In this document: piece by piece, positions 1-64,000 of the stretch | Position numbering within the stretch: position 1 is the first letter of the stretch | How the letters are laid out: each line of letters begins with the position of its first letter | Source of the DNA: a virus | Taxonomy: Duplodnaviria > Caudoviricetes | Direction: 5' to 3' (one strand) | DNA length: 64,000 nucleotides | IMG/VR virus record: IMGVR_UViG_2791355118_000001 | Location: 1-64,000 of that record | Program-made: the position numbers and the translations under genes | The notes under the pieces: generated by a model | Databases searched by the model: none | What the model was told of the DNA's origin: nothing | What the model saw: the letters and a program-made list of their open reading frames with translations, nothing else

Positions 1-1164
1 TTACGATGCCGTCGACCGCTTCTTTGAAGCGACACCGCTTTTCGTCTCGCTGTCGCCATTCGCCGGCCGTCGAGCCTTCTTCTTTCCGAAAACCTTGTCG
101 ATGACGCCCTTGCCCTTCTTGGCGTGGATGTAGTTCTCGACGAGGAGCTTCTTCGTCTTCCAGCGGCCCTTGAGGGCCGTGGTGGCAACATCGACGCCGT
201 TCATCACGATCATCTCGGTCGCGAAGCTGTGGCGGCCTGGTTGATGGGTGCCGAGATAGGGGATGCCGGCCTTTTCGCAGATACGCATAATATCCTTGCG
301 CAGAAAGCGGGTCATGAAGCCGAAGAGCCGGTTATTGGGTTTCTTGGCGCCTCGCCCGCTATGGCGCGGGCCACCTCGCCTATTTTTCCCCCAGGGAGTG
401 CGCGCCTCCCATGACGCCAACCTTTCCCGCTTCCATTCCCGGAGCTGCTGGATTTCATAGACCATTTCAACGGTGAGGTCCGCCTCACCATCCTCGCCGT
501 TCTTCATGTCGCGGAAGATCACTTTCCTGTTCACCAGGTCGACGTCGGGGGAATCGTCTTCGAGCTTGATCGCGTCTGAGATGCGGGCGCCGGTCTGGAA
601 TATGAACAGCATTAAGGCACTGAGGCGGGGATCGTCACTCGCCTCACGGAAATCGTCGATGTAAGAGCGATCGACGGCGCGCTTGGGCGGCGCGGTCGAA
701 ACCTTGACGTCGCGATCCTTCTTCGAGAAGCCCTTGATCAGCACCTCGCGGCATTTGCCCTCGTCGGCGGCGAAGTTGATGACGGCGCGGGCCGGGATCA
801 CCACCTGGCGGTTCCAGGTCGTGTAGACCGCTTTCGGATAGATCGCTTTCGCGGCGGCGCGCACATCCGAGCCCCTCATGTCGGAGATCCTGGTCTCCTT
901 GAAGTGCTCAAGCAATTCTAGGATGAAGCGCTCGTCTTTGCCGGCGTCGAGGTAGAACTCAACCGCCTGAGCGAAGGTGAAGCGGTCCTTCGGGTCGAGG
1001 TCGATCTCTTCCTGGGCGCGCAGCTCGCGATTCAGGCGGACCTTGTTCGCTTTGCCTTCGTCAGTTTCGCCCGTGCTCTCGTGTAGGCGTTGCTCGCCTT
1101 GCCGGGTTGGGACTGTGCCGGTGAGCCACCAGAACCGGCCGCGCTTATAGATCGTGAGCGGCAT
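1..1164 (-). CDS. int: Tyrosine recombinase / phage integrase
   Basis: TGARISD (catalytic R), HQPGRHSF (HxxR-like box), C-terminal Tyr (ENYIH), N-terminal arm-binding-like segment. Confidence 0.93.
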   Translation of the reverse strand: MPLTIYKRGRFWWLTGTVPTRQGEQRLHESTGETDEGKANKVRLNRELRAQEEIDLDPKDRFTFAQAVEFYLDAGKDERFILELLEHFKETRISDMRGSDVRAAAKAIYPKAVYTTWNRQVVIPARAVINFAADEGKCREVLIKGFSKKDRDVKVSTAPPKRAVDRSYIDDFREASDDPRLSALMLFIFQTGARISDAIKLEDDSPDVDLVNRKVIFRDMKNGEDGEADLTVEMVYEIQQLREWKRERLASWEARTPWGKNRRGGPRHSGRGAKKPNNRLFGFMTRFLRKDIMRICEKAGIPYLGTHQPGRHSFATEMIVMNGVDVATTALKGRWKTKKLLVENYIHAKKGKGVIDKVFGKKKARRPANGDSETKSGVASKKRSTAS

Positions 1165-1367
1165 GACGCTTTACTCCACAAAAACAACTCATCGATCTGC
1201 CGCGGCGAGATCAGCACCTGCCTGTCGACACAGTAGCAGAGCCCCGTCTTGATCGCCTTCTCGCGCAACGACCTGGCGGACATGCGCAACCCTTTGTCGC
1301 GAAAAAGCGACGACCAGTATTCCGGCGTCTGCGACACGGTCAGCACTTCGGGCGGAAGGTCATTCAT
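1032..1367 (-). CDS. Putative excisionase-like small DNA-binding protein
   Basis: MNDLPPEVLTV...SARSLREKAIKTG; directly upstream of and overlapping int. Confidence 0.5.
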   Translation of the reverse strand: MNDLPPEVLTVSQTPEYWSSLFRDKGLRMSARSLREKAIKTGLCYCVDRQVLISPRQIDELFLWSKASCRSRSISAAGSGGSPAQSQPGKASNAYTRARAKLTKAKRTRSA

Positions 1368-1636
1368 GCGCTCTTCCCGGTCGCGGCAGCCATCTCCTCG
1401 AAATCTTCTTCCTCGGGCTCGCGCTCGTGCGCATCGATGAGCGCCAGCTCGTCCCATTCCTCGCAGAGGTACTCGTATTCGGACTCGTCGCCGTCGAAGA
1501 ACGGATGACGGCCGAGGTCGCGGTGCATGCGCCAACGGGTTTTGTCGGCGTAGCGACGGGTGTGGAAGGGCATCACCCAATCGGGCGGCTCGGTCTTCCA
1601 GGCGTCGTAGCCGGCCCATGAATCGCCGAGCATCAT
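1364..1636 (-). CDS. Hypothetical acidic phage protein
   Basis: MMLGDSWAGYDAWKT...; ATGA-type overlaps with both neighbours. Confidence 0.6.
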   Translation of the reverse strand: MMLGDSWAGYDAWKTEPPDWVMPFHTRRYADKTRWRMHRDLGRHPFFDGDESEYEYLCEEWDELALIDAHEREPEEEDFEEMAAATGKSA

Positions 1637-1893
1637 TTCGACCTTGGATGGGAAAGGCCGGGCAACGGGAACGGGTTCGGCACCTTGCCGGCGAGCATGC
1701 CATGGTGCGCCCAATCCTGGGTGTAATCGCAGAAGGGGCAAATCCAGCCGCGCACCGTCGCCACCAGCGCGCCCGTGTCGCCATAGGCCTCCCGGTGTTC
1801 GCCGTCGCCGCGGTTCGGGCAGGTGAAGGGGTGGAGGTGGCCGCACGTTTGATTGTGGGCCAGGTTCTCGACTTGATCAGCGGTGAACGCCAT
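1633..1893 (-). CDS. Hypothetical protein, putative Zn-binding (HPFTC...CPFC)
   Basis: MAFTADQVENL...; coupled to neighbours; Cys/His pattern. Confidence 0.65.
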   Translation of the reverse strand: MAFTADQVENLAHNQTCGHLHPFTCPNRGDGEHREAYGDTGALVATVRGWICPFCDYTQDWAHHGMLAGKVPNPFPLPGLSHPRSK

Positions 1894-2119
1894 CGGTGGC
1901 CTCCTCGACCAACCAGGTCTGCGAATTTCCCTTGAAGCCGAAGAGGCTGTCGCCCGCCTCAATGACGGCGACAGCCCCGTCGCGCACCGCCGAGTGAACG
2001 ACATGCTCGGGCACGGCCTGATAAGGACATTCGAACCACCACCGCCTCTGGCCACTGGAGAAGCCGAGGCGCAGGGAATCGCCCTTCGCAAGTCGCTCAA
2101 TGACGGCGGCGACTTTCAT
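1877..2119 (-). CDS. Hypothetical phage protein
   Basis: 80-aa ORF in the leftward operon. Confidence 0.6.
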   Translation of the reverse strand: MKVAAVIERLAKGDSLRLGFSSGQRRWWFECPYQAVPEHVVHSAVRDGAVAVIEAGDSLFGFKGNSQTWLVEEATDGVHR

Positions 2120-2126
2120 GGTGCGC

Positions 2127-2567
2127 CTACTGGAAGGTGCGGCGCGCGGGCGCTTTGGTGCGGATCGGCGGCGCCTTGGGATGGCGGCCGAGGCCAGAGG
2201 CTTTCGCTAGCCGCGACCGCGTGGCGGAATAATTCGCCGCCACCATCGGGTAATCCGACGGCAGGCCCCACTTCGCGCGGTAGGCGTCGGGCGTCAGGCC
2301 GTGGTCAGTCATCAAGTGCCGCTTGAGCGATTTGAACTTCAATCCATTTTCCAGGCAGATGATGAAATCGGGATGGATCGACTTCTTGGGGTTGACCGCC
2401 GGCTCCTTCGGCGGGGTCGCGTTGACGACCGCCGGGTCGTCGAGCTTGCGCACAGCGGCGTTCACGCTGGCGATCAGGTCGGGCAGTTGAGCGGCCGGCA
2501 CCGGGTTATTTCCGACATAGGCCGAGACGATCGAGGCCGTTAGCTCGATGTAGTTCTTGTCTTCCAT
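2127..2567 (-). CDS. mucR: MucR/Ros family transcriptional regulator
   Basis: IELTASIVSAYVGNN, PAVNPKKSI, ICLENG..FKSLKRHL, YRAKWGLP.DYPMVA.NYS..RS.LAK..GLG match the Ros/MucR signature; GGAG RBS before ATG 2567. Confidence 0.95.
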   Translation of the reverse strand: MEDKNYIELTASIVSAYVGNNPVPAAQLPDLIASVNAAVRKLDDPAVVNATPPKEPAVNPKKSIHPDFIICLENGLKFKSLKRHLMTDHGLTPDAYRAKWGLPSDYPMVAANYSATRSRLAKASGLGRHPKAPPIRTKAPARRTFQ

Positions 2568-2770
2568 GCTACTCTCCGTGGCGGGGGTCATGTCGTCGAG
2601 GTCAGATCGCCTCGGATCGACTTGGTAACGGGCGCGCGTGCCCGATTGGTGCCGGCGTCTCGACGAGATCGAATCTCATCATGCCGGGGTAGCAGCGACC
2701 TAGACCGGCGACGACTACTGCTGGCAAACTGCTCATGCTGCTTCTCTTTGCTACCAAATCGGTTCTTAGT

Positions 2771-2787
2771 GTAACCATTTTGGTTAC
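2771..2787. promoter_or_regulatory. 17-bp palindromic operator in the leftward promoter upstream of mucR
   Basis: GTAACCATTTTGGTTAC; minus-strand TTGACT (-35-like) at 2793-2798. Confidence 0.7.
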
Positions 2788-3638
2788 AGTGAAGTCAAGC
2801 AAAAAGGTGGTTTAATTTTCCTAGGTCTTGGTGCAGAAAGCACCTGTTTGATCGGCAAACAGGACCTCGGTTCGCCAATGCCCCGGCGCAACCTGTGTCC
2901 CAGCCGACGGAGCGCCTGCAAGACCTTTCGCTCCAGCCACGGCTTCTCCATCAGGTTCCCGGGAAAGCGAGGATCGCTGTGCACGGCGAGCGCCGGCAGC
3001 TCGATCAGGCTGGACCCTTTCGGATAGAAGCACTGTGTTTGAATGCTAAGGGCCGGGATCATCTGATAGGATTTAAGGCTGCCGGCTATTCCACAGGCGG
3101 GGTTGAACTTCGCATGGTCGACCGCATCCGAGAATACTCTCGTCAGCGCTAAAAGGCGCTCAGCCGTTGCCCGCGAGAGGATGTATCCGCCGGACCCAAA
3201 TGAAAAGCTCCGCAGAAGCGCAAGTTTGAAGGCGCCGGGTAGGGCAGACACAGAGCTGTCGAGCCAAACTCTGACGGGAACCGCCTCGATCTTGATGATG
3301 TCGGCATCCTTGGGAATCCACGAGGTGTTCTCACCTAGAAACGGGGCCGCTTGCTTCGCTATCAACATGTCGTCTTCGAAAACGCAGCCGTAGGCGTCCG
3401 GCCCTGACACGATCCGCTCCCAGCATTTGCGGTGGCTCAGGAAGCATCCCACTTCTTCTGGCGTCATCGCAGCCGCGCCAGCGGCGGGCTTGTGGACGTC
3501 CGAAATCTCGGCGTCGCTAAGCAGACGTCCGTCCACCGCCGGAACGCGTTCGAAGTCCGCTCCGATAGAGTTCAGACGGTCCGCCATCCGTTGCATCCTG
3601 CCGGGGCTGCGGTCCAGGTTGATGATGTAGGATTTCAT
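2784..3638 (-). CDS. Glycosyltransferase family 25 (LPS biosynthesis type), moron
   Basis: YIINLDRS..R, FERVPAVDG, EVGCFLSH..CW, VFEDD, GYILS motifs. Confidence 0.9.
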   Translation of the reverse strand: MKSYIINLDRSPGRMQRMADRLNSIGADFERVPAVDGRLLSDAEISDVHKPAAGAAAMTPEEVGCFLSHRKCWERIVSGPDAYGCVFEDDMLIAKQAAPFLGENTSWIPKDADIIKIEAVPVRVWLDSSVSALPGAFKLALLRSFSFGSGGYILSRATAERLLALTRVFSDAVDHAKFNPACGIAGSLKSYQMIPALSIQTQCFYPKGSSLIELPALAVHSDPRFPGNLMEKPWLERKVLQALRRLGHRLRRGIGEPRSCLPIKQVLSAPRPRKIKPPFCLTSL

Positions 3639-4006
3639 GGAATTCGTTGATCGGCAGCTTGGCTGTCGGATCTGACCTCGTTCGGGCTACTTGCATCGCT
3701 GGCCTTGCCAGTTCTTCCCTGGCCTCTCTTGGCTTGGAAGAATTTCGCCTGCGCACGAGACATTCGCTTATTAAAGCTTCCCAGCAGATACCCGCCGGGC
3801 AATACGCACATTATTCCAGTGACGACGTTATTGGGGAACACAAAGTACAACAGCGCCAAACCGACACAGGTTACGATAAATGTCCAAAATAAGTTTGCAA
3901 ACGCGTCTTGCCACATGCGGTTTATCGGAAGGAATTGCTCCATCCATGGCAAAACCAGCGGGTTCTTATCCCAAAACTGTTCAATTCGGATCGGTTCCGG
4001 TGGCAC
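3635..4006 (-). CDS. Hypothetical membrane protein (two TM segments)
   Basis: Hydrophobic stretches; ATGA overlap with the GT25 gene; lower GC; start uncertain. Confidence 0.5.
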   Translation of the reverse strand: MPPEPIRIEQFWDKNPLVLPWMEQFLPINRMWQDAFANLFWTFIVTCVGLALLYFVFPNNVVTGIMCVLPGGYLLGSFNKRMSRAQAKFFQAKRGQGRTGKASDASSPNEVRSDSQAADQRIP

Positions 4007-4176
4007 TGGCTTCGAACGATCAATGGGCTACTAAAGACGGCCTTGGTCGGCAGCGATGCAATGTCTAATGGACAAAAGCATCTCGTAAGATCCTCCAAGA
4101 AACCTCGGAGTATCCGTGCTCGGCCATGTTGTCTGTGCACGTTTTGCGTGGACTGCTTCACTTCTAGGTGATGGCC

Positions 4177-4686
4177 TCATAAGAGCGATCCTTGCGTGTC
4201 GAGAGGCGACGTTGAGGTGGCAGCCTTGGGCGCTTGCGCCAGCATCCATTTAGCCGGCACGACGGGCTTGCCATTCTTGGCGAATGGGACGAGGCGCTTC
4301 CAATCGAAAAACCCGAGCTGTCCGCCGACTGGGATGAATTCGACCGGACACGCGTCAGCGATCACGAGCCCCTTCGGACCGAAAAACCACGGGCTGTCGA
4401 ACTGGGTCACGATGTCGACAATGGTGCCGACACCGACGATCCCGCCGCGCTCGAGCTCGGCCGGCGGCGGGCATTGGAAACCGAGAGACTGGCAGAGATC
4501 AGCGCAGTCCGCATATTCGTCGCGCGTCATGCCGGTCGAGGCGTGGATTGCGAAATCGCCGCGGAAATTCAGGCCTGGATTGCCAGCACGCCAGGATCGG
4601 TTCTCTACCGGCTTCCAGCCCATCATGAGGCAATGCGCCCATGGCTGGCGCACCGAGAGAGCCAGCTTCGGAAGGTCGACCATCAC
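4177..4686 (-). CDS. ASCH domain protein
   Basis: ALSVRQPWA, GWKPVENRSW, FRG.FAIHAS, GGIVG, V.GQLGFF. Confidence 0.88.
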   Translation of the reverse strand: MMVDLPKLALSVRQPWAHCLMMGWKPVENRSWRAGNPGLNFRGDFAIHASTGMTRDEYADCADLCQSLGFQCPPPAELERGGIVGVGTIVDIVTQFDSPWFFGPKGLVIADACPVEFIPVGGQLGFFDWKRLVPFAKNGKPVVPAKWMLAQAPKAATSTSPLDTQGSLL

Positions 4687-5075
4687 TCGCTCCTGGCGAT
4701 CAGTTTGGGTTTCAGTTTGCCTTGCTTGGCCCTGTTCTCGACCGAGATTGGGACACCCGGCCGCTGCTCGAAGATCGTCTGCAGCACCTTACGCACCTGG
4801 TGGGCGCCGGGCGCGTCGGTGGCGAGGATCATCAGCGCCGCGTCGGCGAACGCCTGATTGATGTTGGCTGCGGTGGCAGCGACCGACGGGGCGGCGCGCA
4901 CCCTGGCCCGGCTACGCCGCCGGGCGAGGCGGAAATATTCCCGCTTCTGGTCCTCGTTGAGGCTGGTGAAGCTTCCCGGCTTCGGCGCGTTCTTCGCCGT
5001 CAGCAGATCATAGAGCTTCGTCAGCGCCTCGTCGGGGCTCATTTGCATTTGGACATGTCCAGTTGCAGTTTCCAT
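4683..5075 (-). CDS. Hypothetical phage protein
   Basis: METATGHVQMQ...; coupled to neighbours. Confidence 0.65.
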   Translation of the reverse strand: METATGHVQMQMSPDEALTKLYDLLTAKNAPKPGSFTSLNEDQKREYFRLARRRSRARVRAAPSVAATAANINQAFADAALMILATDAPGAHQVRKVLQTIFEQRPGVPISVENRAKQGKLKPKLIARSE

Positions 5076-5254
5076 CACGGCGCCGCCGCCAGCAAAATAC
5101 CTATCAGGATCAGCAGCGCGCCGATGAACGCGACTATCGCGCCGAAGACACATCCCTCGATCGGCACCCATCGACCGGTGAAATCGAGGTAGGCGCGCCG
5201 GCCGCAAGCGCTGAGCATGATGATGAAGCCGGCGGCCAGGAAGAACGTGCTCAT
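5075..5254 (-). CDS. Small membrane protein
   Basis: MSTFFLAAGFIIML...; two hydrophobic helices; TGATG overlaps. Confidence 0.55.
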   Translation of the reverse strand: MSTFFLAAGFIIMLSACGRRAYLDFTGRWVPIEGCVFGAIVAFIGALLILIGILLAAAP

Positions 5255-5472
5255 CAGGTGCCCGCGATGTTGGTGTGCGTGGTGATGATGTTCGCGCCGC
5301 CGTCGGCGCGACCAGGATCCGAGCCGGTCGGCGCAAGCCGGAAATAGTCGAGCGCGGCTTCGGACATCGCGCACTCTGCCAGGTCATCGACCGACCGGCC
5401 TTTCTCGGCCGAAATGGCACTCATGCGAGCTGCGGTCAGTTCGTCGATATAGACGGAGATGATCGGCATCAC
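5254..5472 (-). CDS. Putative ribbon-helix-helix (CopG-like) protein
   Basis: ISVYIDE...RMSAISAEKGRSVDDLAE pattern. Confidence 0.55.
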   Translation of the reverse strand: MMPIISVYIDELTAARMSAISAEKGRSVDDLAECAMSEAALDYFRLAPTGSDPGRADGGANIITTHTNIAGT

Positions 5473-5705
5473 TCGCCGCCTTCGCCTCTGCGAGGCCGCG
5501 CCTTGGTGATCAGCACCACCTCGCCGTTCGGATAGATCAGCTCGACCTGCTCATTGCGACCGATGCCGTCGAAGATCGCCGTCAGCTGGGACGTCAGGGA
5601 TTCGTTGGCGCGCTCCAGCAAATCTATCTTCGCCTGCGTCTGCGCCTGGGCGATGCGCAGTTGGAGGTCCGAAATCCTGGGGGGATGCGCTACTTCGTTA
5701 GGCAT
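5469..5705 (-). CDS. Hypothetical phage protein
   Basis: 78-aa ORF with GGAG RBS. Confidence 0.6.
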   Translation of the reverse strand: MPNEVAHPPRISDLQLRIAQAQTQAKIDLLERANESLTSQLTAIFDGIGRNEQVELIYPNGEVVLITKARPRRGEGGE

Positions 5706-5878
5706 GGGTCAGTCTCCTCGTTTTGGTCAGGGGTAAAGGGTATGAAGCCGCAGCTCGCCTTTTGCTCGACGACGCGCTCGGCATCGTTGGTCATGCTGGG
5801 CAGGTCCGGCCGGCAGCGGTCCGCGATGAAGACCACCCCAGGCGTGACGACGAGCTCGGCGTAGCTGGCGCGCTTCAT
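5690..5878 (-). CDS. Small hypothetical protein (SMTNDAE motif), possibly shortened
   Basis: MKRASYAELVVTP...; ATGA overlap with the upstream gene. Confidence 0.4.
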   Translation of the reverse strand: MKRASYAELVVTPGVVFIADRCRPDLPSMTNDAERVVEQKASCGFIPFTPDQNEETDPCLTK

Positions 5879-6285
5879 CGGAAACCTCTTTGGAGCTTCG
5901 GGAAGGGCCGGCTCGGCATCTTCCGTTTCCGCTTGCCCTTTCCAGTGCGCCCCTCGAGTCGCTTTGTCTTCGCGATCTCGCGCTGGTCGACCGGGGTTTT
6001 GACGCCATGCGTCGGCTTGTTCAGGGCCACGATGAACTCGAGGGCGCACGATGGCGGGACGGTGTCATGCGCTTCCGGGTCCCAGCGCCGCCGCTGCAGC
6101 GCCGGATCGTGATCGAACTGAACACCGTCGAGCGGGTTGAGCCGCGCGCCGCTGGGCTCTTTGCCCCCTTGGCGCACGACGATCTCAAGCTTCTCGCGGA
6201 CGCTCAGCGCGCGCGGCCGCCAGTTCTCCGGCGGACCGAGCACCGGGGCGCCGTGGTCGGGAAGGATTGCGATCCGGCCGGCCAT
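5875..6285 (-). CDS. Degenerate HNH-like protein
   Basis: QFDHDPAL ... H.VKT..D..EIAKTKRL resembles small phage HNH proteins with the Cys ligands lost. Confidence 0.55.
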   Translation of the reverse strand: MAGRIAILPDHGAPVLGPPENWRPRALSVREKLEIVVRQGGKEPSGARLNPLDGVQFDHDPALQRRRWDPEAHDTVPPSCALEFIVALNKPTHGVKTPVDQREIAKTKRLEGRTGKGKRKRKMPSRPFPKLQRGFR

Positions 6286-6287
6286 GA

Positions 6288-7400
6288 TCAGCCCGCGCTC
6301 GGCGGAGTGAGCGCAGCGAGCCGCCGCGCCTTGATCTTGTCGGCCAGCTGGCGACTGCTCTCGTCGTCGTGGAATTGAGCCTCGACGTCGAACTCGGTCC
6401 AGATTTCCTCCACGGCCGCGGTCGACTTCGCACCTTGAAGGGCGATCTGGAAATCCTCGAAGAACTTGCCGTTGTCGAAGGCCGCTGGTTGCTCCTCCTC
6501 GGCGGCTTCTGCGCCGTCGTGCATGCCCTCGACATCCTTGTCGAACCCGTTCTCGGGGATAGGGTCGACGGCGTCGAGGCTGGGCACCGGTGGCGGCGAT
6601 GGCGGGGTGAGCCTGACCCTGGGTGCCGGCTCGTCGTCGTGGTGCTCGATCAGATCGCCGGCGATCTCGCGGGCCTCGAACTCATCTCGCACGCCGCCAA
6701 GAACGTCGCCGAATAGCTCGCGCAGGCAGAAGCCAGCTGCGCGCCATTGCTTCATCCGCTTGGGGTGGCGGAACCAGGAGGAATCGTTAGGCACGTCGTC
6801 CCACACATGCTGGTTGTTTTTCCAGACCTTGCCGCGACGGGTCGGGCGTTCGTCCCAGAGGCCGGCTTGCTTGGCATCCGCGACCGAATAGGCCTCGACC
6901 TTCATTTCCCCTGTGTCGGACCGCACCGCCTTGCACCAGCCGATGGTGCGCTCGTCGACGGTGTTCATCTGGGCAACCACATCCTTGTGCAGGCCGAGAT
7001 TGAGGAGCGCCTCTTTCGTCGCATCGCGCAGATAGCCCAGCTCGACCGATTTCGCTCTGCCCGACTTTCGAACGACGTTGATCAGTCCGTCGCCGTAAAG
7101 CGCCGGCTTGCCGCCGATGACGGTAAAGCTGCGCAGCGCCACCATGGGCGGTAGGCCGAGCTCCGCGCCGGACATGATGACGATGGCCACGGCGCTGGTG
7201 CCCTTCTTGCCCCAACGCTTCCAGGCGTCGTCGCCGGCATCCTCAGCCGGCTCGCGACCGACAAGCGCCTGTGGCGCCAGACCGGCCTCGACGATCATGG
7301 TGGCGAGACGCCACGTTTCCTCGATCGACTGAGGGATGATGGCGCTGATCGCGCCGCCGACCATAAGGGCCGGTAACTGAGCCCGTTCGTTCATTTCCAA
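6288..7400 (-). CDS. RecT/Redbeta-like single-strand annealing recombinase
   Basis: IMSGAELGLPPM.AL, IGGKPALYG, A.QAGLW, W..HPKRM..WRA.GFCLR..F.DVLGG; acidic Pro-rich tail. Confidence 0.8.
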   Translation of the reverse strand: MEMNERAQLPALMVGGAISAIIPQSIEETWRLATMIVEAGLAPQALVGREPAEDAGDDAWKRWGKKGTSAVAIVIMSGAELGLPPMVALRSFTVIGGKPALYGDGLINVVRKSGRAKSVELGYLRDATKEALLNLGLHKDVVAQMNTVDERTIGWCKAVRSDTGEMKVEAYSVADAKQAGLWDERPTRRGKVWKNNQHVWDDVPNDSSWFRHPKRMKQWRAAGFCLRELFGDVLGGVRDEFEAREIAGDLIEHHDDEPAPRVRLTPPSPPPVPSLDAVDPIPENGFDKDVEGMHDGAEAAEEEQPAAFDNGKFFEDFQIALQGAKSTAAVEEIWTEFDVEAQFHDDESSRQLADKIKARRLAALTPPSAG

Positions 7401-7576
7401 TCCTCGGGGTTGAAGCTGTTGGCGCGCCAGGTCCGGCGCATCTCATCCTGCTCGATGCGCATGTCATTCCAGGCGAACCAGAAGGCGGCGGGGACTTCGC
7501 GGAAGAGCCGTCTGCAAGCGGCGCTGATCATCACGGGAAGCCAGAAAATGATGATGGCAACGCGGACCAAGCTCAT
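7391..7576 (-). CDS. Small hypothetical protein
   Basis: MSLVRVAIIIFW... within the operon. Confidence 0.45.
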   Translation of the reverse strand: MSLVRVAIIIFWLPVMISAACRRLFREVPAAFWFAWNDMRIEQDEMRRTWRANSFNPEDWK

Positions 7577-7578
7577 GG

Positions 7579-7890
7579 CTATTTGTCCACGTCGTCGAAA
7601 ATCGACCGGTTCCCGTTCTCGTCGAGCAGCGTGCCGTCGGGCGACCACTGGTGCCGGCCGTTCGGATGCTTGGCGGCGCGCTGCTCGTCGGTGCGCACGT
7701 CGATTGCGAGGATGGCTGTGTTGGCGGCGTCGGAATGATCCTTGATCTCCGCGACCGTGACGGACGTCTCGCGTCCGCGAACAGGCACTATGACGCGGGA
7801 GCCGACAGCCACGTCGAAGGCGCCGGCGAAATAGTCGTAAGTCTTGTCGCTCTCGCCGAATTTCACGGCGACGATCTTCTGGTCGGTCAT
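7579..7890 (-). CDS. Hypothetical phage protein
   Basis: IVAVKF...KTYDY...VG.RVIVP, SH3/KOW-like N-terminus. Confidence 0.65.
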   Translation of the reverse strand: MTDQKIVAVKFGESDKTYDYFAGAFDVAVGSRVIVPVRGRETSVTVAEIKDHSDAANTAILAIDVRTDEQRAAKHPNGRHQWSPDGTLLDENGNRSIFDDVDK

Positions 7891-9008
7891 GCTGCCCTCT
7901 TGTCTGGGACCCGCTCCATGCCGGCCGGCAGGGCGGCGTCTTTGTTGCGCGCGATGCGGCCGGCGATCTTCTCGACCGCCTCCCGGACCTCAGGCTCGTC
8001 TTTCAACGCAATGAGCAGCGCGTCGTAGTCGGTGATGTTCGCGACCCAATAGGTGTGCAGGGACATCTTGGCGCCGGTCCTGCCGGCGAAGACCGGACGG
8101 GCTTGAGCCTCGCGCGCAGCTTCCGCTGCGCGATCGTTCAGCCGCTTGGCCTCCGCCTCGGCTTCGAGCCGCCGGGCCTCCTGCTCGCTCTCCTGCGCGA
8201 ACGAAGATGCGAGGCCGGGTGAAGTGTCGGCTTCGCGCTGGGCCTTCTTCTCCTCGGCCGCGCGCGCGGCGTCGGCCGCCCGCTGCTGAGCCGCCTCTGC
8301 TTCGCGCCGTATGCGATCGGCATCCTCGCGAGCCTTGCGCTGACGCTCCTGCTCCAGGCGGTCCAGTTCTTTCAGCCACGCCTCACCATGCTTTTTCAGC
8401 TTCTTGGCCAGGTCCTTGGAATCGGTGCGCAGATCGCGCCATTTGTCATCGACGGCGTTGCCGCCATCGAGCCAAGGGCGCTTCTCGACGGTGAATTGTT
8501 CGTCCGCCCTGTTCGCGATGCCGGAGAGCCGCTTTGCCCAGACGCCCGCCTGATCGGCCTGCTCCTGCGTGCTGATCGGCCTTTTGAGGAAGCCCTCGAC
8601 CGTTTCCTTCTCGGCCGCCAGTTCCAGGGTCAGGTCTTTGTGCAGATCGCCTGTCTTAGCCGGGAGGTTGTGCTCCTTCGAAACCGGCGGCGGGTCATCT
8701 GGCCAAGGCTCGCCGGCCAGCACGGAATGATAGAGCGCTTCGGTGATCGGGTTGCGGCAAGCATAGTTCCAGACCTTGTCGGCCTCCGCTTCCTTGCCAC
8801 CCTGCAGGCAGATGACACTGCCCGCCGCATCGCGCCAGATTGCAACGGGAACCAGAGGCGCATCCTTGAACGGACGGTTCCTGAAAAATCCTGACTCCGG
8901 GCTGTCGGCCGAAGGGGCGAGCAGGAGCAGCTGATCGTGGGTCAGCTCGCGATATCCACCCGCCAGTTTCAATGCCTGACGCCACCATGCGTATTGGTCC
9001 GCCGTCAT
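7887..9008 (-). CDS. Coiled-coil phage protein of the recombination module
   Basis: Long helical ORF, EKRPWLDGGNAVDDKW; first gene of the leftward operon. Confidence 0.75.
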   Translation of the reverse strand: MTADQYAWWRQALKLAGGYRELTHDQLLLLAPSADSPESGFFRNRPFKDAPLVPVAIWRDAAGSVICLQGGKEAEADKVWNYACRNPITEALYHSVLAGEPWPDDPPPVSKEHNLPAKTGDLHKDLTLELAAEKETVEGFLKRPISTQEQADQAGVWAKRLSGIANRADEQFTVEKRPWLDGGNAVDDKWRDLRTDSKDLAKKLKKHGEAWLKELDRLEQERQRKAREDADRIRREAEAAQQRAADAARAAEEKKAQREADTSPGLASSFAQESEQEARRLEAEAEAKRLNDRAAEAAREAQARPVFAGRTGAKMSLHTYWVANITDYDALLIALKDEPEVREAVEKIAGRIARNKDAALPAGMERVPDKRAA

Positions 9009-9035
9009 CCGTCTGTATCCTTTTGTGTTACACGT

Positions 9036-9308
9036 GAAACCAATTTGGCAACACAATGGGCGCGACAAAGCTGTCGCGGGGTGCAGTGCTGCTTAGATCG
9101 GGAGAACCCGGCCGAGCTGGTGCGGGCGAATGGTGCGGGGGGTCACACCAGCCCGGCCGGGAGCGCGCAGATACTCAACACATGACCGCGAGGCGTGATG
9201 GGAAAATACAACCAGGGGCAACTGGGCCATCGTCTAGCGATCCTTCTGCGTGATCAGGATCGTAACCGGTTTGGTACGCTTTGCAAGGGGTGTTTCCGAA
9301 ATGGTTAC
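9036..9308. promoter_or_regulatory. Leftward early promoter/operator region (three 17-bp operator-like sites) with hairpin-rich leader
   Basis: GAAACCAATTTGGCAAC 9036-9052, GTAACCGGTTTGGTACG 9262-9278, GTTTCCGAAATGGTTAC 9292-9308. Confidence 0.65.
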
Positions 9309-9330
9309 ATTCGGGGCAAAAAAAAGCAGA

Positions 9331-9936
9331 TCAGAGTGTGGAAATCCTGAGCCGAGCGCGGCCAATGACCTTCAAGTCCGCCGGCTGCACGGTTTCGTTG
9401 GTCGCCGCGGGGTTGTCGCTGTGCACCTGAACGGCGCCTGTCGTCGTGGGCGAAAGGTAGCGCCATTGCACCGCGCCGGCGATCTCCAAGGCGAAGAGGC
9501 CCGGTCGATTGGGGATGTTGTCGTCCAAATCGATCACAAGCGCATCCCCTTTGGCAACAATGCCATTGGCCTGGTAGGCGTCGACCATCATGAACCGAAG
9601 GTTGTGGCCCTCCGAGTTCGGCAGCATCCGCGTCAAAAACTCTGGATCGATCACCAGTCCTGGCGCTGCCGGGCGGCTCTTCCCGGCGGAGATCTCGAAT
9701 ACGTGGCTGAATTTGCTTACGTCCACCTCCGCAAGCTCTGGAAACATAAGTTCTTCCGGCCTCACGTTCAGGTGCGGCGCGATTCGCTCTGCCCACTTCA
9801 AGGTGAGCTTCCGTCCGTTGGGGCCGTCCTCTTCTTCCAAACGGCCCATCTGCGGCCTTGTGGTGCCAACGCGACGCGCCAGCTCGGCCTTGCTGATCCC
9901 AGCCTTTTCCCGGAAGTGCTTAATTCCATTCGCCAT
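9331..9936 (-). CDS. cI: CI-like repressor (XRE HTH + S24-like C-terminal domain)
   Basis: IKHFREKAGISKAELARRVGTTRPQMGRLE HTH; KGDALVID...VHSDNP...VIGR; divergent from the cro-like gene. Confidence 0.85.
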   Translation of the reverse strand: MANGIKHFREKAGISKAELARRVGTTRPQMGRLEEEDGPNGRKLTLKWAERIAPHLNVRPEELMFPELAEVDVSKFSHVFEISAGKSRPAAPGLVIDPEFLTRMLPNSEGHNLRFMMVDAYQANGIVAKGDALVIDLDDNIPNRPGLFALEIAGAVQWRYLSPTTTGAVQVHSDNPAATNETVQPADLKVIGRARLRISTL

Positions 9937-9972
9937 ATCAATGCGGTAGCTCAAAACGAATTCGTGCGAAAC

Positions 9973-10018
9973 TGTGCCAGTTTGGTTACAAACCTTGACG
10001 TGTAACCAAATTGGTGAC
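9973..10018. promoter_or_regulatory. cI/cro divergent switch: two operators flanking a TTGACG -35 box
   Basis: TGTGCCAGTTTGGTTAC 9973-9989, TTGACG 9995-10000, GTAACCAAATTGGTGAC 10002-10018. Confidence 0.75.
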
Positions 10019-10029
10019 AAAACCCGGCC

Positions 10030-10266
10030 ATGGAAAACCTGCATCAACTGACGAAATGGCGTTTGGACCGCAATCTGAGCGCTGCCGACGTGGGCCGGAT
10101 GATCGATTGTACGCGGCTGACAGTCGATCGGTACGAGGCCGGCCGGATGCCCAGGCAACCATATCTCGACCGCACCGTCGTTATGTCCGACGGTGAGGTG
10201 AACGCAAACCACTGGTTGGGCAAGGAGGCGGCAGATGTCGTTGCACGGCGCCGGGCTCCGGCTTGA
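10030..10266 (+). CDS. cro: Cro-like HTH regulator
   Basis: LTKWRLDRNLSAADVGRMIDCTRLTVDRYEAG.RMP...SDGEV.ANHW. Confidence 0.8.
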   Translation: MENLHQLTKWRLDRNLSAADVGRMIDCTRLTVDRYEAGRMPRQPYLDRTVVMSDGEVNANHWLGKEAADVVARRRAPA

Positions 10267-10495
10267 CCCGAGATACGATCAACACGGTTCCTCGTTCCGT
10301 CCGAAATTGGTCGGCGCGTTCAACAACTTCCCAGGCCGCAACTCCAAGCGGTTTCCAGCAATCAACGTCATGGGCCATCGGCTTTCCCCTTGCGGTTGTA
10401 GCGATGATGGCGGGGAAATTGTTGGATGTGTCCGACAAGGCATCCGAGAATCCCGATGGGTCGTCGTTCCTTCTCCTGTTTTTTGTGAGGAATCG

Positions 10496-10786
10496 ATGCA
10501 GGACATCGCTGCAGAGCTACAACAGGTGGTGTTCAAAGCCGCCGGAACCATCAAACCAGGCATGGGCATCAAAGCCCAAATCAACGCCGCTTGTGACGCG
10601 CTGGGCTACCCGCGCGGCCACTGGCGGGTGAGAGAGGCTTGGTATGGCACCGCTTCCAACTGGAACGGCAAAGCTATCTTCGACCTTCTCGGCCGTTACA
10701 ACCGCTTGTGCCAAAAGACCGGCTCGGATGTTGGGCCAGTTAACGATCCTGTAGCCGTCATCGCGAAAGCTTCGAATTCAGGCTGA
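10496..10786 (+). CDS. Putative CII-position regulator / hypothetical protein
   Basis: MQDIAAELQQ... with GAGG RBS; positioned after cro. Confidence 0.55.
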   Translation: MQDIAAELQQVVFKAAGTIKPGMGIKAQINAACDALGYPRGHWRVREAWYGTASNWNGKAIFDLLGRYNRLCQKTGSDVGPVNDPVAVIAKASNSG

Positions 10787-10842
10787 TTGTGACGGAGGTG
10801 TGATTTCCTCCGTCCATTAGTTGAGCCGTATGTCCGCACGTA

Positions 10843-11091
10843 ATGTTTCAGACTGAAACATTCCGAGGAGGTTTAATAAAAATGAAGCAGACAGAGGGCG
10901 GGCAGGTGGTAAACGGCGAAGTAAAGAAAGTGATGGCTGAGTTTTGCCAAACAGCAAGAAACATCGGATCAGCTGCGGCCGAGCGAGCTGCTACGGTGCA
11001 TCTTGTGGCAGCGGCAGCATATCTGGGGGAAACCGCCGGCCCGAGCATGACTAAACAAATCCTGTCGGCTGTATTGGCCTCGATCGGATAG
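10843..11091 (+). CDS. Hypothetical protein (lower GC)
   Basis: GGAGG upstream of the internal ATG at 10882. Confidence 0.45.
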   Translation: MFQTETFRGGLIKMKQTEGGQVVNGEVKKVMAEFCQTARNIGSAAAERAATVHLVAAAAYLGETAGPSMTKQILSAVLASIG

Positions 11092-11168
11092 GCAATGAAC
11101 TACCAGATTGAACGGCAATACCATTTGTAGCTTGTAGGATTGCCGCTCCTCGCAGTTGAGAGAGCGAC

Positions 11169-11471
11169 ATGACGATAATTCGTAAGCATGGCCCGAGACC
11201 GGTCTGCGAGGATCCGGGCTTCGTGTATGTGATGACGGCTGAGCTCGGCGGGGTCAAGATCGGGATGTCGACCGATCCCACCCGCCGCTGCAAGGCCGTC
11301 AATCGCAACAAGGCCATCAAAGCGGTGGTGGTGTTCCAGCGGCACTTCGCAGACCATCAGGACGCTGAGCGGCTCACCCACATTGCCCTGGCCAAATGGC
11401 GCCTGTCTGGCGAGTGGTATAGTTGCCCGGTCGAAACCGCGGTCGCGGCAGTTGAGGCACTGCCAGCATGA
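11169..11471 (+). CDS. GIY-YIG-like (T5orf172/MUG113) domain protein
   Basis: GFVYVM...VKIGMS.DP.RR...AE...H..L...RL.GEWY. Confidence 0.8.
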   Translation: MTIIRKHGPRPVCEDPGFVYVMTAELGGVKIGMSTDPTRRCKAVNRNKAIKAVVVFQRHFADHQDAERLTHIALAKWRLSGEWYSCPVETAVAAVEALPA

Positions 11472-12370
11472 GCCATGCCGCCACAAATTGGGCCATAACC
11501 CAGCGCGGGCTCAAACCTGCCACGCGCATCGTCCTCTGGCATCTCTGCGACCGCCACAACCCCGACCTTGGCTGCTTCCCGTCCCAAGACAAGCTCGCCT
11601 ATGACTGCGAGATGTCGCGCTCTGCGCTCAATGAGCATCTCAAGATCCTGGAGCTGACCGGCCTAATTCGCCGGGAGCAGCATATCAACCCCCGCACCAA
11701 ACAGCAGGAGAACACGCGCTATCGGTTCGCATTCGAGGCCGATTTCGTCACGGCACAAGATGTGGTGGAGCCGAGTCCGGAATCTGGACACGGCGCCGAG
11801 TCCGGAAAAGAGGGCGAGCCGTGTCCGGAAAATGTCTATAGCCGTGTCCGGAATCCGGACACTAACCCTGTAAGGGAACCAGTAAGAGAACCTCCAGGGC
11901 GCGCTGACGCGCCGGGCGGAGGGGATTTCGATATGCTGTGGTCCTCATGGCCAGAGAAGATGCGACCGGACAGCCGGGAAGCGGCTGCGAAGACGTTCGC
12001 AAGCCTTGAAGCTGACGGCAAGGCGCTGGCGATTGCGACGGCGGAGACCTATCGAACGACCATGATCCTTCGGAAGGAAAAGCCCCTAATGATCCCCTTC
12101 CTGAAAAAGCAGCTCTTCCTCGAGTTCCATGGCGCGCCACCCATCGACAAGGACGGGGATTTCGTGATCACGCCCGAGCGGCCCGAGTGGGGCGCATGGC
12201 TGGGCTCGATCCGCCGCCACTATGGTGAGCCGGGCGTGCAAAGCACGATTAAGTGTCGTCGCATCCTACGCAAAACACGGTGGCCGAGCGATCTTTCGCT
12301 TGCCCAAAGTGTAACCAAAATGGCAACATCTGGAACCGTAACGGATACTGCTTCGGCGGGTCGTGCATGA
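11468..12370 (+). CDS. Phage replication initiator (N-terminal winged HTH)
   Basis: RIVLWHLCDRHN...CFPSQDKLAYDCEMSRSALNEHLKILE..GLI; internal iterons. Confidence 0.85.
   Translation: MSHAATNWAITQRGLKPATRIVLWHLCDRHNPDLGCFPSQDKLAYDCEMSRSALNEHLKILELTGLIRREQHINPRTKQQENTRYRFAFEADFVTAQDVVEPSPESGHGAESGKEGEPCPENVYSRVRNPDTNPVREPVREPPGRADAPGGGDFDMLWSSWPEKMRPDSREAAAKTFASLEADGKALAIATAETYRTTMILRKEKPLMIPFLKKQLFLEFHGAPPIDKDGDFVITPERPEWGAWLGSIRRHYGEPGVQSTIKCRRILRKTRWPSDLSLAQSVTKMATSGTVTDTASAGRA
11770..11853 (+). repeat. Four 13-bp iterons (GCCGWGTCCGGAA), putative replication origin
   Basis: Copies start at 11770, 11795, 11818 and 11841 inside the initiator gene. Confidence 0.8.
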
Positions 12371-13071
12371 TGAAAATGAAGCGCCTTTTCCTCGATACGC
12401 CCGCCGAGCTGGAGAAGCGGATTGACCGCTTCATCGAGCACATGCGGCATGCCGAGGACATCTTCTTCACCAAGAACAAGCGTGGCCTGCCCACACCGCG
12501 CGACCTGCTCTGGATACTGTTTGCCGACGCCGTCGACACGGCCCGAAACATGCCCGACGTCGAACGCCGCATGGTCTCCAAGGTCGGATCGGCCATGCCG
12601 TCGTCGCGAGAGACCGAGCATCAAGCCTATGTGCGCGAGCTGTCGCGCATGGCCGACGGAATGCCACAGTACGACACCACGGAAGTTCGCATCGTGGTTC
12701 ACCAGTCGGCCGCCGACCGTATGGTCGACATCATGGACCTTCTCCGCTTCGTGCGGGCAGGGCGGCAAGGGCAGGATGCGCAGCGCTACAAGCGCACGTT
12801 CTTGGCGCATGCCGGCGGCCACGGTGTCAAGTTCTGCACGCGCGTCTGGGACCGGCACCGCGTCGAGGTCATGTCGCGGCAGGCGCTGCACGACGTCAAG
12901 AGCCGGGTCCTGGGCCAAATCCTAGTCGGCATCGAAAAGGAGTTCGGCCTGGTTCGCACCAGCCGCAGTTTCCGGCGCAAGACCGTTCGGGAGATCGACC
13001 AGCTTCGAAGGGAACGCAAGCGCGAGGAAAAACGTCGCCGGCGCGAGGAGCAGGAAAACAATGCCGGTTGA
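12367..13071 (+). CDS. Hypothetical phage protein (possible regulator)
   Basis: ATGA overlap with the replication gene; operator-like site 12311-12327 upstream. Confidence 0.65.
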   Translation: MMKMKRLFLDTPAELEKRIDRFIEHMRHAEDIFFTKNKRGLPTPRDLLWILFADAVDTARNMPDVERRMVSKVGSAMPSSRETEHQAYVRELSRMADGMPQYDTTEVRIVVHQSAADRMVDIMDLLRFVRAGRQGQDAQRYKRTFLAHAGGHGVKFCTRVWDRHRVEVMSRQALHDVKSRVLGQILVGIEKEFGLVRTSRSFRRKTVREIDQLRRERKREEKRRRREEQENNAG

Positions 13072-13486
13072 CATCGCGATGCCGCGGAACCTGGTCGATC
13101 GGCGCAAGAACGCCGGCCATGCCGCGATCTGCGCCGTCGGCTTTGAGGCTGACCCGGGCGTCTTCCGGCTTGCGACGGCCGAAAACATCGAGGCGCATCT
13201 CCCGCAGCTCCAGCCCGGCCGGTGGGAGAGGCTTCATTTCGCGCACGTCGTCTGGACGCCGGGGCTCGCCGTGGCGCGCACCATCGTGCTGGGTGCCGAG
13301 CGGACTCTCGCCAACTGCCATCTTGGCCAGCACTGGTACCGGGCAAGTCTCGACGTGCTTCACGGCCTGATCCTGGCCGAGGCCGCATCCCTTAGGTCTC
13401 CCGTTTGGTCGCAATCCGAGATGATGCACATGCTCGTAGGTCAAGCCATTCGCGCTGCCGACCGCTTTGCGGCGGGGATCATCTGA
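13061..13486 (+). CDS. Hypothetical phage protein
   Basis: 141-aa coupled ORF. Confidence 0.65.
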   Translation: MPVDIAMPRNLVDRRKNAGHAAICAVGFEADPGVFRLATAENIEAHLPQLQPGRWERLHFAHVVWTPGLAVARTIVLGAERTLANCHLGQHWYRASLDVLHGLILAEAASLRSPVWSQSEMMHMLVGQAIRAADRFAAGII

Positions 13487-13794
13487 TGTTCCCGACAGCC
13501 GACCAGATCGCCCTTGCCATCGTTATGGCCTGCCGGCCGCACCGAGAGGACCCGTTTGCTCTGTGCGCCGGCGAACTCGGCATGCGCTCGCGGCATATCG
13601 CCATGGAAGCGTTGATGATCGGCTTTCCTGATGCACGTCGAGTCGGGCTCGGCAAATGTTTGGCCTACCGCGCTCCGCGCTCGGCGCAGGGCCAGGTGAT
13701 CGGCGCCAAGAAAGGCAAGTGGTGGAGCGACGACTACGTCGACGAGATCGTCGGCGTCATCGTCGCCGAGCAATACGGCGAGCAAGCGCAATGA
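13486..13794 (+). CDS. Hypothetical phage protein
   Basis: MFPTADQIALAI...; TGATG overlap. Confidence 0.65.
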   Translation: MFPTADQIALAIVMACRPHREDPFALCAGELGMRSRHIAMEALMIGFPDARRVGLGKCLAYRAPRSAQGQVIGAKKGKWWSDDYVDEIVGVIVAEQYGEQAQ

Positions 13795-13884
13795 TCGCCC
13801 GCCTCTCCCGTTTCATCCGCCGTCTTCGCGGCCGCGCAATTCCGCGCGTGTCGTGTCGCGGCATCTACCTGAGGATCAACTGAA

Positions 13885-14220
13885 ATGGACATGCCAGCAG
13901 TGCAAACGCCCCTAGTGACTGAGGAGGATATTTCGAGCGCCCTGGAGGAACAGCTGGAGCAGGACGCTCCGCCGTCGGTCCGCTCGATGATCGCCAACAC
14001 AGGCAAAACGCTCAAGCGCTTCGTCGATCAGATGCGGCGCAAGGAAACCGAGCTGGAGGGGGTGAAGGCGGCCGCCACGGCAGAGTTTGAGCGCGTCGTC
14101 GCTCTCGCGAAGATGGTACGCGATAACTGCCACGCTGAAACCGACGCGGATCTCCACCAGATCAGGACGACACTCGAGGTGCTCGATCCGGCCCGGGCCA
14201 AGCTGTCCGAAATGGCGTAA
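13885..14220 (+). CDS. Hypothetical coiled-coil protein
   Basis: 111-aa ORF with GAGG RBS. Confidence 0.6.
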   Translation: MDMPAVQTPLVTEEDISSALEEQLEQDAPPSVRSMIANTGKTLKRFVDQMRRKETELEGVKAAATAEFERVVALAKMVRDNCHAETDADLHQIRTTLEVLDPARAKLSEMA

Positions 14221-14223
14221 CCC

Positions 14224-15363
14224 ATGGAGGCGGTTGTCCCCTTGGACGATTCCGGACTCGCTCATGTCATCGAGCGAGCTCGGATGCTGTTCGACGACGG
14301 CGACGTCGCATCGGCGCGCATGCTGGCCGCTGGCGCCTATGACCAGGCGAAGGCGGCAGGGAGCTACGCCACCCGCTTCCATGCCGGCGAGCATCTGATC
14401 CGAAAGGCGCGCCGGCTCCAGGGTGACGCGCTGCTGATCGAAACGCGCGCGAAGATCACGATTGCCACCGAATGGACTGCCGCCCAGGAAAGAGGGGAAG
14501 CTTCGAAGGGCGGCAGACCGAAAACCGTTCCAGAGGGGAACGGTTTCACCGCAGCTGAAGCCGGGCTCACCCGCAAGGAAATCCACGACGCGCGCAAGCT
14601 GGCCGATGCCGAGCGGCGGGATCCTGGGATCGTGGAGCGCGCGATCGCCGGCCGCGTGGCCGCCGGGCTCGAGCCGAGCCGGGCCAACTTGCGCGTGGCG
14701 ATCGGCACGGACACCGCCACGGCCGCCGAGCGCGGCAACAATCTCTACGAGACATGCCCGGAGGCGATGCATGCGCTGCTCGCGCTCGAGTCGTTCTCGC
14801 CTACGGTGAAGGCCTGCGGCCGCGGCGCCATCGTGAAGATGCTCGAGGCGGCCGGCTACGAGGTCGAGATTTCCGACCTGGTGGACTATGGAACCGTGAC
14901 CGCGTTGGGCGTTTTGCAGCGCGTCGAGGATTTCCTGACGAGCACGCCCGAAGTTCTCGCGAGCGAGCTGGGCGGCGGTGGCTGGTATACTTTCGGACCC
15001 GACATCGCGACAAATCCGCCCTATGGCCCTGCGCTCAACGCCTTCGTCGCGCATGCGCTGCGCGATCGTCCGCGCAAGATGGCGCTGCTGCTCAACCTGA
15101 ATTTCTTCTGCGGCTTCGATGATGCCGACCGCAATTACGCAATGGACGAATGCAAGCCGGCCCGGGTCTACGCTTTCACGCGGCGCCTTCCGATGATGCA
15201 TCGCGACGGCTGGGACGGCAACGAGTCCAGCAGCCGCATGAACCTGGCATGGTTCGTCTGGGAGATGGACCAGAATGGCAGTTACGCCGGGCCGACCATC
15301 ACAATCCGCGTCGACTGGAAAGACTATCTGCTCGCATCCAATCGTCAGGAGAGCATGCTTTGA
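14224..15363 (+). CDS. Phage DNA adenine methyltransferase-like protein with N-terminal helical/HTH extension
   Basis: YETCPEA, ACGRGAI (motif I), DIATNPPY (motif IV), AWFVW. Confidence 0.8.
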   Translation: MEAVVPLDDSGLAHVIERARMLFDDGDVASARMLAAGAYDQAKAAGSYATRFHAGEHLIRKARRLQGDALLIETRAKITIATEWTAAQERGEASKGGRPKTVPEGNGFTAAEAGLTRKEIHDARKLADAERRDPGIVERAIAGRVAAGLEPSRANLRVAIGTDTATAAERGNNLYETCPEAMHALLALESFSPTVKACGRGAIVKMLEAAGYEVEISDLVDYGTVTALGVLQRVEDFLTSTPEVLASELGGGGWYTFGPDIATNPPYGPALNAFVAHALRDRPRKMALLLNLNFFCGFDDADRNYAMDECKPARVYAFTRRLPMMHRDGWDGNESSSRMNLAWFVWEMDQNGSYAGPTITIRVDWKDYLLASNRQESML

Positions 15364-15641
15364 ACCATTTCGCGGGCTTCACCGTTCCGGTCGCTGGCGG
15401 GCACCACGCGATGCTGCGCTTTGCCGAGGATGGCAAGGCCGAGCCGGTACTCGGCGACAAGGGCCATCCGAAGGTGTTTGAGACCGAACTGGAGGCGCAG
15501 AAGGCGGTCACGGATCACCTGTTGCGCTACTTCAATGGGCATTTAAGGCGGGACGGCGAAACCATCTCCACGGCCCGCGACGCGGCCGAGCGCATCTTCC
15601 GCAAGGGCCGAATGATACCGGTGGAAAGGCGTGTGCCATGA
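15360..15641 (+). CDS. Hypothetical phage protein
   Basis: TTG start overlapping the MTase stop. Confidence 0.55.
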   Translation: MNHFAGFTVPVAGGHHAMLRFAEDGKAEPVLGDKGHPKVFETELEAQKAVTDHLLRYFNGHLRRDGETISTARDAAERIFRKGRMIPVERRVP

Positions 15642-15901
15642 CCATCACGCCGACACTGAAAGGCTTCCGCGAAGGTTGGGCGCGCAAAGCCTTCGAAGGG
15701 AGCAAAGCCCACTTCTTCCGGCGCGAGGGCGCAGGGCTCGCGACCTCACTCTGCGGGAGCCAGGATGCGCCGGCGGGATTCCTGTTCGATGCAGGATGCA
15801 ACGAGCGCTGCGCCCGGTGCGCAAAATTGAGGGAAAGCGAGATCGCGAATGAGGCGGCAGCGGCCACAGAGGACGGTCAGGACGCGTGCGGCAAGGTGTA
15901 G
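15638..15901 (+). CDS. Small putative Zn-binding protein (H...C...CxxC)
   Basis: KAHFF...SLCG...CARC. Confidence 0.55.
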   Translation: MTITPTLKGFREGWARKAFEGSKAHFFRREGAGLATSLCGSQDAPAGFLFDAGCNERCARCAKLRESEIANEAAAATEDGQDACGKV

Positions 15902-15947
15902 AATTGCCGGGGGCGACTTCCCCCGACGGTGATCTGAGGATCACAGG

Positions 15948-17255
15948 TTATTTGAGCAATCTTTGCAGGTTTTCTTTAGCTTTTGCGACGCCAAGTGCGG
16001 CCGACCTTCTGTACAGTTCGAGTGCTTTCGAACGGTCCGCTTCTACCCCCAAACCTTTCTCGTAGAGATTACCCAAGTCGTTAAGCGCGACTGCATTGCC
16101 CAAGTCGGCGCTTTTCTTCAGCCAGGCAAAGGCCTCCGGGAAATTGACAGCAGTGCCACGACCCGTCGCATACATGAGTCCCAAATTGTGCTGGGCTCCA
16201 GCATGATTTTGCTCGGCCGCCTTTCTAAACCAAAAAAAGGCCTCGGTGTCGCTCTGTGGGACGCCCTTTCCGTTCAGGTAGCTGACCCCGAGATTCTGTT
16301 GCCCTTGGGCCTCTCCCTTTTCCGCCGCGACTTCAAACAACCTAACGGCACGCTGATAATCCTGGACGACGCCGCGACCGGAGGCGTAGAGGGCGCCAAG
16401 ATTGGTATTGGCCGCAGGTAGTCCTTGCGCTGCCGCCTTTGCGAACCAAATGGCGGCCTGTGCGGCATCGGGTGCGACGCCTTTACCGCTGTCATAAAGT
16501 CCGCCTAGATTGTTTTCCCCGATGGGGTTGCCTACCGCGGCGGCAGCCCGATACCAGCGCATGGCAGCGACGAAGTCCTGTGGGACACCCCGGGCATACT
16601 CATACAAATAGCCAATTGCCGCCAGCGCCGTGGGATCGTTCTGGGCTGCCGCTTTCTGATACAACATCATCGCTTGCGCATAATCTCTCTCAATGCCTTC
16701 GCCGCTCTCATAGACTGCGCCGAGCTGAAATTGGGCAGGGGCAAACCCTTGGCCCGCCGCCTGGCGGAGGAGTTCGACGGCCCGGACCGGATCCTTTGGT
16801 CCTACTTGGCCATTCCGATACATTGTGGCCAGGCTCAATTCCGATTGAGCAAATCCCTTGGCCGCCGACTTGGTATACCATGCAAAGGCGAGAGCGCTGT
16901 TTTGAGCCACGCCGATGCCGCCCTTATCATAGAGGTAGCCCAGATTGTGTTCCGCTTGCGCGTCGCCCTTGTCGGCGGCCTGCTCAAGGTATTCCCTTCC
17001 GCGCTCCGCGTCCTGCTTCACGCCGCACCCCATCAGGTACAAAAACCCGAGATTGTTGAGCGCCGACGGCTTGCCTAAGGTAGCGTCATTTTCCCATTCC
17101 TGTCGCTTCGCGGCGAGATCACCGACTGCTGCACACGTCTCTTGCTCTGTTATAATGAAATCGCCTGCAAGCGCGTGGGAAAAGGAAGTTGCAATTGATA
17201 TTCCGGCGCAGGTTGCAGCCAGTATTATTACTTTGTGCCTTTCCGGATTAGTCAT
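15948..17255 (-). CDS. Sel1-like repeat protein with signal peptide (moron)
   Basis: About ten A..NLG.LY..G.GV..D...A..W...AA..G repeats; lower GC. Confidence 0.92.
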   Translation of the reverse strand: MTNPERHKVIILAATCAGISIATSFSHALAGDFIITEQETCAAVGDLAAKRQEWENDATLGKPSALNNLGFLYLMGCGVKQDAERGREYLEQAADKGDAQAEHNLGYLYDKGGIGVAQNSALAFAWYTKSAAKGFAQSELSLATMYRNGQVGPKDPVRAVELLRQAAGQGFAPAQFQLGAVYESGEGIERDYAQAMMLYQKAAAQNDPTALAAIGYLYEYARGVPQDFVAAMRWYRAAAAVGNPIGENNLGGLYDSGKGVAPDAAQAAIWFAKAAAQGLPAANTNLGALYASGRGVVQDYQRAVRLFEVAAEKGEAQGQQNLGVSYLNGKGVPQSDTEAFFWFRKAAEQNHAGAQHNLGLMYATGRGTAVNFPEAFAWLKKSADLGNAVALNDLGNLYEKGLGVEADRSKALELYRRSAALGVAKAKENLQRLLK

Positions 17256-17608
17256 TTCAGGCCGTCCATATTGGCTGATCGCCTCTCTGCGGAATGTCAA
17301 GGCCAGTTCAAAAACGATGCTCGGTGAATGAGCGCAAGACACAAGTATTTGACCGGTCGCCATCGCTCAGCGCGCAGGTCGGTTCCCGCCGTTACGGATG
17401 CAACGAGCGCTGCACTCGGTGCGCAAATCAGGGATGCCAAGATCGCGAATAAGGCGCCAGCGGCCACAGGGCTAGCCAGGACGCGCGCGGCGGGGTTGGG
17501 GAGTAGGGTCGCTTCCACGGGCCGCTACGCAAAAAACGGCCGCCGCGAGGACCAGTCGCGACGGCCTCCCTACCAAGTCGGCCGAGGGGGAAGCGGCCGA
17601 CCCGGATT

Positions 17609-19000
17609 CTACATCAGCATGGTGCGGGCATGTGCCTGGCGCAGCTGCGACTCCATCGAACGGATGGAGCGCGACGCCGCCGCCAGCGTGTCCGCCCATT
17701 TGTCGGCCTTGGTGGGATCGACCGACTTCAAGACGATGCACTCGCCGTCCTTGAAGCCGCCGGCGATCGCGGCGATGATCCGCTCGACCGTCTTCTCCAT
17801 CCTGCTCATGGCGGCGATATCGTCCTTCGACGGCTCCGGCCTGTCGTCGTCGAACATGCAGCCCTGCTCGATCCTGTCGCGGACGGCTTGCGCCGCCGCC
17901 TTGATGCTCGACCAGTCTTTCAGCTTGCCGCTGGAGAACAGCTTCACGATGTTGACCTGATCGGCCGTGGGGAGGTCGACGAGGTCGTTTGCATGGCCGA
18001 GCGGGAAGGCACCGCTATCGACCAGCTTCTGGATCGTCTCGTCCAGATTAAGCAGCGCCGTGCGGGCCTTGATGCGCGTCGGCTGGACGCCGATGTCCTT
18101 CGCCAGCTGCTCGACCGTCCAGCCGCGGTCGATCATCGCGTGAAACGCCCGCGCTTCCTCCAGCGGCTTGATGTCGGCGCGGGCGAGGTTTTCCACGATC
18201 GCCTGCAGCGCCATCTCGTTGTCGTCGATCTTGACGACCTCGCACAGAATGTCGGCCGCCTCGATCAGCTGGTGAGCGCGCCAGCGGCGCTCCCCACCGA
18301 CGATCTCATAGACCGCCCGGCGGCTTGGCGAGGCCGAGGGCTCGACGTTGTCGGACGCTTGTAGCGCTTCGTCTGAGCTGTTCGCCGATCCAGTCGTCGT
18401 GCCGCCACCATTGATCTCCGAGAAATTTGATTTCCTCCGGCGACCACCGGCACCGATGCCCGTTGTTGAGGAAGTCGTTGACTCTAACTCCGACTTGCTC
18501 TGCCGCGCTTCGTTTGACGTGGAAGTAGGGAAGGCAACAATCGATGACGTGCTTGACCTCTCTCGCCGCCGCGACGGTCCAGAACTATTGCTCCCAGGTT
18601 TTCCCGTGAAAGACTCGGTGTGATGGAGCGACGGTGCCGACGCACCATGCGTCTCGCAACCATCGGCAGATCGTTGCGCCGTCGTTTGTGACTGACTGGC
18701 TGACGACGACGCGGAACCGGTTGCCTTTGACGCTGATCGTTCCCTCTCCGTCGATGAAGCCGACCGTGTAGGCGACGACTTCGATTGGAGGTCGAGCAAA
18801 GTGTTCCATTCTGCGATGTTCTCCGATGTGATTTCTTCGATTCGACCGTCGGTCAGGAAAACCGGGCGAACCGTGATGGCCTGGATAAGGCCGCGCTCGC
18901 GGATCGATTCAGCCAGCTCGCGAAGCTTCACCGGGTCGAAATGCTTGCGCGGCTGGTCGAGGTTCGGGATAACAAGGTTGAGGGGGATGCGCTTCTTCAT
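17609..19000 (-). CDS. parB: ParB/Spo0J family protein with an in-frame Ser/Thr/Arg-rich insertion of about 180 aa
   Basis: PNLDQPRKHFD...LAESIRERGLIQAITVRP [insert] YEIVGGERRWRA...ENLARADIKPLEEARAF + HTH. Confidence 0.9.
   Translation of the reverse strand: MKKRIPLNLVIPNLDQPRKHFDPVKLRELAESIRERGLIQAITVRPVFLTDGRIEEITSENIAEWNTLLDLQSKSSPTRSASSTERERSASKATGSASSSASQSQTTAQRSADGCETHGASAPSLHHTESFTGKPGSNSSGPSRRRERSSTSSIVAFPTSTSNEARQSKSELESTTSSTTGIGAGGRRRKSNFSEINGGGTTTGSANSSDEALQASDNVEPSASPSRRAVYEIVGGERRWRAHQLIEAADILCEVVKIDDNEMALQAIVENLARADIKPLEEARAFHAMIDRGWTVEQLAKDIGVQPTRIKARTALLNLDETIQKLVDSGAFPLGHANDLVDLPTADQVNIVKLFSSGKLKDWSSIKAAAQAVRDRIEQGCMFDDDRPEPSKDDIAAMSRMEKTVERIIAAIAGGFKDGECIVLKSVDPTKADKWADTLAAASRSIRSMESQLRQAHARTMLM
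18306..18809 (-). pseudogene. LAGLIDADG homing endonuclease overprinted inside parB; one premature TAG (18585-18587)
   Basis: AYTVGFIDGEGTISV...VVVSQS; read through TAG by hand: FWTVAAAREVKHVIDCCLPYFHVKR...RWSPEEIKFL...IGEQLRRSATSVRQRR to TGA at 18306; GGAG upstream of ATG. Confidence 0.85.
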
Positions 19001-19220
19001 GGTCGGGCTCCGTGGTAGGGAATTTCCTAGCAACATCAATAACTTAGTATGTAACCGATATGGATACAAGTGGTTACTAAGAAAAGTTCCGATCAGCGGG
19101 CCCCCCGCTTGCGCGCGCGACCGCCAGCAACGAAGCCGTGCAAAATGGTAATCCTGCCTCGGCGTCTGATGATCAGGGAAGCGGAAGCATGGCTGGTATC
19201 AAAGTTTCCAACAACAGCGG

Positions 19221-20114
19221 TCAAGGGAGCGGCAGCGGTGCATCACTCAAGGTCCGCAGGTAGGCAATGAGGTCCGCCCGCTTGTTTCCCTCCTTCAAAC
19301 CCGGGAAAGACATGTCCGTACCGGGCAACGTGAGCGAGGGATTCGAGATGAAGAGATTGAGCTCCTCAAAGGTCCATTTGCCGCCAGCGTCTTTCAGAGC
19401 CGCCGAATACTGGACATCGCTTTGGGATCCTTTCTCGCGCCCGACGATGCCCCACAGATTGACCTTTTTGGGCACCTTGACGCCCGGCGAAAGATGACAG
19501 GCGACGCAGGTGCTGTCGTATATCTCTTTGCCCGATTGAGCGTTTGCTGATGCAAGGAGTGCGGAAATCGGCGCGATGGCCGGTCTTGCGGCGCCATGAT
19601 CGCGCAAGTACGCCGCGACGTCCTCGTGGCCTCCGACCTTGGCCAGATGTATCGGCGGACTTCCATTCGACGTCAGGGCGTTGACGTCTGCTCCGGCGCC
19701 GACAAGGTGGATAACGCACTCAAGGCAGCCATTTTCGGCAGCAACATGCAGCGGCGTCTGCGCTTTCGCCACCCGATTTGGATCGGCCCCGTTGTCTAGC
19801 AGCAGCTTGACGATGGCAGCATGCCCACCCTTATTGGCGGCGTAGAGTGGCGTTCTTTGCCAACTGACAGGCAGGTTGACGTCTGCCCCACGCTTGATCA
19901 GCAGCGCTGCCAACTCGACATTTCCACGTTCGGAGGCGATGTAGAGCGCCGTAACACCGTCGATTTCGTTGACATCTGCGCCTTTGTCCAAGGCGGAGGT
20001 CACGGCCGCGACGTCGCCATCCTTGACCAAATCCCCCAAGCTGCTCGCTTGCGCGGGCAGGGCCAGGAGGGCGCACGAAACCCACAGCGTCCACATGCGT
20101 CCCGGCTTGATCAT
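19221..20114 (-). CDS. Secreted ankyrin-repeat / cytochrome c fusion protein (moron)
   Basis: Signal peptide; TALYIA/TPLYAA/TPLHVAA repeats; CVACH haem motif; class I cytochrome c tail (PGTDMSF.GLK...RADLIAYL). Confidence 0.9.
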   Translation of the reverse strand: MIKPGRMWTLWVSCALLALPAQASSLGDLVKDGDVAAVTSALDKGADVNEIDGVTALYIASERGNVELAALLIKRGADVNLPVSWQRTPLYAANKGGHAAIVKLLLDNGADPNRVAKAQTPLHVAAENGCLECVIHLVGAGADVNALTSNGSPPIHLAKVGGHEDVAAYLRDHGAARPAIAPISALLASANAQSGKEIYDSTCVACHLSPGVKVPKKVNLWGIVGREKGSQSDVQYSAALKDAGGKWTFEELNLFISNPSLTLPGTDMSFPGLKEGNKRADLIAYLRTLSDAPLPLP

Positions 20115-20248
20115 TGCACCCCTCTAGGCTGCTCGTATCTCACCCTGCAATTTAACCGAACGCAGAGAGTTAGTACACGCTAATATATGAAGAGGGGACG
20201 ACGATCGGCTGGACGGTGGTGGTGTGTCGATGTTCATGCCGGCCACCC

Positions 20249-20770
20249 TCAGTCTATATTGCAGTGAACGAGCGCGGCCGCGTAGTCGACGCCGGTCTCT
20301 TCGGCATAGATTGCGGCCTGATCGCCGGGACGATTGGTGGCGGCCGCCGTCGGCTCGGCCTTGGCAATGGCTTCGGTCACCATCGCATTGCTTTTCAGGC
20401 TTGGGTCTCGGATGACGCAGAGTTTGAGCGCCGCAAGGATGTCCGGCCGCGCCTGTTCGCGCGGGATCGCGGCGCGCAAGCTGGCCAGGATGTCACCGAC
20501 GCCCTTCTGCAGCGGATCACTCTCGAAGCCGGAAATGAACGACTCGGCCTGAGTCAGAGCGTCGACGGTGTTGCTGGCGTGGTCGAAGGCCAGCCTTTCG
20601 ACGAGCTCGTCGCGAAGCGTGGCGGCGGACTCGAGCGTGAGGGTTTCACACGCCCGCGACCCTCCCTTCGGGCCGTAGAACGAAAGCACGACTTCGCCCT
20701 TGCCTCGCGCGGCGCTGTTCAGCGATTCCATCGTGCCCTTGGCGGCGATGCTGATGTAAATCGCGTCCAT
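20249..20770 (-). CDS. Hypothetical phage protein
   Basis: MDAIYISIAAKG...; TGATG overlap. Confidence 0.6.
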   Translation of the reverse strand: MDAIYISIAAKGTMESLNSAARGKGEVVLSFYGPKGGSRACETLTLESAATLRDELVERLAFDHASNTVDALTQAESFISGFESDPLQKGVGDILASLRAAIPREQARPDILAALKLCVIRDPSLKSNAMVTEAIAKAEPTAAATNRPGDQAAIYAEETGVDYAAALVHCNID

Positions 20771-21270
20771 CACATTTCCCCTTCGAGCTTGTCGGCCAAG
20801 GGCGAAATGACCTCGTCCCAGATCGCATTGCAGATTTCGTTGTCGGCATGGTCGGACACGACATCGTAGCCCGAATTGCCATAGATCAGCTGGAACCAGC
20901 CGAGCTTGTCGCCGGTGGGACTTCGCAGATGGATGCCATCCTCGTCGGTCGAAAACAGCGCCAGCATGATTGCCGCCTTGTCGTCGGAACGCCTCACCAC
21001 CCAATCCTCGCTGTCGTAGACGGAAATCAGGTAGCCCCGGTCGAGGCAGGCCTTCACCAGGGCGCGGGCGATGCGGCGTTCGGCGCGGATGCGGTTCGCG
21101 GTGTCGTGCGACCGGCGCGCCAGCGCCTTCTCGATCGCTTCGTCGAAGCCGGTCTTCGGCTCGCCCATCTCGGCATCCTCGGCCAGCCGGGCGGAAAGCG
21201 CCTGGTTGCCCGAGGCGGCGAGAGCATTGCAGATCGCCAGCATCTCGGCCGGCGTCACGTTGATGGTCAT
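20770..21270 (-). CDS. Hypothetical phage protein
   Basis: MTINVTPAEM...LIYGNSGYDVVSDH; preceded by the leader repeat. Confidence 0.7.
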   Translation of the reverse strand: MTINVTPAEMLAICNALAASGNQALSARLAEDAEMGEPKTGFDEAIEKALARRSHDTANRIRAERRIARALVKACLDRGYLISVYDSEDWVVRRSDDKAAIMLALFSTDEDGIHLRSPTGDKLGWFQLIYGNSGYDVVSDHADNEICNAIWDEVISPLADKLEGEM

Positions 21271-21317
21271 TGTCTTTCTCCGTGGTAGGGGGTTGGGTCT
21301 CGAGGAAGGCGCGGGGA

Positions 21318-21920
21318 TCAACCCCACGTCAGTCCCCAGCGCTTGGCGCAAACCGGCCCGTCGCCGACATCGATGGAGCGGTGGTCGGTCAGCTCGATCG
21401 CGCAGAAACAGCAGTTGCCGGTGCGCTTGCCGTGGGCGGCGCCGGCCTTCGAAGGGTTCTCGGCCAGAGCGGTCAGAGCCGAGACCGGGCCGTCGGGACC
21501 GGGCGACCGACGCGAGCGGGTGAACTCGCCCTTGCGGTCGATGCGGCCGTACCAGTCGCGGCTCTCGAACGAGCCCGGCGACGAGACGTTGATCTGGCCG
21601 GCGTGAGAGGAACGCTCCCCAGCGAGAGCAAGGACGACCGTCTCGCCGTTGACGTCGAAACGGATCTTCGGATGCTTGAGCTTGTTGGCGATCGCCGTGT
21701 CGAACAGCGCGATCAGGCCATCCATCGAGCCGACCTTGGCCTTTGGCGCCGCGGGCTCGCCGGCTTGTGCGCGCTGGGTCAAAGTCGCCACCCAGGGCCA
21801 CTGCCGCTCCGAGAGACTCGAGCGGCTGTCATACTGGTGCAGGAGGGATGCGGCGAACTCCGCGTCGCGGCCGTGCAGCTTCGGGGCTGACTGGCGCAGA
21901 GCTTCGATTTCGAGGTTCAT
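21318..21920 (-). CDS. Phage protein with C-terminal DUF6011-like Zn ribbon
   Basis: TGNCCFCAIELTD.RSI.VG.GPVCA. Confidence 0.75.
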   Translation of the reverse strand: MNLEIEALRQSAPKLHGRDAEFAASLLHQYDSRSSLSERQWPWVATLTQRAQAGEPAAPKAKVGSMDGLIALFDTAIANKLKHPKIRFDVNGETVVLALAGERSSHAGQINVSSPGSFESRDWYGRIDRKGEFTRSRRSPGPDGPVSALTALAENPSKAGAAHGKRTGNCCFCAIELTDHRSIDVGDGPVCAKRWGLTWG

Positions 21921-22213
21921 GTCTGGTCTCCGTGGTAGGGATTTCCCAGATCGGTGCGGCTCCGGCGGTTATGCTAGGCCTGGCCCGTCCCCGGTTCGAT
22001 TTCACTCGGCCGGTCAGTTTGACGAGAAGTCACCAATCGCCGGCCCGTTGCTGAAAGGGGAGTTCCGGCGAAGGCTGCAGCGGTGAAAGGAAACGGCTTT
22101 CTGCTGCACCGATCTGAATTTCTAAGTTACTTCAATAACTTAGCCTGTTACCAAATCGGTTACAAGTGGGCATAAGCCAAAAAGCCGAATAATTTCAAGT
22201 ACTTCGGCGGTGG

Positions 22214-22810
22214 TCAGTTCACCTGCTTGAAGCGGGATTCCAGGACGGCGCCGGAAATCGAGAGCTGGTCGTCGCCGGATTGCACGATTGCCTGATCGAC
22301 GTGTTCCGGGTTGATGCCGATCACCTTCCAGACGCGGCCCTGGCGGTCGGGCGCCTCGGCGCCGAGGTAGGACGCGACCTGGAGGGGCTGCGGCGGCTGG
22401 CGGAGGCGGTATTGCGCCGGCAGCTTGGGATGGTGCCAACCGCAGCCCTCGGCCTCCAGGCCATGTTCGAACACTTCGAGCCGGAGCTTTTCTTTCAGCC
22501 AGACCGAGATGTAGGCGCGATGGCAATACTGGTTGTCGGTCGGGGCCTCGTAGCAGAGCAGGGCGACGTCCCTGCCGCCCGAGAGGTCTTCCATCTTGGC
22601 GACGATCCGGCCAGGATGGAGCCTGTCGAGGCCTTCGAAGTAGAGCTGCTTATACTCGCGCTCGCTGGCGGTCTTGAACCATTCGCCTGGGGCGAGTTCG
22701 GGCATTTTGCGGTAGCCCGCCGGATATCCTCGCGGCGTGCCCCTCGACACTCCGATTTTCTGGATTTCGGGCGGGAGCTTGGTGAGCCAGGAGCTGGTGA
22801 AAATGCGCAT
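22214..22810 (-). CDS. DUF488-like protein
   Basis: IFTSSW...GVSRGTP...ELAPG...ALLCYE.P....CHR. Confidence 0.75.
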   Translation of the reverse strand: MRIFTSSWLTKLPPEIQKIGVSRGTPRGYPAGYRKMPELAPGEWFKTASEREYKQLYFEGLDRLHPGRIVAKMEDLSGGRDVALLCYEAPTDNQYCHRAYISVWLKEKLRLEVFEHGLEAEGCGWHHPKLPAQYRLRQPPQPLQVASYLGAEAPDRQGRVWKVIGINPEHVDQAIVQSGDDQLSISGAVLESRFKQVN

Positions 22811-22916
22811 CTTCGACTCTTTCGGTGGTAGGGCTTTGGACAGGTCCAAATGTAAATCCGGTGAACTTCTCAAGCAACCAAGATGACACTGTGTGTTACC
22901 ATTTTGGTACGTTGCC

Positions 22917-23366
22917 TCACCCGTACATCTGCATTAGGTATGGGTTCTCTCCAGCGCCTTCGGGCGCTGTCCTGTGGTAGGGATGGAGAGGAGGGCCGAT
23001 CAGGGGCAACCCGGTCGGCCTTTGATATTTCCGGCGCGGCTGCGGCGCCTCGAAGCGCACTTCGGGATAATTGACCCACGCCGTCACCGTCTCGAAACTG
23101 ATGGCGCGCGGCAAGCTCTTGACGTCGTCGAGCAGCGTTCGTCCTGCCAGGATCCCATTGCCCGCGAACTCGGCGCCCGAGCGGAAAAACTGGAACGTCC
23201 TTCGCCATGGTCCGGTTGAGAGCCAGAGGTCCAGGCCCGGCGCCAACTCCACGCGGTCGAGGCTGTCGCTCTCAAGAAGTTCGCAGAAGAGCTGGTGCCC
23301 CAGAGGGCGCGGCGTCTGGTAGTCGATGGCGCGCCGGAGTGTGGCATCGATCAGGATGAAGCGCAT
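22917..23366 (-). CDS. Hypothetical phage protein
   Basis: MRFILIDAT...FAGNGILAG. Confidence 0.6.
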   Translation of the reverse strand: MRFILIDATLRRAIDYQTPRPLGHQLFCELLESDSLDRVELAPGLDLWLSTGPWRRTFQFFRSGAEFAGNGILAGRTLLDDVKSLPRAISFETVTAWVNYPEVRFEAPQPRRKYQRPTGLPLIGPPLHPYHRTAPEGAGENPYLMQMYG

Positions 23367-23707
23367 TGCAGTTCTCGTGCCTCGAGGCGTTGGTTGATGG
23401 TGGGGAGCGTCTCGCTGGCAAACAATTCGAGCCACCACTTGATCAGCTCGGCCTGGTAGCGGTCGTCGGCCGCACGATGGCGGGGCTCGCGTAGCTGTCG
23501 CTCGATCCAGTCAAGCCGGTCGCGAAGCTCCGGCCGGTAGAGCAGATTGCGGAATGCATCTGCGAGCCGCATGTCCAGGGCGTAATCCCCGGTGCAGCCG
23601 AGGGGCGACCAGTCGCTATGCCAGGACGACCACATGTCGAGGGCCTGGCTGATGGTGGGGAGCCGGCGCCGCCGCTCCTCCTCGTCTTCTGGTAACGGGC
23701 GAAACAC
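23351..23707 (-). CDS. Hypothetical phage protein
   Basis: GTG start 7 nt after the leader repeat. Confidence 0.6.
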   Translation of the reverse strand: MFRPLPEDEEERRRRLPTISQALDMWSSWHSDWSPLGCTGDYALDMRLADAFRNLLYRPELRDRLDWIERQLREPRHRAADDRYQAELIKWWLELFASETLPTINQRLEARELQCASS

Positions 23708-23743
23708 TTTTGGACTCCGTGGTAGGGATAACGATCCTATGAT

Positions 23744-23771
23744 GTAACCAATTTGGTTACAATATGGTCAA
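23744..23771 (-). promoter_or_regulatory. Leftward promoter with perfect operator GTAACCAATTTGGTTAC
   Basis: Palindrome 23744-23760; TTGACC on the minus strand at 23766-23771. Confidence 0.75.
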
Positions 23772-23772
23772 G

Positions 23773-25344
23773 CTAAAAGTAATTTCTGCGGCCGTCCTTC
23801 CATAGCTTGACCGTGACGGTGTTCACGTAGGTCCCGACCTCGGCGAAGGATCCGTGCGGCAGATCGCGGAACTGGCCGTTCAGCTTCTCGATCAAGGCCC
23901 GGAAAGCGATGGCCTTGCGAGTTTCGCGAAACTCGGTGCCGGCCGACATGATGGCCGCGAGGCACCCGCCGTCTTCCAGGAAGTCGAGGGCGTGCACGAC
24001 ATGGTCGATATCGCGCTCCATGTCGAACGGCGGGTTCATGATGATGCGATCGTATTTTCCCGTCACGGAGGGGCGCAGCGCCAGGAAGTCGGCGGCGTAC
24101 ACCTTGCGGTATTTGCCCTGCGCCTCGAGCGCGGCGGCAAGCGCTGGCTGTAGCTCCACGCAATCGACCTGGTTGTCGAAGCGGTATTCCTTGCGCCAGC
24201 GGTCCATCCGGGCCTCGTCCCCATATCCGTAATGATCGGCGAAATCTTCGATGCCGGTCAGGCAGCGGCGCGCCAGATTGCCGGTGCCGGCGCTGGGCTC
24301 CAGGATCCGAAGGCGCGGCTTCTCGATAGGCTGGAGAAGGGGAATGCTCTTAAGCAACTCCTCGGCCGCGGCGTCGGGCGTCGGGAAGAAACCGAAGTTC
24401 TTAGCCGGCGTGGTCTTCCGGTTGCGGAAAAGGTCGTCGGGTTCCTGGGTCTGCCCGTCGCCGATCACCTCGCCGTAGTATTCGGCGAGCATCTTGTTGA
24501 CCCTTTCCACCAGGTCGTCACGCGTGAACCAGAGATGGGCATTGCCGTTCTTGTAGGCGACGATCCTGAAATACTCGCCGTGATGTTCGGACTGCTGAGG
24601 CTGAAAGCCCCTGCGCTCGGCTCGCACCTGGTTCTCGATGCTGTTGTAGGTCGGCTTCTTGCCGTCGAGGATTGAGAACGTCCGCTCGATATCGCGCACC
24701 GTCTCCCATGTTCCGCCCCACGTTACGTTGCCGTGGTCGCGGTCAAAGGCGTAGGGCAGGATCATGCGGCTGCCGACCTTGAAGCCGTCGTGCGAACGGA
24801 AACGGCGATCGAGCTTGGAAAACGCCGTGGCGATGCCCCGGCGGAAGATCATTTCGGATTCGCCGGCCCACTTGTCGATCGTGGCGTACACGTTGTCGAC
24901 GGTCACCGGCGGGATCCCCATGATCTCGTCGAGATTGACCAGTTCCTTTCCGTTGCCGTGCCGGTGGTCGTAGCGCTCCGGCACCCACCTGAGAGTGTCG
25001 CGCAGCTCGTCCTTGGCCTGCTTGTCCATCAGGATCTCGAGGTCGGTCATCTGGACCAGGTAATGCCAGCACGAGATATCGATCAGGCGGATTGCTGTGC
25101 GCTTCCACTGCTCGGCGTCTGGCAAATCGACGGCTTCGAAAAATGCCCTGACCTCGTGGTTGTCGCGGTCTCCGTATCGAGAGCAGGCATGATCTCCGGC
25201 GGCCGCTTTCCAGAGCGCCGCCGCCTTCTTCAATTCCCGGTCGGCTTGCTCCATTGAGGCGAACGCCCCGTGATAGGCCGCGACCGCGGCGTCCCGATAG
25301 GCGACGATCTGCTCGATCGTGTTGCGCGGGATGAGCGCGTTCAT
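23773..25344 (-). CDS. DUF4942-type domain fused to DNA adenine methyltransferase
   Basis: YKNGNAHLWF; FFPTP, ILEPSAGTG, YDRIIMNPPF, F.EVGT.VNT. Confidence 0.88.
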   Translation of the reverse strand: MNALIPRNTIEQIVAYRDAAVAAYHGAFASMEQADRELKKAAALWKAAAGDHACSRYGDRDNHEVRAFFEAVDLPDAEQWKRTAIRLIDISCWHYLVQMTDLEILMDKQAKDELRDTLRWVPERYDHRHGNGKELVNLDEIMGIPPVTVDNVYATIDKWAGESEMIFRRGIATAFSKLDRRFRSHDGFKVGSRMILPYAFDRDHGNVTWGGTWETVRDIERTFSILDGKKPTYNSIENQVRAERRGFQPQQSEHHGEYFRIVAYKNGNAHLWFTRDDLVERVNKMLAEYYGEVIGDGQTQEPDDLFRNRKTTPAKNFGFFPTPDAAAEELLKSIPLLQPIEKPRLRILEPSAGTGNLARRCLTGIEDFADHYGYGDEARMDRWRKEYRFDNQVDCVELQPALAAALEAQGKYRKVYAADFLALRPSVTGKYDRIIMNPPFDMERDIDHVVHALDFLEDGGCLAAIMSAGTEFRETRKAIAFRALIEKLNGQFRDLPHGSFAEVGTYVNTVTVKLWKDGRRNYF

Positions 25345-25607
25345 GGGCTGATCCCTTCTGCGATGCAAAGAGTCTTCCAATCGACGTATGCAATCGACAC
25401 ACCGCAGCGCGTGAAATGGCTGTCTCTCTGTTCCCAACCTGCGGCTCGGGCGGCGGTCTCCCATAGGTCGGGCGCGTCCACCGGCTTGAAGGATCGCGCC
25501 TTGTGCATGCGCTGGAAGGCGAACGCGTCGCCAAGCTCGCTCACGAACTCGTAGCGCTTGCTGCCGTCGAGCAGGGTGAACTCGTATTCAGTCATCTTGT
25601 CGGTCAT
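25341..25607 (-). CDS. Hypothetical phage protein
   Basis: 88-aa ORF following the leader repeat; ATGA overlap. Confidence 0.6.
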   Translation of the reverse strand: MTDKMTEYEFTLLDGSKRYEFVSELGDAFAFQRMHKARSFKPVDAPDLWETAARAAGWEQRDSHFTRCGVSIAYVDWKTLCIAEGISP

Positions 25608-25687
25608 GGTCTCTGGTCTCTGTGGTAGGGGTTGGTGGGCGACGGGACTTCCTCCCGCCGCCCTATCGAAGGGATTGTTTGCCTCTC

Positions 25688-25840
25688 TCAGTGCATCGCG
25701 CCTCCTTCTGCTGGTGCGTCAGCTTCCATGTCCGCTTCGGCCGCCTGGAGGTCGGCGAGCCGGTCGCGGCAGGAAGAGCAGCGGCAGCTTTCACTGCTGT
25801 CGAAGGGAAAAGGGGTTAGGCAGTCGTCGCAGTAGGGCAT
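25688..25840 (-). CDS. 50-aa CxxC...CxxC Zn-finger microprotein (not in the ORF track)
   Basis: Hand translation MPYCDDCLTPFPFDSSESCRCSSCRDRLADLQAAEADMEADAPAEGGAMH; starts 5 nt after a leader repeat. Confidence 0.6.
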   Translation of the reverse strand: MPYCDDCLTPFPFDSSESCRCSSCRDRLADLQAAEADMEADAPAEGGAMH

Positions 25841-26355
25841 CTTTCAACCGTGGTAGGGAAAAACCTTGTAACCACAGTAACTTAGTCAGTTACCAATTTG
25901 GTTACAATGCAACCACGGACAAAAAATCGTGTTCGCCCAGTGCAGTTGTCAGGATGCGGCCCTAGCGGTCGCGATCGCGCTAGTCGCGCTGCTCGCGCTT
26001 GTAGTAGATGGCGCCCCAGACCGCGCCGGGGGCGACCAGCACGCCCAAGATGCGACTGCTGTAGAAGGCCCATGATGAGCACGCCTGCAAGCGCGCCGGG
26101 CGATGTTGCCCGGCCGTCGACAGGGTGGGCGACCGCCAAACTCGCCTAACCAGGCGAACTGCGAGCAAGCCAATCCGGCTCAAGTTGCAATGCTTCAATC
26201 TGACGTCGAGGGCTTGGCTCGTGTGAGCAGCATCAGAGCGCCAAAGCCGAGCGCGCCAGCCTGGCCGCGGGACCAGCTTTTCCAATTGCTCTTGCGCAAT
26301 TCTGGGAGTCGATATCAACTGAGCAGCGTGTCGCCGGAGCTGCCGGAGGTCAGTT

Positions 26356-27618
26356 GTGGCTGAAGAAGCCATCGTTTCTGCCGATCCCCTTTATCTGACT
26401 GCGCTCGCAAGCCTCGGCGCAAGCGTGCCAGAACGTCTGACGGCCTTTGTCCCCAATAACAGTATCGCCGTCCTTCCTTTCGTGAACATAAGTGGCGAGA
26501 CCGCTGAGGAGCAGTTCACCGACGGCCTGACCGAAGACATCATAACGGACCTATCAAATGTCTCGGGCTTTCTCGTCATCGCACGCAATTCAACGTTCGC
26601 ATACAAAGGCAAATCCGCTGATGTTCGTGAGATCGCTCGCGACCTAGGTGTCAAATACATACTTGAAGGTAGCGCCCGGCGATCCGACAAACGCCTTCGC
26701 ATCAATGTGCAGCTTATCGACGGTGCAGACCGGGGCAATCACGTCTGGGCCGAACGCTTTGATCGGGAACTATCTGATATTTTTGAGCTGCAAGACGAAG
26801 TTACCCGACGAGTTGTGGAAGCGATTTCCGGCAAGATAGGCGTAAAAAACATTTCTTCGCGGTCAAAGCCATCCAATCTCGAGGCCTATGACCTTTGCGT
26901 TAGGTCGCGAGGAAAATGGGACATTTCGAGATCAGACACCAATGAGGCGTCTGCTGATCTGGAGCGTGCTGTCTCGCTGGACCCAAATTATTGCGAGGCC
27001 CACAGCAATCTTGCCGTCTCACTGCTACACGGCTGGATGATTTGGGGAGGGCCGCAGATGCCCGGCCGCGCCAAGGCTCTGGTGCACGCGCGACGAGCGG
27101 TGGAAATCGACCCGGATGATTCTCACGCTCGCGCGATTCTAGCTTACGTTCAGCTTTATGAGCGCAATTGGGATGAAGCAAAGCTCCAACTAGATGCTGC
27201 GGTTCGGCTAAATCCCAACGACGCACATGCGGTTGCGTTGAAAGGTGAGCTTCAATTCTACTTAGGCAATCCGCAAGCGGCGCTGGTGGCTTGTGCGGAG
27301 GCACTGCGTTTGAATCCTCGTCCGCCGGGTGGGTATTTCTGGATCATGGGAATGGCGCAAATATCCTCCGGTCAGTACGAAGAAGCTGTAGTGTCCTTGA
27401 GCCGGGAAGAAACCTATGGGACGGGTTCGAGAGAGTCTCTGATTGCCGCGCTTGCCCTTTCCGGTCGCCTCTCTGAGGCACAGGAGGAAGCTCGTCTATT
27501 TCTTACGGTCAATCCAAATTGGAGGTTCGGTGATCTGGCGGCGAACTCACCCTTCAGAGAGGTGAGCATTGGGCAGCCATTCATTGGTGGTTGGCGTTTG
27601 GCGGGCCTACCAGAGTAG
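26356..27618 (+). CDS. TolB-like N-terminal domain + TPR protein (rhizobial adenylate-cyclase-associated type, no cyclase domain)
   Basis: SIAVLPFVNISG...F.DGLTEDIITDLS...VIARNSTF.YKG...LEGS.RR...VWAERFDR; TPRs. Confidence 0.88.
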   Translation: MAEEAIVSADPLYLTALASLGASVPERLTAFVPNNSIAVLPFVNISGETAEEQFTDGLTEDIITDLSNVSGFLVIARNSTFAYKGKSADVREIARDLGVKYILEGSARRSDKRLRINVQLIDGADRGNHVWAERFDRELSDIFELQDEVTRRVVEAISGKIGVKNISSRSKPSNLEAYDLCVRSRGKWDISRSDTNEASADLERAVSLDPNYCEAHSNLAVSLLHGWMIWGGPQMPGRAKALVHARRAVEIDPDDSHARAILAYVQLYERNWDEAKLQLDAAVRLNPNDAHAVALKGELQFYLGNPQAALVACAEALRLNPRPPGGYFWIMGMAQISSGQYEEAVVSLSREETYGTGSRESLIAALALSGRLSEAQEEARLFLTVNPNWRFGDLAANSPFREVSIGQPFIGGWRLAGLPE

Positions 27619-27719
27619 GCAACGCGGGTCCTCTCGCAAACATCGAAAAAGCGCCTCGGATAAGCTCCCGGCCTCTTCCCATTGACAGGCACTACAACAC
27701 CCGTAAACTCGAATGGTGG

Positions 27720-29093
27720 ATGAAAGTAGCTTTCGTTATGCCCGACGAAAAGCCAACGCTTACGCTTCCCCTAGTGGGCATAGACCCGCTTCTGTTAGAC
27801 GCGTTCTCGCAATATGAAGGGCCATCCCAACAAAACTCACTGAGACAAGATCGAACCTCTACCGGCGCTGGGGCGAAGATCGTCGACAGGATGGGCGCAG
27901 GACTGGAGCTCGATGCTCCGCCACACGCGCCGGTCCCAATTTTCGCATCTATCGCGGTACTTCCATTCTCCGACGTCGGGGGCGGATCGGATCACGCGTA
28001 TTTCGCCGAGGGAATATCCGAGGACATCCTGACCGAACTTTCGCGATTTAGAGGCTTGTTGGTCATCGCGAGAAATTCGTCATTCGCGTTCAAGGGTGAA
28101 AACGTCGATATCAGGGCCGTCGCAAAAGAGCTGAACGTCGACTACGTCGCGACGGGCAGTGTGCGGCGAGCGGGGAGCAGGGTCCGGGTGGCTGTTCAAC
28201 TGACCTATGCTCCTACTGGGCATGAAGTTTGGGCCGAGCGCTATGATCGCGATGTCGTAGACATATTCGCCGTGCAGGACGACATTGTCAGGACGGTTGC
28301 GGTGACGCTTGAAGCGCGCCTCGGGCAGGCAATAGCAAGTCACGCGGCCCCTCGGAGTGTTCCGACGTTGGCCGCGTATGAATGTATCCTGTTGGCGCGA
28401 AAGTACGATGAGTTGCATGATTCAGCCCGCGCCAGGCCCTTTGCAGAGAGGGCGCTCGCCCTTGATCCAAGTTCATCGCAAGCTCATTCCGCAATGAGCT
28501 ATTGTGCCTACATCGATTGGTTGCAAGAACCCGATGACGAAACCCTCGAAAAGATGGTCGCGTATGCGAATGCCGCCGTGCTGCTCGATAGGGGGGACGC
28601 TTCTGCTGAAGCACTTTTGGGCATGGCTCTGACATGTCAGCAGAAGTATGACGAAGCGGGCTCTCATCTCCAGCGCGCTCTAAGCCTTAATCCGGGTGAA
28701 ACGAAAGCGCTGGCCTATTATTCAGAGTGGCTCGTTCGCACGGGCGACGCCGAAGAGGCTCTGCGGAACATGGACGAGGCCCTTTTGCGAGACCCTATTC
28801 CGCCGCCATGGCATTGGGAGATCCGCGGAATGGCGTTCTTAGTGCTGGAAAGGTACGCCGAAGCCATTCAAGCTTTCGCCCGTCAGACGAGGCAATTCTG
28901 GTACATCGCCGCCTACCTTGCGATCTGTTTCGCTAGGCTTGGCAGGATGAATGAAGCTACAGCCGAACTGAATAAGGCGCTACAGGTTGTACCTGATCAC
29001 GAAACTCTTCGCATTCAAGTTGTGAACGAGTTTGTCAGCCAGGGCACCCGCGATAAACTTTCTTACGGGCTTTCCCTCGCCGGGCTCGACTAA
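27720..29093 (+). CDS. Second TolB-like + TPR protein
   Basis: SIAVLPFSD...YFAEGISEDILTELSRF..L.VIARNSSF; TPRs. Confidence 0.88.
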   Translation: MKVAFVMPDEKPTLTLPLVGIDPLLLDAFSQYEGPSQQNSLRQDRTSTGAGAKIVDRMGAGLELDAPPHAPVPIFASIAVLPFSDVGGGSDHAYFAEGISEDILTELSRFRGLLVIARNSSFAFKGENVDIRAVAKELNVDYVATGSVRRAGSRVRVAVQLTYAPTGHEVWAERYDRDVVDIFAVQDDIVRTVAVTLEARLGQAIASHAAPRSVPTLAAYECILLARKYDELHDSARARPFAERALALDPSSSQAHSAMSYCAYIDWLQEPDDETLEKMVAYANAAVLLDRGDASAEALLGMALTCQQKYDEAGSHLQRALSLNPGETKALAYYSEWLVRTGDAEEALRNMDEALLRDPIPPPWHWEIRGMAFLVLERYAEAIQAFARQTRQFWYIAAYLAICFARLGRMNEATAELNKALQVVPDHETLRIQVVNEFVSQGTRDKLSYGLSLAGLD

Positions 29094-29150
29094 GGCGAGG
29101 AGTCTTGCGCAACGGGACGGTCTGAGTGCCTAACCTTATCGCAGTGGGGG

Positions 29151-29522
29151 ATGCCAATGGCGATTCACGAAGAACTGCAGCGTTTCTGGGAAGCCTATGT
29201 CGCTGCCTATCGTGCCGCCGACGCTTCAGCATTAGGAGCGATGTTCACTCCCGACGCCGAGGTGCATTCGCCCTATGCACCCCCAGCTCGCGGCCGTGAT
29301 GAGATTGCGGCCCTCCATGCAGCTTGGACACAGGGCCACGGAGAAGCAGGCGACAAGACGATGAGGGTCATACAAGCAGGTATGTCGGGCGAATTGGCTT
29401 GGAGTCTCGCAAGCTATTCGGAAGGTCTTGAGACCGGAAACGGTACGTCGGTCTCTATCTTCGAGCAACAAGGCAACGGTTCGTGGCTGATACGAATGTG
29501 CTCCCTCAATAGCACCGATTGA
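29151..29522 (+). CDS. SnoaL/DUF4440 (NTF2-like) protein
   Basis: Y..AY.A.DA.AL..MFT.DA...P...GRDEI...GSWLI. Confidence 0.8.
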   Translation: MPMAIHEELQRFWEAYVAAYRAADASALGAMFTPDAEVHSPYAPPARGRDEIAALHAAWTQGHGEAGDKTMRVIQAGMSGELAWSLASYSEGLETGNGTSVSIFEQQGNGSWLIRMCSLNSTD

Positions 29523-29626
29523 CCTCTTCCCGCGAAGTGGGCGCGACCCCGCCGAGGGCGTGAATTGCCCGGATCATTGACTGCAACATTCAGGTCCTTA
29601 AGCTATCGCTAAAAGGCCGGGCGCGC

Positions 29627-30208
29627 GTGGATTGGATCATAAACTACCAAGGTATTTTGGGCCCGCTAGTTGCTCTCTTCGCGGCGTTGATCGGCTTCGG
29701 AGGAGTAATCTATTCGCAAAGGGCGCTGGCAAAGGAATCCGCTAGGCGGCGGTCGCACGAAGAGGCTCTCGCCAAAGCCGATGCCGAGGCGGACCGCCGA
29801 CAAAAGCTCGCGTCTGTCGTCAACGCAATTCTTGGCGAAGTGCAGGCACTTGGGTTGGCGCTTGCGGACGCATCGCGCTTATTGACCGCACAAATCCAGA
29901 TCGCCGAGGCTATCGCCAAGGAAAGCGGAGACAAGAAAACGCGGCCACGCATCTCCTTCCGATTCGAGACACCGATTTTCAACGCTTACGTTGCGAGCAT
30001 CGGGTTGCTTGAACCGGAAATGGCCTTCAAGGTTGCCAACTTCTACGGCCGCCTGATGTCGCTCGGAGTACATGATTCTGCGGAAGCGCCCGAAATGGTA
30101 GCGAGCTTAGCCGTGCGGGTAATGCGTTCAGTGGAGGTGACTCTATCGACAGTCCAGTCTGAGGCTGACGGCCTCGTCGATCTGCTCAAGTCCCACAAGC
30201 TCAGGTAG
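29627..30208 (+). CDS. Hypothetical protein with N-terminal TM helix and coiled coil
   Basis: Single N-terminal hydrophobic segment. Confidence 0.65.
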   Translation: MDWIINYQGILGPLVALFAALIGFGGVIYSQRALAKESARRRSHEEALAKADAEADRRQKLASVVNAILGEVQALGLALADASRLLTAQIQIAEAIAKESGDKKTRPRISFRFETPIFNAYVASIGLLEPEMAFKVANFYGRLMSLGVHDSAEAPEMVASLAVRVMRSVEVTLSTVQSEADGLVDLLKSHKLR

Positions 30209-30367
30209 CCAGAACAAATGCCTACCGATTTCTGAGATGCCCGCCGAGTCTCCGTGGTAGGGATTGTTGCCAAAACGGTTGCAAAACACACTTGACAAAA
30301 AGCCAGGGGAGCAGGCAGAAATCGCGCAGCCTGATATTGCTTTGCGATTCGGCCGGTCCCTGAAAAA

Positions 30368-30619
30368 TCAGTTGGTGTTGAAGCGGTCCGGCGATGGCTG
30401 AATGCCGGCCTCTTTCGCCACAAAGCCCACGACGTCGAGCACGTCATCAGAGCTTAGTTTCTCGATGGATTCGGCAAAGCGCCGCTTGAAATAGGTCTGG
30501 TGCTCGGCGCCGGCGTAGCGGGCCATGCCGATGGCAGCGGCGAAGGTGATCGCTTCGAGGCGCGCGCCGCCGAAGCCGGACTTCTGATGGAGGCTGGCGG
30601 CGAGGTCGTTGAGGGTCAT
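30368..30619 (-). CDS. Hypothetical phage protein
   Basis: 83 aa; preceded by a leader repeat variant and operators. Confidence 0.6.
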   Translation of the reverse strand: MTLNDLAASLHQKSGFGGARLEAITFAAAIGMARYAGAEHQTYFKRRFAESIEKLSSDDVLDVVGFVAKEAGIQPSPDRFNTN

Positions 30620-30642
30620 TGGTCGGTCGTCCGTGGCAGGGA

Positions 30643-30678
30643 GTAACCGTTCTGGTTACAAATATCTTATTCGGTTAC
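30643..30678. promoter_or_regulatory. Tandem operators in a divergent intergenic region
   Basis: GTAACCGTTCTGGTTAC 30643-30659; half-degenerate ATATCTTATTCGGTTAC 30662-30678. Confidence 0.65.
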
Positions 30679-30716
30679 ACCCCCGATGCAAGAGAAAAAG
30701 CGAGGCCCTTGCCGTT

Positions 30717-32030
30717 ATGTTTCAAGGCGTTGTGCCGAAGGAGTGCATCGCGCAAATCCTTCGCGTCTCTGAGGTCGACAAGTGGGGACGGGTCTATAAC
30801 TGCTGCTCCGGAACGTTCCGGTTCGAGCAGATCACCCTCGCCACTTTCCCCGGCGTCGAGATGCATTCCAACGACGTCAGCCTCTACTCGTCAGCCATCG
30901 CCGGCTACGTGCTGGGCAAGCCGATAGACTATGAGTTTCACGGCGCGCTCGACTTCGTGAACGAGTTCAATTTTCGGGAGCCCGATCAGCGCCTCGCCGC
31001 GTTGGCCGTCGGGTTCAATCTCGGCCGCTTCGCTGGCGGCAAGGCGAACGCCTACAAGACCAGCCATCGCGAGCACCTGGTTGAGAACTTCGGCAGCTAT
31101 GTCGAGCGCACCCTGGAGAAGGTCCGCAAGCTTCCGGGCATGATCCCGATCAAGAGCTATTCGCCGCGCGACTGGATCCTGCATCTCGAGGAGGCGATCG
31201 ACCGCAAGGCCGCGATCTTCTCCTACCCGCCGTTCTACAAAGGCGGCTACGAAAAGATGTTCGAGTTCCTGGCCGAGAACATCAAATGGGGAGCTCCCCG
31301 ATATGAGCTGTTCGACCCCAAGGCGCTGCGCGGTCTCATCGAGCGCGTGCGGCAGGCGGGCGTCCCCTACTGCATCCTCTCGGACCAGATTTACGACGAT
31401 CTGAAACCGGAGCTGGAATTCGTCTCCGGGCGCGGCCATCCGCACTACTGCTACGTGTCGACAGGCAAGTCGTCCTACCTGCAGCTCGTGCCGCGGTCGG
31501 CGCCGTTCCGCTACAAGCCGATCGACATCGACAAGATCAAGCCGGATTCGGTCGTGACGATTGGCCGGGCCGATGCCGCCCAGATGACGTTCCTCAAGGA
31601 CGTTTACCTCAAGAAGGGCATCACCCACACGCCCGGCATGGTGAACTATCTGGTGCGGGTCGACGACATGCTGGTCGGCGGCCTGATCTACAACCTCGAC
31701 AAATTCGCGAAGCGGTCGATCTACCTGCTGTCCGACTTCGCCATCTCGCGCGAGGGCAGGCTGTCAAAGCTAGTCACCAGGCTCGCCTGCAACGGCGAGC
31801 TGCTGCGCGACATGGGCAAGCGCTTCATCGACCGTTTCGACAAGGTGCAAACCTCGGCGTTCTCGGATCATCCCGTCTCGATGAAATATCGCGGCATCTT
31901 CGAGCAGACCAAGCGCGAAGAGATCGACGAGCCGGAAGGCAAGTTCCGCCTGCATTACGTCGGCGCCCGCATCGACGAGACGCCGCAACAAGCGTTCGAG
32001 TGGTGGTATGGCAAGCACTTCAAGCGTTGA
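30717..32030 (+). CDS. Divergent adenine-methyltransferase-like DNA modification protein with extra C-terminal domain
   Basis: YNCCSGTFRFE (motif I-like), IFSYPPFY (motif IV-like); coupled to the ParB-N gene before terminase. Confidence 0.6.
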   Translation: MFQGVVPKECIAQILRVSEVDKWGRVYNCCSGTFRFEQITLATFPGVEMHSNDVSLYSSAIAGYVLGKPIDYEFHGALDFVNEFNFREPDQRLAALAVGFNLGRFAGGKANAYKTSHREHLVENFGSYVERTLEKVRKLPGMIPIKSYSPRDWILHLEEAIDRKAAIFSYPPFYKGGYEKMFEFLAENIKWGAPRYELFDPKALRGLIERVRQAGVPYCILSDQIYDDLKPELEFVSGRGHPHYCYVSTGKSSYLQLVPRSAPFRYKPIDIDKIKPDSVVTIGRADAAQMTFLKDVYLKKGITHTPGMVNYLVRVDDMLVGGLIYNLDKFAKRSIYLLSDFAISREGRLSKLVTRLACNGELLRDMGKRFIDRFDKVQTSAFSDHPVSMKYRGIFEQTKREEIDEPEGKFRLHYVGARIDETPQQAFEWWYGKHFKR

Positions 32031-32748
32031 CTGGAAGGCCCTTGATATCGAGGCGCGCCAGGTTGATCCGAACACGCTCCGCCGCCGCGAGAAGAACGCG
32101 CACTACATGGCACCGGCCATGTTCAAGCGCCTTGTCGAGAACGTCAAAATCGATGGCCGCCTCACCACCACGGTCCTGGCGTGCGAGAACAAGGACGGCT
32201 CTCTCGAGATCCTGTCGGGACATCATCGCACGGCCGCGGCGATCGAGGCCGGCTTGCCGATGGTCGACGCGCTCGTGATCACCACCCCGTTGAGCGAAAA
32301 GCGCAAGGTGGCGATCCAGCTCAGCCACAACTCGATCAACGGCGAGGATGACCAGTCGCTGCTTGCCCAGCTCTACGCCTCGCTCGACATTGATGCGAAG
32401 AAGTTCTCCGGTCTCGATGACAGCGTGCTCTCTGGTGACAAGGGACCAGGTGCGACAGCGCTCGGCGGGGCGAACATCAAATACGACGAGCTGCTGTTCT
32501 CCTTCCTGCCGGAAGACCGCGTGCGTTTCGAGGTAGAGCTGGAGGCACTCGCCAAAAGGGCCAAGCGCTTCCGCATCCATGCCGCGCCGCAGTCGAAGTT
32601 CGACGAGTTCTTCGACGCCATCGTGCGCACCAAGAGCCAGCTCAACATCGTCAATTCGGGCATCGCCCTCTCGGTCATGGCGCGCCTTGCCGGCGAGCGG
32701 CTGGATCAACTCGAAGCGGAAGCGGAGGACAAATCCGATGCGGCATGA
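32008..32748 (+). CDS. ParB/Srx N-terminal domain protein
   Basis: KNAHYM...F.RLVENVK.DG...EILSGHHR..AA. Confidence 0.85.
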   Translation: MASTSSVDWKALDIEARQVDPNTLRRREKNAHYMAPAMFKRLVENVKIDGRLTTTVLACENKDGSLEILSGHHRTAAAIEAGLPMVDALVITTPLSEKRKVAIQLSHNSINGEDDQSLLAQLYASLDIDAKKFSGLDDSVLSGDKGPGATALGGANIKYDELLFSFLPEDRVRFEVELEALAKRAKRFRIHAAPQSKFDEFFDAIVRTKSQLNIVNSGIALSVMARLAGERLDQLEAEAEDKSDAA

Positions 32749-33137
32749 ACTGCCCAGCTTGCGCGGCTCGTTTCCCAAGCCCGAAGCGCCCATCGCCGGC
32801 CCGCCATTCGGCACCCCGTTTATCGTGGTGCTCGCCATCCTGTCGTTCACCTTCGTCATGTGCCTCGCACGCGTCCTCCTTCCATGATCCAGATGCATTC
32901 GTGTGTGTGTAACGTAGTGCCGGTGGTTAGCGTGGCCGCAGCGTCAAGCATTATGGGTCAGTTTGCATTTCGGCGCATGTTTGCAGACCTTATGCCCAGC
33001 AAGGCTTTGCGGCCCGATTTGACCAGCACAATCGCATTCGGTTCGGCTCGCGGCATGATGTCCATGCGTTGCGGGATGGGTGGCAAAAAAAAGAGCCATC
33101 CCGAACATTCCGAACACTCGCACGCGCGAGTCGTCCG

Positions 33138-33773
33138 GTGATCAAGACCACGACCAGCGTGACGACATCGAAGCCGAAGGCCAAGGCCAAGGCTGAAGCG
33201 GCCACAGCGAAGCCGAAAGCCGAGCCGAAAAAAAAGCCGGCGCGCGGCAAGAACAAGCCGGCCGGCAAGGCATCGCCCCCTGTGGCGCCGAAGCCTGCTC
33301 CCAAACCTGAGCCGACGCCACTGCCGAAGCCGGCGGAAGGCAACCGGGGCGGGGCATCGCCGAAGCTGACCGAGCGCGATGTGCCGCGCGTGATCGCGAT
33401 GCTGCGTCAGTGCGGCGGCATTAAGACGGTCGCGGCGGAGAAGCTGAACGTCGGCCGCACCACGCTCTACGCCTTCCTGAACGAGCATCCTGAAATCCAG
33501 GAGGCCGATTCCGAGATCGCCGACGAGCTGCTCGACGTTGCCGAGGGCCAGGTGGTGATCGCGCTTCGCTCTGGCGATTTGCAGACCGTGCGCTGGTACC
33601 TGGAGCTCAAAGGCAAGGACCGGGGCTATGTGCGCCGCGTCGAGCAGACCGGCAAGAACGGCGGTCCGGTCGAGACGCAAGCACGGGCGAACCCGAAAGA
33701 CTACACCGACGAGGAGTTGGACGTCCTGATTGCGGCAGCGCAACGACGGAAGGCCGCCGAAGCGCAAGGGTGA
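33138..33773 (+). CDS. terS: Terminase small subunit (Lys/Pro-rich N-terminus, HTH)
   Basis: AAEKLNVGRTTLY HTH; KGKDRGY; EQTGKNGGPV; directly before terL. Confidence 0.75.
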   Translation: MIKTTTSVTTSKPKAKAKAEAATAKPKAEPKKKPARGKNKPAGKASPPVAPKPAPKPEPTPLPKPAEGNRGGASPKLTERDVPRVIAMLRQCGGIKTVAAEKLNVGRTTLYAFLNEHPEIQEADSEIADELLDVAEGQVVIALRSGDLQTVRWYLELKGKDRGYVRRVEQTGKNGGPVETQARANPKDYTDEELDVLIAAAQRRKAAEAQG

Positions 33774-33778
33774 ATTGA

Positions 33779-35428
33779 ATGGCGCAGAAGTCTGCCGCCG
33801 CCCGCGCGCCGCTCATTGCCCCCGACCTCGAAGACCTGCTGATCGAGCGAGACCGGCGCAAGGCCAAGGGATCGTTCGCCGAGTTCGTTAAGATGGCCTG
33901 GCTCGAACTCGAGCCAGAGACGCCGCTGGTATGGAACTGGCACATGCAGGTGGTTTGCGACCATCTGCAAGCGCTGGTCGAGGGCAAGTTTCTCGAGCTG
34001 GGCCTCCGCAACCGCCTCGTCATCAACGTGCCGCCCGGCACATCGAAATCGCTTCTCGTCTCGGTGCTGTTGCAGGCCTGGGAATGGGGACCGGCCGGCC
34101 GGCCCGGCATGCGGTATCTGTCGACAGCGTATAACGACGGGCCGGTGAATCGCGACACCCGCAAATGCCGCGATCTGATCCTGTCGCGCTGGTACCAGGA
34201 TCGCTGGCCCGAGGTTTATCTCAGCCGAAGGGCCGAGACCTCGTTTGCCAACAACAGCACCGGCACCCGCGAGGGCGTGGCGTTTGGCTCGCTCACCTCG
34301 CAGCGTGGCGATCGCCTGATCATCGACGATCCGCACTCGACCGAGACGGCGGAATCGGCGACCGAGCGCACCGCCACAACCCGCAAGTTTCGCGAGGGCG
34401 CGCAAAACCGCCTGAACGACCAGAAGCGCAGCGTGATCATCGTCATCATGCAGCGCCTGCACGAGGCCGACGTCACCGGCGTCATCCTCGACGGCAAGAT
34501 GGATTATGTTCATCTCTGCCTGCCGATGCAGTTCGAGCCGGACCGTTGCTGCTACACCCCGGTCAAGGTTTCCAGCTCCGTCGGCGAGCCGATCCTGGCG
34601 CGCTATGACGCGAGCAAGCAACACTGGTACGGCGAGAACGACAATCTGCCAGACGAGCGTCGCGCCGAGATCGAGGCGATCAAGCTCCAGCTCGTCTGGC
34701 GGCAGGATCCTCGCACCGTCGACGGCGAGATCCTCGATCCGATCCGCTTCCCGCCTGATGAGCTGAAACAGCTCTACAACGACATGACGTCGTATGCCGT
34801 CGCGGGCCAGTATCAGCAGCGCCCAGCGCCGCGCGCCGGCGGCATGTTCCAGCGCGCCTGGTTCGAGGGGCGCATCGTCAGGGCAGCGCCGAAGGGTACG
34901 ATCTGGGTCCGCCATTGGGACTTGGCCGGGACTCGAGGCGGCACTGGCGCGCGCACCGCCGGCGTCAAGCTCGGCCGCGATCCCGAGGGCCGGTACTATG
35001 TCGGCCATGTCGTGACGCTTCGCGAGGAAGGCAAGTCGGTCCGCAAGACCATCGAGACGCAGGCCGCGCTCGACGGGAAGACGGTCCACATCAGCCTGCC
35101 GCAAGATCCTGGTCAGGCTGGCAAGGCGCAGGTGCAGGATTTCGTCGCCCAGCTCGCCGGCTACAAGGTGCATGCCGAGGGCGAGACCGGCGACAAGGTC
35201 ACGCGCGCCGAGCCGTTCGCCGCTCAATGCGAGCACGGCAACGTCTACATCGTCGAAGGTGAGTGGAACACGCTCTACCTCGACGAACTCTGCCTGTTCC
35301 CAGCCTCCAAGCTGATGGACCAGGTCGACGCATCTTCCGGAGCCTTTACGAGGCTGCTCAACATCAAGGGGGCCATGGTGATCAGCGACGACGTTCTTCG
35401 GCGCGCTGCCCAGCCGGGGCCGCGATGA
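33779..35428 (+). CDS. terL: Terminase large subunit
   Basis: INVPPGTSKS (Walker A), LIIDDPH (Walker B), IMQRLHE.D, YQQRP, WDLA, DQVDA. Confidence 0.95.
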   Translation: MAQKSAAARAPLIAPDLEDLLIERDRRKAKGSFAEFVKMAWLELEPETPLVWNWHMQVVCDHLQALVEGKFLELGLRNRLVINVPPGTSKSLLVSVLLQAWEWGPAGRPGMRYLSTAYNDGPVNRDTRKCRDLILSRWYQDRWPEVYLSRRAETSFANNSTGTREGVAFGSLTSQRGDRLIIDDPHSTETAESATERTATTRKFREGAQNRLNDQKRSVIIVIMQRLHEADVTGVILDGKMDYVHLCLPMQFEPDRCCYTPVKVSSSVGEPILARYDASKQHWYGENDNLPDERRAEIEAIKLQLVWRQDPRTVDGEILDPIRFPPDELKQLYNDMTSYAVAGQYQQRPAPRAGGMFQRAWFEGRIVRAAPKGTIWVRHWDLAGTRGGTGARTAGVKLGRDPEGRYYVGHVVTLREEGKSVRKTIETQAALDGKTVHISLPQDPGQAGKAQVQDFVAQLAGYKVHAEGETGDKVTRAEPFAAQCEHGNVYIVEGEWNTLYLDELCLFPASKLMDQVDASSGAFTRLLNIKGAMVISDDVLRRAAQPGPR

Positions 35429-37002
35429 TCAAGAAACTTTGGGGCGCATTGCGCCGTCGTTGGACATGCGGACCAGTCGCCGACGTCCCTGCGTCGGCGC
35501 CGCCGGCAGCGGTTCCTCCAGGAGCGCGTCCTCCCACGCGCATCTCGGATGCGATGCTGTCGGCGATCCGCGCGCAAGCGGCCGCACCGAAGCAGCCGGT
35601 GCCGGTCTTCACCCTGCCCAAGCACCCGGATGGCGTGCTCCCGTCGGGCAACACGGGGCTTGCCATGGACAGCGCCGTCGGCGCGGTTCAGAGCTGGGCG
35701 AACGCCTTCGCGCTGAGCGGCTACTTCTCGGAGGGGATCACCTTCCTCGGCTACGCCTACCTCTCGGAGCTGGCTCAGCGCCCGGAATACCGGGTGATCT
35801 CCGAGACCATCGCGACCGAGATGACGCGCAAATGGATCCGCTTCACCTCGAACGACGGCGAGGATAAGGCCGACAAGATCGCGGAGCTGGAGGCCGAGTT
35901 CAAGCGCCTCAACGTGCGCGACATCTTTTGCCGCGCCGCCGAGCAGGATGGCTTCTTCGGCCGTGGTCACATCTACATCGACACCGGTGACACTGACGAC
36001 TCGGACGAGCTGCAAAAGCCGATCGGCGACGGCTGGGACAAGCTCAGCGTCACCAAGTTCTCCAAGAAGCCGATCAAGGCGCTGCGCACCGTCGAGGCGG
36101 TCTGGTGCTATCCGACCAACTACAACTCGAGCGATCCGCTCAAGGACAACTGGTATCGGCCCGACAGCTGGTATGTGCAGGCCAAGATCGTCCACACTTC
36201 ACGCCTCATCACGTTGATCGGGCGCGAAGTGCCCGACCTGTTGAAGCCGACCTATTCGTTCGGCGGCTTGTCGCTGTCGCAGATGTGCAAGCCGTATGTC
36301 GACAACTGGCTGGAGACGCGCCAGTCGGTGAACGACATCATCTCGATGTTCAGCGTTTTCCTGCTCGCCACCAATCTCGGCGAGACACTGCAGGCGGATG
36401 GCGACCAGCTCTTTCGGCGCGCTGAACTTTTCAACTTGGTCAGGTCCAATCGCGGCTTGATGATGATCGATAAGGATAGCGAGGACTTCAAGAACGTCGC
36501 GGCTCCGCTCTCCGGGCTCGACGTGCTCCAGGCGCAGGCGCAAGAGCACATGGCGTCGGTGAGCCACATTCCGCTGGTGAAGCTGCTCGGCACGCAGCCA
36601 GCGGGCCTCAACGCCTCATCGGAGGGCGAAATCCAGGTCTTCTACGACTACGTGCACTCGTTCCAGGAACACCTGTTCCGGCAGCCGCTGCACCGCCTTC
36701 TCGGCCTGGTGATGATCTCGCTTTGGGGCGAGACCGACCCCGGCATCGACTTCGAGTTTGAGAAGCTCGAAGAGACCAACGAGAAGGAAGCGGCCGAGGT
36801 TGAAAAGATCAAGGCCGAGCGCGACGTCATCCTGATTGACGGCGGCGTGATCTCGCCCGAGGAATCGCGCCAGCGCGTTGGCGGCGATCCCGACTCTGAC
36901 TTCTCCTCGATCGATGTCGAGGACCTGCCCGACCTTCTCCAAGAGGAGGAGGAAGGCCTGGTGGTCAAGGGCGCGTCGGAGGAACAAAACGAGGCGGCAT
37001 GA
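35425..37002 (+). CDS. Portal protein (DUF1073 family)
   Basis: FLGY.YL.ELAQRPEYR, HIPLVKLLG.QP.GLNASSEGE; follows terL. Confidence 0.9.
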   Translation: MIKKLWGALRRRWTCGPVADVPASAPPAAVPPGARPPTRISDAMLSAIRAQAAAPKQPVPVFTLPKHPDGVLPSGNTGLAMDSAVGAVQSWANAFALSGYFSEGITFLGYAYLSELAQRPEYRVISETIATEMTRKWIRFTSNDGEDKADKIAELEAEFKRLNVRDIFCRAAEQDGFFGRGHIYIDTGDTDDSDELQKPIGDGWDKLSVTKFSKKPIKALRTVEAVWCYPTNYNSSDPLKDNWYRPDSWYVQAKIVHTSRLITLIGREVPDLLKPTYSFGGLSLSQMCKPYVDNWLETRQSVNDIISMFSVFLLATNLGETLQADGDQLFRRAELFNLVRSNRGLMMIDKDSEDFKNVAAPLSGLDVLQAQAQEHMASVSHIPLVKLLGTQPAGLNASSEGEIQVFYDYVHSFQEHLFRQPLHRLLGLVMISLWGETDPGIDFEFEKLEETNEKEAAEVEKIKAERDVILIDGGVISPEESRQRVGGDPDSDFSSIDVEDLPDLLQEEEEGLVVKGASEEQNEAA

Positions 37003-37272
37003 GCGAGGGCCCGCGAAATCCGGCTTCGGCTGGTCGAGCTGGTGGGCGCAAGCACGTCGGGCGAGATAGACCCCGACAAGTTCTTCAAAACCGTTCTCGT
37101 GTTGGAACGGTTTATCTGGGATGCAGGTGTTGCCAAGCCCGAGGAGCCGGCAGATAGTGCGGCTCCCGCCAGGATAACGCCGGCACCGCTTGATCACGCT
37201 CAACCTCTGGGAACTCCTCAAAGCACAGACGCCCGACGATCGCGAGATCGCCGAGACGCTGAGGGATCGTGA
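36999..37272 (+). pseudogene. Small gene, probably frameshifted near its start
   Basis: ATG 36999 overlaps the portal stop but is one base out of frame with REIRLRLVELVG...FIWD; removing one base near 37008 restores MSEAREIRL. Confidence 0.45.
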
Positions 37273-38093
37273 TGTCCAGCCTGCAAAGTCGTCGGACGGC
37301 CAAGCGCAACGAAAAGGTGCTTCGCCCCGTCCGGCCCAACGTCGGGATTGAGACGGCCTATGGGGGCCGGCTGACGCGCTTGATCGACGTCATGAGCGAC
37401 AGCGTGATCTACTGGCTCAAAGCCTCCTACCGGGCCAATACGCCCCGCTTGGCGCAGGACGAGACGCCGGCGGATGCGCTGCGCCGAGCGATCCGCAAGC
37501 TTGCCGCGCAGTGGATCAAGCGCTTCGACGTCGCGTCCGAGCAGCTGGGCGACTATTTCGCGCTCTCGGTCGAGAAACGTTCGAGCGCGGCGCTACGCAA
37601 GATCCTGCGCGATGGCGGCATCTCGGTCGAGTTCAAGATGACGGCGGCGATGCGCGACGTTGTCGACGCGACGATCCACGCCAATGTGGCGCTGATCAAG
37701 TCGATCCCATCTCAGTATTTCGACCAGGTCGAAGGCGCGGTGATGAGGTCGGTCCAGACCGGCCGCGACCTCGCCGGCCTCGTGCAGGACCTGGAGCGCT
37801 ATTCCGGGATCACGAAGCGCCGCGCCGCGTTCATCGCGCTCGACCAGAACAACAAGGCGACATCGGCCTTCAACACGGCGCGCCAGCTGGAACTCGGTAT
37901 CGATGAAGCTGAGTGGCACCACAGCGGCGGCGGCAAGGAACCTCGGCCCACGCATGTACAGGCCGGCCGTGAGAAGGTCCGCTACAAGATTTCGACCGGC
38001 TGGTATGACCCGGCCGTCAAGCGTTTCATCCGGCCGGGCGAGGAACCCGGTTGCCGATGCGTCGGGAAGCCGATCATCAAGGGCTTCTCCTAA
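37269..38093 (+). CDS. Minor head protein (Mu gpF / SPP1 gp7-like)
   Basis: RA.FIA.DQNNKA, W.HS.GG..PRPTH, PGEEPGCRC. Confidence 0.88.
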   Translation: MMSSLQSRRTAKRNEKVLRPVRPNVGIETAYGGRLTRLIDVMSDSVIYWLKASYRANTPRLAQDETPADALRRAIRKLAAQWIKRFDVASEQLGDYFALSVEKRSSAALRKILRDGGISVEFKMTAAMRDVVDATIHANVALIKSIPSQYFDQVEGAVMRSVQTGRDLAGLVQDLERYSGITKRRAAFIALDQNNKATSAFNTARQLELGIDEAEWHHSGGGKEPRPTHVQAGREKVRYKISTGWYDPAVKRFIRPGEEPGCRCVGKPIIKGFS

Positions 38094-38097
38094 GGAA

Positions 38098-38127
38098 AAG
38101 CGCGTGATCGTACGGGATCACGCGCTT
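38098..38127. terminator. Hairpin terminator between convergent genes
   Basis: AAGCGCGTGATC-GTACGG-GATCACGCGCTT with adjacent A-run. Confidence 0.7.
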
Positions 38128-38148
38128 CAGTGCGCCCGTTTTGCCGGT

Positions 38149-38400
38149 TCAGCGTCTGAACATTCGGGCAACGGCGATCAAAATACATGCGCCAATGAAG
38201 CCGGCGACGAGATAGCCAAGCCATCCGGTCAATGATACGCCCAGCAATCCGAGAAGGAGGTTAGCGACGATGGCGCCGACAACCCCCAAAAGGATGTTCA
38301 TGAGCACGCCCATATTGCTCTTCATGAACATCTCGGCGAGCCAGCCGGCGATCCCGCCGATGACGATAGCCGCTATCCAACCGACACCTGCAGTTTCCAT
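38149..38400 (-). CDS. GlsB/YeaQ/YmgE family stress-response membrane protein (moron)
   Basis: GWIAAIVIGGIAGWLA...NILLGVVGA...AGFIGACILI. Confidence 0.9.
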   Translation of the reverse strand: METAGVGWIAAIVIGGIAGWLAEMFMKSNMGVLMNILLGVVGAIVANLLLGLLGVSLTGWLGYLVAGFIGACILIAVARMFRR

Positions 38401-38507
38401 GTTTCCCCTTTCCTAGAACCGAAATTGGTTCGGCGGGAAAACGTGCGGTAAACGAATAAAGTTCCTCGGGTGCGTGTGTGAACGGTCGCCGTGCTCTCGA
38501 TAACGGC

Positions 38508-38822
38508 TCAGGCGGCAGCATGCAGCGTCGGGATGGCCTCGATCTCGGCGCTGAGGGCCTTCTCGGCCTGCTCCAGATCATAGTTGCGCTGGAGGTTGAG
38601 CCAGAGCACCGGACCGTTGCCGACCAGCTTTCCAATGCGGAGAGCCATCGCGACCGTGATGGGCTGCTTTTCGTCCAGGATGTCGTAGAGCGTGCGGCGC
38701 GAAATGCCGAGCAGCTTCGCGATCTCCGACTTCGGCTTGTCGAGCGCCGGAAGCACGTCTTCGCGCAGAAGCTCGCCGGGATGCATTGCGGGCAGGCTGC
38801 GCTTGATGTGTGGAGTGTTCAT
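38508..38822 (-). CDS. higA: HigA antitoxin
   Basis: HPGELLREDVL...IT..MALRI......P..WLNLQ..YDL. Confidence 0.92.
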   Translation of the reverse strand: MNTPHIKRSLPAMHPGELLREDVLPALDKPKSEIAKLLGISRRTLYDILDEKQPITVAMALRIGKLVGNGPVLWLNLQRNYDLEQAEKALSAEIEAIPTLHAAA

Positions 38823-39100
38823 CAGTGGTAATCCTCTAGATGGATGTCGGTAGCGTCTTCGCCGTCCCAACCGAAGGTGATGCGCCAGTTTCCGGTCACC
38901 CGAACAGAATAGCGGCCTTTGTCTTGGCCGGCGAGTCCGTGGAAATGATAGCCGGGCAGGTCCATGTCCTGAGGCCGCGCTGCCGCTTCCAGAGCCCGCA
39001 AGATGCGAGCGACACGCTTGTCATCCTGAACGCTAAGGCCGCGTGCTTTGCCGGTCTCGAAGAAGCGTTGCAGGGCCTTCCTTTTGAATGACTTGATCAT
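38822..39100 (-). CDS. higB: HigB (RelE-fold) toxin
   Basis: MIKSFK.KAL..FF..G...PG..FH.L.G...G.YS.RV.GNWRITF...DYH; upstream of the antitoxin. Confidence 0.92.
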   Translation of the reverse strand: MIKSFKRKALQRFFETGKARGLSVQDDKRVARILRALEAAARPQDMDLPGYHFHGLAGQDKGRYSVRVTGNWRITFGWDGEDATDIHLEDYH

Positions 39101-39108
39101 GCCGAAAG

Positions 39109-39160
39109 TGTAAGGCGCTGCCTCACATAAGTCAACCAGAATGTGAGGCTACGCCTTACA
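39109..39160. promoter_or_regulatory. Two palindromic operators (TGTRAGGC-N3-GCCTYACA) in the higBA promoter
   Basis: 39109-39127 and 39142-39160 flank minus-strand TTGACT (39130-39135). Confidence 0.75.
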
Positions 39161-39181
39161 GTTTAACGGAAAGTCTGACCG

Positions 39182-41173
39182 ATGCCAGCCACCTCTGAGG
39201 CCCAGCGCCGCGCCATGTACGCAGCGGCCGAGGGTCGGGGCGTGCTCGGCATCCCGAAGGCGGTCGCAGAAGAGTTCATCGGCAAGGACAGCGCGGGCCA
39301 GGCGGCCTCGTTGATGCTGGTCGCCCCCGATGGCGACGTCCTGGTGCTCAGGCGCTCGTCGACCGACACCAGCTGGCCCGGCCATTGGTGCTGGCCCGGT
39401 GGCAAGTCGGACGAGGGCGAAACGGCACTCCAGACCGCCCAGCGCGAGACCGAGGAAGAAGCCACGGGACCTGAGCTGTTCCTGGAGACCGGCCCCGCTC
39501 AGCTGCTCGACGTGCGCCCGACGCCGCAAGGCTGGCTGCACTACACCTATGCCCAGCCGGTGGTCGAAAAGTTCGCGCCGAAGCTGTCGGCCGAGCATTC
39601 CGGCTATGCCTGGGCTCCCCTGCGCTCGCTGCCCGAGCCGCTGCATCCCAGCCTGCGCGACATGCTGGGCGAGCGGCTTGGTATCGCGGCCGACATGTCG
39701 GCCGAAGCATGGGACTCGCTGCGGTCCAACTTCGTGAAGTGGACGAGGGGCGAAGACATCGTGATCGAGGGCGCTTGCCCGATTTGCGGCGGCACCGGTG
39801 AAGTCGCTGGATCTGGGATCGTGTGCGACGAATGCCGCGGCGCGGGCGCGGTGGCGCAGGCCAAAGACGCCCTCGCCATGGATCGCAACAGCGTGCGCTC
39901 GTTCGACCAGGACGGCCATCTGCGCGTCGAGATGACGCCGATCTCGAAGGCCAACATCTGCCCCTACTATGGCCGCGAGATCCCGGGCTTCGAGGCGCTG
40001 GGGCTCGATCCCGAGCGCATCTATCGCCTCTACCGCGATGCGGACGAGCTCGCGAAAGCCGCCCCGACCTTCGTCGGCAAGCCGCTCTTGCTCAAGCACA
40101 TTCCGATCAGCGCCAAGGAGCACCCGCGCGAAGCCGTGGTCGGCGCGCTCGGCGACGCCGTCGAGTTCCATGCCCCGTATCTCATGGCGCCGCTCAGCAT
40201 CTGGGACGGCGCTGCAATCGCGCTGATCGAATCCGATCGGCAGAAAGAACTTTCGAGCAGCTATCGCTACCGGGCCGACATGACGCCCGGCAGGCTGGCT
40301 GGAGAATCCTATGACGGCGTGATGCGGGACATTTCCGCCAATCACGTCGCCTTGGTTGAGGAAGGCCGCGCCGGGCCTGATGTTGTTGTCGGCGACAGCA
40401 AAATGGAGATCATCACGATGAAGAAAACAGCACTGCTGTCGCGCATGGCGTCCGTCGCCCACGGCGCGATCCTTGCCCACGTCATGCCCAAGCTCGCCAG
40501 CGATCAGAAGATCGAATTCAGCGCGGCTCTCGCGGGAGTTACCGCCGAAAACTTCAAGGCCAAGCGCCCGGCCATCCTCAAGGCAGTCGGCAAGGCCGCC
40601 GAGGGCAAGCTCTCCGCCGACGAGAAGCTCGACGGTCTCGAGGCGGTTCTCGTCGCGCTCGACGAGGTCGAGGTCCAGGAAGCGATGGACGAAGACGACG
40701 AGGAGGAGGAGGACAAGAAAAAGAAAGCCGAGGACTCCGAAGAGGAGGAGGACGAGGACGAGAAGAAGAAAAAGGCCGAGGACGGCGACGAGGACGATGA
40801 TGACAAGGTCGACAAGAAGGCCATGGACGCGGCAATCGCCGCGGCTGTGGCGCAGGCCAAGACCGAGGTCCGCGCCGAGATGCTCAAGTCGGCCGCCGAA
40901 GTGCGCGCCGCCGAGGAGGCCGTTCGTCCCTACATCGGCAAGCTCGCCATGGCCCATGATAACGCGGATGCCGTCTATCGCACCGCGCTCACCTCACTCG
41001 GCGTCAACATCGATGGTGTCCATCCCTCGGCACTGCCGGCCATTCTCAAGGCCCAGCCGCTACCTAGCGTCGGCGCACCGAAGAAGCCGGTCGTCGCCCT
41101 GGACGCTGCCGGGGTGAACTCGTTCTACGAACTTTTCCCAGCCGCCAAGACCCACATCGTCAAGTCGCTCTAA
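39182..41173 (+). CDS. Nudix + CxxCxGxG Zn finger + DUF2213 head maturation protease/scaffold fusion
   Basis: PGGKSDEGETALQTAQRETEEE Nudix box; CPICGGTG..CDECRGAG; ISKANICPYYG, ELSSSY, NHVALVEEGRAG; acidic scaffold tail. Confidence 0.9.
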   Translation: MPATSEAQRRAMYAAAEGRGVLGIPKAVAEEFIGKDSAGQAASLMLVAPDGDVLVLRRSSTDTSWPGHWCWPGGKSDEGETALQTAQRETEEEATGPELFLETGPAQLLDVRPTPQGWLHYTYAQPVVEKFAPKLSAEHSGYAWAPLRSLPEPLHPSLRDMLGERLGIAADMSAEAWDSLRSNFVKWTRGEDIVIEGACPICGGTGEVAGSGIVCDECRGAGAVAQAKDALAMDRNSVRSFDQDGHLRVEMTPISKANICPYYGREIPGFEALGLDPERIYRLYRDADELAKAAPTFVGKPLLLKHIPISAKEHPREAVVGALGDAVEFHAPYLMAPLSIWDGAAIALIESDRQKELSSSYRYRADMTPGRLAGESYDGVMRDISANHVALVEEGRAGPDVVVGDSKMEIITMKKTALLSRMASVAHGAILAHVMPKLASDQKIEFSAALAGVTAENFKAKRPAILKAVGKAAEGKLSADEKLDGLEAVLVALDEVEVQEAMDEDDEEEEDKKKKAEDSEEEEDEDEKKKKAEDGDEDDDDKVDKKAMDAAIAAAVAQAKTEVRAEMLKSAAEVRAAEEAVRPYIGKLAMAHDNADAVYRTALTSLGVNIDGVHPSALPAILKAQPLPSVGAPKKPVVALDAAGVNSFYELFPAAKTHIVKSL

Positions 41174-41202
41174 GGCGAGCGGCTTCCCCTTCCAAGCCCG
41201 TC

Positions 41203-41228
41203 GAGCCGGCCAGCGAGCCGGCTCTTTT
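41203..41228 (+). terminator. Intrinsic terminator-like hairpin
   Basis: GAGCCGGC-CAGCGA-GCCGGCTC-TTTT. Confidence 0.6.
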
Positions 41229-41245
41229 CATTTAGGAGATCGCCC

Positions 41246-42196
41246 ATGTCTGGGTTTCAGACGCAGGTTGCCTACAATCCCGCCCCCGCTGTCGAGGGCG
41301 ATTTCGCTTCCACCAACCCTCGCTCTACAGTCCTTGCCGCCGCTGGCGCGCTGGTCTGCGGCGCGCTAGGTGCTGTCATCGGCCGCTTCGCCTGGCTGAA
41401 TTATGCCCTAGCCGACAGCGACAATGCGCCGGCCGTGGTCAACACCTTCGGCACCGGCCCGGTTGCCGGCTTCGTCCATCGCGAACAACAGGGCCTCATC
41501 GAGCAGTATCTGCAAGAATCAACCATGCTGGTTCCTGCAGGCTTCCCGATCACCATCTTCGATGCGGGCGATTTCTGGGTGAAGAACAACGGCGCTACGC
41601 CGGCGCAGTATGGCATGAAGGTCTATGCCAACTACGCGGATGGAACGGCAACCGCCGCGCCCACCGGCACGCCAAATGGCGCGACCGCTTCTGCAGGCTC
41701 TATCGCGGCCGCTACCAGTGGCCTCGTCGGCTCGATCAACGGTAATGTATTGGCCGTCACCGCGCTCAATTCCGGCACGATCTATCCCGGCACAACGATC
41801 TCGGGCACCGACGTCGTCTCCGGCACCAAGATCGTACAGCAGCTCACTGGCACCCCCGGCGGTGTGGGCACGTATGCAGTCAACATCCCCGACCAGGACG
41901 TCGACCCCGGTACAGTGATTTCCGGCAACTATGGCGTGTTCACGGCGGGCGGCGCGATCGCAGGCGTCTTCGGCGTCGGCGACACGCTGACCGGGGCTGG
42001 CATCACCGCCGTCACCACGATCACCCAACAGCTCAGCGGCCCGGCCGGCGGCGCTGGCACCTATGCCGTCGATGTCAACACCGTCGTCAACGCGGCGGCG
42101 CTCACCGCGGCCACCAATGTCGAGACCAAGTGGACCGTGCGTTCCTTCGCGCAGCCCGGCGAGCTGATGAAGATCAGCTCTTGGCCTCAGGGCTAA
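41246..42196 (+). CDS. Head decoration/cement protein with two inserted repeat modules
   Basis: FQTQV...PAPAVEGDFASTNP...GDFWV; located between protease and capsid genes. Confidence 0.75.
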   Translation: MSGFQTQVAYNPAPAVEGDFASTNPRSTVLAAAGALVCGALGAVIGRFAWLNYALADSDNAPAVVNTFGTGPVAGFVHREQQGLIEQYLQESTMLVPAGFPITIFDAGDFWVKNNGATPAQYGMKVYANYADGTATAAPTGTPNGATASAGSIAAATSGLVGSINGNVLAVTALNSGTIYPGTTISGTDVVSGTKIVQQLTGTPGGVGTYAVNIPDQDVDPGTVISGNYGVFTAGGAIAGVFGVGDTLTGAGITAVTTITQQLSGPAGGAGTYAVDVNTVVNAAALTAATNVETKWTVRSFAQPGELMKISSWPQG

Positions 42197-42256
42197 ACCC
42201 GCCCGTCAATCTCGAAACCATGCGCCGCAAGCCGGCGATCTGCGAGGATAACCACC

Positions 42257-43351
42257 ATGAAATTTCACGACTTCGATCAGGCCGCTGCGGCGTGGGCTCA
42301 GCATCGCTCGATGTTCGAGCAGGCCGGTATCTACCTTCCCGATGCACGCGCATACATCGTCGAGGCGTTCCGCACCAATCACCTCGCGATGGATGCACAA
42401 CCTCAGCTAGCGACAGCACCGAACGCCGGCATTCCGGCGTTCCTCACCACGCTTGTGGATCCTGAGGTCTACCGCATCCTTTTCGCCCCAACCAAAGCTG
42501 CCGAAATCTTCGGCGAAATTCGAAAGGGCACCTGGATCGACCAGACGGCGATGTTCCCCGTCGTCGAGCAGACCGGCGAAGTGTCGAGCTATGGCGACTA
42601 CAACGACAACGGCCGAGCCGGCGCCAACATGAATTGGCCGCAGCGCCAGTCGTATCTGTTCCAGACGATTTCCGAGTATGGCGAACTGGAGATCGAGCGC
42701 GCCGGCCTTGGCCGCGTCAATTGGGTTGGCGAAGTGGATGGCGCCGGCGTCACCGTGCTCGCACGATTCCTCAACACGACCTACTTCAAGGGCGTGCAGG
42801 GTTTGCAGAACTATGGCCTTCTCAACGACCCGAACCTGGCGGCTCCGATCACCCCGGCGCCGAAGGCTTACGGCGGTGTGAAATGGATCAACAACGGCCA
42901 GATCGTCGCCACCGCGAATGAGATCTATTCCGACCTCCAGTCACTGTGGCTGCAGCTCGTTACCCAGACAGCCGGCCTGGTCGACCAGAACACCAAGATG
43001 ACACTGGCCATGTCGCCGGAATCGCAGCTTGCCATGACCGCGACCAATTCGTTCAACGTCAATGTCGAGGACCTGCTCAAGAAAAACTTCCCGAACCTTC
43101 GCGTCGTTTCAGCGGTGCAATATAGGGCGAAGACAGCGATCAACCCGACGGGCATATCAGCCGGCAACGTGGTTCAGTTCATTGCCGACGGCATCGATGG
43201 TCAGCAGACCGGCTATTGTGCGTTCAACGAAAAGCTCCGCGCTCATCCAATCGTGCGCGCGCTCTCCTCATGGAAGAAGAAAATGTCCAGCGGCACCTGG
43301 GGTGCGATCATCCGCCAGCCGATGGGCATCTCTCAGATGCTGGGCGTCTAA
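42257..43351 (+). CDS. Major capsid protein (DUF2184-type)
   Basis: AMDAQP..., YGDY, YGLLNDPNL, TWGAIIRQP. Confidence 0.9.
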   Translation: MKFHDFDQAAAAWAQHRSMFEQAGIYLPDARAYIVEAFRTNHLAMDAQPQLATAPNAGIPAFLTTLVDPEVYRILFAPTKAAEIFGEIRKGTWIDQTAMFPVVEQTGEVSSYGDYNDNGRAGANMNWPQRQSYLFQTISEYGELEIERAGLGRVNWVGEVDGAGVTVLARFLNTTYFKGVQGLQNYGLLNDPNLAAPITPAPKAYGGVKWINNGQIVATANEIYSDLQSLWLQLVTQTAGLVDQNTKMTLAMSPESQLAMTATNSFNVNVEDLLKKNFPNLRVVSAVQYRAKTAINPTGISAGNVVQFIADGIDGQQTGYCAFNEKLRAHPIVRALSSWKKKMSSGTWGAIIRQPMGISQMLGV

Positions 43352-43405
43352 CGATCCTACAACGCTTGGTGCCGGATCGTAACCGTTCTGGCACCAAAGC
43401 GTGAA

Positions 43406-43436
43406 GCGGGGTGGAGCAGCCCGGTAGCCCGCCTGG
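43406..43436 (+). pseudogene. 5' remnant of an initiator tRNA-Met-like gene
   Basis: GCGGGGTGGAGCAGCCCGGTAGC matches the tRNA-fMet acceptor strand and D-arm; no CAT anticodon or T-arm follows. Confidence 0.6.
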
Positions 43437-43556
43437 TCGAATCGGACCCCAGGCTGCGCGAAACTCGGCCACGGCTAGGAAGACGGGAACCATGCGGGCA
43501 TTCGGCGGTTTACCGTTCACCCATGCTGAAGGTCGGTTGTTTGGGCCGCGGGGTGC

Positions 43557-44986
43557 GTGCCGGCCATGTGCCGGAGGCCACGCGTGCAAAACGGTGACAA
43601 ACAAGACGAAAAAGGCGAAGGTCAGCGGCCGCTCAGTGATAGCGACCTGTTGCAGCTCATCTTTGACAGCGCGACCGACTTTGCGATCTTCACCATGGAT
43701 CCCAACGGCATCACCACGAGCTGGAACGTGGGTGCCGAGCGCGTGCTCGGCTATGCCGATGAGGAGATCATCGGGAAGTCTGCCGATGTAGCCTTTCCTC
43801 CCGAGGAGGGCGGAACGAGCGCAGCCGCGGAGGAGCGCCGGATCGCACTCGCGGAAGGGCGAGCCGAGGACGAGCGCTGGCAGATGAAGAAGGACGGCAC
43901 GCGGTTCTGGGCGTCGGGGCTGATGATGCCGCTCGGGGACAGAACCCGAGGTTACGTCAAAATCCTACGCGACCGGACCGCCCAGCACCGTGCTGAAGTG
44001 CAGCTTCAGCAGAGCGAAGAGTTATTCCGGCTCCTCGCAACCAATATCCCGCAGCTAGTCTTCCGCTCGAAGGTGAACGGTGACCGGACGTGGGGTAGTC
44101 CACAGTCACGGGCTTGGCCTTTGCCGAGAGCGTCGGCTTCGGCTGGCTCGATGCCGTCCATCCTGAGGATCACGACGCGACGATGACGGCATGGGCTGAG
44201 GCGCCGAGCAAAGGCGAATACTATTGCGAGCACCGCATCCGCCGATCGGCCGATGGCGAGTATCGCTGGCACCAGACCCGTGCCGCCCCCCTGGACGACG
44301 CCGGCGGGGCCGCACTCGAATGGGTCGGAACCTCCTCCGACATCCATGACCTGCGCACGCTCAAAGACCAGCAGAAGGTGCTTTTGGCCGAGCTTCAGCA
44401 CCGCACGCGCAACCTGATTGCGGTCGTCCAATCACTCGCACGGCAGACGATGCGGTCAAGCGCGTCGCTGGAGGAGTTTGCGGAGGATTACGAGAGCCGG
44501 TTACGCGCGCTTTCGCGCGTCCAAGGATTGCTCGCGCGCGCCGACCATCAGCCGATCGACCTGCGCGAACTGATCCAAGGCGAGCTCCACGCGCACGGCG
44601 ACGGAAGCGTGGACGGGGGCAACGTCACGATCGAAGGCCCCGCGACCTCGTTGCCGGCCATCTCCGCGCAATCCGTAGCGCTCGCGCTGCACGAACTCGC
44701 GACGAACGCGGTGAAGTACGGCGCTCTTCACCAACCGTCGGGCCGGCTCACCGTCAGGTGGAACATAGAGCACGACGGGTCGAAGCCACGCGCGAGACTT
44801 GAATGGCGCGAGAGCGGCGTCACCATGCCGGAGGGCGGACCCACGCGGAGGGGCTACGGCAGCGAACTGATCGAGCGGGCGCTTCCCTACCAGCTCGGCG
44901 CTAAGACGAAGTTCGAGTTCGGATCGGACGGGGTGCGCTGCGAGATCGTCGTACCGGTGACCAAGGATGAGAAGCAATATGGATGA
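43557..44986 (+). pseudogene. PAS-PAS-HWE histidine kinase split by a frameshift near 44105
   Basis: PAS motifs (SWNVGAER..GY, KDGTRFW; W..AVHPED, DGEYRW), ELQHRTRNL, LHELATNA.KYGAL, WRE; frame changes between GSPQ and TGLAF. Confidence 0.85.
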
Positions 44987-45350
44987 GCCGCAACCCGATG
45001 CCCTGCGGGGCCGCCGTCTTCTTGTGGTTGAGGACGAGTACATGATCGCTGCTGACCTCGCCCGCGATCTGGAAGACAGAGGCGCGAACGTAATCGGCCC
45101 GGTGGGCTCAATCGAGGATGCGCTTGAGCTGCTCGGGGCGGAAGACCGGATCGACGGCGCCGTGCTCGACCTCAACCTGCGCGGCGAACGCGCCTTCCCT
45201 ATCGCGGACGCGCTTCGCGAACGTGAAGTGCCCTTCATCTTTGCCACGGGTTACGATGCCTGGTCCATTCCTGAAGCGTACGCCGAAGTGCCGCGCATCG
45301 AGAAGCCGATCGACACCCGAGCGCTCGCACGCCTTCTATCGCTGGGCTAG
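44979..45350 (+). CDS. Single-domain response regulator receiver
   Basis: LVVEDE, AVLDLNL, FATGY, EKP. Confidence 0.9.
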   Translation: MDEPQPDALRGRRLLVVEDEYMIAADLARDLEDRGANVIGPVGSIEDALELLGAEDRIDGAVLDLNLRGERAFPIADALREREVPFIFATGYDAWSIPEAYAEVPRIEKPIDTRALARLLSLG

Positions 45351-45646
45351 TGGTCGGGGAGAACATAATGCCTATCCACTTAGCTCTTCACGGATAGTAG
45401 TTTGCGGATGCTGCTTGCGAGGGTGCCTGTTCCACAGGCGCTGAGCCAGGCGTGACACCTGGGATCCGCTGCAATCTCGCTATCCGAACTTGATCTTGAT
45501 GATCTTCCACACGCCTACCAGCAGCGCGCTGATCGGCCAGCTAAAGCGTCAGGCCCCCAGTCTGAAAACCTCTCCCGTGCCGCCCTCTCGAGGCAGGGGG
45601 CCGGCATCGGCGACTTGAACCGCTTTCCACCAACCGGAGCAAATCG

Positions 45647-46078
45647 ATGTCCACCACTGTCACCGTCGCCTGCAAGCTGCCGCACGGCCTAATCCTGCGC
45701 CTTCACGAGATGGTCGAGCAGAACGAACCGACCGCCGGCGGCAGCTTCCGCAAGGTGAAACGCGCCCAGGTGATCGGCGAGCCGGTCGTCCTGAAAGGCT
45801 ATCTGCGCCGCTTCGACCGCCGCAAAGAGCCCGCCCCGATGGCGCAAGACAGCGACTACGCCCTGACCTATGGGGTCGATGCCGATTTCTTTAAGAAGTG
45901 GCTCGAGCAGAACAAGGACCTCGACGCGGTCAGGAACAACCTCGTCTGGGCGCACGTCGAGACCGACATGGTCGAGGACTTTATCAAAGAACATGAGGCA
46001 CAGAAGTCGGGTCTCGAACCGATCGATCCGAACAACCTGCCGCGCGGCATCCAGGCCTTCAAGAAGGAAGAAGCCTGA
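45647..46078 (+). CDS. Conserved virion-module hypothetical protein
   Basis: VTVACKLPHGL...ALT..VDADF..KW...SGLEP. Confidence 0.75.
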   Translation: MSTTVTVACKLPHGLILRLHEMVEQNEPTAGGSFRKVKRAQVIGEPVVLKGYLRRFDRRKEPAPMAQDSDYALTYGVDADFFKKWLEQNKDLDAVRNNLVWAHVETDMVEDFIKEHEAQKSGLEPIDPNNLPRGIQAFKKEEA

Positions 46079-46111
46079 GCCAGGTGACGCCGGCGAACAC
46101 GGGAGGTCCGC

Positions 46112-46537
46112 ATGGGCGTCATTGTCGCTTTCAGCTATGAGGACTTCATAGCCATCTACCCGCAGTTCGCGACGCTCAGCCAGCCGCAGGTTTTGCAGGG
46201 CGCGCTGCCGGTCGCGGTTCTCTATTGCCGCAATGATGGCGGTGGCCCCGTCACCAAGGCCGAGACGCAGACTACGCTGCTCAATCTCATGGTGGCTCAC
46301 ATCTGCCAGCTCATGTACGGCGCCAACGGTCAGGCGCCGGCCGGGATCGTGGGACGCGTCTCAAATGCTACCGAGGGCAGCGTATCGGTACAGGCCGACT
46401 TCCCCGTAACGCCAAACAACGCCTGGTTCATGCAAACCCCATTCGGCGCGGCCTACCGGCAGGCCACTGCCGCCTACCGGACCATGCGCTACATGCCCGG
46501 GCCGCGCCGCGCGTTCAACCCGTGGCTCAATCAGTAA
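46112..46537 (+). CDS. Head-tail adaptor (DUF4054-type)
   Basis: F...YPQF, AHI, VGRVS.ATEGSVSV, W..QTPFGA.Y. Confidence 0.85.
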   Translation: MGVIVAFSYEDFIAIYPQFATLSQPQVLQGALPVAVLYCRNDGGGPVTKAETQTTLLNLMVAHICQLMYGANGQAPAGIVGRVSNATEGSVSVQADFPVTPNNAWFMQTPFGAAYRQATAAYRTMRYMPGPRRAFNPWLNQ

Positions 46538-46549
46538 AGGACATCGTCC

Positions 46550-46921
46550 ATGGACCTCCTCCAGCAATTGCAGCGCGAGTTCCGCGCCTTCCGCAAGCAC
46601 GCCGAAGATCGCATCCAGACCCTTGAGCGCAGCCTGCGCCTCGCTTCCCAGGCACCTCTTGTGGATCCGCCGGAGAGGCCCGCCACCTCCACGGCGGCCG
46701 CAGATTGCGCGCCCGGCGCGACCGGCGCGACCGCGACCACTGGTGCCACCGGCGCCACCGGCGCGGCGGTTGAAAGCGGAGCGACGGGTTCCGCGGCCGA
46801 CGCCGGCGCGACTGGTGTCACCGGAGCGACCGGCCCCGCCGATCCCGCCGTTGATGCGAAGGGAAAGGCAAAGGCGAAAGCCGCCGATCAGCCCGCCGAT
46901 CAGAGCGCACCTGGCGCGTAA
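46550..46921 (+). CDS. Small protein with coiled coil and collagen-like G-A-T triplets
   Basis: GATGAT...GATGATGAA...GATGVTGATGPA. Confidence 0.6.
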   Translation: MDLLQQLQREFRAFRKHAEDRIQTLERSLRLASQAPLVDPPERPATSTAAADCAPGATGATATTGATGATGAAVESGATGSAADAGATGVTGATGPADPAVDAKGKAKAKAADQPADQSAPGA

Positions 46922-46925
46922 AGCG

Positions 46926-47369
46926 ATGGTGAAGCTTTCCGGCGGCGATAAGCTCGCCGCGAAGCTGGCCGAGATCGCGAAGAACCTCCAGAAAGCCGTG
47001 TCGGTCGACGTCGGCTTCCTGGAGGGCGCGACCTATCCTGACGGCACCTCCGTCCCGCTAGTTGCAGCGCTGAATGAATTTGGCACCCGCGACACGCCGC
47101 CCCGCCCGTTCTTCAGGGGCATGATCGCGGACAAGAGCCCCGAATGGCCCGACGCCGTGAGGGACCTCCTGGCCGCGAACGGCTACGACGCCGAAAAGAC
47201 GCTGGGCCAGACGGGCGAGGCCATCAAGGGCCAGTTGCAGGCGGCGATCACCGCCTATGACGGCCCGCCGCTGCAGCCCGCCACCATCGCCCGCAAGGGC
47301 AACGACAAGCAGCTCGTCGACACCGGCCACATGCTGGCGTCGGTCGACTATGCCGTCAAGAAATCCTGA
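46926..47369 (+). CDS. Neck/tail completion protein
   Basis: VGFLEGATYPDG, NEFG, PPRPFFR, LVDTG.M. Confidence 0.8.
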   Translation: MVKLSGGDKLAAKLAEIAKNLQKAVSVDVGFLEGATYPDGTSVPLVAALNEFGTRDTPPRPFFRGMIADKSPEWPDAVRDLLAANGYDAEKTLGQTGEAIKGQLQAAITAYDGPPLQPATIARKGNDKQLVDTGHMLASVDYAVKKS

Positions 47370-47386
47370 ACCCGGAGACCACCACG

Positions 47387-47968
47387 ATGAGGGCCGTCCT
47401 TTTTTCGAGCAACCTCGGCGACATTCCAGCCGACCTTGCATTCAAGAACAACTTCGCGGCCGTGACCGATCCAGCCGCCGCTAACGACTCGAGCGAGGGT
47501 TATCAGGTCGGTTCGGCCTGGGTGAACACCGCGACCGACACCGCGTTTGTCTGCGTCGATGCGACCCCTGGCGCGGCCATCTGGACGGCCACCGCACAGG
47601 TCGGCAGCACGCAGGGCGCCCCGGCAGCGCACACCGTCTCCGGCACGCTCACGCCCGCCGATCTGCTCACGCGCATCATCACCATCCAGCAGGGCGCCGG
47701 CGCTGCCTCAGTGCAGCAGCTCCCGACCGGTGCAGCGCTCCAGGCAGCGCTGCCGGCCGACTTTGAGGCCAACGAATCCTTCGACGTCTCGGTGATCAAC
47801 ACCTCCATCGTCGATGCCGAGGATGCCACCATCACCACCAACGCCGGCATGACGCTGGTCGGTTCGATGGACTTCCCGGCGCATAGCAGCGCCACGATCC
47901 CGTCGAGCGGCATCCTGCGCTTCCGCAACACGGGCGCCGGCACCTTCACGGTCTACCGCGTCGGCTGA
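47387..47968 (+). CDS. Putative structural protein
   Basis: P...ND...GY.VGS.W.NT...F.C.DA..GAA.W motif typical of virion appendages. Confidence 0.65.
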   Translation: MRAVLFSSNLGDIPADLAFKNNFAAVTDPAAANDSSEGYQVGSAWVNTATDTAFVCVDATPGAAIWTATAQVGSTQGAPAAHTVSGTLTPADLLTRIITIQQGAGAASVQQLPTGAALQAALPADFEANESFDVSVINTSIVDAEDATITTNAGMTLVGSMDFPAHSSATIPSSGILRFRNTGAGTFTVYRVG

Positions 47969-47974
47969 TCGACC

Positions 47975-48367
47975 ATGAACCTGCACGGGATCGTCTCGGC
48001 GGCGATCGGGACGGTGAACCCGTTCGTGACCGCCACGCTGAAACGGTCCAGCGGCTACACCACGGCGGCCGACGGCACGCGCACCCCGAGCTTTGTCGAC
48101 GTGCCCGGCGTCTCTCTGCAGGCGCAGTCGCTTACCTACAACGATCTGCAGCTGCTCGACGGGCTCAACATTCAGGGCGTGCGCCGCGCCGTCTACCTCA
48201 ACGGTTCGGCCCTCGGCGTGGTGCGAGAGCTGCAAGTCGGCGGCGATCTCTTTGTCTTCCCCGCCGGCACTTTCCCGGAAGGCGACACCTGGCTCGTAGC
48301 ACTCGTGCTCGAGTCGTGGCCCGACTGGTGCAAGTGCGCCCTGACCCTGCAAATGGATGGAGCCTGA
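47975..48367 (+). CDS. Head closure / head-tail joining protein
   Basis: MNLHGIV..AI..VNP...GGD...WLV..VLE.WPDW. Confidence 0.75.
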   Translation: MNLHGIVSAAIGTVNPFVTATLKRSSGYTTAADGTRTPSFVDVPGVSLQAQSLTYNDLQLLDGLNIQGVRRAVYLNGSALGVVRELQVGGDLFVFPAGTFPEGDTWLVALVLESWPDWCKCALTLQMDGA

Positions 48368-48368
48368 T

Positions 48369-48641
48369 ATGGCGAACGGAACCTTCATGGTGCCATGCCC
48401 CGCCGGCCAGTGGACTAAGGTCGCCGACGGGGCCAACTATTCATCGGCGCTGTTGCAGGTGACCAGCATAGGCGGCGTGATGGCAGCGATCGCCGACAGC
48501 CAGCCGGCGGCGGATGCCTCGAATTGCGTCCTGCTCTCCCAGAGCTTCGTTCCGTTCCCGCTCGCGGCCGGCGACCAGGTGTGGTGCCAGCCGGTCGGCG
48601 CCGGCGAGGCCACGGTGCGCGGGATCGGCACCAGCGTCTGA
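48369..48641 (+). CDS. Hypothetical virion protein
   Basis: Beta-rich ORF coupled within the operon. Confidence 0.6.
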   Translation: MANGTFMVPCPAGQWTKVADGANYSSALLQVTSIGGVMAAIADSQPAADASNCVLLSQSFVPFPLAAGDQVWCQPVGAGEATVRGIGTSV

Positions 48642-49372
48642 TGAGCGGCCCGGTCCCCAGCCAGTCTGGCATCCAGACGGTCCTGCGCGGCTTTCTGCTG
48701 CAATACCTGCCTGCCGGCGTCGAAGTGATATCGGCGCAAGACGACCGGGTCCCGGAGCCGGCTGGCGATTTCGTCACAATGACCGTGAGCCATCGCGGTC
48801 GCCTCTCGACCAACGTCGACACCTATCAGGACTGCGCCTTTGAGGCCTCGATCGCGGATACGGTGATGACCGTCACTCAGGTCGCGTTCGGCGCGCTGCT
48901 GGTGGGGGCGACCGTCTTCGGAACACAGGTGACTGCCGGCACGCTCGTCAGCGAGCAGACGAGCGGCACGCCGGGCGGCATTGGATCCTACACGGTCACG
49001 CCGGCGCAGACCGTGGCGGCGCAGACGCTCTCGAGCGGCGCCGAGACCATCACGCAGCCGACCGACGTCGTCATCCAGCTCGACGTGCACAGCGCCTCGG
49101 ATGGCAGCGCTTCCGACATGGCGCAGACGATCGCCACGCTGATCCGCGATGAGCGGGCGACACGATACTTCGCCGACGCCGGCCTGGATGGCGCGCCGCT
49201 CTATGCCGACGATCCCAAGCAGGTCCCGTTCTTCAACGGCGAGCAGCAATACGAGACCCGCTATGTCGTCGACGTGCATCTGCAGGCCAACCAGGCAATC
49301 GGCCTGCCACAGCAATTCGCCGACCAGGCCGTGGTCGACGTCGCCAACGTCGAAGCGACCTTCCCGGCCTGA
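48641..49372 (+). CDS. Tail/neck terminator protein with an inserted repeat module
   Basis: Q.DRVPEP...VIQLDVH...[19 protein letters not shown]; precedes sheath. Confidence 0.75.
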
Positions 49373-49403
49373 CCCCTCAATCGAAACAGAAAGGACCTGG
49401 TCC

Positions 49404-51362
49404 ATGACGACCATTCCGGCCTCGCAGCTTGTGAACGTCATCCCGAACGTTCTCAACGCCGGCGGCAAGGCGCTCGTGATGAACGGCCTCGTGCTGACCC
49501 AAAACACCCGCGTCCCGATTGGGCAGGTGCTGTCGTTCCCGAACGACGGCAAGTCGGTCTCGAACTTCTTCGGCGCATCGGCCGAGGAGACCGAGATCGC
49601 GGCCGTCTATTTCAACGGCTTCAACAACTCGACGCAGAAGCCCGCGACCATCCTCTTCACGCAGTATCCCTCGGCGGCGGTCGCGGCCTATCTGAGGGGC
49701 GGCAAGGCCAATCAGCTTTCGCTGGCGCAGCTCCAGGCTTTGAGCGGCACGCTCTCGGTTGATGTCGACGGCTATGTGCGCACCGCGAACGCGATCGACC
49801 TTTCGAGCGCGAACAGCTTCTCGGCCGCCGCGGCGCTGATCCAGACCGACCTGAATGCCAGCTTGCCGCAAGCCGCATCCGTGACTGGCGCAATCGCCGC
49901 CACGACGGCCTCGGTGACTGCGTCCATCGCCGGCAGCGTCATGTACGTGACCGGCGTCACGTCGGGCGTGCTGGTCGCTGGCGCTGCGCTTTCCGGCTCT
50001 GGCGTCTCGGCCGGAACGCAGATCACGACCCAGCTGTCGGGCACGCCGGGCGGCATTGGCGAGTATGCGGTGTCGATCGAGCAGGTGGTGCCGAGCGGGG
50101 CGATCACGGCGACCTATGGTACGCTCACGGTCAGCGCCGTCGCGTCCGGCACCCTGGCAGTCGGCCAGACGCTGGCCGGGGTCGGCGTGACAGCCGGCAC
50201 GCACATCACGCAGCTTGGCACCGGCGAGGGCCTGGCCGGCACATACTTCGTCGACCAGACACAGACTGTGGCGAGCGAGACCATCACGGCCGCGCCCACG
50301 CCGCTGGAGGTCTCCTACGACTCGGTCGCCGGCCGCTTCGTCATCACCTCTGGCGTTGCCGGCGCGGCCTCTTCCGCTGCCTTCGCCACCGGTTCGGTTT
50401 CGGACGGTCTCTTCCTGACGCAGGCTACCGGCGCGACCCTCTCCCAGGGCGCCGATGGAACGACGCCTGCCGCTTTCATGGCCGGGATCACCCAGATCAC
50501 CCAGAATTGGGCGACCTTCATGACGATCTTCGATCCCGATGGCGGTTCGGGCAACGCGCAGAAGCTGGCTTTCGCCGAATGGGTCAACAACACCAACAAG
50601 CGCTTCGCCTATATCGCATGGGACACGGACATCACGCCGACCGAGGGCAACGATGCGACGTCCAGCTTCGGCAACATCCTCAAGAGCGCCAATCTCGACG
50701 GCACCTGCGCGATCTACCAGCCTGCCGGTGGCATGACGACGCCCGAGCAGATCGCCGCCTTCATCTGCGGCGCGGCGGCCTCGATCGACTTTCAGCAGAC
50801 CAACGGCCGCATCACCTTCGCATTCCGAGGGCAGGATGGGCTGGTGGCTGGCGTCACCACGGCGACGGTCGCGAGCAACCTGATCGCCAACGGCTATAAC
50901 TTCTATGGCGCCTACGCGACGGCCGCGCAGCAGTTCCTGGAGTTCCAGAACGGCACGGTGTCGGGCGAGTTCGAATGGCTGGACAGCTACATCAACCAGA
51001 TTTGGCTGAACAACCAGCTCCAGCTTGCCCTCATGGAGCTGCTCCAGAACATCAACTCGGTACCGTACAACGCGGCCGGCTTTGAGCTGATCAAGGCGGC
51101 GTGCCTCGACCCGATCAACCAGGCGCTCAACTTCGGCGCCATCCGCGCCGGCGTGACGCTGTCGGCGCTCCAGATCGCGCAGATCAACTCGGCGGCTGGC
51201 CTCAAGGCGAGCGACACCCTCCAGCTGCAAGGCTGGTATCTCCAGGTGAAGGATGCCACCCCGCAGGTGCGCCAGGCCCGCCAGAGCCCGCCGATCAACT
51301 TCTGGTACATGGATGGCGAGTCCGTCCAGGTGATCGAGCTCACCTCGACCCTCGTCCAGTAA
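49404..51362 (+). CDS. Contractile tail sheath protein (DUF3383-type)
   Basis: [37 protein letters not shown]. Confidence 0.9.
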
Positions 51363-51397
51363 GCGGCAACCCCATTCCCCTTCAAGGAGCTTAGATC

Positions 51398-51829
51398 ATG
51401 TCGTCTCTGACGGCCGCGAACGCGGTCATTACGCTTGCGGTGGCGAACCTCTTCCCGACACCGGTCCAACTGCAAGGCTTCGCGGCCGACAACATCTACG
51501 ACCTGGATAGCGTCGACCAGGTCGAGACCGCCATGGGCGTCGATGGCATCCTGTCGGGTGGCTTCGTCTACAACCCGATCAACCAGACGTTCGTGTTGCA
51601 GGCCGATTCCCCGTCGATCGCCTTCTTCGAGACCTGGGCCGCGACGCAGATCCAGGCGAAGGACGTCTATACCGCGAACGGCAGCACGACCCTGCCGTCG
51701 GTAGGCCGCTCCTACATCTCGACCAAGGGCTTTCTGGTCAGCCTGCCGCCGATGCCAGCAGCCGCCAAGATCCTGCAGCCGCGCCGTTTCGCGATCCGCT
51801 GGCAGAGTGTTCAAAGCGGACCGAACTGA
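51398..51829 (+). CDS. Tail tube protein
   Basis: LQGFAAD, MGVDG.LSGG, LQADSPS; follows sheath. Confidence 0.8.
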   Translation: MSSLTAANAVITLAVANLFPTPVQLQGFAADNIYDLDSVDQVETAMGVDGILSGGFVYNPINQTFVLQADSPSIAFFETWAATQIQAKDVYTANGSTTLPSVGRSYISTKGFLVSLPPMPAAAKILQPRRFAIRWQSVQSGPN

Positions 51830-51838
51830 GGGTAAGTC

Positions 51839-52351
51839 ATGGCGCGTAAAGAGATCGACGTCACGATCCCCGATGAGGGTCGTGATCAGGGCAAGACCTT
51901 TCACATCCGGGAGATGCCGGCGACGCGCGCGGAGAAATGGGCGATGCGCGCTCTGCTCGCCGTGGCGCGCTCCGGCGTCGAACTCCCCGACGACTTCGCC
52001 GGCATGGGCATGCAGGGCATCGCCATCGTGGGCATCCGGGCGATCACCAAGATCGATTTCGAGGATGCCGAGCCGCTGCTCGACGAGATGATGGAATGCG
52101 TCACCATCAAGCCCGATCCCCGCAACCCGGCCATCCAGCGCCCGCTTATCGAGGGTGACGTCGAGGAGATCGCGACGCTGATTCAGCTCCGGCAGGAGGT
52201 CTTCAACCTTCACGTCAGTTTTTTTACAGCCGGCGGCCAGTCGAAATCGATCTCGACACAGTCGCCGGCGTCCGCCTCCTCGAATACGGCAACGTCTCCC
52301 GAGCCATCGGTCAGGTTCTCTCAAAGGGCAAAACCTCGCTCCGCGAGCTAG
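51839..52351 (+). CDS. Tail assembly chaperone (gpG-like)
   Basis: GRD.GK.F.I.EMPA..AE.WA.RA; slippery T7 run at 52219-52225. Confidence 0.8.
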   Translation: MARKEIDVTIPDEGRDQGKTFHIREMPATRAEKWAMRALLAVARSGVELPDDFAGMGMQGIAIVGIRAITKIDFEDAEPLLDEMMECVTIKPDPRNPAIQRPLIEGDVEEIATLIQLRQEVFNLHVSFFTAGGQSKSISTQSPASASSNTATSPEPSVRFSQRAKPRSAS

Positions 52352-52461
52352 ACGAGTGGTTGTCGATCGAGGACGTCCACGACCTTCTCGAGGTGGCGAT
52401 GGTCGACGCCCACAACCTGATGCTGCTGAAAAAGAGGGGCGCCAATGGGCACGATCATTGA
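52219..52461 (+). CDS. -1 frameshift extension of the tail chaperone (gpGT-like)
   Basis: T TTT TTT; the -1 frame stays open YSRRPVEIDL...LRELDEWLSIEDVHDLLEV...DH to TGA 52461. Confidence 0.75.
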   Translation, partial: FFYSRRPVEIDLDTVAGVRLLEYGNVSRAIGQVLSKGKTSLRELDEWLSIEDVHDLLEVAMVDAHNLMLLKKRGANGHDH

Positions 52462-54565
52462 TGAACTGATCGTCCGCCTGAATCTCGATCCAAAGAATTT
52501 TGAAGATGGCCGGAAGAAACAGACCGAGGCCTGGCTAAAGTCGCGCGATGAATTCCGCAAGGGCGGGAAGGAGATCGAGGACAGCTCGAAGAAGGCGGCC
52601 GAGACCGTCAACCTGATCACGCGGCGCGTGCTCGAACTCTTCGCCGTCATCACCGGCAGCCAGGCGCTCAGCGACTTTGTTCGCAAGCTCACCAATGCGG
52701 ATGCCTCGCTGGGCCGCTTCGCGTCGAGCCTTGGGGAATCGCCCCAGCGCATCGCGGCCTGGGAGAATGCGGCCGAACGCTTCGGCGGCTCGGCCGACGC
52801 CACCGCGTCGACCCTGGAGCGCGTCAACAAGCAGCTCTACAACCTCAACAAGAACGGTGAGGCGCTGCCGCGCGAATTCTCGCAATTGCAGGCCTGGACC
52901 GGCATGCGGATCGACCCCAACCATGGGCTCGATCGCTATCTGTCCGATGTCGCGGCGGCTTTGCAGAGGTTGCACCAGATCGACGCCGGTGCGGCTCACA
53001 ATGTCGCGCAGGCGCTGGGGATAGACCCGGCGACCGAACAGCTCATGTACAAGATGGGCGCCGGCATCGACGTCTATCTGGGGAAACTGGAGAAGAGCCT
53101 TTCGCCCAGCAATGAGGCGATCAAGGCGGCGCAAAAGCTCCAGGCTAGCTGGAACGAATTGCTCCAGCACATCATCGCACTCGCCAACGCCATCTATGAC
53201 AAGCTCGGCCCGGTCTTGGTCGACGCGGCCGACAGGATGACGACCTGGATCGAAAAGAACCAGGACTGGATCCGGACCGGCATTGTCGACGCGGTGAAGA
53301 AATTCATCGACTGGCTCGAAAGGATCGACTGGAACGCCGTCGAGACGGGCATGCAGAATTTCGCGCACGGCGCGAAAGAGGTGGTCGACGGGGTCGGCGG
53401 CATTGTCCATGCCACCGAGATCCTGTTCGGCCTGTGGCTCGGCGCAAAGTTTCTCCGGGTTCTTGCCAATATGCGCATGCTCGCGGCGGGAGGAGCAGGT
53501 GGCGGTGTCGCCGCAGGCGGTGCTCGCGCGGGCCTGGGGTTCCTCGGCACGATTTCGACGGGCGTTGGAATGCTTCTTGCCGGCGCGGCCGCGATCAAAT
53601 GGGGCGGGTCGCACCTGCGCTCCGATCCTCACGCTGCCGATCACGGCACGATCGGCAATTGGCTCATGGCGCATCTGCGCAGAGGGCCTGGAAGCCATCC
53701 CGGTAAGGATGCCGACGACAAGATCGCCGTCGACGGCAAGCCGATCTCGAGGAGCAATCCGGTTCCGGTCACGATGGCCGAGCAAAGCAACTCTGGCGGC
53801 GGCTTCTGGAGCAACCTCCTCAGTGGCATCGGCGCTGCGTTCGGCGGCGGCAGCGCATCGTCCAAGGCCGGCGGCCTTGTCGGCGGCATGGTGGGCGGCA
53901 CCGGTTCTACTGGCCCCCAGCACGCCTCTGGTGGCACCCGGGGCTGGTGGACGCCCGAACGGCAATCGCAGGCTTACCAGACCCTCACGGGCGGCGGCCT
54001 ATCAGATGCCGGCGCGCGCGGCCTCATCTCGCGCTGGATGAATGTCGAGGCGGCCGGCGGTCCCTCGACCGTCAACGGCATCGGCGCGTCTGGTGTGGCG
54101 CAATGGCTGGGCTCGCGAAAGGCGCGCCTCATGGCCTTCGCGAAGGCGCGCGGCAAAGACTGGAACGATGCCGACACGCAGTATCAGTTCGCTCTGTCCG
54201 AACTGAACGGCCCCGATAGCCGGGCCGGCAGCATGCTGCGCAATGCCAAGACCGACGCGCAGGGCGCTACCGGTGCATCGATGTTCGAGCGCGCCGAGGG
54301 CTACAATGCCTGGAACGGCATGGACAACTACACCGGCCGAACCTATCGGGGCATGAAGGCGATCAACACCGGCGCCGCGTCGGCAGCGCTGTCGAACATC
54401 TCCAGCACGCACACGGCCACGACGTCGACCAGCTCGGTCGAGGCCCATATCGGCAAGGTCGAGGTTCACAGCCAGGCCACCGATGCCAACGGCGTTGCGG
54501 CCGACATCAATGACGCGCTCAGCCGGCGTCTCTTCACCGCGCAGGCAAATAGTGGATTGGCGTGA
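52445..54565 (+). CDS. Tape measure protein with C-terminal phage-tail lysozyme-like domain
   Basis: Long helical N-terminal part; VE.AGG...GVAQW.GSR...L...Q..F...EL...FER. Confidence 0.88.
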   Translation: MGTIIDELIVRLNLDPKNFEDGRKKQTEAWLKSRDEFRKGGKEIEDSSKKAAETVNLITRRVLELFAVITGSQALSDFVRKLTNADASLGRFASSLGESPQRIAAWENAAERFGGSADATASTLERVNKQLYNLNKNGEALPREFSQLQAWTGMRIDPNHGLDRYLSDVAAALQRLHQIDAGAAHNVAQALGIDPATEQLMYKMGAGIDVYLGKLEKSLSPSNEAIKAAQKLQASWNELLQHIIALANAIYDKLGPVLVDAADRMTTWIEKNQDWIRTGIVDAVKKFIDWLERIDWNAVETGMQNFAHGAKEVVDGVGGIVHATEILFGLWLGAKFLRVLANMRMLAAGGAGGGVAAGGARAGLGFLGTISTGVGMLLAGAAAIKWGGSHLRSDPHAADHGTIGNWLMAHLRRGPGSHPGKDADDKIAVDGKPISRSNPVPVTMAEQSNSGGGFWSNLLSGIGAAFGGGSASSKAGGLVGGMVGGTGSTGPQHASGGTRGWWTPERQSQAYQTLTGGGLSDAGARGLISRWMNVEAAGGPSTVNGIGASGVAQWLGSRKARLMAFAKARGKDWNDADTQYQFALSELNGPDSRAGSMLRNAKTDAQGATGASMFERAEGYNAWNGMDNYTGRTYRGMKAINTGAASAALSNISSTHTATTSTSSVEAHIGKVEVHSQATDANGVAADINDALSRRLFTAQANSGLA

Positions 54566-55140
54566 TGGCCGGCATTCTTGAACTTCTGACCCAGGATGCC
54601 TTCGGGTTGCTGTCGAACGCGTTCGGCCTGCAACCCTGGGGCATCTACTTCGGCGGTGTGCCGGTGATCATCGCCGATAACATCGTGGAGGTGCAGTATC
54701 GCCAGCAATGGTCGATCTCTGACTTCCCGGTCGAGCAGGGGGCCTTTCAGAGCTACGACAAGGTCCAGGTACCCTACGATGCTCGGCTCCGCTTCACCGC
54801 CGGCGGATCGGCCGCAAACCGCGCCGCGATGCTGGCGTCGATCGCGGCCGTCGCCGGCGACACCAACCTCTATGACGTGGTGACGCCGGAGGCGGTCTAC
54901 CTCTCCTGCAACATCACCCACTACGACTATAGCCGGCGCTCGAATGAGGGGATGGGGCTTCTGTCGGTCGATATCTGGCTGATCGAAGTGCGCCAGGCCG
55001 TCAGTGCCGCCATGTCGAACACCCAGGATCCGAGCGGCGCTTCTCAGATTAACGGCGGCACTGTCCAGACCGCGCCGGCGAGCAGCGCGCAGCTCGCGCA
55101 ATTCCAGACATCGTCTGGGCTGCCGGCCGGAGGCTTCTGA
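54562..55140 (+). CDS. Baseplate (Dit-like) protein
   Basis: ISDFPVEQGAFQSYDKV..P...LYDVVTPE. Confidence 0.75.
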   Translation: MMAGILELLTQDAFGLLSNAFGLQPWGIYFGGVPVIIADNIVEVQYRQQWSISDFPVEQGAFQSYDKVQVPYDARLRFTAGGSAANRAAMLASIAAVAGDTNLYDVVTPEAVYLSCNITHYDYSRRSNEGMGLLSVDIWLIEVRQAVSAAMSNTQDPSGASQINGGTVQTAPASSAQLAQFQTSSGLPAGGF

Positions 55141-55448
55141 TGGTCATCATCCCACTGCAGGCGGTGCCAAACCAGGCGGTCGGCGTGACGCTGGACGGTC
55201 AGGTCTCGCAGATCAGCCTCTACCAGAAGAACCCCGGCCTGTTCATCGACCTCTATGTCGACAACGTGCTCGTGATAGGCGGCGTGATCTGCCAGAACCT
55301 CAACCGGATCGTCCGGTCGCTTTACCTTGGCTTCTCTGGCGATCTCATCTTCATCGACAACCAGGGCGACACCGACCCGTACTATACCGGGCTGGGCACG
55401 CGCTACAGCCTCGCCTATGTGTCGGCGAGCGAGCTTCCGGCGCGCTAG
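55140..55448 (+). CDS. Small baseplate protein
   Basis: IPLQAVPNQ...YLGF.GDL.F.D.QG..DP...GLG.RY.L.Y. Confidence 0.75.
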   Translation: MVIIPLQAVPNQAVGVTLDGQVSQISLYQKNPGLFIDLYVDNVLVIGGVICQNLNRIVRSLYLGFSGDLIFIDNQGDTDPYYTGLGTRYSLAYVSASELPAR

Positions 55449-55640
55449 GAAATCAGTGGATTTTAATCAAATGAGGTATCGAGGTGTGGATGCTAATTTA
55501 GGCTCGCCCTCAGCCGGCTCTGTCCCCTACACCGAGAGCCGGTCAGGCCCGGCAGTTCGACCGAACGCACCCCAACGCGGAACTGTCGGGCCGCTGCTTC
55601 TAGCCCACGCCCGCTCCGATCGGCGAAATGATCTGTGGGC

Positions 55641-56108
55641 CTAGCACCCTTCCGCCCTTAAAGACCGGACCATGCGAACTATAACCGGATCGTAGGGCAC
55701 TTTTTCGTCACGGCTGTAGTTGATCGTAAACAGCGCCGCGCGGTCGGCGCATACTTGGATGGCGCGAACATACCTGATCTGACCGTCTTTGATCCCCGAA
55801 TAGCTGGCCCAATTCGGCGTCAGGCGTTTATACGTCAATTTCCAACCGTCTTTTTCGTCCTGCCCCATGCGATGCTCGATCTCGGCTTCGAAACTGGCTT
55901 TGCCCAGCCGAGCACCCCACACGGCTAGGAACGCGTGCCTTTCGCCTTCAAAAGCTGCGCCCTGATCCGAACGCTGAGCCAGCGCGAACCCGGGTGGCAC
56001 ATCAAAGATGAAACCAAATTCCTTGACCCCGAAATGCTGCCACGGCTTTGCCTGGACCAAGGCAGTGGAGCACAGAATGCAAACGCAGGCCAAAATCGTA
56101 CGACGCAT
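55641..56108 (-). CDS. Secreted hypothetical protein (antisense moron)
   Basis: Signal peptide; W...GF.FDVP..F...WASYSG; lower GC. Confidence 0.7.
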   Translation of the reverse strand: MRRTILACVCILCSTALVQAKPWQHFGVKEFGFIFDVPPGFALAQRSDQGAAFEGERHAFLAVWGARLGKASFEAEIEHRMGQDEKDGWKLTYKRLTPNWASYSGIKDGQIRYVRAIQVCADRAALFTINYSRDEKVPYDPVIVRMVRSLRAEGC

Positions 56109-56241
56109 TAGCGTTACTCGTTCAAGGTGCCCGGACTTGCGCTCCACGCCTCCCGACAAAGCGTGAGCGAATCCATGCCCCCATCCAACTTGTTGGCGGA
56201 GCGAACGTTCCATTAGCTCAGGCGATGGCGGTCGGCCTCAA

Positions 56242-56508
56242 CTAATCAGCTCGGCAGCGTTGGAACCGGTCGCCGGCAAAGCAAGTGTAGAGTTGCTTCA
56301 GCTGCGCCGCCACCGCCTCTCGCTGATCGCACGCCTTGATCGTGTCGGGATCATCGCCCGAGCCGCCGCGGCACTGCTCATTGAGGTCGAGATAGGTCTT
56401 TTCGAGCGCGGCCTTGTTCGGCTTCGCCAGCGCCGGCGCGACGGTGAAAAGCAGGAGGGCGGCGCTCGCGGCGGCAAGGACTTTCGGCATGGGCGTAACT
56501 TTCTTCAT
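56242..56508 (-). CDS. Small secreted Cys-containing protein (antisense moron)
   Basis: Signal peptide (APALA); N..CRGGSGD......ACD.R. Confidence 0.7.
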   Translation of the reverse strand: MKKVTPMPKVLAAASAALLLFTVAPALAKPNKAALEKTYLDLNEQCRGGSGDDPDTIKACDQREAVAAQLKQLYTCFAGDRFQRCRAD

Positions 56509-56525
56509 GTGAGGCGGTGATCGAG

Positions 56526-57389
56526 ATGGCGTTTAGCCAGAAGCGAATTTCCGTCGAGTTCGAGCTGGCAAACGGTCAGTTTGAAGGCGGCGGCAACACC
56601 GCGGAGGTATTCGGGCTGCGCGTCGCCTGCAACATCGTCAACGCCGGGCAAGGCTCGGGGCAAGCGGAAATTTCAATCTGGGGCCTGCCTCTGGCTCTGA
56701 TGAACCAGCTATCCACCGTCGGTTCACAGTATCTCCAGATGTACAAGAACGGCATTTCGGTGCTCGCTGGAGACGACGAGACCGGCCAGAACGTCGTGTG
56801 GACTGGCACCATCGTTTACGCCTATGTCGACGCGCAGGCGATGCCCGACGTGTGCTTCCGGATCAGCTCGCTCCCGGGCGTCTTCCATGCCGCAAAGCCG
56901 ATCCCGCCGCTCTCCATCAAGGGCTCCGGCGACGCCTCGCAGATGATGAAATCTCTCACGGGGCAGATGGGCCTGGCGTTCGAAGACGCCGGCGTCAAGG
57001 TGAAGTTCGCCAACCCCTACTATCCGGGCACCGCGTGGACGCAGATGCTGGCGATCGCGCGTGACGGCGGCTTCGACGTCGGCATCGATCGCGGCACGAT
57101 GGTCATCACGCCGCCCGGCAAGGCGCGAAACAGCGACACGGTGCTGATTTCGAAAGACACCGGCATGGTCGGCTACCCGTTCTTCCAGCAGGCCTTCGTG
57201 CTGGTCCGCGCGCTCTACAATCCGGCCGTGAAGTACCAGGGCAAGGTGCAAATCCAGAGCGACCTGACGCCGGCCAATGGCACATGGAAGGTCAACCGTC
57301 TTGAGTATCAGTTGGAGGCAATGATGCCCCACGGAAAGTGGTTCATGCTCCTCGAATGCATCGCCGTTGATGCCTCGGCGCCGGCATGA
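56526..57389 (+). CDS. Baseplate hub protein
   Basis: GLRV...I..AG...A.I.IWGL...MN.L; IS..TGMVGYP. Confidence 0.8.
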   Translation: MAFSQKRISVEFELANGQFEGGGNTAEVFGLRVACNIVNAGQGSGQAEISIWGLPLALMNQLSTVGSQYLQMYKNGISVLAGDDETGQNVVWTGTIVYAYVDAQAMPDVCFRISSLPGVFHAAKPIPPLSIKGSGDASQMMKSLTGQMGLAFEDAGVKVKFANPYYPGTAWTQMLAIARDGGFDVGIDRGTMVITPPGKARNSDTVLISKDTGMVGYPFFQQAFVLVRALYNPAVKYQGKVQIQSDLTPANGTWKVNRLEYQLEAMMPHGKWFMLLECIAVDASAPA

Positions 57390-58048
57390 GCGGCCAAGGC
57401 TATTTCGGTCAGCAGACCACGTCTGACGACACCGCCGAGATCAACCGGCTGCGCTTCCTCATCCGCCAGGAGCTGGCGCAGGCACGCACGGGCATCCCGG
57501 TCAAGGTCGTCGCAGTGCATGGTGGCGGCGTCGGCGCGCCGCCCACGGTGGATGTGATGCCGCTGATCAATCAGACGGACGGGCAGGGCAACCAGACGCC
57601 GCATGGCATCATCTACGGCATCGCCACGATGCGGAATCAGGGCGGCACGAACGGCATCATCAACGATCCCAAAGTCGGCGATATCGGCCACATGGCCATA
57701 TCCGACCGCGACATCTCGGCGCTGAAAGCCAATGGCGGAGCCCAATCAAACCCGGGCAGCTTTCGCCGCGGCAACATGTCGGACGGCGTCTACATGGGCA
57801 CCATCGTCAACCCGGCAAACCAGGACCAGGCCGTCCAGTTTACCGAGAGCGGCATCAAGCTCTTCGACAAGAACGGGCAGATCATTGAGTTTGCGGCCGG
57901 CTCCATCACCATCACCACCGCGCAGCTGCGCGTGACGGGCGACGTCATCGCGGGATCGGGCGGCGAGAACATCAGCCTCCTCAACCACCTCCACACCAAC
58001 GTCCAGCCTGGCGGCGGGACGTCTGGCCCACCGGAGCCCGGAACATGA
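57386..58048 (+). CDS. Baseplate central spike (gpV/Gp138-like)
   Basis: VDV.PL, DP.VGD.G...SDRDIS, HLHTNVQPGG (HxH iron-binding tip). Confidence 0.88.
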   Translation: MSGQGYFGQQTTSDDTAEINRLRFLIRQELAQARTGIPVKVVAVHGGGVGAPPTVDVMPLINQTDGQGNQTPHGIIYGIATMRNQGGTNGIINDPKVGDIGHMAISDRDISALKANGGAQSNPGSFRRGNMSDGVYMGTIVNPANQDQAVQFTESGIKLFDKNGQIIEFAAGSITITTAQLRVTGDVIAGSGGENISLLNHLHTNVQPGGGTSGPPEPGT

Positions 58049-58395
58049 AGACGCTCCTTCTCGACACCGACACATGGGACCTGATGTCCGACGCGTCGGG
58101 CAACATCGCCGTCGCCGACGAGCCCTATGCGCTGGCGCAGGACGCCGCGAGCGCGATCAGGCTTTTCGCGGGCGAGCTCTACTACGACACCACACAGGGC
58201 ATTCCCTTTTTCGACCAGATCCTGGGCAGGGCTCCGCCGGTCTCGCTCATGAAGCCGTACTTCAACCGCGCCGCCCTAAGTGTGCCCGGCGTGGTCTCGG
58301 CGCAGACCTTCATCCAGTCCTGGACCGATCGGACTGTCACCGGCCAAGTGCAGGTGACGGACGGGGCCGGCAACACCACCGCAGCGAGCTTCTAG
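58045..58395 (+). CDS. Baseplate wedge (gp25/W-like) protein
   Basis: WDL..D.SGNIA...AQD...AI.LF.GE..YDT..GIP. Confidence 0.8.
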   Translation: MKTLLLDTDTWDLMSDASGNIAVADEPYALAQDAASAIRLFAGELYYDTTQGIPFFDQILGRAPPVSLMKPYFNRAALSVPGVVSAQTFIQSWTDRTVTGQVQVTDGAGNTTAASF

Positions 58396-58398
58396 CAC

Positions 58399-59835
58399 AT
58401 GGTCGACACCACCAACGTTCCCCCGCCGCAGTGGACGGACAGGGGGTTCCTGATCCCGTCGGCCGCGGAGGTGCTGGCGGGCGTGACCGAGGACATCAAC
58501 GGCGCGTTCGGCGGCGTCCTCAATCCCGCGCTGAACACGCCGCAGGGGCAGCTCGCCAGCAGCGAGACGGCGGTCATCGACGAGGTCAACTCGATGTTCC
58601 TCTATTTCACCAACCAGGTCGATCCCGCCTATGCGACCGGCCGGATGCAGGATGCGATCGCGCGCATCTACTTCATCGAGCGCAACCCGGCCCAGCCGAC
58701 GGTCGTGCAGGCGCTTTGCAGTGGCTTGCCGGGCGTCGCCATCCCGACGGGCTCGTTGGCCCTTGCCGAAGATGGCAACCAGTATCTGTGCACCGAGGAT
58801 GGCGTCATCGGCGTCGACGGCACTGTCACCTTGCCGTTCGAGTGCCTGGTGGTCGGGCCGATCCCATGCCCTGCCGGAAGCCTCGACCAGATTTTTCGAG
58901 CGATCCCCGGATGGGATTCGATCACGAACCCGGATGACGGCGTGCTGGGCAACAATGTCGAGAGCCGGTCGGCTTTCGAGGCCCGCCGTGCTGCCTCCGT
59001 CGCGTTGAATTCGCAGGGCTCGCTTCCGTCGGTCCTGGGCGCGGTGCTGGCGGTGCCGAACGTCATCGACGCGTTCGTGACAGAGAACGCCAGCAATGAC
59101 GTCCAGACCATTGGCGGCGTCTCGATCTATCCGAACTCGCTCTATGTCGCGGTGGTCGGCGGCGACGCTGACGATGTCGCGCAAGCGATCTGGTCGCGCA
59201 AAGCGCCCGGCTGCGCATACAACGGCAATACGACGGTCACGGTCTACGACCAGAGCCCCGGCTATGTCCCACCGTACCCTGCCTATCGGGTGAGCTTCGA
59301 GATCCCCGATCCCTTGGCGATCCTGTTCGCGGTCAACATCGTCAACACGCATCTCGTCCCCGCCGATGCCGCGACGCAAATCCAGAATGCCATCGTCAGC
59401 GCCTTTGCTGGCGGCGATGGTGGGCCGCGCGCGAAGATCGGCACCACGCTATTTGCGAGCCGTTTCTACGCGCCCGTGGCTGCCCTTGGCTTGTGGGCGC
59501 AGATCATCTCGATCGAGGTAGGCTCGAACAACAACCCCAGCGCCGTCTTCACGGGCCAGATCGCCGGAACGATACTGACGGTCTCCGCCGTTGCGTCGGG
59601 TGCGCCGGCGGTCGGGCAGATCATTTCCGACACCACCGGCGCGCTGACCGTCGGCACCACCATCACCGCGCTCGGCACCGGCTCGGGCGGCACCGGTACC
59701 TATGTCGTCTCGAACAACAAGAACGTGTCAATCGAGACCATGACGGCCGCGATCCCCAATCGCTTCGACATCGCCGTCGACATCGACCAGGTGCCGACGA
59801 TCTCCCCCAACGACATCTTCGTCACCCTGACCTGA
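58399..59835 (+). CDS. Baseplate J-like protein with an inserted repeat module
   Basis: TPQGQLA, NQVDP..A.GRMQD.I, G...ESR..FE.RR. Confidence 0.9.
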
Positions 59836-59841
59836 TCGATC

Positions 59842-60591
59842 ATGGAAGACACAGGACCTCCCTATCCCAGGCCACCGGCCGGGATACCGAACGGCTTTGG
59901 CCAATTCGCCATTGGCATCAGCCCGATCGGCGATTTCCCGCCTTTCGACGTTTGGCGCACTGTCATCAGCCAGTATGCGAATGCGCCCACGCTGACGCAG
60001 CTGATCGGGAACATCTTCTCGTATCTCGACCAGACGGCCAACTTCGATGCGTTCTTCGACTACATCTGGAACGTCGACACGGCGCAGGGCTATGGGCTCG
60101 ACGTCTGGGGCCGCATCGTCGGCGTCAGCCGGGTTTTGCAGGTCACGACCGGGGACTGGTTCGGCTTCGACGAGGCGAGGCCAGGAGCCGATCCGTTCGG
60201 GCAAGGCGCGTTCTATTCCGGCGCTCCGCTGACCTCGAATTTCGCGCTGTCGGACGAGGCATACCGCCGGCTCATCTTCGCCAAGGCGGCAGCCAACATC
60301 ACTAACGGCTCGATCCCCGCGATCAACCAGATCCTGCTCAGCCTCTTCCCTAATAGGGGCAACGCCTACGTTACCGAGGGCGGCAATTACGGAACATGGT
60401 TCGGCTTCGAGGAATCGCTGAACTCCGTCGGCTTCAACCAGGCATCGTTCTACGCGGGCTCGTCGATCGAGACGATGACGATGACCTACACCTTCGCATT
60501 CCAGCTGACTCCTGTCGAACTCGCGATCGTCCAGAACTCCGGCGTCTTGCCGAAGCCGACCGGCGTCAAGGCGTCGGTCGTCATCATCTAA
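59842..60591 (+). CDS. Baseplate wedge protein (DUF2612-type)
   Basis: ISQYAN.P, WN.DTA.G.GLD.WGRIVG, LSD..YR.LI..KA..NI, LP.P.GV. Confidence 0.88.
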   Translation: MEDTGPPYPRPPAGIPNGFGQFAIGISPIGDFPPFDVWRTVISQYANAPTLTQLIGNIFSYLDQTANFDAFFDYIWNVDTAQGYGLDVWGRIVGVSRVLQVTTGDWFGFDEARPGADPFGQGAFYSGAPLTSNFALSDEAYRRLIFAKAAANITNGSIPAINQILLSLFPNRGNAYVTEGGNYGTWFGFEESLNSVGFNQASFYAGSSIETMTMTYTFAFQLTPVELAIVQNSGVLPKPTGVKASVVII

Positions 60592-60601
60592 GGATCCTTC
60601 C

Positions 60602-62077
60602 ATGAAGCTTTCCGCCTTGCCTGCCAAGTTCCCCGTAGCTTGGGGAGCTTCGGCGAGCCCGAGCTACATCCGCTCCATCCCGCTCGGCTCGCAGATCGGG
60701 ATTGTGAATGGCGCGGCCTCCCTGACCGACGGCTTTCCGCCACTCAACTTCCTGCCGGTCGGATCGGGCGGCGTGCCGCCATTCGGCCAGGACATGAACG
60801 GCATTCTGCAGCAGATCACGCAATGGTCGCAGTGGCAGAATGCAGGCGGTCTGGTTCCCTACGATCCGGCCTTCTCGGCAGCGATCGGCGGGTATCCCAA
60901 GAGCGCGTTGCTGGCCGGCGCGGCGACCGGTGTCGTTTGGCTGAGCACGGCCGACGACAATACGTCCGACCCTGATACGGGCGGCGCGAATTGGGTCAAC
61001 ATCGGAGCCGCATCCGCGCCCATCATGGTCGGTACCGACGCGGGCTCGGCCAATGTCTGCACCGCCGCGGTCCTGCCGGCGCCGAGCGCTTATGTCGACG
61101 GCCAGATTTTCGTCGTCCAGAAGGCCGCCTTCGACAACAACGGCGCCATGACGGGCAACATTGACGGTCTGGGCACCCATCCGATCGTCAACATGGACGG
61201 CACCGCGCTGACGGCAAAGCAATGGCCGGCCAGCGCCATGGGCATCCTTGAGTTCAACAACGCGACGACGTCGTTCCGTCTGCTCAACCCTGCTGTGACC
61301 GTGGCCGCCAATGCGGGCCTTGCCGCGACCGATCAGCAGGTCCTTTCGCTGAGCATCACGAGTTTGCCGGCACCGACCGGCGCACTTTCCTTGAACGACA
61401 GCCTTCCGCTGCATGTGGTGTCGGACGGTGCGGACCGCGAGGTCACGCTCTCCGCGCTCGCCGCAATTCTCCCTGGCGCGATGAAGGCCATGCGCGTCAT
61501 GACCGCGAGCGGAACCTACGTGCCGACGGCCGGTGCCAAGAGCATGCTCGTCTTTGTCACGGGCGCAGGCGGCGCAGGCGGCGGCAATGCCACGACAAAC
61601 GGCTTCACTGGCGGCGGCGGAAGCGCGGGCGGAACGGCGGTCTATTTCGGTCCGGTCTCGCAGCAGACCGTCACCATCGGTGCCGGTGGCGTCCCCAATC
61701 CATCATCCGGTTCCGATCTCATCGGCGGTACCGGCGGAACAACCTCTTTCGGCGCTCTTGCCGTCGCTACCGGCGGCATTGGCGGTTCTTCCAGCGGCAC
61801 CAACTCATTTGGAGCGGGCGGGCAAGGGGTGGGGACCGGAACCGCCGGAACCCTCTTGATCCCCGGCGGTGCCGGCTCGCCCGGTTCAGGCCATGACGGC
61901 GGTTGCGGGGGCACCTCGTTCTGGGGCGGCGGCGGCTACGGCGGCGCAACTCCTTCGACCGGTGTCCAGGTGCCCGGCGGTCCGGGCTCTCTCGGCGGCG
62001 GCGGTGGTGGTGGCGACGGCGGCGGCTCCGGCGGGGCCGGCGGCAACGGTGTGGTCGTCATCTTCGAATTCGACTGA
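60602..62077 (+). CDS. Tail fibre protein with Gly-rich C-terminal domain
   Basis: GFPPL.F.P...GG.PP.GQD.NGIL...IGGYP; GGGGG...G.GG.G.V.I.E end. Confidence 0.88.
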   Translation: MKLSALPAKFPVAWGASASPSYIRSIPLGSQIGIVNGAASLTDGFPPLNFLPVGSGGVPPFGQDMNGILQQITQWSQWQNAGGLVPYDPAFSAAIGGYPKSALLAGAATGVVWLSTADDNTSDPDTGGANWVNIGAASAPIMVGTDAGSANVCTAAVLPAPSAYVDGQIFVVQKAAFDNNGAMTGNIDGLGTHPIVNMDGTALTAKQWPASAMGILEFNNATTSFRLLNPAVTVAANAGLAATDQQVLSLSITSLPAPTGALSLNDSLPLHVVSDGADREVTLSALAAILPGAMKAMRVMTASGTYVPTAGAKSMLVFVTGAGGAGGGNATTNGFTGGGGSAGGTAVYFGPVSQQTVTIGAGGVPNPSSGSDLIGGTGGTTSFGALAVATGGIGGSSSGTNSFGAGGQGVGTGTAGTLLIPGGAGSPGSGHDGGCGGTSFWGGGGYGGATPSTGVQVPGGPGSLGGGGGGGDGGGSGGAGGNGVVVIFEFD

Positions 62078-62135
62078 TCGCGGCATCGCCGCCCTCGCGT
62101 AAGCCAACCACTCACACACATTCGGATTGGGACAA

Positions 62136-64000
62136 ATGAATCCCTTCAGCTACGGCAATGTCCTGACCGCTGGCCAGTGGAGCTATCTGTTCTCGCAGAA
62201 GCAGGACGCGCTCGGCTATACCCCCGTGAACCGGGGCGGCGACACGATGCAAGGGCCGCTCAACACCCAGGCCTCTACGTCCAACGGCGCGGGATTCAGC
62301 ATCCCTCCTGGCGCTGCCCCGGGAGTGCCGGTCGATGGCCAGATCTGGATGACCATCTTTGGGCTCTTCTTCCAGATCGGCGGGAAAACAATCGGACCGA
62401 TCGCCAACGGCACCATCGTTGGGCCTTCGACCTCCGTGGTGGGCGATATTCCAGTTTTCTCCACGATCGGCGGCACTGCCCTCGCGGACAGCGGGATCTC
62501 GCTCGCTTCGCAGTTCCCCAACCTCATTCTGGCTACTCCAGCCTTCGGAAGCGGAGTGCCCGCATTCCGAGCGCTGATCGGGGCTGACCTACCCACGCCG
62601 CAGCCCGTGGCCCTCGGTGGCGTGAAATCTGCGGCGGCTCCACCCCATCAGTTCGGGACCGGAGTCGACACCAGCGGCAACCCGACGTTCGCTCAGCCGG
62701 CGATCGGCGACGTCTCGGGCCTTGCCGCGAACATGCTGGCCTTTCTTGCCGGCGGCACGAGCGCCCAGCTCGCCGCGGCGATGGTCGACGAGACCGGCAG
62801 CGGTCCGCTTGTCTTCGCCACGAACCCGACCGTCGCCCTTGGCTCGGCCTCGACCGCCGTCACGCAGACGCCCGGCGACAACTCGACCAAGTTGGCCACG
62901 ACGGCCTATGTGCAGGCAGCGATATTCGCCACCACGACGCTGCCGGCGACCAGGCTGGCCACGACCACCGCGCTTCCGGCGGTCACCTATGCCAATGGAG
63001 CATCCGGCGTCGGTGCCACGCTCACCGCTTCTGCCAACGGTGCCTTGACGGTCGATGGCGTAGCCGCGAACCTCAACGACGTGATCCTGGTCAAGAACCA
63101 GGCCTCGTCGTTCCAGAACGGCATCTATACGGTCACGGCGACCGGTAGCGCGGGCGCGCCTTTCGTCCTGACGCGTGCGACCTACTACAATCTCTCTGCC
63201 GACATCGATCTTGGCGACCAGACGTTCGTGACGGGTGGAGCGACGCAGGGCGCCACGACCTGGACGCAGAATGCCAAGGAAAACCCGGTCATTGGTACCG
63301 ACCCGATCACGTTCGCCCAGACGGCGGGCGTCGGTTCATACACGGCCGGCAATGGCCTTATCCTGGCGGGCACGCAGTTCTCGATCGACACTACGATCAC
63401 CGCTGACCTAACTTCGGCGCAGTCGCTCTCCAACAAGACGCTGGTGAGCCCGGCACTCAGCGGCGTGCCCACCGCGCCGACTGCAGGGGCCGGCACGAGC
63501 AGCGCGCAGATCGCCACCACGGCATTTGCGGCGGCCGCTGCAGCAGCCGCCGCGGCCGGGACGCTTGTCAACGTCCAGGTAAAGACTGCCTCGGGCACCT
63601 ATATGCCGACCGCAGGCGCAAGTCGCGCACTCGTCTTCGTCACTGGCGGCGGCGCGGGTGGCACGACCGGCACGGGCAGCGGCAGTGAAAGCGGCGGCGG
63701 CGCTGGTGGCACGGCCATCTTCTTCATGAACGGTGTCTCGGCACAGACCGTTACAATTGGCTCGGGCGGCGCTGCCGGCGCCGCAGGTGGATCATCCGCA
63801 TTCGGCACTGTTACGGCGAACGGCGGCTCTGCCGCAGCCTCTCAGAACATCGGCGGCCGGGGCGGCACGGCAGCCAACGGCTACATGAATATTGCTGGCG
63901 GCGACGGCGGCTCCGGCACCAATGCGACCGGCAACTCCCAAGGCGGCGAGGGCGGCGCCAGCTTTTGGGGCGGCGGTGGCGCGGGCGGCCAGACCGCTAA
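62136..64000 (+). CDS. Second tail fibre protein (partial, runs off the window)
   Basis: MNPFSYGNVLTAGQW...; DNSTKLATTAYV, VKNQ....QNGIY, PALSGVPTAPTA, Gly-rich end; start and end are in the same frame. Confidence 0.85.
   Translation, partial: MNPFSYGNVLTAGQWSYLFSQKQDALGYTPVNRGGDTMQGPLNTQASTSNGAGFSIPPGAAPGVPVDGQIWMTIFGLFFQIGGKTIGPIANGTIVGPSTSVVGDIPVFSTIGGTALADSGISLASQFPNLILATPAFGSGVPAFRALIGADLPTPQPVALGGVKSAAAPPHQFGTGVDTSGNPTFAQPAIGDVSGLAANMLAFLAGGTSAQLAAAMVDETGSGPLVFATNPTVALGSASTAVTQTPGDNSTKLATTAYVQAAIFATTTLPATRLATTTALPAVTYANGASGVGATLTASANGALTVDGVAANLNDVILVKNQASSFQNGIYTVTATGSAGAPFVLTRATYYNLSADIDLGDQTFVTGGATQGATTWTQNAKENPVIGTDPITFAQTAGVGSYTAGNGLILAGTQFSIDTTITADLTSAQSLSNKTLVSPALSGVPTAPTAGAGTSSAQIATTAFAAAAAAAAAAGTLVNVQVKTASGTYMPTAGASRALVFVTGGGAGGTTGTGSGSESGGGAGGTAIFFMNGVSAQTVTIGSGGAAGAAGGSSAFGTVTANGGSAAASQNIGGRGGTAANGYMNIAGGDGGSGTNATGNSQGGEGGASFWGGGGAGGQTA

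What the first reader, a model, noticed from the sequence alone, without database searches (positions are those of the whole stretch)
18306..18859. Homing endonuclease overprinted inside parB: a dual-frame insertion with no visible intron or intein
Seen: parB carries about 550 extra nt (about 183 codons between ITVRPV and YEIVGGERRWRA, normally a loop of a few residues). In the ParB frame the insert has no stop and is Ser/Thr/Arg-rich and linker-like. Another frame of the same strand encodes a 167-codon single-motif LAGLIDADG nuclease (AYTVGFIDGEG...VSQ...FWTV...LPYFHVKR) with a Myb/HTH-like tail (RWSPEEIKFL...IGEQLRRSATSVRQRR). It has its own GGAG RBS, and its TGA overlaps the ParB Tyr-Glu codons exactly where homology resumes. 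There are no intein ends (no N-terminal Cys/Ser block, no HN-C/S/T), and nearly all of the insert is coding, leaving no room for a group I/II core. The nuclease frame has one TAG (18585-18587) while the ParB frame is open, which suggests selection on the host frame. Inference: a selfish element that avoids killing its host gene by being read as a tolerated loop (or skipped by ribosomal bypass or unusual splicing), inserted beside the conserved CTP-binding GERR motif, a good homing target.
Basis: partly seen in the sequence, partly recalled or inferred. Interest (0 to 1): 0.88.

Follow-up and report, generated by a model that had tools for sequence, protein, structure and literature searches.

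The report
Out-of-frame homing nuclease nested in parB
A selfish DNA-cutting enzyme gene sits inside a chromosome-partition gene (parB) in a different reading frame, and parB appears to survive by reading straight through it as an extra floppy loop, a habit shared by a whole family of such nucleases.

Summary
parB (window 17609-19000, minus strand) carries a 555-nt insert (18306-18860) that close Mesorhizobium alleles lack. The ParB frame is open through it. Another frame of the same strand encodes a 167-codon I-CreI-like LAGLIDADG nuclease with an HTH-like tail (profile against PDB, E about 1e-9). Its TAG is private to this allele: L002, L003 and all 4 runs laid read TGG.

The arrangement is a family habit. 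Of 14 distinct relatives with DNA context (30-51% identical nucleases from phage, metagenome and Mesorhizobium records), 13 lie inside ParB-family genes at the same loop, with the host frame at nuclease +1 and stop-free. None of 83 other LAGLIDADG genes has a stop-free +1 frame. Codon choice avoids host-frame stops. Amino-acid selection acts on the nuclease frame, not the host frame.

No intein ends and no intron were found. AlphaFold folds ParB around a disordered loop.

The kind is already in print for HNH nucleases in phage methylases (PMC11855218). A LAGLIDADG family specialised on ParB, with a conserved host-frame Cys motif that this window has lost, was not found in print. No expression or protein data exist.

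The parts
17609..19000 (-). parB with the insert. It is 463 codons from the ATG at 19000, and the stop is at 17609-17611.
   Evidence: ORF list and translation. Pfam ParB_N 2.6e-20 in 2 stretches and HTH_ParB 8.7e-15. TIGR00180 4.7e-29. The AF2 model matches ParB/Noc CTP-bound structures: 7bnr E 1.9e-9, and 6t1f with TM-score 0.74 normalised to the target.
18861..19000 (-). ParB N-extein (MKKR...ITVRPV): strand 1, helix 1 and strand 2 of the ParB N-domain.
   Evidence: Aligns to insert-less L004 at 93.9% identity over window 19021-18861. Pfam ParB_N stretch at residues 3-48 matches profile positions 4-49. pLDDT 86-96.
18306..18860 (-). The mobile insert. It is 555 nt and absent from close parB alleles. 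It has no stop in the ParB frame.
   Evidence: Breakpoints against L004. Protein alignment with insert-less P0005, P0006, P0007, P0015 and P0021. All-frame translation.
18810..18860 (-). Leader of the insert, coding only in the ParB frame (FLTDGRIEEITSENIAE). It corresponds to the (Y/L)PCGH segment of relatives, which here reads TDGR.
   Evidence: AF2 predicts a hairpin and the start of a helix with pLDDT 89-95 (residues 44-70).
18821..18824 (-). GGAG, a possible Shine-Dalgarno sequence for the nuclease, 11 nt before its ATG.
   Evidence: Read from the sequence. Function not tested. The spacing is at the long end of the usual range (recalled).
18306..18809 (-). Nuclease ORF of 167 codons plus the TGA at 18306-18308. 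The host frame is this frame +1. In this allele the ORF is interrupted.
   Evidence: The intact 168-aa alleles are P0002/L002 and L003. A family profile hits I-CreI-like chains at E about 1e-9.
18585..18587 (-). TAG in the nuclease frame, at a codon that reads TGG (Trp) in other alleles. It is AGT (Ser) in the ParB frame.
   Evidence: All 4 runs laid (X1, X5, X7, X9) read C at 18586 on the + strand, which gives TGG.
18741..18773 (-). LAGLIDADG motif of the nuclease (AYTVGFIDGEG, residues 13-23).
   Evidence: T15, A16, G17, D20, G21, E22 and G23 are invariant in 21 relatives. The window has V16. Aligned to YLAGFVDGDGS of I-CreI.
18510..18533 (-). Nuclease motif LPYFHVKR. The same DNA in the ParB frame reads FPTSTSN, where relatives read CP(I/T)CGS.
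   Evidence: P94, V98 and K99 are invariant. Aligned to PFLKLKQ of I-CreI.
18330..18449 (-). HTH-like C-terminal tail of the nuclease (RWSPEEIKFL...SVRQRRALGL). Relatives carry one to three copies.
   Evidence: Alignment. Pfam HTH models (Sigma70_r4_2, HTH_AsnC-type, HTH_23) hit 2-3 of 33 relatives. The label 'Myb-like' was not tested.
17609..18305 (-). ParB C-extein (IVGGERRWRA... to the stop): the GERR motif, the HTH domain and the C-terminal region.
   Evidence: 97.9% identical to insert-less L004. pLDDT is mostly above 90. Synonymous changes far outnumber non-synonymous ones between insert-bearing alleles: 30:12, 22:5 and 31:6.

Best explanation
The insert is a mobile homing-endonuclease gene with no intron and no intein around it.

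What the element is:
- It has a leader of about 51 nt followed by a single-motif, I-CreI-like LAGLIDADG nuclease with an HTH-like DNA-binding tail.
- The nuclease is translated from its own ATG.
- The element has invaded the hairpin loop of the ParB N-domain, between strand 2 (VRP) and the strand that leads into GERR.

How the host gene survives (inferred):
- The host gene is not split or spliced.
- Ribosomes reading parB go straight through the element in the frame one base downstream.
- This adds about 180 residues: a short hairpin and helix, then a Ser/Thr/Arg-rich disordered loop on the protein surface. ParB folds around it.

How the element persists (inferred):
- It must keep that second frame free of stops, which shapes its codon choice.

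Status of this allele:
- The nuclease has been killed by a TGG>TAG change. A 3-nt in-frame deletion is also private to it.
- parB stays open.
- This is the expected late stage of a homing cycle.

Shown: the anatomy, the family identity, presence/absence among close alleles, the family-wide nested arrangement, stop avoidance, and which frame is under amino-acid selection.

Inferred: nuclease activity and target, translation of both frames, and retention of the loop in mature ParB.
For: 1. Anatomy.

2. Nuclease identity:
- P0002 has 404 relatives at E <= 1e-3 and 33 at <= 1e-10.
- The profile hits I-CreI, I-MsoI and I-CvuI at 7.6e-10 to 1.8e-8, and single-chain I-CreI dimers at 3e-20.
- LAGLIDADG_1 is found in 3 of 33 relatives, best E 6.5e-8.

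3. Mobility:
- The insert-bearing P0003 is 476 aa. Insert-less P0005 is 285 aa and 92% identical. L004 is 97.9% identical in its flank.
- The nuclease is found in 1 of 202 genomes of the genus at E <= 1e-5.

4. Family habit:
- 18 metagenome loci (L048-L065) form 12 distinct sequences. With L008 and the Mesorhizobium clade this makes 14 distinct groups.
- In 13 of the 14 the nuclease lies wholly inside a longer stop-free +1 frame. That frame is ParB-family on its flanks.
- The flanks match Pfam ParB_N plus HTH_ParB in L048, L050, L058 and L065. They match phrog_2159 at 1e-39 to 1e-65 in L008, L061, L063 and L064.
- The group includes a locus at GC 0.41 with a 409-codon open host frame (L061).

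5. Controls:
- 0 of 83 other LAGLIDADG ORFs have a stop-free +1 frame. They carry 3.3-7.6 stops per 100 codons.

6. Codon signature in 12 family ORFs:
- Before a codon that starts with A, Leu, Val and Ile never use xTG or xTA (0 of 90).
- In controls the figures are 52 of 69 for Leu and 29 of 50 for Val.
- Met is never followed by an A-codon (0 of 18). In controls it is 16 of 41.

7. Selection:
- Nuclease-frame omega is 0.11-0.48.
- Host-frame omega on the same DNA is 0.69-1.51, and 3.77 in the closest pair.
- C-extein omega is 0.06-0.44 in the less saturated pairs.
- 10 of 15 variable sites among the three Mesorhizobium alleles fall on nuclease third positions (binomial P 0.0085).

8. The host frame stays open after nuclease death: the window, and L065 with one stop in the nuclease and a 501-codon open host frame.

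9. No intron family in Rfam at E <= 1. No intein junction residues.

10. AF2:
- ParB domains have pLDDT above 90 and residues 83-216 are below 50.
- The model matches CTP-bound ParB and Noc structures.
Against: No RNA or protein data exist:
- No RNA run holds the stretch.
- Translation through the insert, and retention of the loop, are therefore inferred.

The nuclease frame is not recognised directly:
- It matches no Pfam or NCBIfam model by itself.
- PHROGs labels its nearest family 'HNH endonuclease' (phrog_5046, E 6e-8).
- I did not fold the nuclease.

The shuffle null is not significant gene by gene:
- A synonymous shuffle that keeps each gene's own codon set gives a stop-free +1 frame in 3-53% of trials per gene.
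- That null already contains the adapted codon set.

The family loci share ancestry, so counts across them are not independent events.

Broken cases exist:
- L060 has two 1-nt shifts that break both genes.
- L054 has a frameshift in the ParB C-extein.
- The contig of run X1 has a 1-nt insertion at 18932 in the N-extein.
- L064 has only a short N-extein.

This parB has no parA beside it, so its function in the island is unknown.
Confidence: 0.8

Rival explanations
1. The insert is removed before ParB matures. The route could be an unrecognised RNA splicing element, ribosomal bypass as in T4 gene 60, or protein splicing or cleavage by unknown chemistry, perhaps using the conserved Cys just after the N-junction in relatives.
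For: HEGs in coding genes normally ride in introns or inteins (established knowledge). Inteins with out-of-frame LAGLIDADG genes exist (bioRxiv 10.64898/2026.09.14.751524; abstract and sections 11 and 17 read). Relatives keep a Cys 5-12 residues after the junction (PCGH). No protein or RNA data exclude removal.
Against: - The ORF fills 504 of the 555 nt, leaving no room for a ribozyme core or for splicing domains of about 130 aa.
- Rfam finds nothing there.
- Pfam finds no Hint or intein domain in the 463-aa protein at E <= 1.
- The Cys is not at the junction. The window and L065 lack it. No His-Asn plus Cys/Ser/Thr is present at the C-junction in any of the loci.
- RNA splicing or bypass would not require a stop-free host frame. 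Yet stops are avoided codon by codon across the family.
Confidence: 0.08
2. In this window the whole thing is a relic. parB was inactivated by the insertion, and the open frame is simply inherited from a recent ancestor and not yet decayed.
For: The nuclease here is already dead (TAG), and a 3-nt deletion is private to this allele. The Mesorhizobium clade has lost the host-frame Cys motifs. The contig of run X1 carries a 1-nt insertion in the N-extein. This parB is an orphan in an island that IMG/VR calls a provirus.
Against: - Between insert-bearing alleles the ParB exteins show strong purifying selection: omega 0.06, with synonymous to non-synonymous counts of 31:6 and 12:2.
- Both in-frame indels in the clade keep both frames.
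- The host frame has stayed open in relatives whose nucleases are only 30-45% identical, including two with dead nucleases.
Confidence: 0.08
3. The second frame is a chance open frame of GC-rich DNA, and the 'nuclease' is not a gene.
For: The region is 58-60% GC and full of long spurious ORFs on both strands. There is no direct Pfam hit.
Against: There are 404 relatives, with 9 at E <= 1e-30. The profile matches I-CreI. Omega is 0.11-0.48. An intact 168-aa allele is seen on 24 contigs.
Confidence: 0.01

Closest known systems
[quoted passage not shown]
   Same: The insertion sits in a coding gene and has no stop in the host frame. The nuclease ORF is in another frame, starts a few codons into the insert and ends at its last bases. 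[quoted passage not shown] Distribution among close alleles is disjunct. No intron or intein is detectable. The host-frame product is predicted to be a loop away from the host fold.
   Different: That nuclease is HNH with zinc fingers, not LAGLIDADG. The host is a methylase, not ParB. It is known from Mycobacterium phages. It has a GTG start with no RBS. The text I read reports no codon-level or dN/dS evidence for read-through and no conserved host-frame motif. Its supplements, and the table of further cases, were not seen.
Cyanobacterial dnaX intein with an out-of-frame LAGLIDADG gene (bioRxiv 10.64898/2026.09.14.751524; abstract, sections 11 and 17 read; Gorbalenya 1998 as cited there)
   Same: A LAGLIDADG gene is overprinted on a host-frame stretch that is predicted to be disordered. 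Purifying selection acts on the nuclease frame, and dN/dS is raised in the host frame. A Shine-Dalgarno-like motif precedes the nuclease.
   Different: There the nuclease lies between the intein splicing domains, which excise the whole stretch from DnaX. Here there are no splicing domains, so the loop apparently stays in ParB.
I-CreI / I-MsoI / I-CvuI homodimeric LAGLIDADG homing endonucleases
   Same: They have a single LAGLIDADG motif and a core of about 110 residues. The profile match is E 7.6e-10 to 1.8e-8. The acidic residue of the motif is conserved, and a Lys aligns with the Lys in PFLKLKQ.
   Different: Those enzymes are encoded in group I introns of rDNA (recalled). This family has an extra HTH-like tail in 1-3 copies and sits in a protein-coding gene with no intron. 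Dimerisation and cleavage were not tested.
LAGLIDADG genes fused in frame into rps3 of fungal mitochondria (I-OnuI group; PDB titles 'Ribosomal protein 3/homing endonuclease-like protein fusion'; biology recalled)
   Same: A LAGLIDADG gene is inserted directly into a protein-coding gene without its own intron.
   Different: Those are in the same frame as the host and are made as fusions. Here the two frames differ and the two proteins are separate.
HEGs that split phage genes: mobE in nrdA of phage Aeh1, and the mobA/gene 60 bypass cassette of T4 (recalled; bypass preprint 10.1101/2022.08.31.505936 seen in a search listing only)
   Same: A free-standing HEG invades a conserved coding gene, and the host function survives.
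   Different: There the host gene is cut into two polypeptides, or the ribosome hops over a gap. Here one continuous host frame is kept.

Membership tests
LAGLIDADG homing endonuclease, single-motif I-CreI type | LAGLIDADG helix motif ending in an acidic metal-binding residue | tested here: met
   AYTVGFIDGEG is present. D20, G21, E22 and G23 are invariant in 21 relatives. The motif aligns to YLAGFVDGDGS of I-CreI. The metal-binding role is recalled.
LAGLIDADG homing endonuclease, single-motif I-CreI type | Homology of the whole core domain to solved members | tested here: met
   A profile of 33 relatives hits I-CreI, I-MsoI and I-CvuI chains at E 7.6e-10 to 1.8e-8 over profile positions 4-118. 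Pfam LAGLIDADG_1 is found in 3 of 33 relatives. P0002 itself has 0 Pfam hits.
LAGLIDADG homing endonuclease, single-motif I-CreI type | Alpha-beta-beta-alpha-beta-beta-alpha fold and homodimer | not tested
LAGLIDADG homing endonuclease, single-motif I-CreI type | Cleaves the insert-less allele near the insertion site | not testable with these tools
   This needs the enzyme and a substrate. The candidate substrate is the L004-type allele.
Mobile (homing) element | Presence/absence among otherwise near-identical host alleles, at one site | tested here: met
   Present in P0003, L002 and L003. Absent from P0005 (92%) and L004 (97.9% in the flank). The nuclease is in 1 of 202 genomes of the genus. 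Relatives sit at the same loop in two ParB subfamilies.
Intein | Cys/Ser at the first residue, C-terminal His-Asn followed by Cys/Ser/Thr, and Hint splicing domains | tested here: not met
   The junctions read VRPV|FLTDG and SRRAV|YEIV. Relatives are equally without these residues. Pfam finds no Hint or intein domain at E <= 1. Only about 17 codons lie outside the nuclease ORF.
Group I / group II intron | Ribozyme core recognisable by covariance models, with a host frame normally interrupted | tested here: not met
   Rfam at E <= 1 over 17500-19200 gives only two weak sRNA hits, at 17531-17657, outside the insert. 504 of the 555 nt are ORF. The host frame is open. A novel ribozyme cannot be excluded by this test.
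Out-of-frame nested endonuclease insertion (ShiLan type, PMC11855218) | Stop-free host frame; nuclease in another frame starting just inside the insert and ending at its 3' edge; no splicing element; disjunct distribution | tested here: met
   The relative frame is also the same: nuclease = host +2, called the 'third frame' in the paper.
Out-of-frame nested endonuclease insertion (ShiLan type, PMC11855218) | HNH nuclease homologous to the ShiLan element | tested here: not met
   The nuclease is LAGLIDADG by profile. It works like the ShiLan element but is not a relative of it.
ParB/Spo0J (ParB N-domain plus HTH) | ParB_N and HTH_ParB domains, GERRxRA motif, ParB fold | tested here: met
   Pfam and NCBIfam. 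G236, E237, R238 (in at least 90% of rows), R239, R241 and A242 are conserved in 47 sequences. Foldseek matches ParB with CTPgammaS or CDP, and Noc, at E about 1e-9. CTP binding itself was not tested.

The most novel reading that the evidence does not exclude
The element may be a truly dual-coding mobile gene, in which the host-frame reading has been shaped by selection and is not a passive spacer.

Evidence in relatives:
- Relatives keep a host-frame (Y/L)PCGH just after the junction, with synonymous codon variation.
- They keep a CP(I/T)C about 105 residues later. It is written over the nuclease's LPYLRVKR.
- At those two positions Leu is always CTG or TTG, and once Met ATG, which gives Cys in the host frame: 19 of 19, against 19 of 138 elsewhere.
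- Both motifs are lost together in the window's clade and in L065.
- AF2 gives a confident hairpin plus helix at the junction, and a confidence island exactly at CPIC.

Proposal:
- This would be a small zinc knuckle that pins the loop and makes the insertion harmless.
- It would be a third way, beside introns and inteins, for a homing endonuclease to live inside an essential-motif-coding site.
- A whole LAGLIDADG family specialised on ParB/sulfiredoxin-fold genes would use it.
Probability: 0.3. Interest if true: 0.85.

Novelty: new variant of a known kind. Interest (0 to 1): 0.72.

Why it matters
Homing endonucleases are thought to survive in conserved coding sites only because an intron or intein removes them. 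One 2025 paper described HNH genes that instead hide out of frame and are read through.

This case adds four things:
- The same trick is used by a different nuclease class (LAGLIDADG).
- It occurs in a different and widespread host gene family (ParB, in bacteria, islands and phages).
- It is not a one-off. It is the conserved lifestyle of a whole nuclease family.
- It comes with a clear codon-level footprint: no xTG or xTA before A-codons, and no Met followed by an A-codon. That footprint could be used to search genomes for more such elements.

It also explains annotation oddities. ParB is called as 476 aa, or as a 286-aa piece starting inside the insert. In addition, it offers natural I-CreI-like enzymes with added HTH modules and a known target gene family.

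Tried and rejected
- **Direct family scans of the nuclease frame.** Pfam and NCBIfam gave no hit at E <= 1. The identity came only from a profile of relatives.
- **Synonymous shuffles keeping each gene's own codons (one search timed out).** A stop-free +1 frame arose in 3-53% of trials per gene. This null is too conservative because the codon set is already adapted. I replaced it with 83 control LAGLIDADG genes and context-specific codon counts.
- **Idea that the 3' end (PPGGL*) is a copy of host sequence (PGGIYE in P0021).** Rejected. KPPGG(L/I/F) is conserved at the end of the first tail repeat in distant nucleases.
- **Pseudo-palindrome in the insert-less target, by eye.** Only about 5 of 10 symmetric positions match, so nothing can be said.
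- **RNA evidence.** No RNA holder was listed, so expression and splicing could not be examined.
- **Contigs of four DNA runs.** They showed no joint, meaning no insert-less form in those runs. This is no evidence either way.
- **Intein reading with Cys of PCGH as nucleophile.** Rejected for the reasons given under the rivals.
- **Frameshift fusion of ParB-N to the nuclease, as L060 reads.** This is a single broken contig.
- **Literature.** No paper links LAGLIDADG and ParB in this sense:
  - the hits concern WhiA, GmrSD and fungi;
  - 0 papers for 'homing endonuclease' plus 'overprinting';
  - searches found the three papers used;
  - PMC7468147 and PMC7156551 were checked by passages and are irrelevant.
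- **Material I could not see.** Supplements are closed, so the ShiLan paper's list of further cases was not seen and could hold related elements.
Full report
**1. What is in the window**

On the minus strand an ORF runs from 19069 (first ATG at 19000, MKKRIPL...) to a stop at 17609-17611. Pfam reads it as ParB_N (E 2.6e-20, in two separate stretches) plus HTH_ParB (8.7e-15). NCBIfam reads it as parB_part (4.7e-29, two stretches).

Between ...ITVRPV and YEIVGGERRWRA... lie about 184 extra residues with no stop. After a first segment (FLTDGRIEEITSENIAEWNTLLDL) they are Ser/Thr/Arg-rich.

A second frame of the same strand starts at ATG 18809 and ends at TGA 18306-18308. Each ParB codon begins at the second base of a nuclease codon. 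This frame is 167 codons long with one TAG at 18585-18587. The TGA overlaps the ParB codons TAT GAG. GGAG lies 11 nt before the ATG.

**2. The insert is extra DNA**

A protein search with the 463-aa ParB found:
- an insert-bearing form of 476 aa (P0003, 97% identical, named by NCBI as a Mesorhizobium ParB-family protein);
- many forms of 283-293 aa without the insert (P0005 at 92%, P0006, P0007 and others);
- a 286-aa entry (P0004) that is the C-terminal part called from an ATG inside the insert.

At the DNA level the insert-less allele of Mesorhizobium sp. WSM3862 (L004) matches window 19021-18861 (93.9%) and 18305-17603 (97.9%). The flanking island also matches further out. Between shared anchors the window has 556 nt and L004 has 16 nt, a net gain of 540 nt or 180 codons.

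Two other insert-bearing alleles were recovered: L002 (an IMG/VR record) and L003 (Mesorhizobium sp. WSM3860). In a search of 202 genomes of the genus, only that one held the nuclease at E <= 1e-5. This is the presence/absence pattern of a mobile element.

**3. The second frame is a real LAGLIDADG gene**

By itself it matches no Pfam or NCBIfam model, even at E <= 1. PHROGs puts it in a family labelled 'HNH endonuclease' (phrog_5046, 6e-8), and I treat that label as a name only.

- An intact 168-aa allele (P0002, 97% identical) is on record from 24 contigs.
- A full HMMER scan with it found 404 proteins at E <= 1e-3, 33 at <= 1e-10 and 9 at <= 1e-30, mostly 160-240 aa.
- An alignment of 33 of them shows these motifs: AYTAGxxDGEGS, ISQSxxNDGE, WxW, LPYLRVKR. 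It also shows a tail W..ED..L...IA..LgRs..a.R.RR..LG present in one to three copies.
- A profile of this alignment hits I-CreI, I-MsoI and I-CvuI chains at E 7.6e-10 to 1.8e-8 over about 110 positions. It hits single-chain I-CreI dimers at 3e-20.
- Pfam LAGLIDADG_1 is found in 3 of the 33, and HTH models in 1-3 of them.

The acidic residue of the motif (E22) is invariant in 21 relatives.

**4. The TAG is private**

- L002 and L003 read TGG (Trp) there and encode intact 168-aa proteins.
- Contigs of four public DNA runs (X1, X5, X7, X9) all read C at 18586 on the + strand, which gives TGG.
- All four carry three more bases behind 18348. The window therefore has a private nonsense change and a private in-frame 3-nt deletion.

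**5. The nested arrangement is a family habit**

This is the main new result.

Viral contigs. A scan with the 33-sequence alignment gave 41 loci.
- The only close relative besides the known allele is L008: 32% identical, same architecture, GC 0.55.
- It lies wholly inside a 362-codon ORF in the +1 frame.
- That ORF reads ...YNPNRV...TQPIVVARE | insert | GIEYEIVDGYHRY....
- PHROGs calls this ORF a ParB-like partition protein (phrog_2159, 6e-54, two stretches).

Metagenome contigs. A scan with a 21-sequence alignment returned 80 loci, kept from 225 confirmed among 405 pattern matches.
- The 18 closest (L048-L065, 30-51% identical, covering core and tail) form 12 distinct sequences.
- In 17 of these 18 loci the +1 frame is stop-free across the nuclease. 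It continues into ParB-family sequence, or to the contig end, on both sides.
- The hosts are of two kinds:
  - canonical ParB with (F/Y)xLVYGERRxRA and an HTH domain (Pfam ParB_N split at profile positions 48/50, in L048, L050, L058 and L065);
  - the phage type with IVDG(Y/F)HR (phrog_2159, 1e-39 to 1e-65, in L061, L063 and L064).
- One pair (L061/L062) has GC 0.41 and a 409-codon open host frame.

The insertion point is always the loop between strand 2 (VRP or PIVV) and the strand before GERR or DGxHR. With L008 and the Mesorhizobium clade this makes 13 of 14 distinct groups.

The exception, L060, has two 1-nt shifts that put ParB-N, the two halves of the nuclease and ParB-C in three frames. 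It is either a decayed copy or a poor assembly.

Other blemishes:
- L054 has a frameshift in the C-extein.
- L064 has only a short N-extein, and PHROGs matches only its C side.
- The X1 contig has a 1-nt insertion at 18932 in the N-extein.

**6. Is the open frame more than chance?**

- In 83 more distant LAGLIDADG ORFs from the same scans, none has a stop-free +1 frame. They carry 7.6, 5.4 and 3.3 stops per 100 codons at GC below 0.45, 0.45-0.55 and 0.55 or above. The 12 family ORFs tested carry none.
- A shuffle of synonymous codons within each gene is not decisive. A stop-free +1 frame arises in 3-53% of trials. The codon set is already adapted, as the context counts below show.
- In the 12 family ORFs, Leu, Val and Ile before a codon starting with A are never xTG or xTA (0 of 90). 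These are the only combinations that make TGA, TAA or TAG in the host frame.
- In 18 control ORFs the corresponding figures are 52 of 69 for Leu and 29 of 50 for Val.
- Met is never followed by an A-codon (0 of 18), against 16 of 41 in controls.
- For example, the Val of LPYLRVKR is GTC or GTT in 15 of 15 sequences.

The loci share ancestry, so these are not independent trials. But their nucleases are only 30-45% identical and synonymous sites are near saturation (pS 0.35-0.9). The pattern has therefore been maintained, not merely inherited.

**7. Which frame is under selection**

Among the three Mesorhizobium alleles, 15 sites vary in the overlap. Ten fall on nuclease third positions (binomial P 0.0085). 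Changes that are silent in the nuclease but alter the host number 3, 6 and 7 in the three pairs. The reverse class numbers 1, 2 and 1.

Nei-Gojobori estimates over 13 pairs:
- nuclease frame: omega 0.11-0.48 in the 11 pairs where it could be computed;
- host frame on the same DNA: 0.69-1.51, and 3.77 in the closest pair;
- ParB C-extein: 0.06-0.44 in the seven least saturated pairs that are free of L054's extein frameshift.

So the nuclease is conserved as a protein. The host frame within the insert drifts, except that it may not contain stops. ParB outside the insert remains under purifying selection in insert-bearing lineages.

Two lineages with dead nucleases still keep the host frame open. 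These are the window, and L065 with one stop. This fits the late phase of a homing cycle.

**8. Not an intron and not an intein**

- Rfam at E <= 1 finds only two weak sRNA matches, downstream of parB, below their gathering scores.
- The ORF fills 504 of the 555 nt.
- The junctions (VRPV|FLTDG and SRRAV|YEIV, and their counterparts in relatives) have no Cys/Ser at position 1 and no His-Asn plus Cys/Ser/Thr.
- Pfam finds no Hint domain.
- RNA splicing or ribosomal bypass would not need an open host frame.

**9. Structure**

Window ParB, AF2 with 47 sequences:
- mean pLDDT is 74.6;
- ParB domains are mostly above 90;
- residues 83-216 are below 50;
- the first 30 or so residues of the insert are confident (pLDDT 72-95) and form a hairpin that extends strand 2, then a helix (residues 62-75).

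Foldseek matches the model to ParB with CTPgammaS or CDP, and to Noc (E about 1e-9; TM-score 0.74 to Caulobacter ParB 6t1f). The alignments span the insert.

L048 host, AF2 with 10 sequences:
- the picture is the same;
- in addition there is a confidence island (pLDDT 50 or above) at residues 176-186, inside otherwise disordered sequence;
- CPIC is at 179-182.

**10. A conserved host-frame motif, lost here**

- Relatives other than the window's clade and L065 keep (Y/L/W/M)PCG(H/V/D) 5-12 residues after the junction. This lies in the leader that only the host frame encodes. L060 reads QCGH there.
- Its codons vary synonymously (CCC/CCT/CCA, TGT/TGC, GGA/GGT/GGC/GGG, CAT/CAC), so it is conserved as protein.
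- About 105 residues later the host frame reads CP(I/T)C, written over the nuclease's LPYL.
- At those two positions the nuclease uses CTG or TTG, and once ATG, which gives host-frame TGC. This holds in 19 of 19 Leu codons of 10 loci. Elsewhere the figure is 19 of 138 (Fisher 2.5e-14, not corrected for ancestry).
- The window's clade (TDGR ... FPTS) and L065 (PDGR ... SHSS) lack both motifs.

I read this as a possible Cys3His zinc knuckle that pins the loop. That is an inference. No coordinates or metal data were available.

**11. Comparison with what is known**

- The closest precedent is the ShiLan domain. It is an out-of-frame HNH gene inside actinobacteriophage methylases, read through in the host frame, with no intron or intein. 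[quoted passage not shown]
- Out-of-frame LAGLIDADG genes are known inside the cyanobacterial dnaX intein, with the same selection pattern. There the intein excises the stretch (bioRxiv 10.64898/2026.09.14.751524; abstract, sections 11 and 17 read).
- Out-of-frame or antisense nucleases in phage inteins are surveyed in bioRxiv 10.1101/2025.01.02.630785 (passages read).
- Five searches found no paper on a LAGLIDADG gene nested in ParB.
- Supplements are closed, so lists of further cases in these papers were not seen.

I therefore file this as a new variant of a recently described kind. It has a different nuclease class and a different host gene. It is a whole family with this lifestyle. It also brings codon-level evidence for read-through and a candidate functional motif in the host frame.

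**12. Limits**

- No RNA run holds the stretch. Nothing shows that either protein is made.
- Nuclease activity, its target and the fate of the loop are inferred.
- This parB has no parA neighbour. Its neighbours are Sel1-repeat, ankyrin/cytochrome c, HTH and DUF4942 proteins in a record that IMG/VR calls a provirus. Its role is unknown.

Noticed in passing
L048-L064 and L008 (host frame); window 18810-18860 and 18510-18533: The host-frame motifs (Y/L)PCGH and CP(I/T)C are conserved in relatives. PCGH shows synonymous variation. The Cys codons of CP(I/T)C are forced by Leu CTG/TTG in the nuclease frame. Both are missing together in the window's clade and in L065. This may be a zinc knuckle.
   Followed up: partly
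window 18585-18587; L065 about 1313-1318: The two dead nucleases (window and L065) each carry a single nonsense codon a few residues before the conserved W-x-W motif. The columns differ, so this is probably coincidence.
   Followed up: no
P0004: Public annotation of some insert-bearing alleles calls ParB as a 286-aa protein. It starts at an ATG inside the insert (MGIGAGGRR...) and so drops the N-extein. L003 has that ATG where the window has ACG.
   Followed up: partly
window 18306-18809 relative to parB; PMC11855218; bioRxiv 10.64898/2026.09.14.751524; bioRxiv 10.1101/2025.01.02.630785: The nuclease lies in frame host +2 here. The ShiLan HNH ('third frame'), the dnaX LAGLIDADG ('+2 ORF') and the endonuclease VII-like intein gene ('frame 3') are described in the same phase. 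Naming conventions may differ between papers, and I did not check their sequences.
   Followed up: no
L048-L056 (nuclease frame): Nucleases of this subgroup have two tail repeats (about 217 codons). Some library relatives have three (P0140, P0142, P0148). The host-frame insert lengthens accordingly, to about 240 residues.
   Followed up: no
L008 1118-2308: The gene just upstream of the phage-type ParB-like host overlaps its start. From its sequence it looks like a PAPS-reductase-like protein. That label is recalled, not tested.
   Followed up: no
window 19221-20114 (-): The gene upstream of parB fuses ankyrin repeats (Ank, 5e-27) to a cytochrome c domain (2.8e-7). L004 does not match the window over about 19022-20209, so this gene may be variable between islands.
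   Followed up: no
window 17531-17657 (-): Weak Rfam matches to alphaproteobacterial sRNAs ar7 (29.6 bits against a gathering score of 60, E 0.0016) and ar14 lie over and just after the parB stop. GC there is 0.69.
   Followed up: no
window 18932 in run X1; L054 about 1200: There are single-base frameshifts in ParB exteins of two insert-bearing copies: the X1 contig at depth 14.8, and L054. They could be real decay or assembly errors.
   Followed up: no
window 23773-25464 (-), 15948-17363 (-): A DUF4942 protein (5e-38) and a nine-repeat Sel1 protein (7e-84) flank the region. Together with HTH proteins at 9331-10212 and 11468-12370 this looks more like an integrative island than a typical phage.
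   Followed up: no
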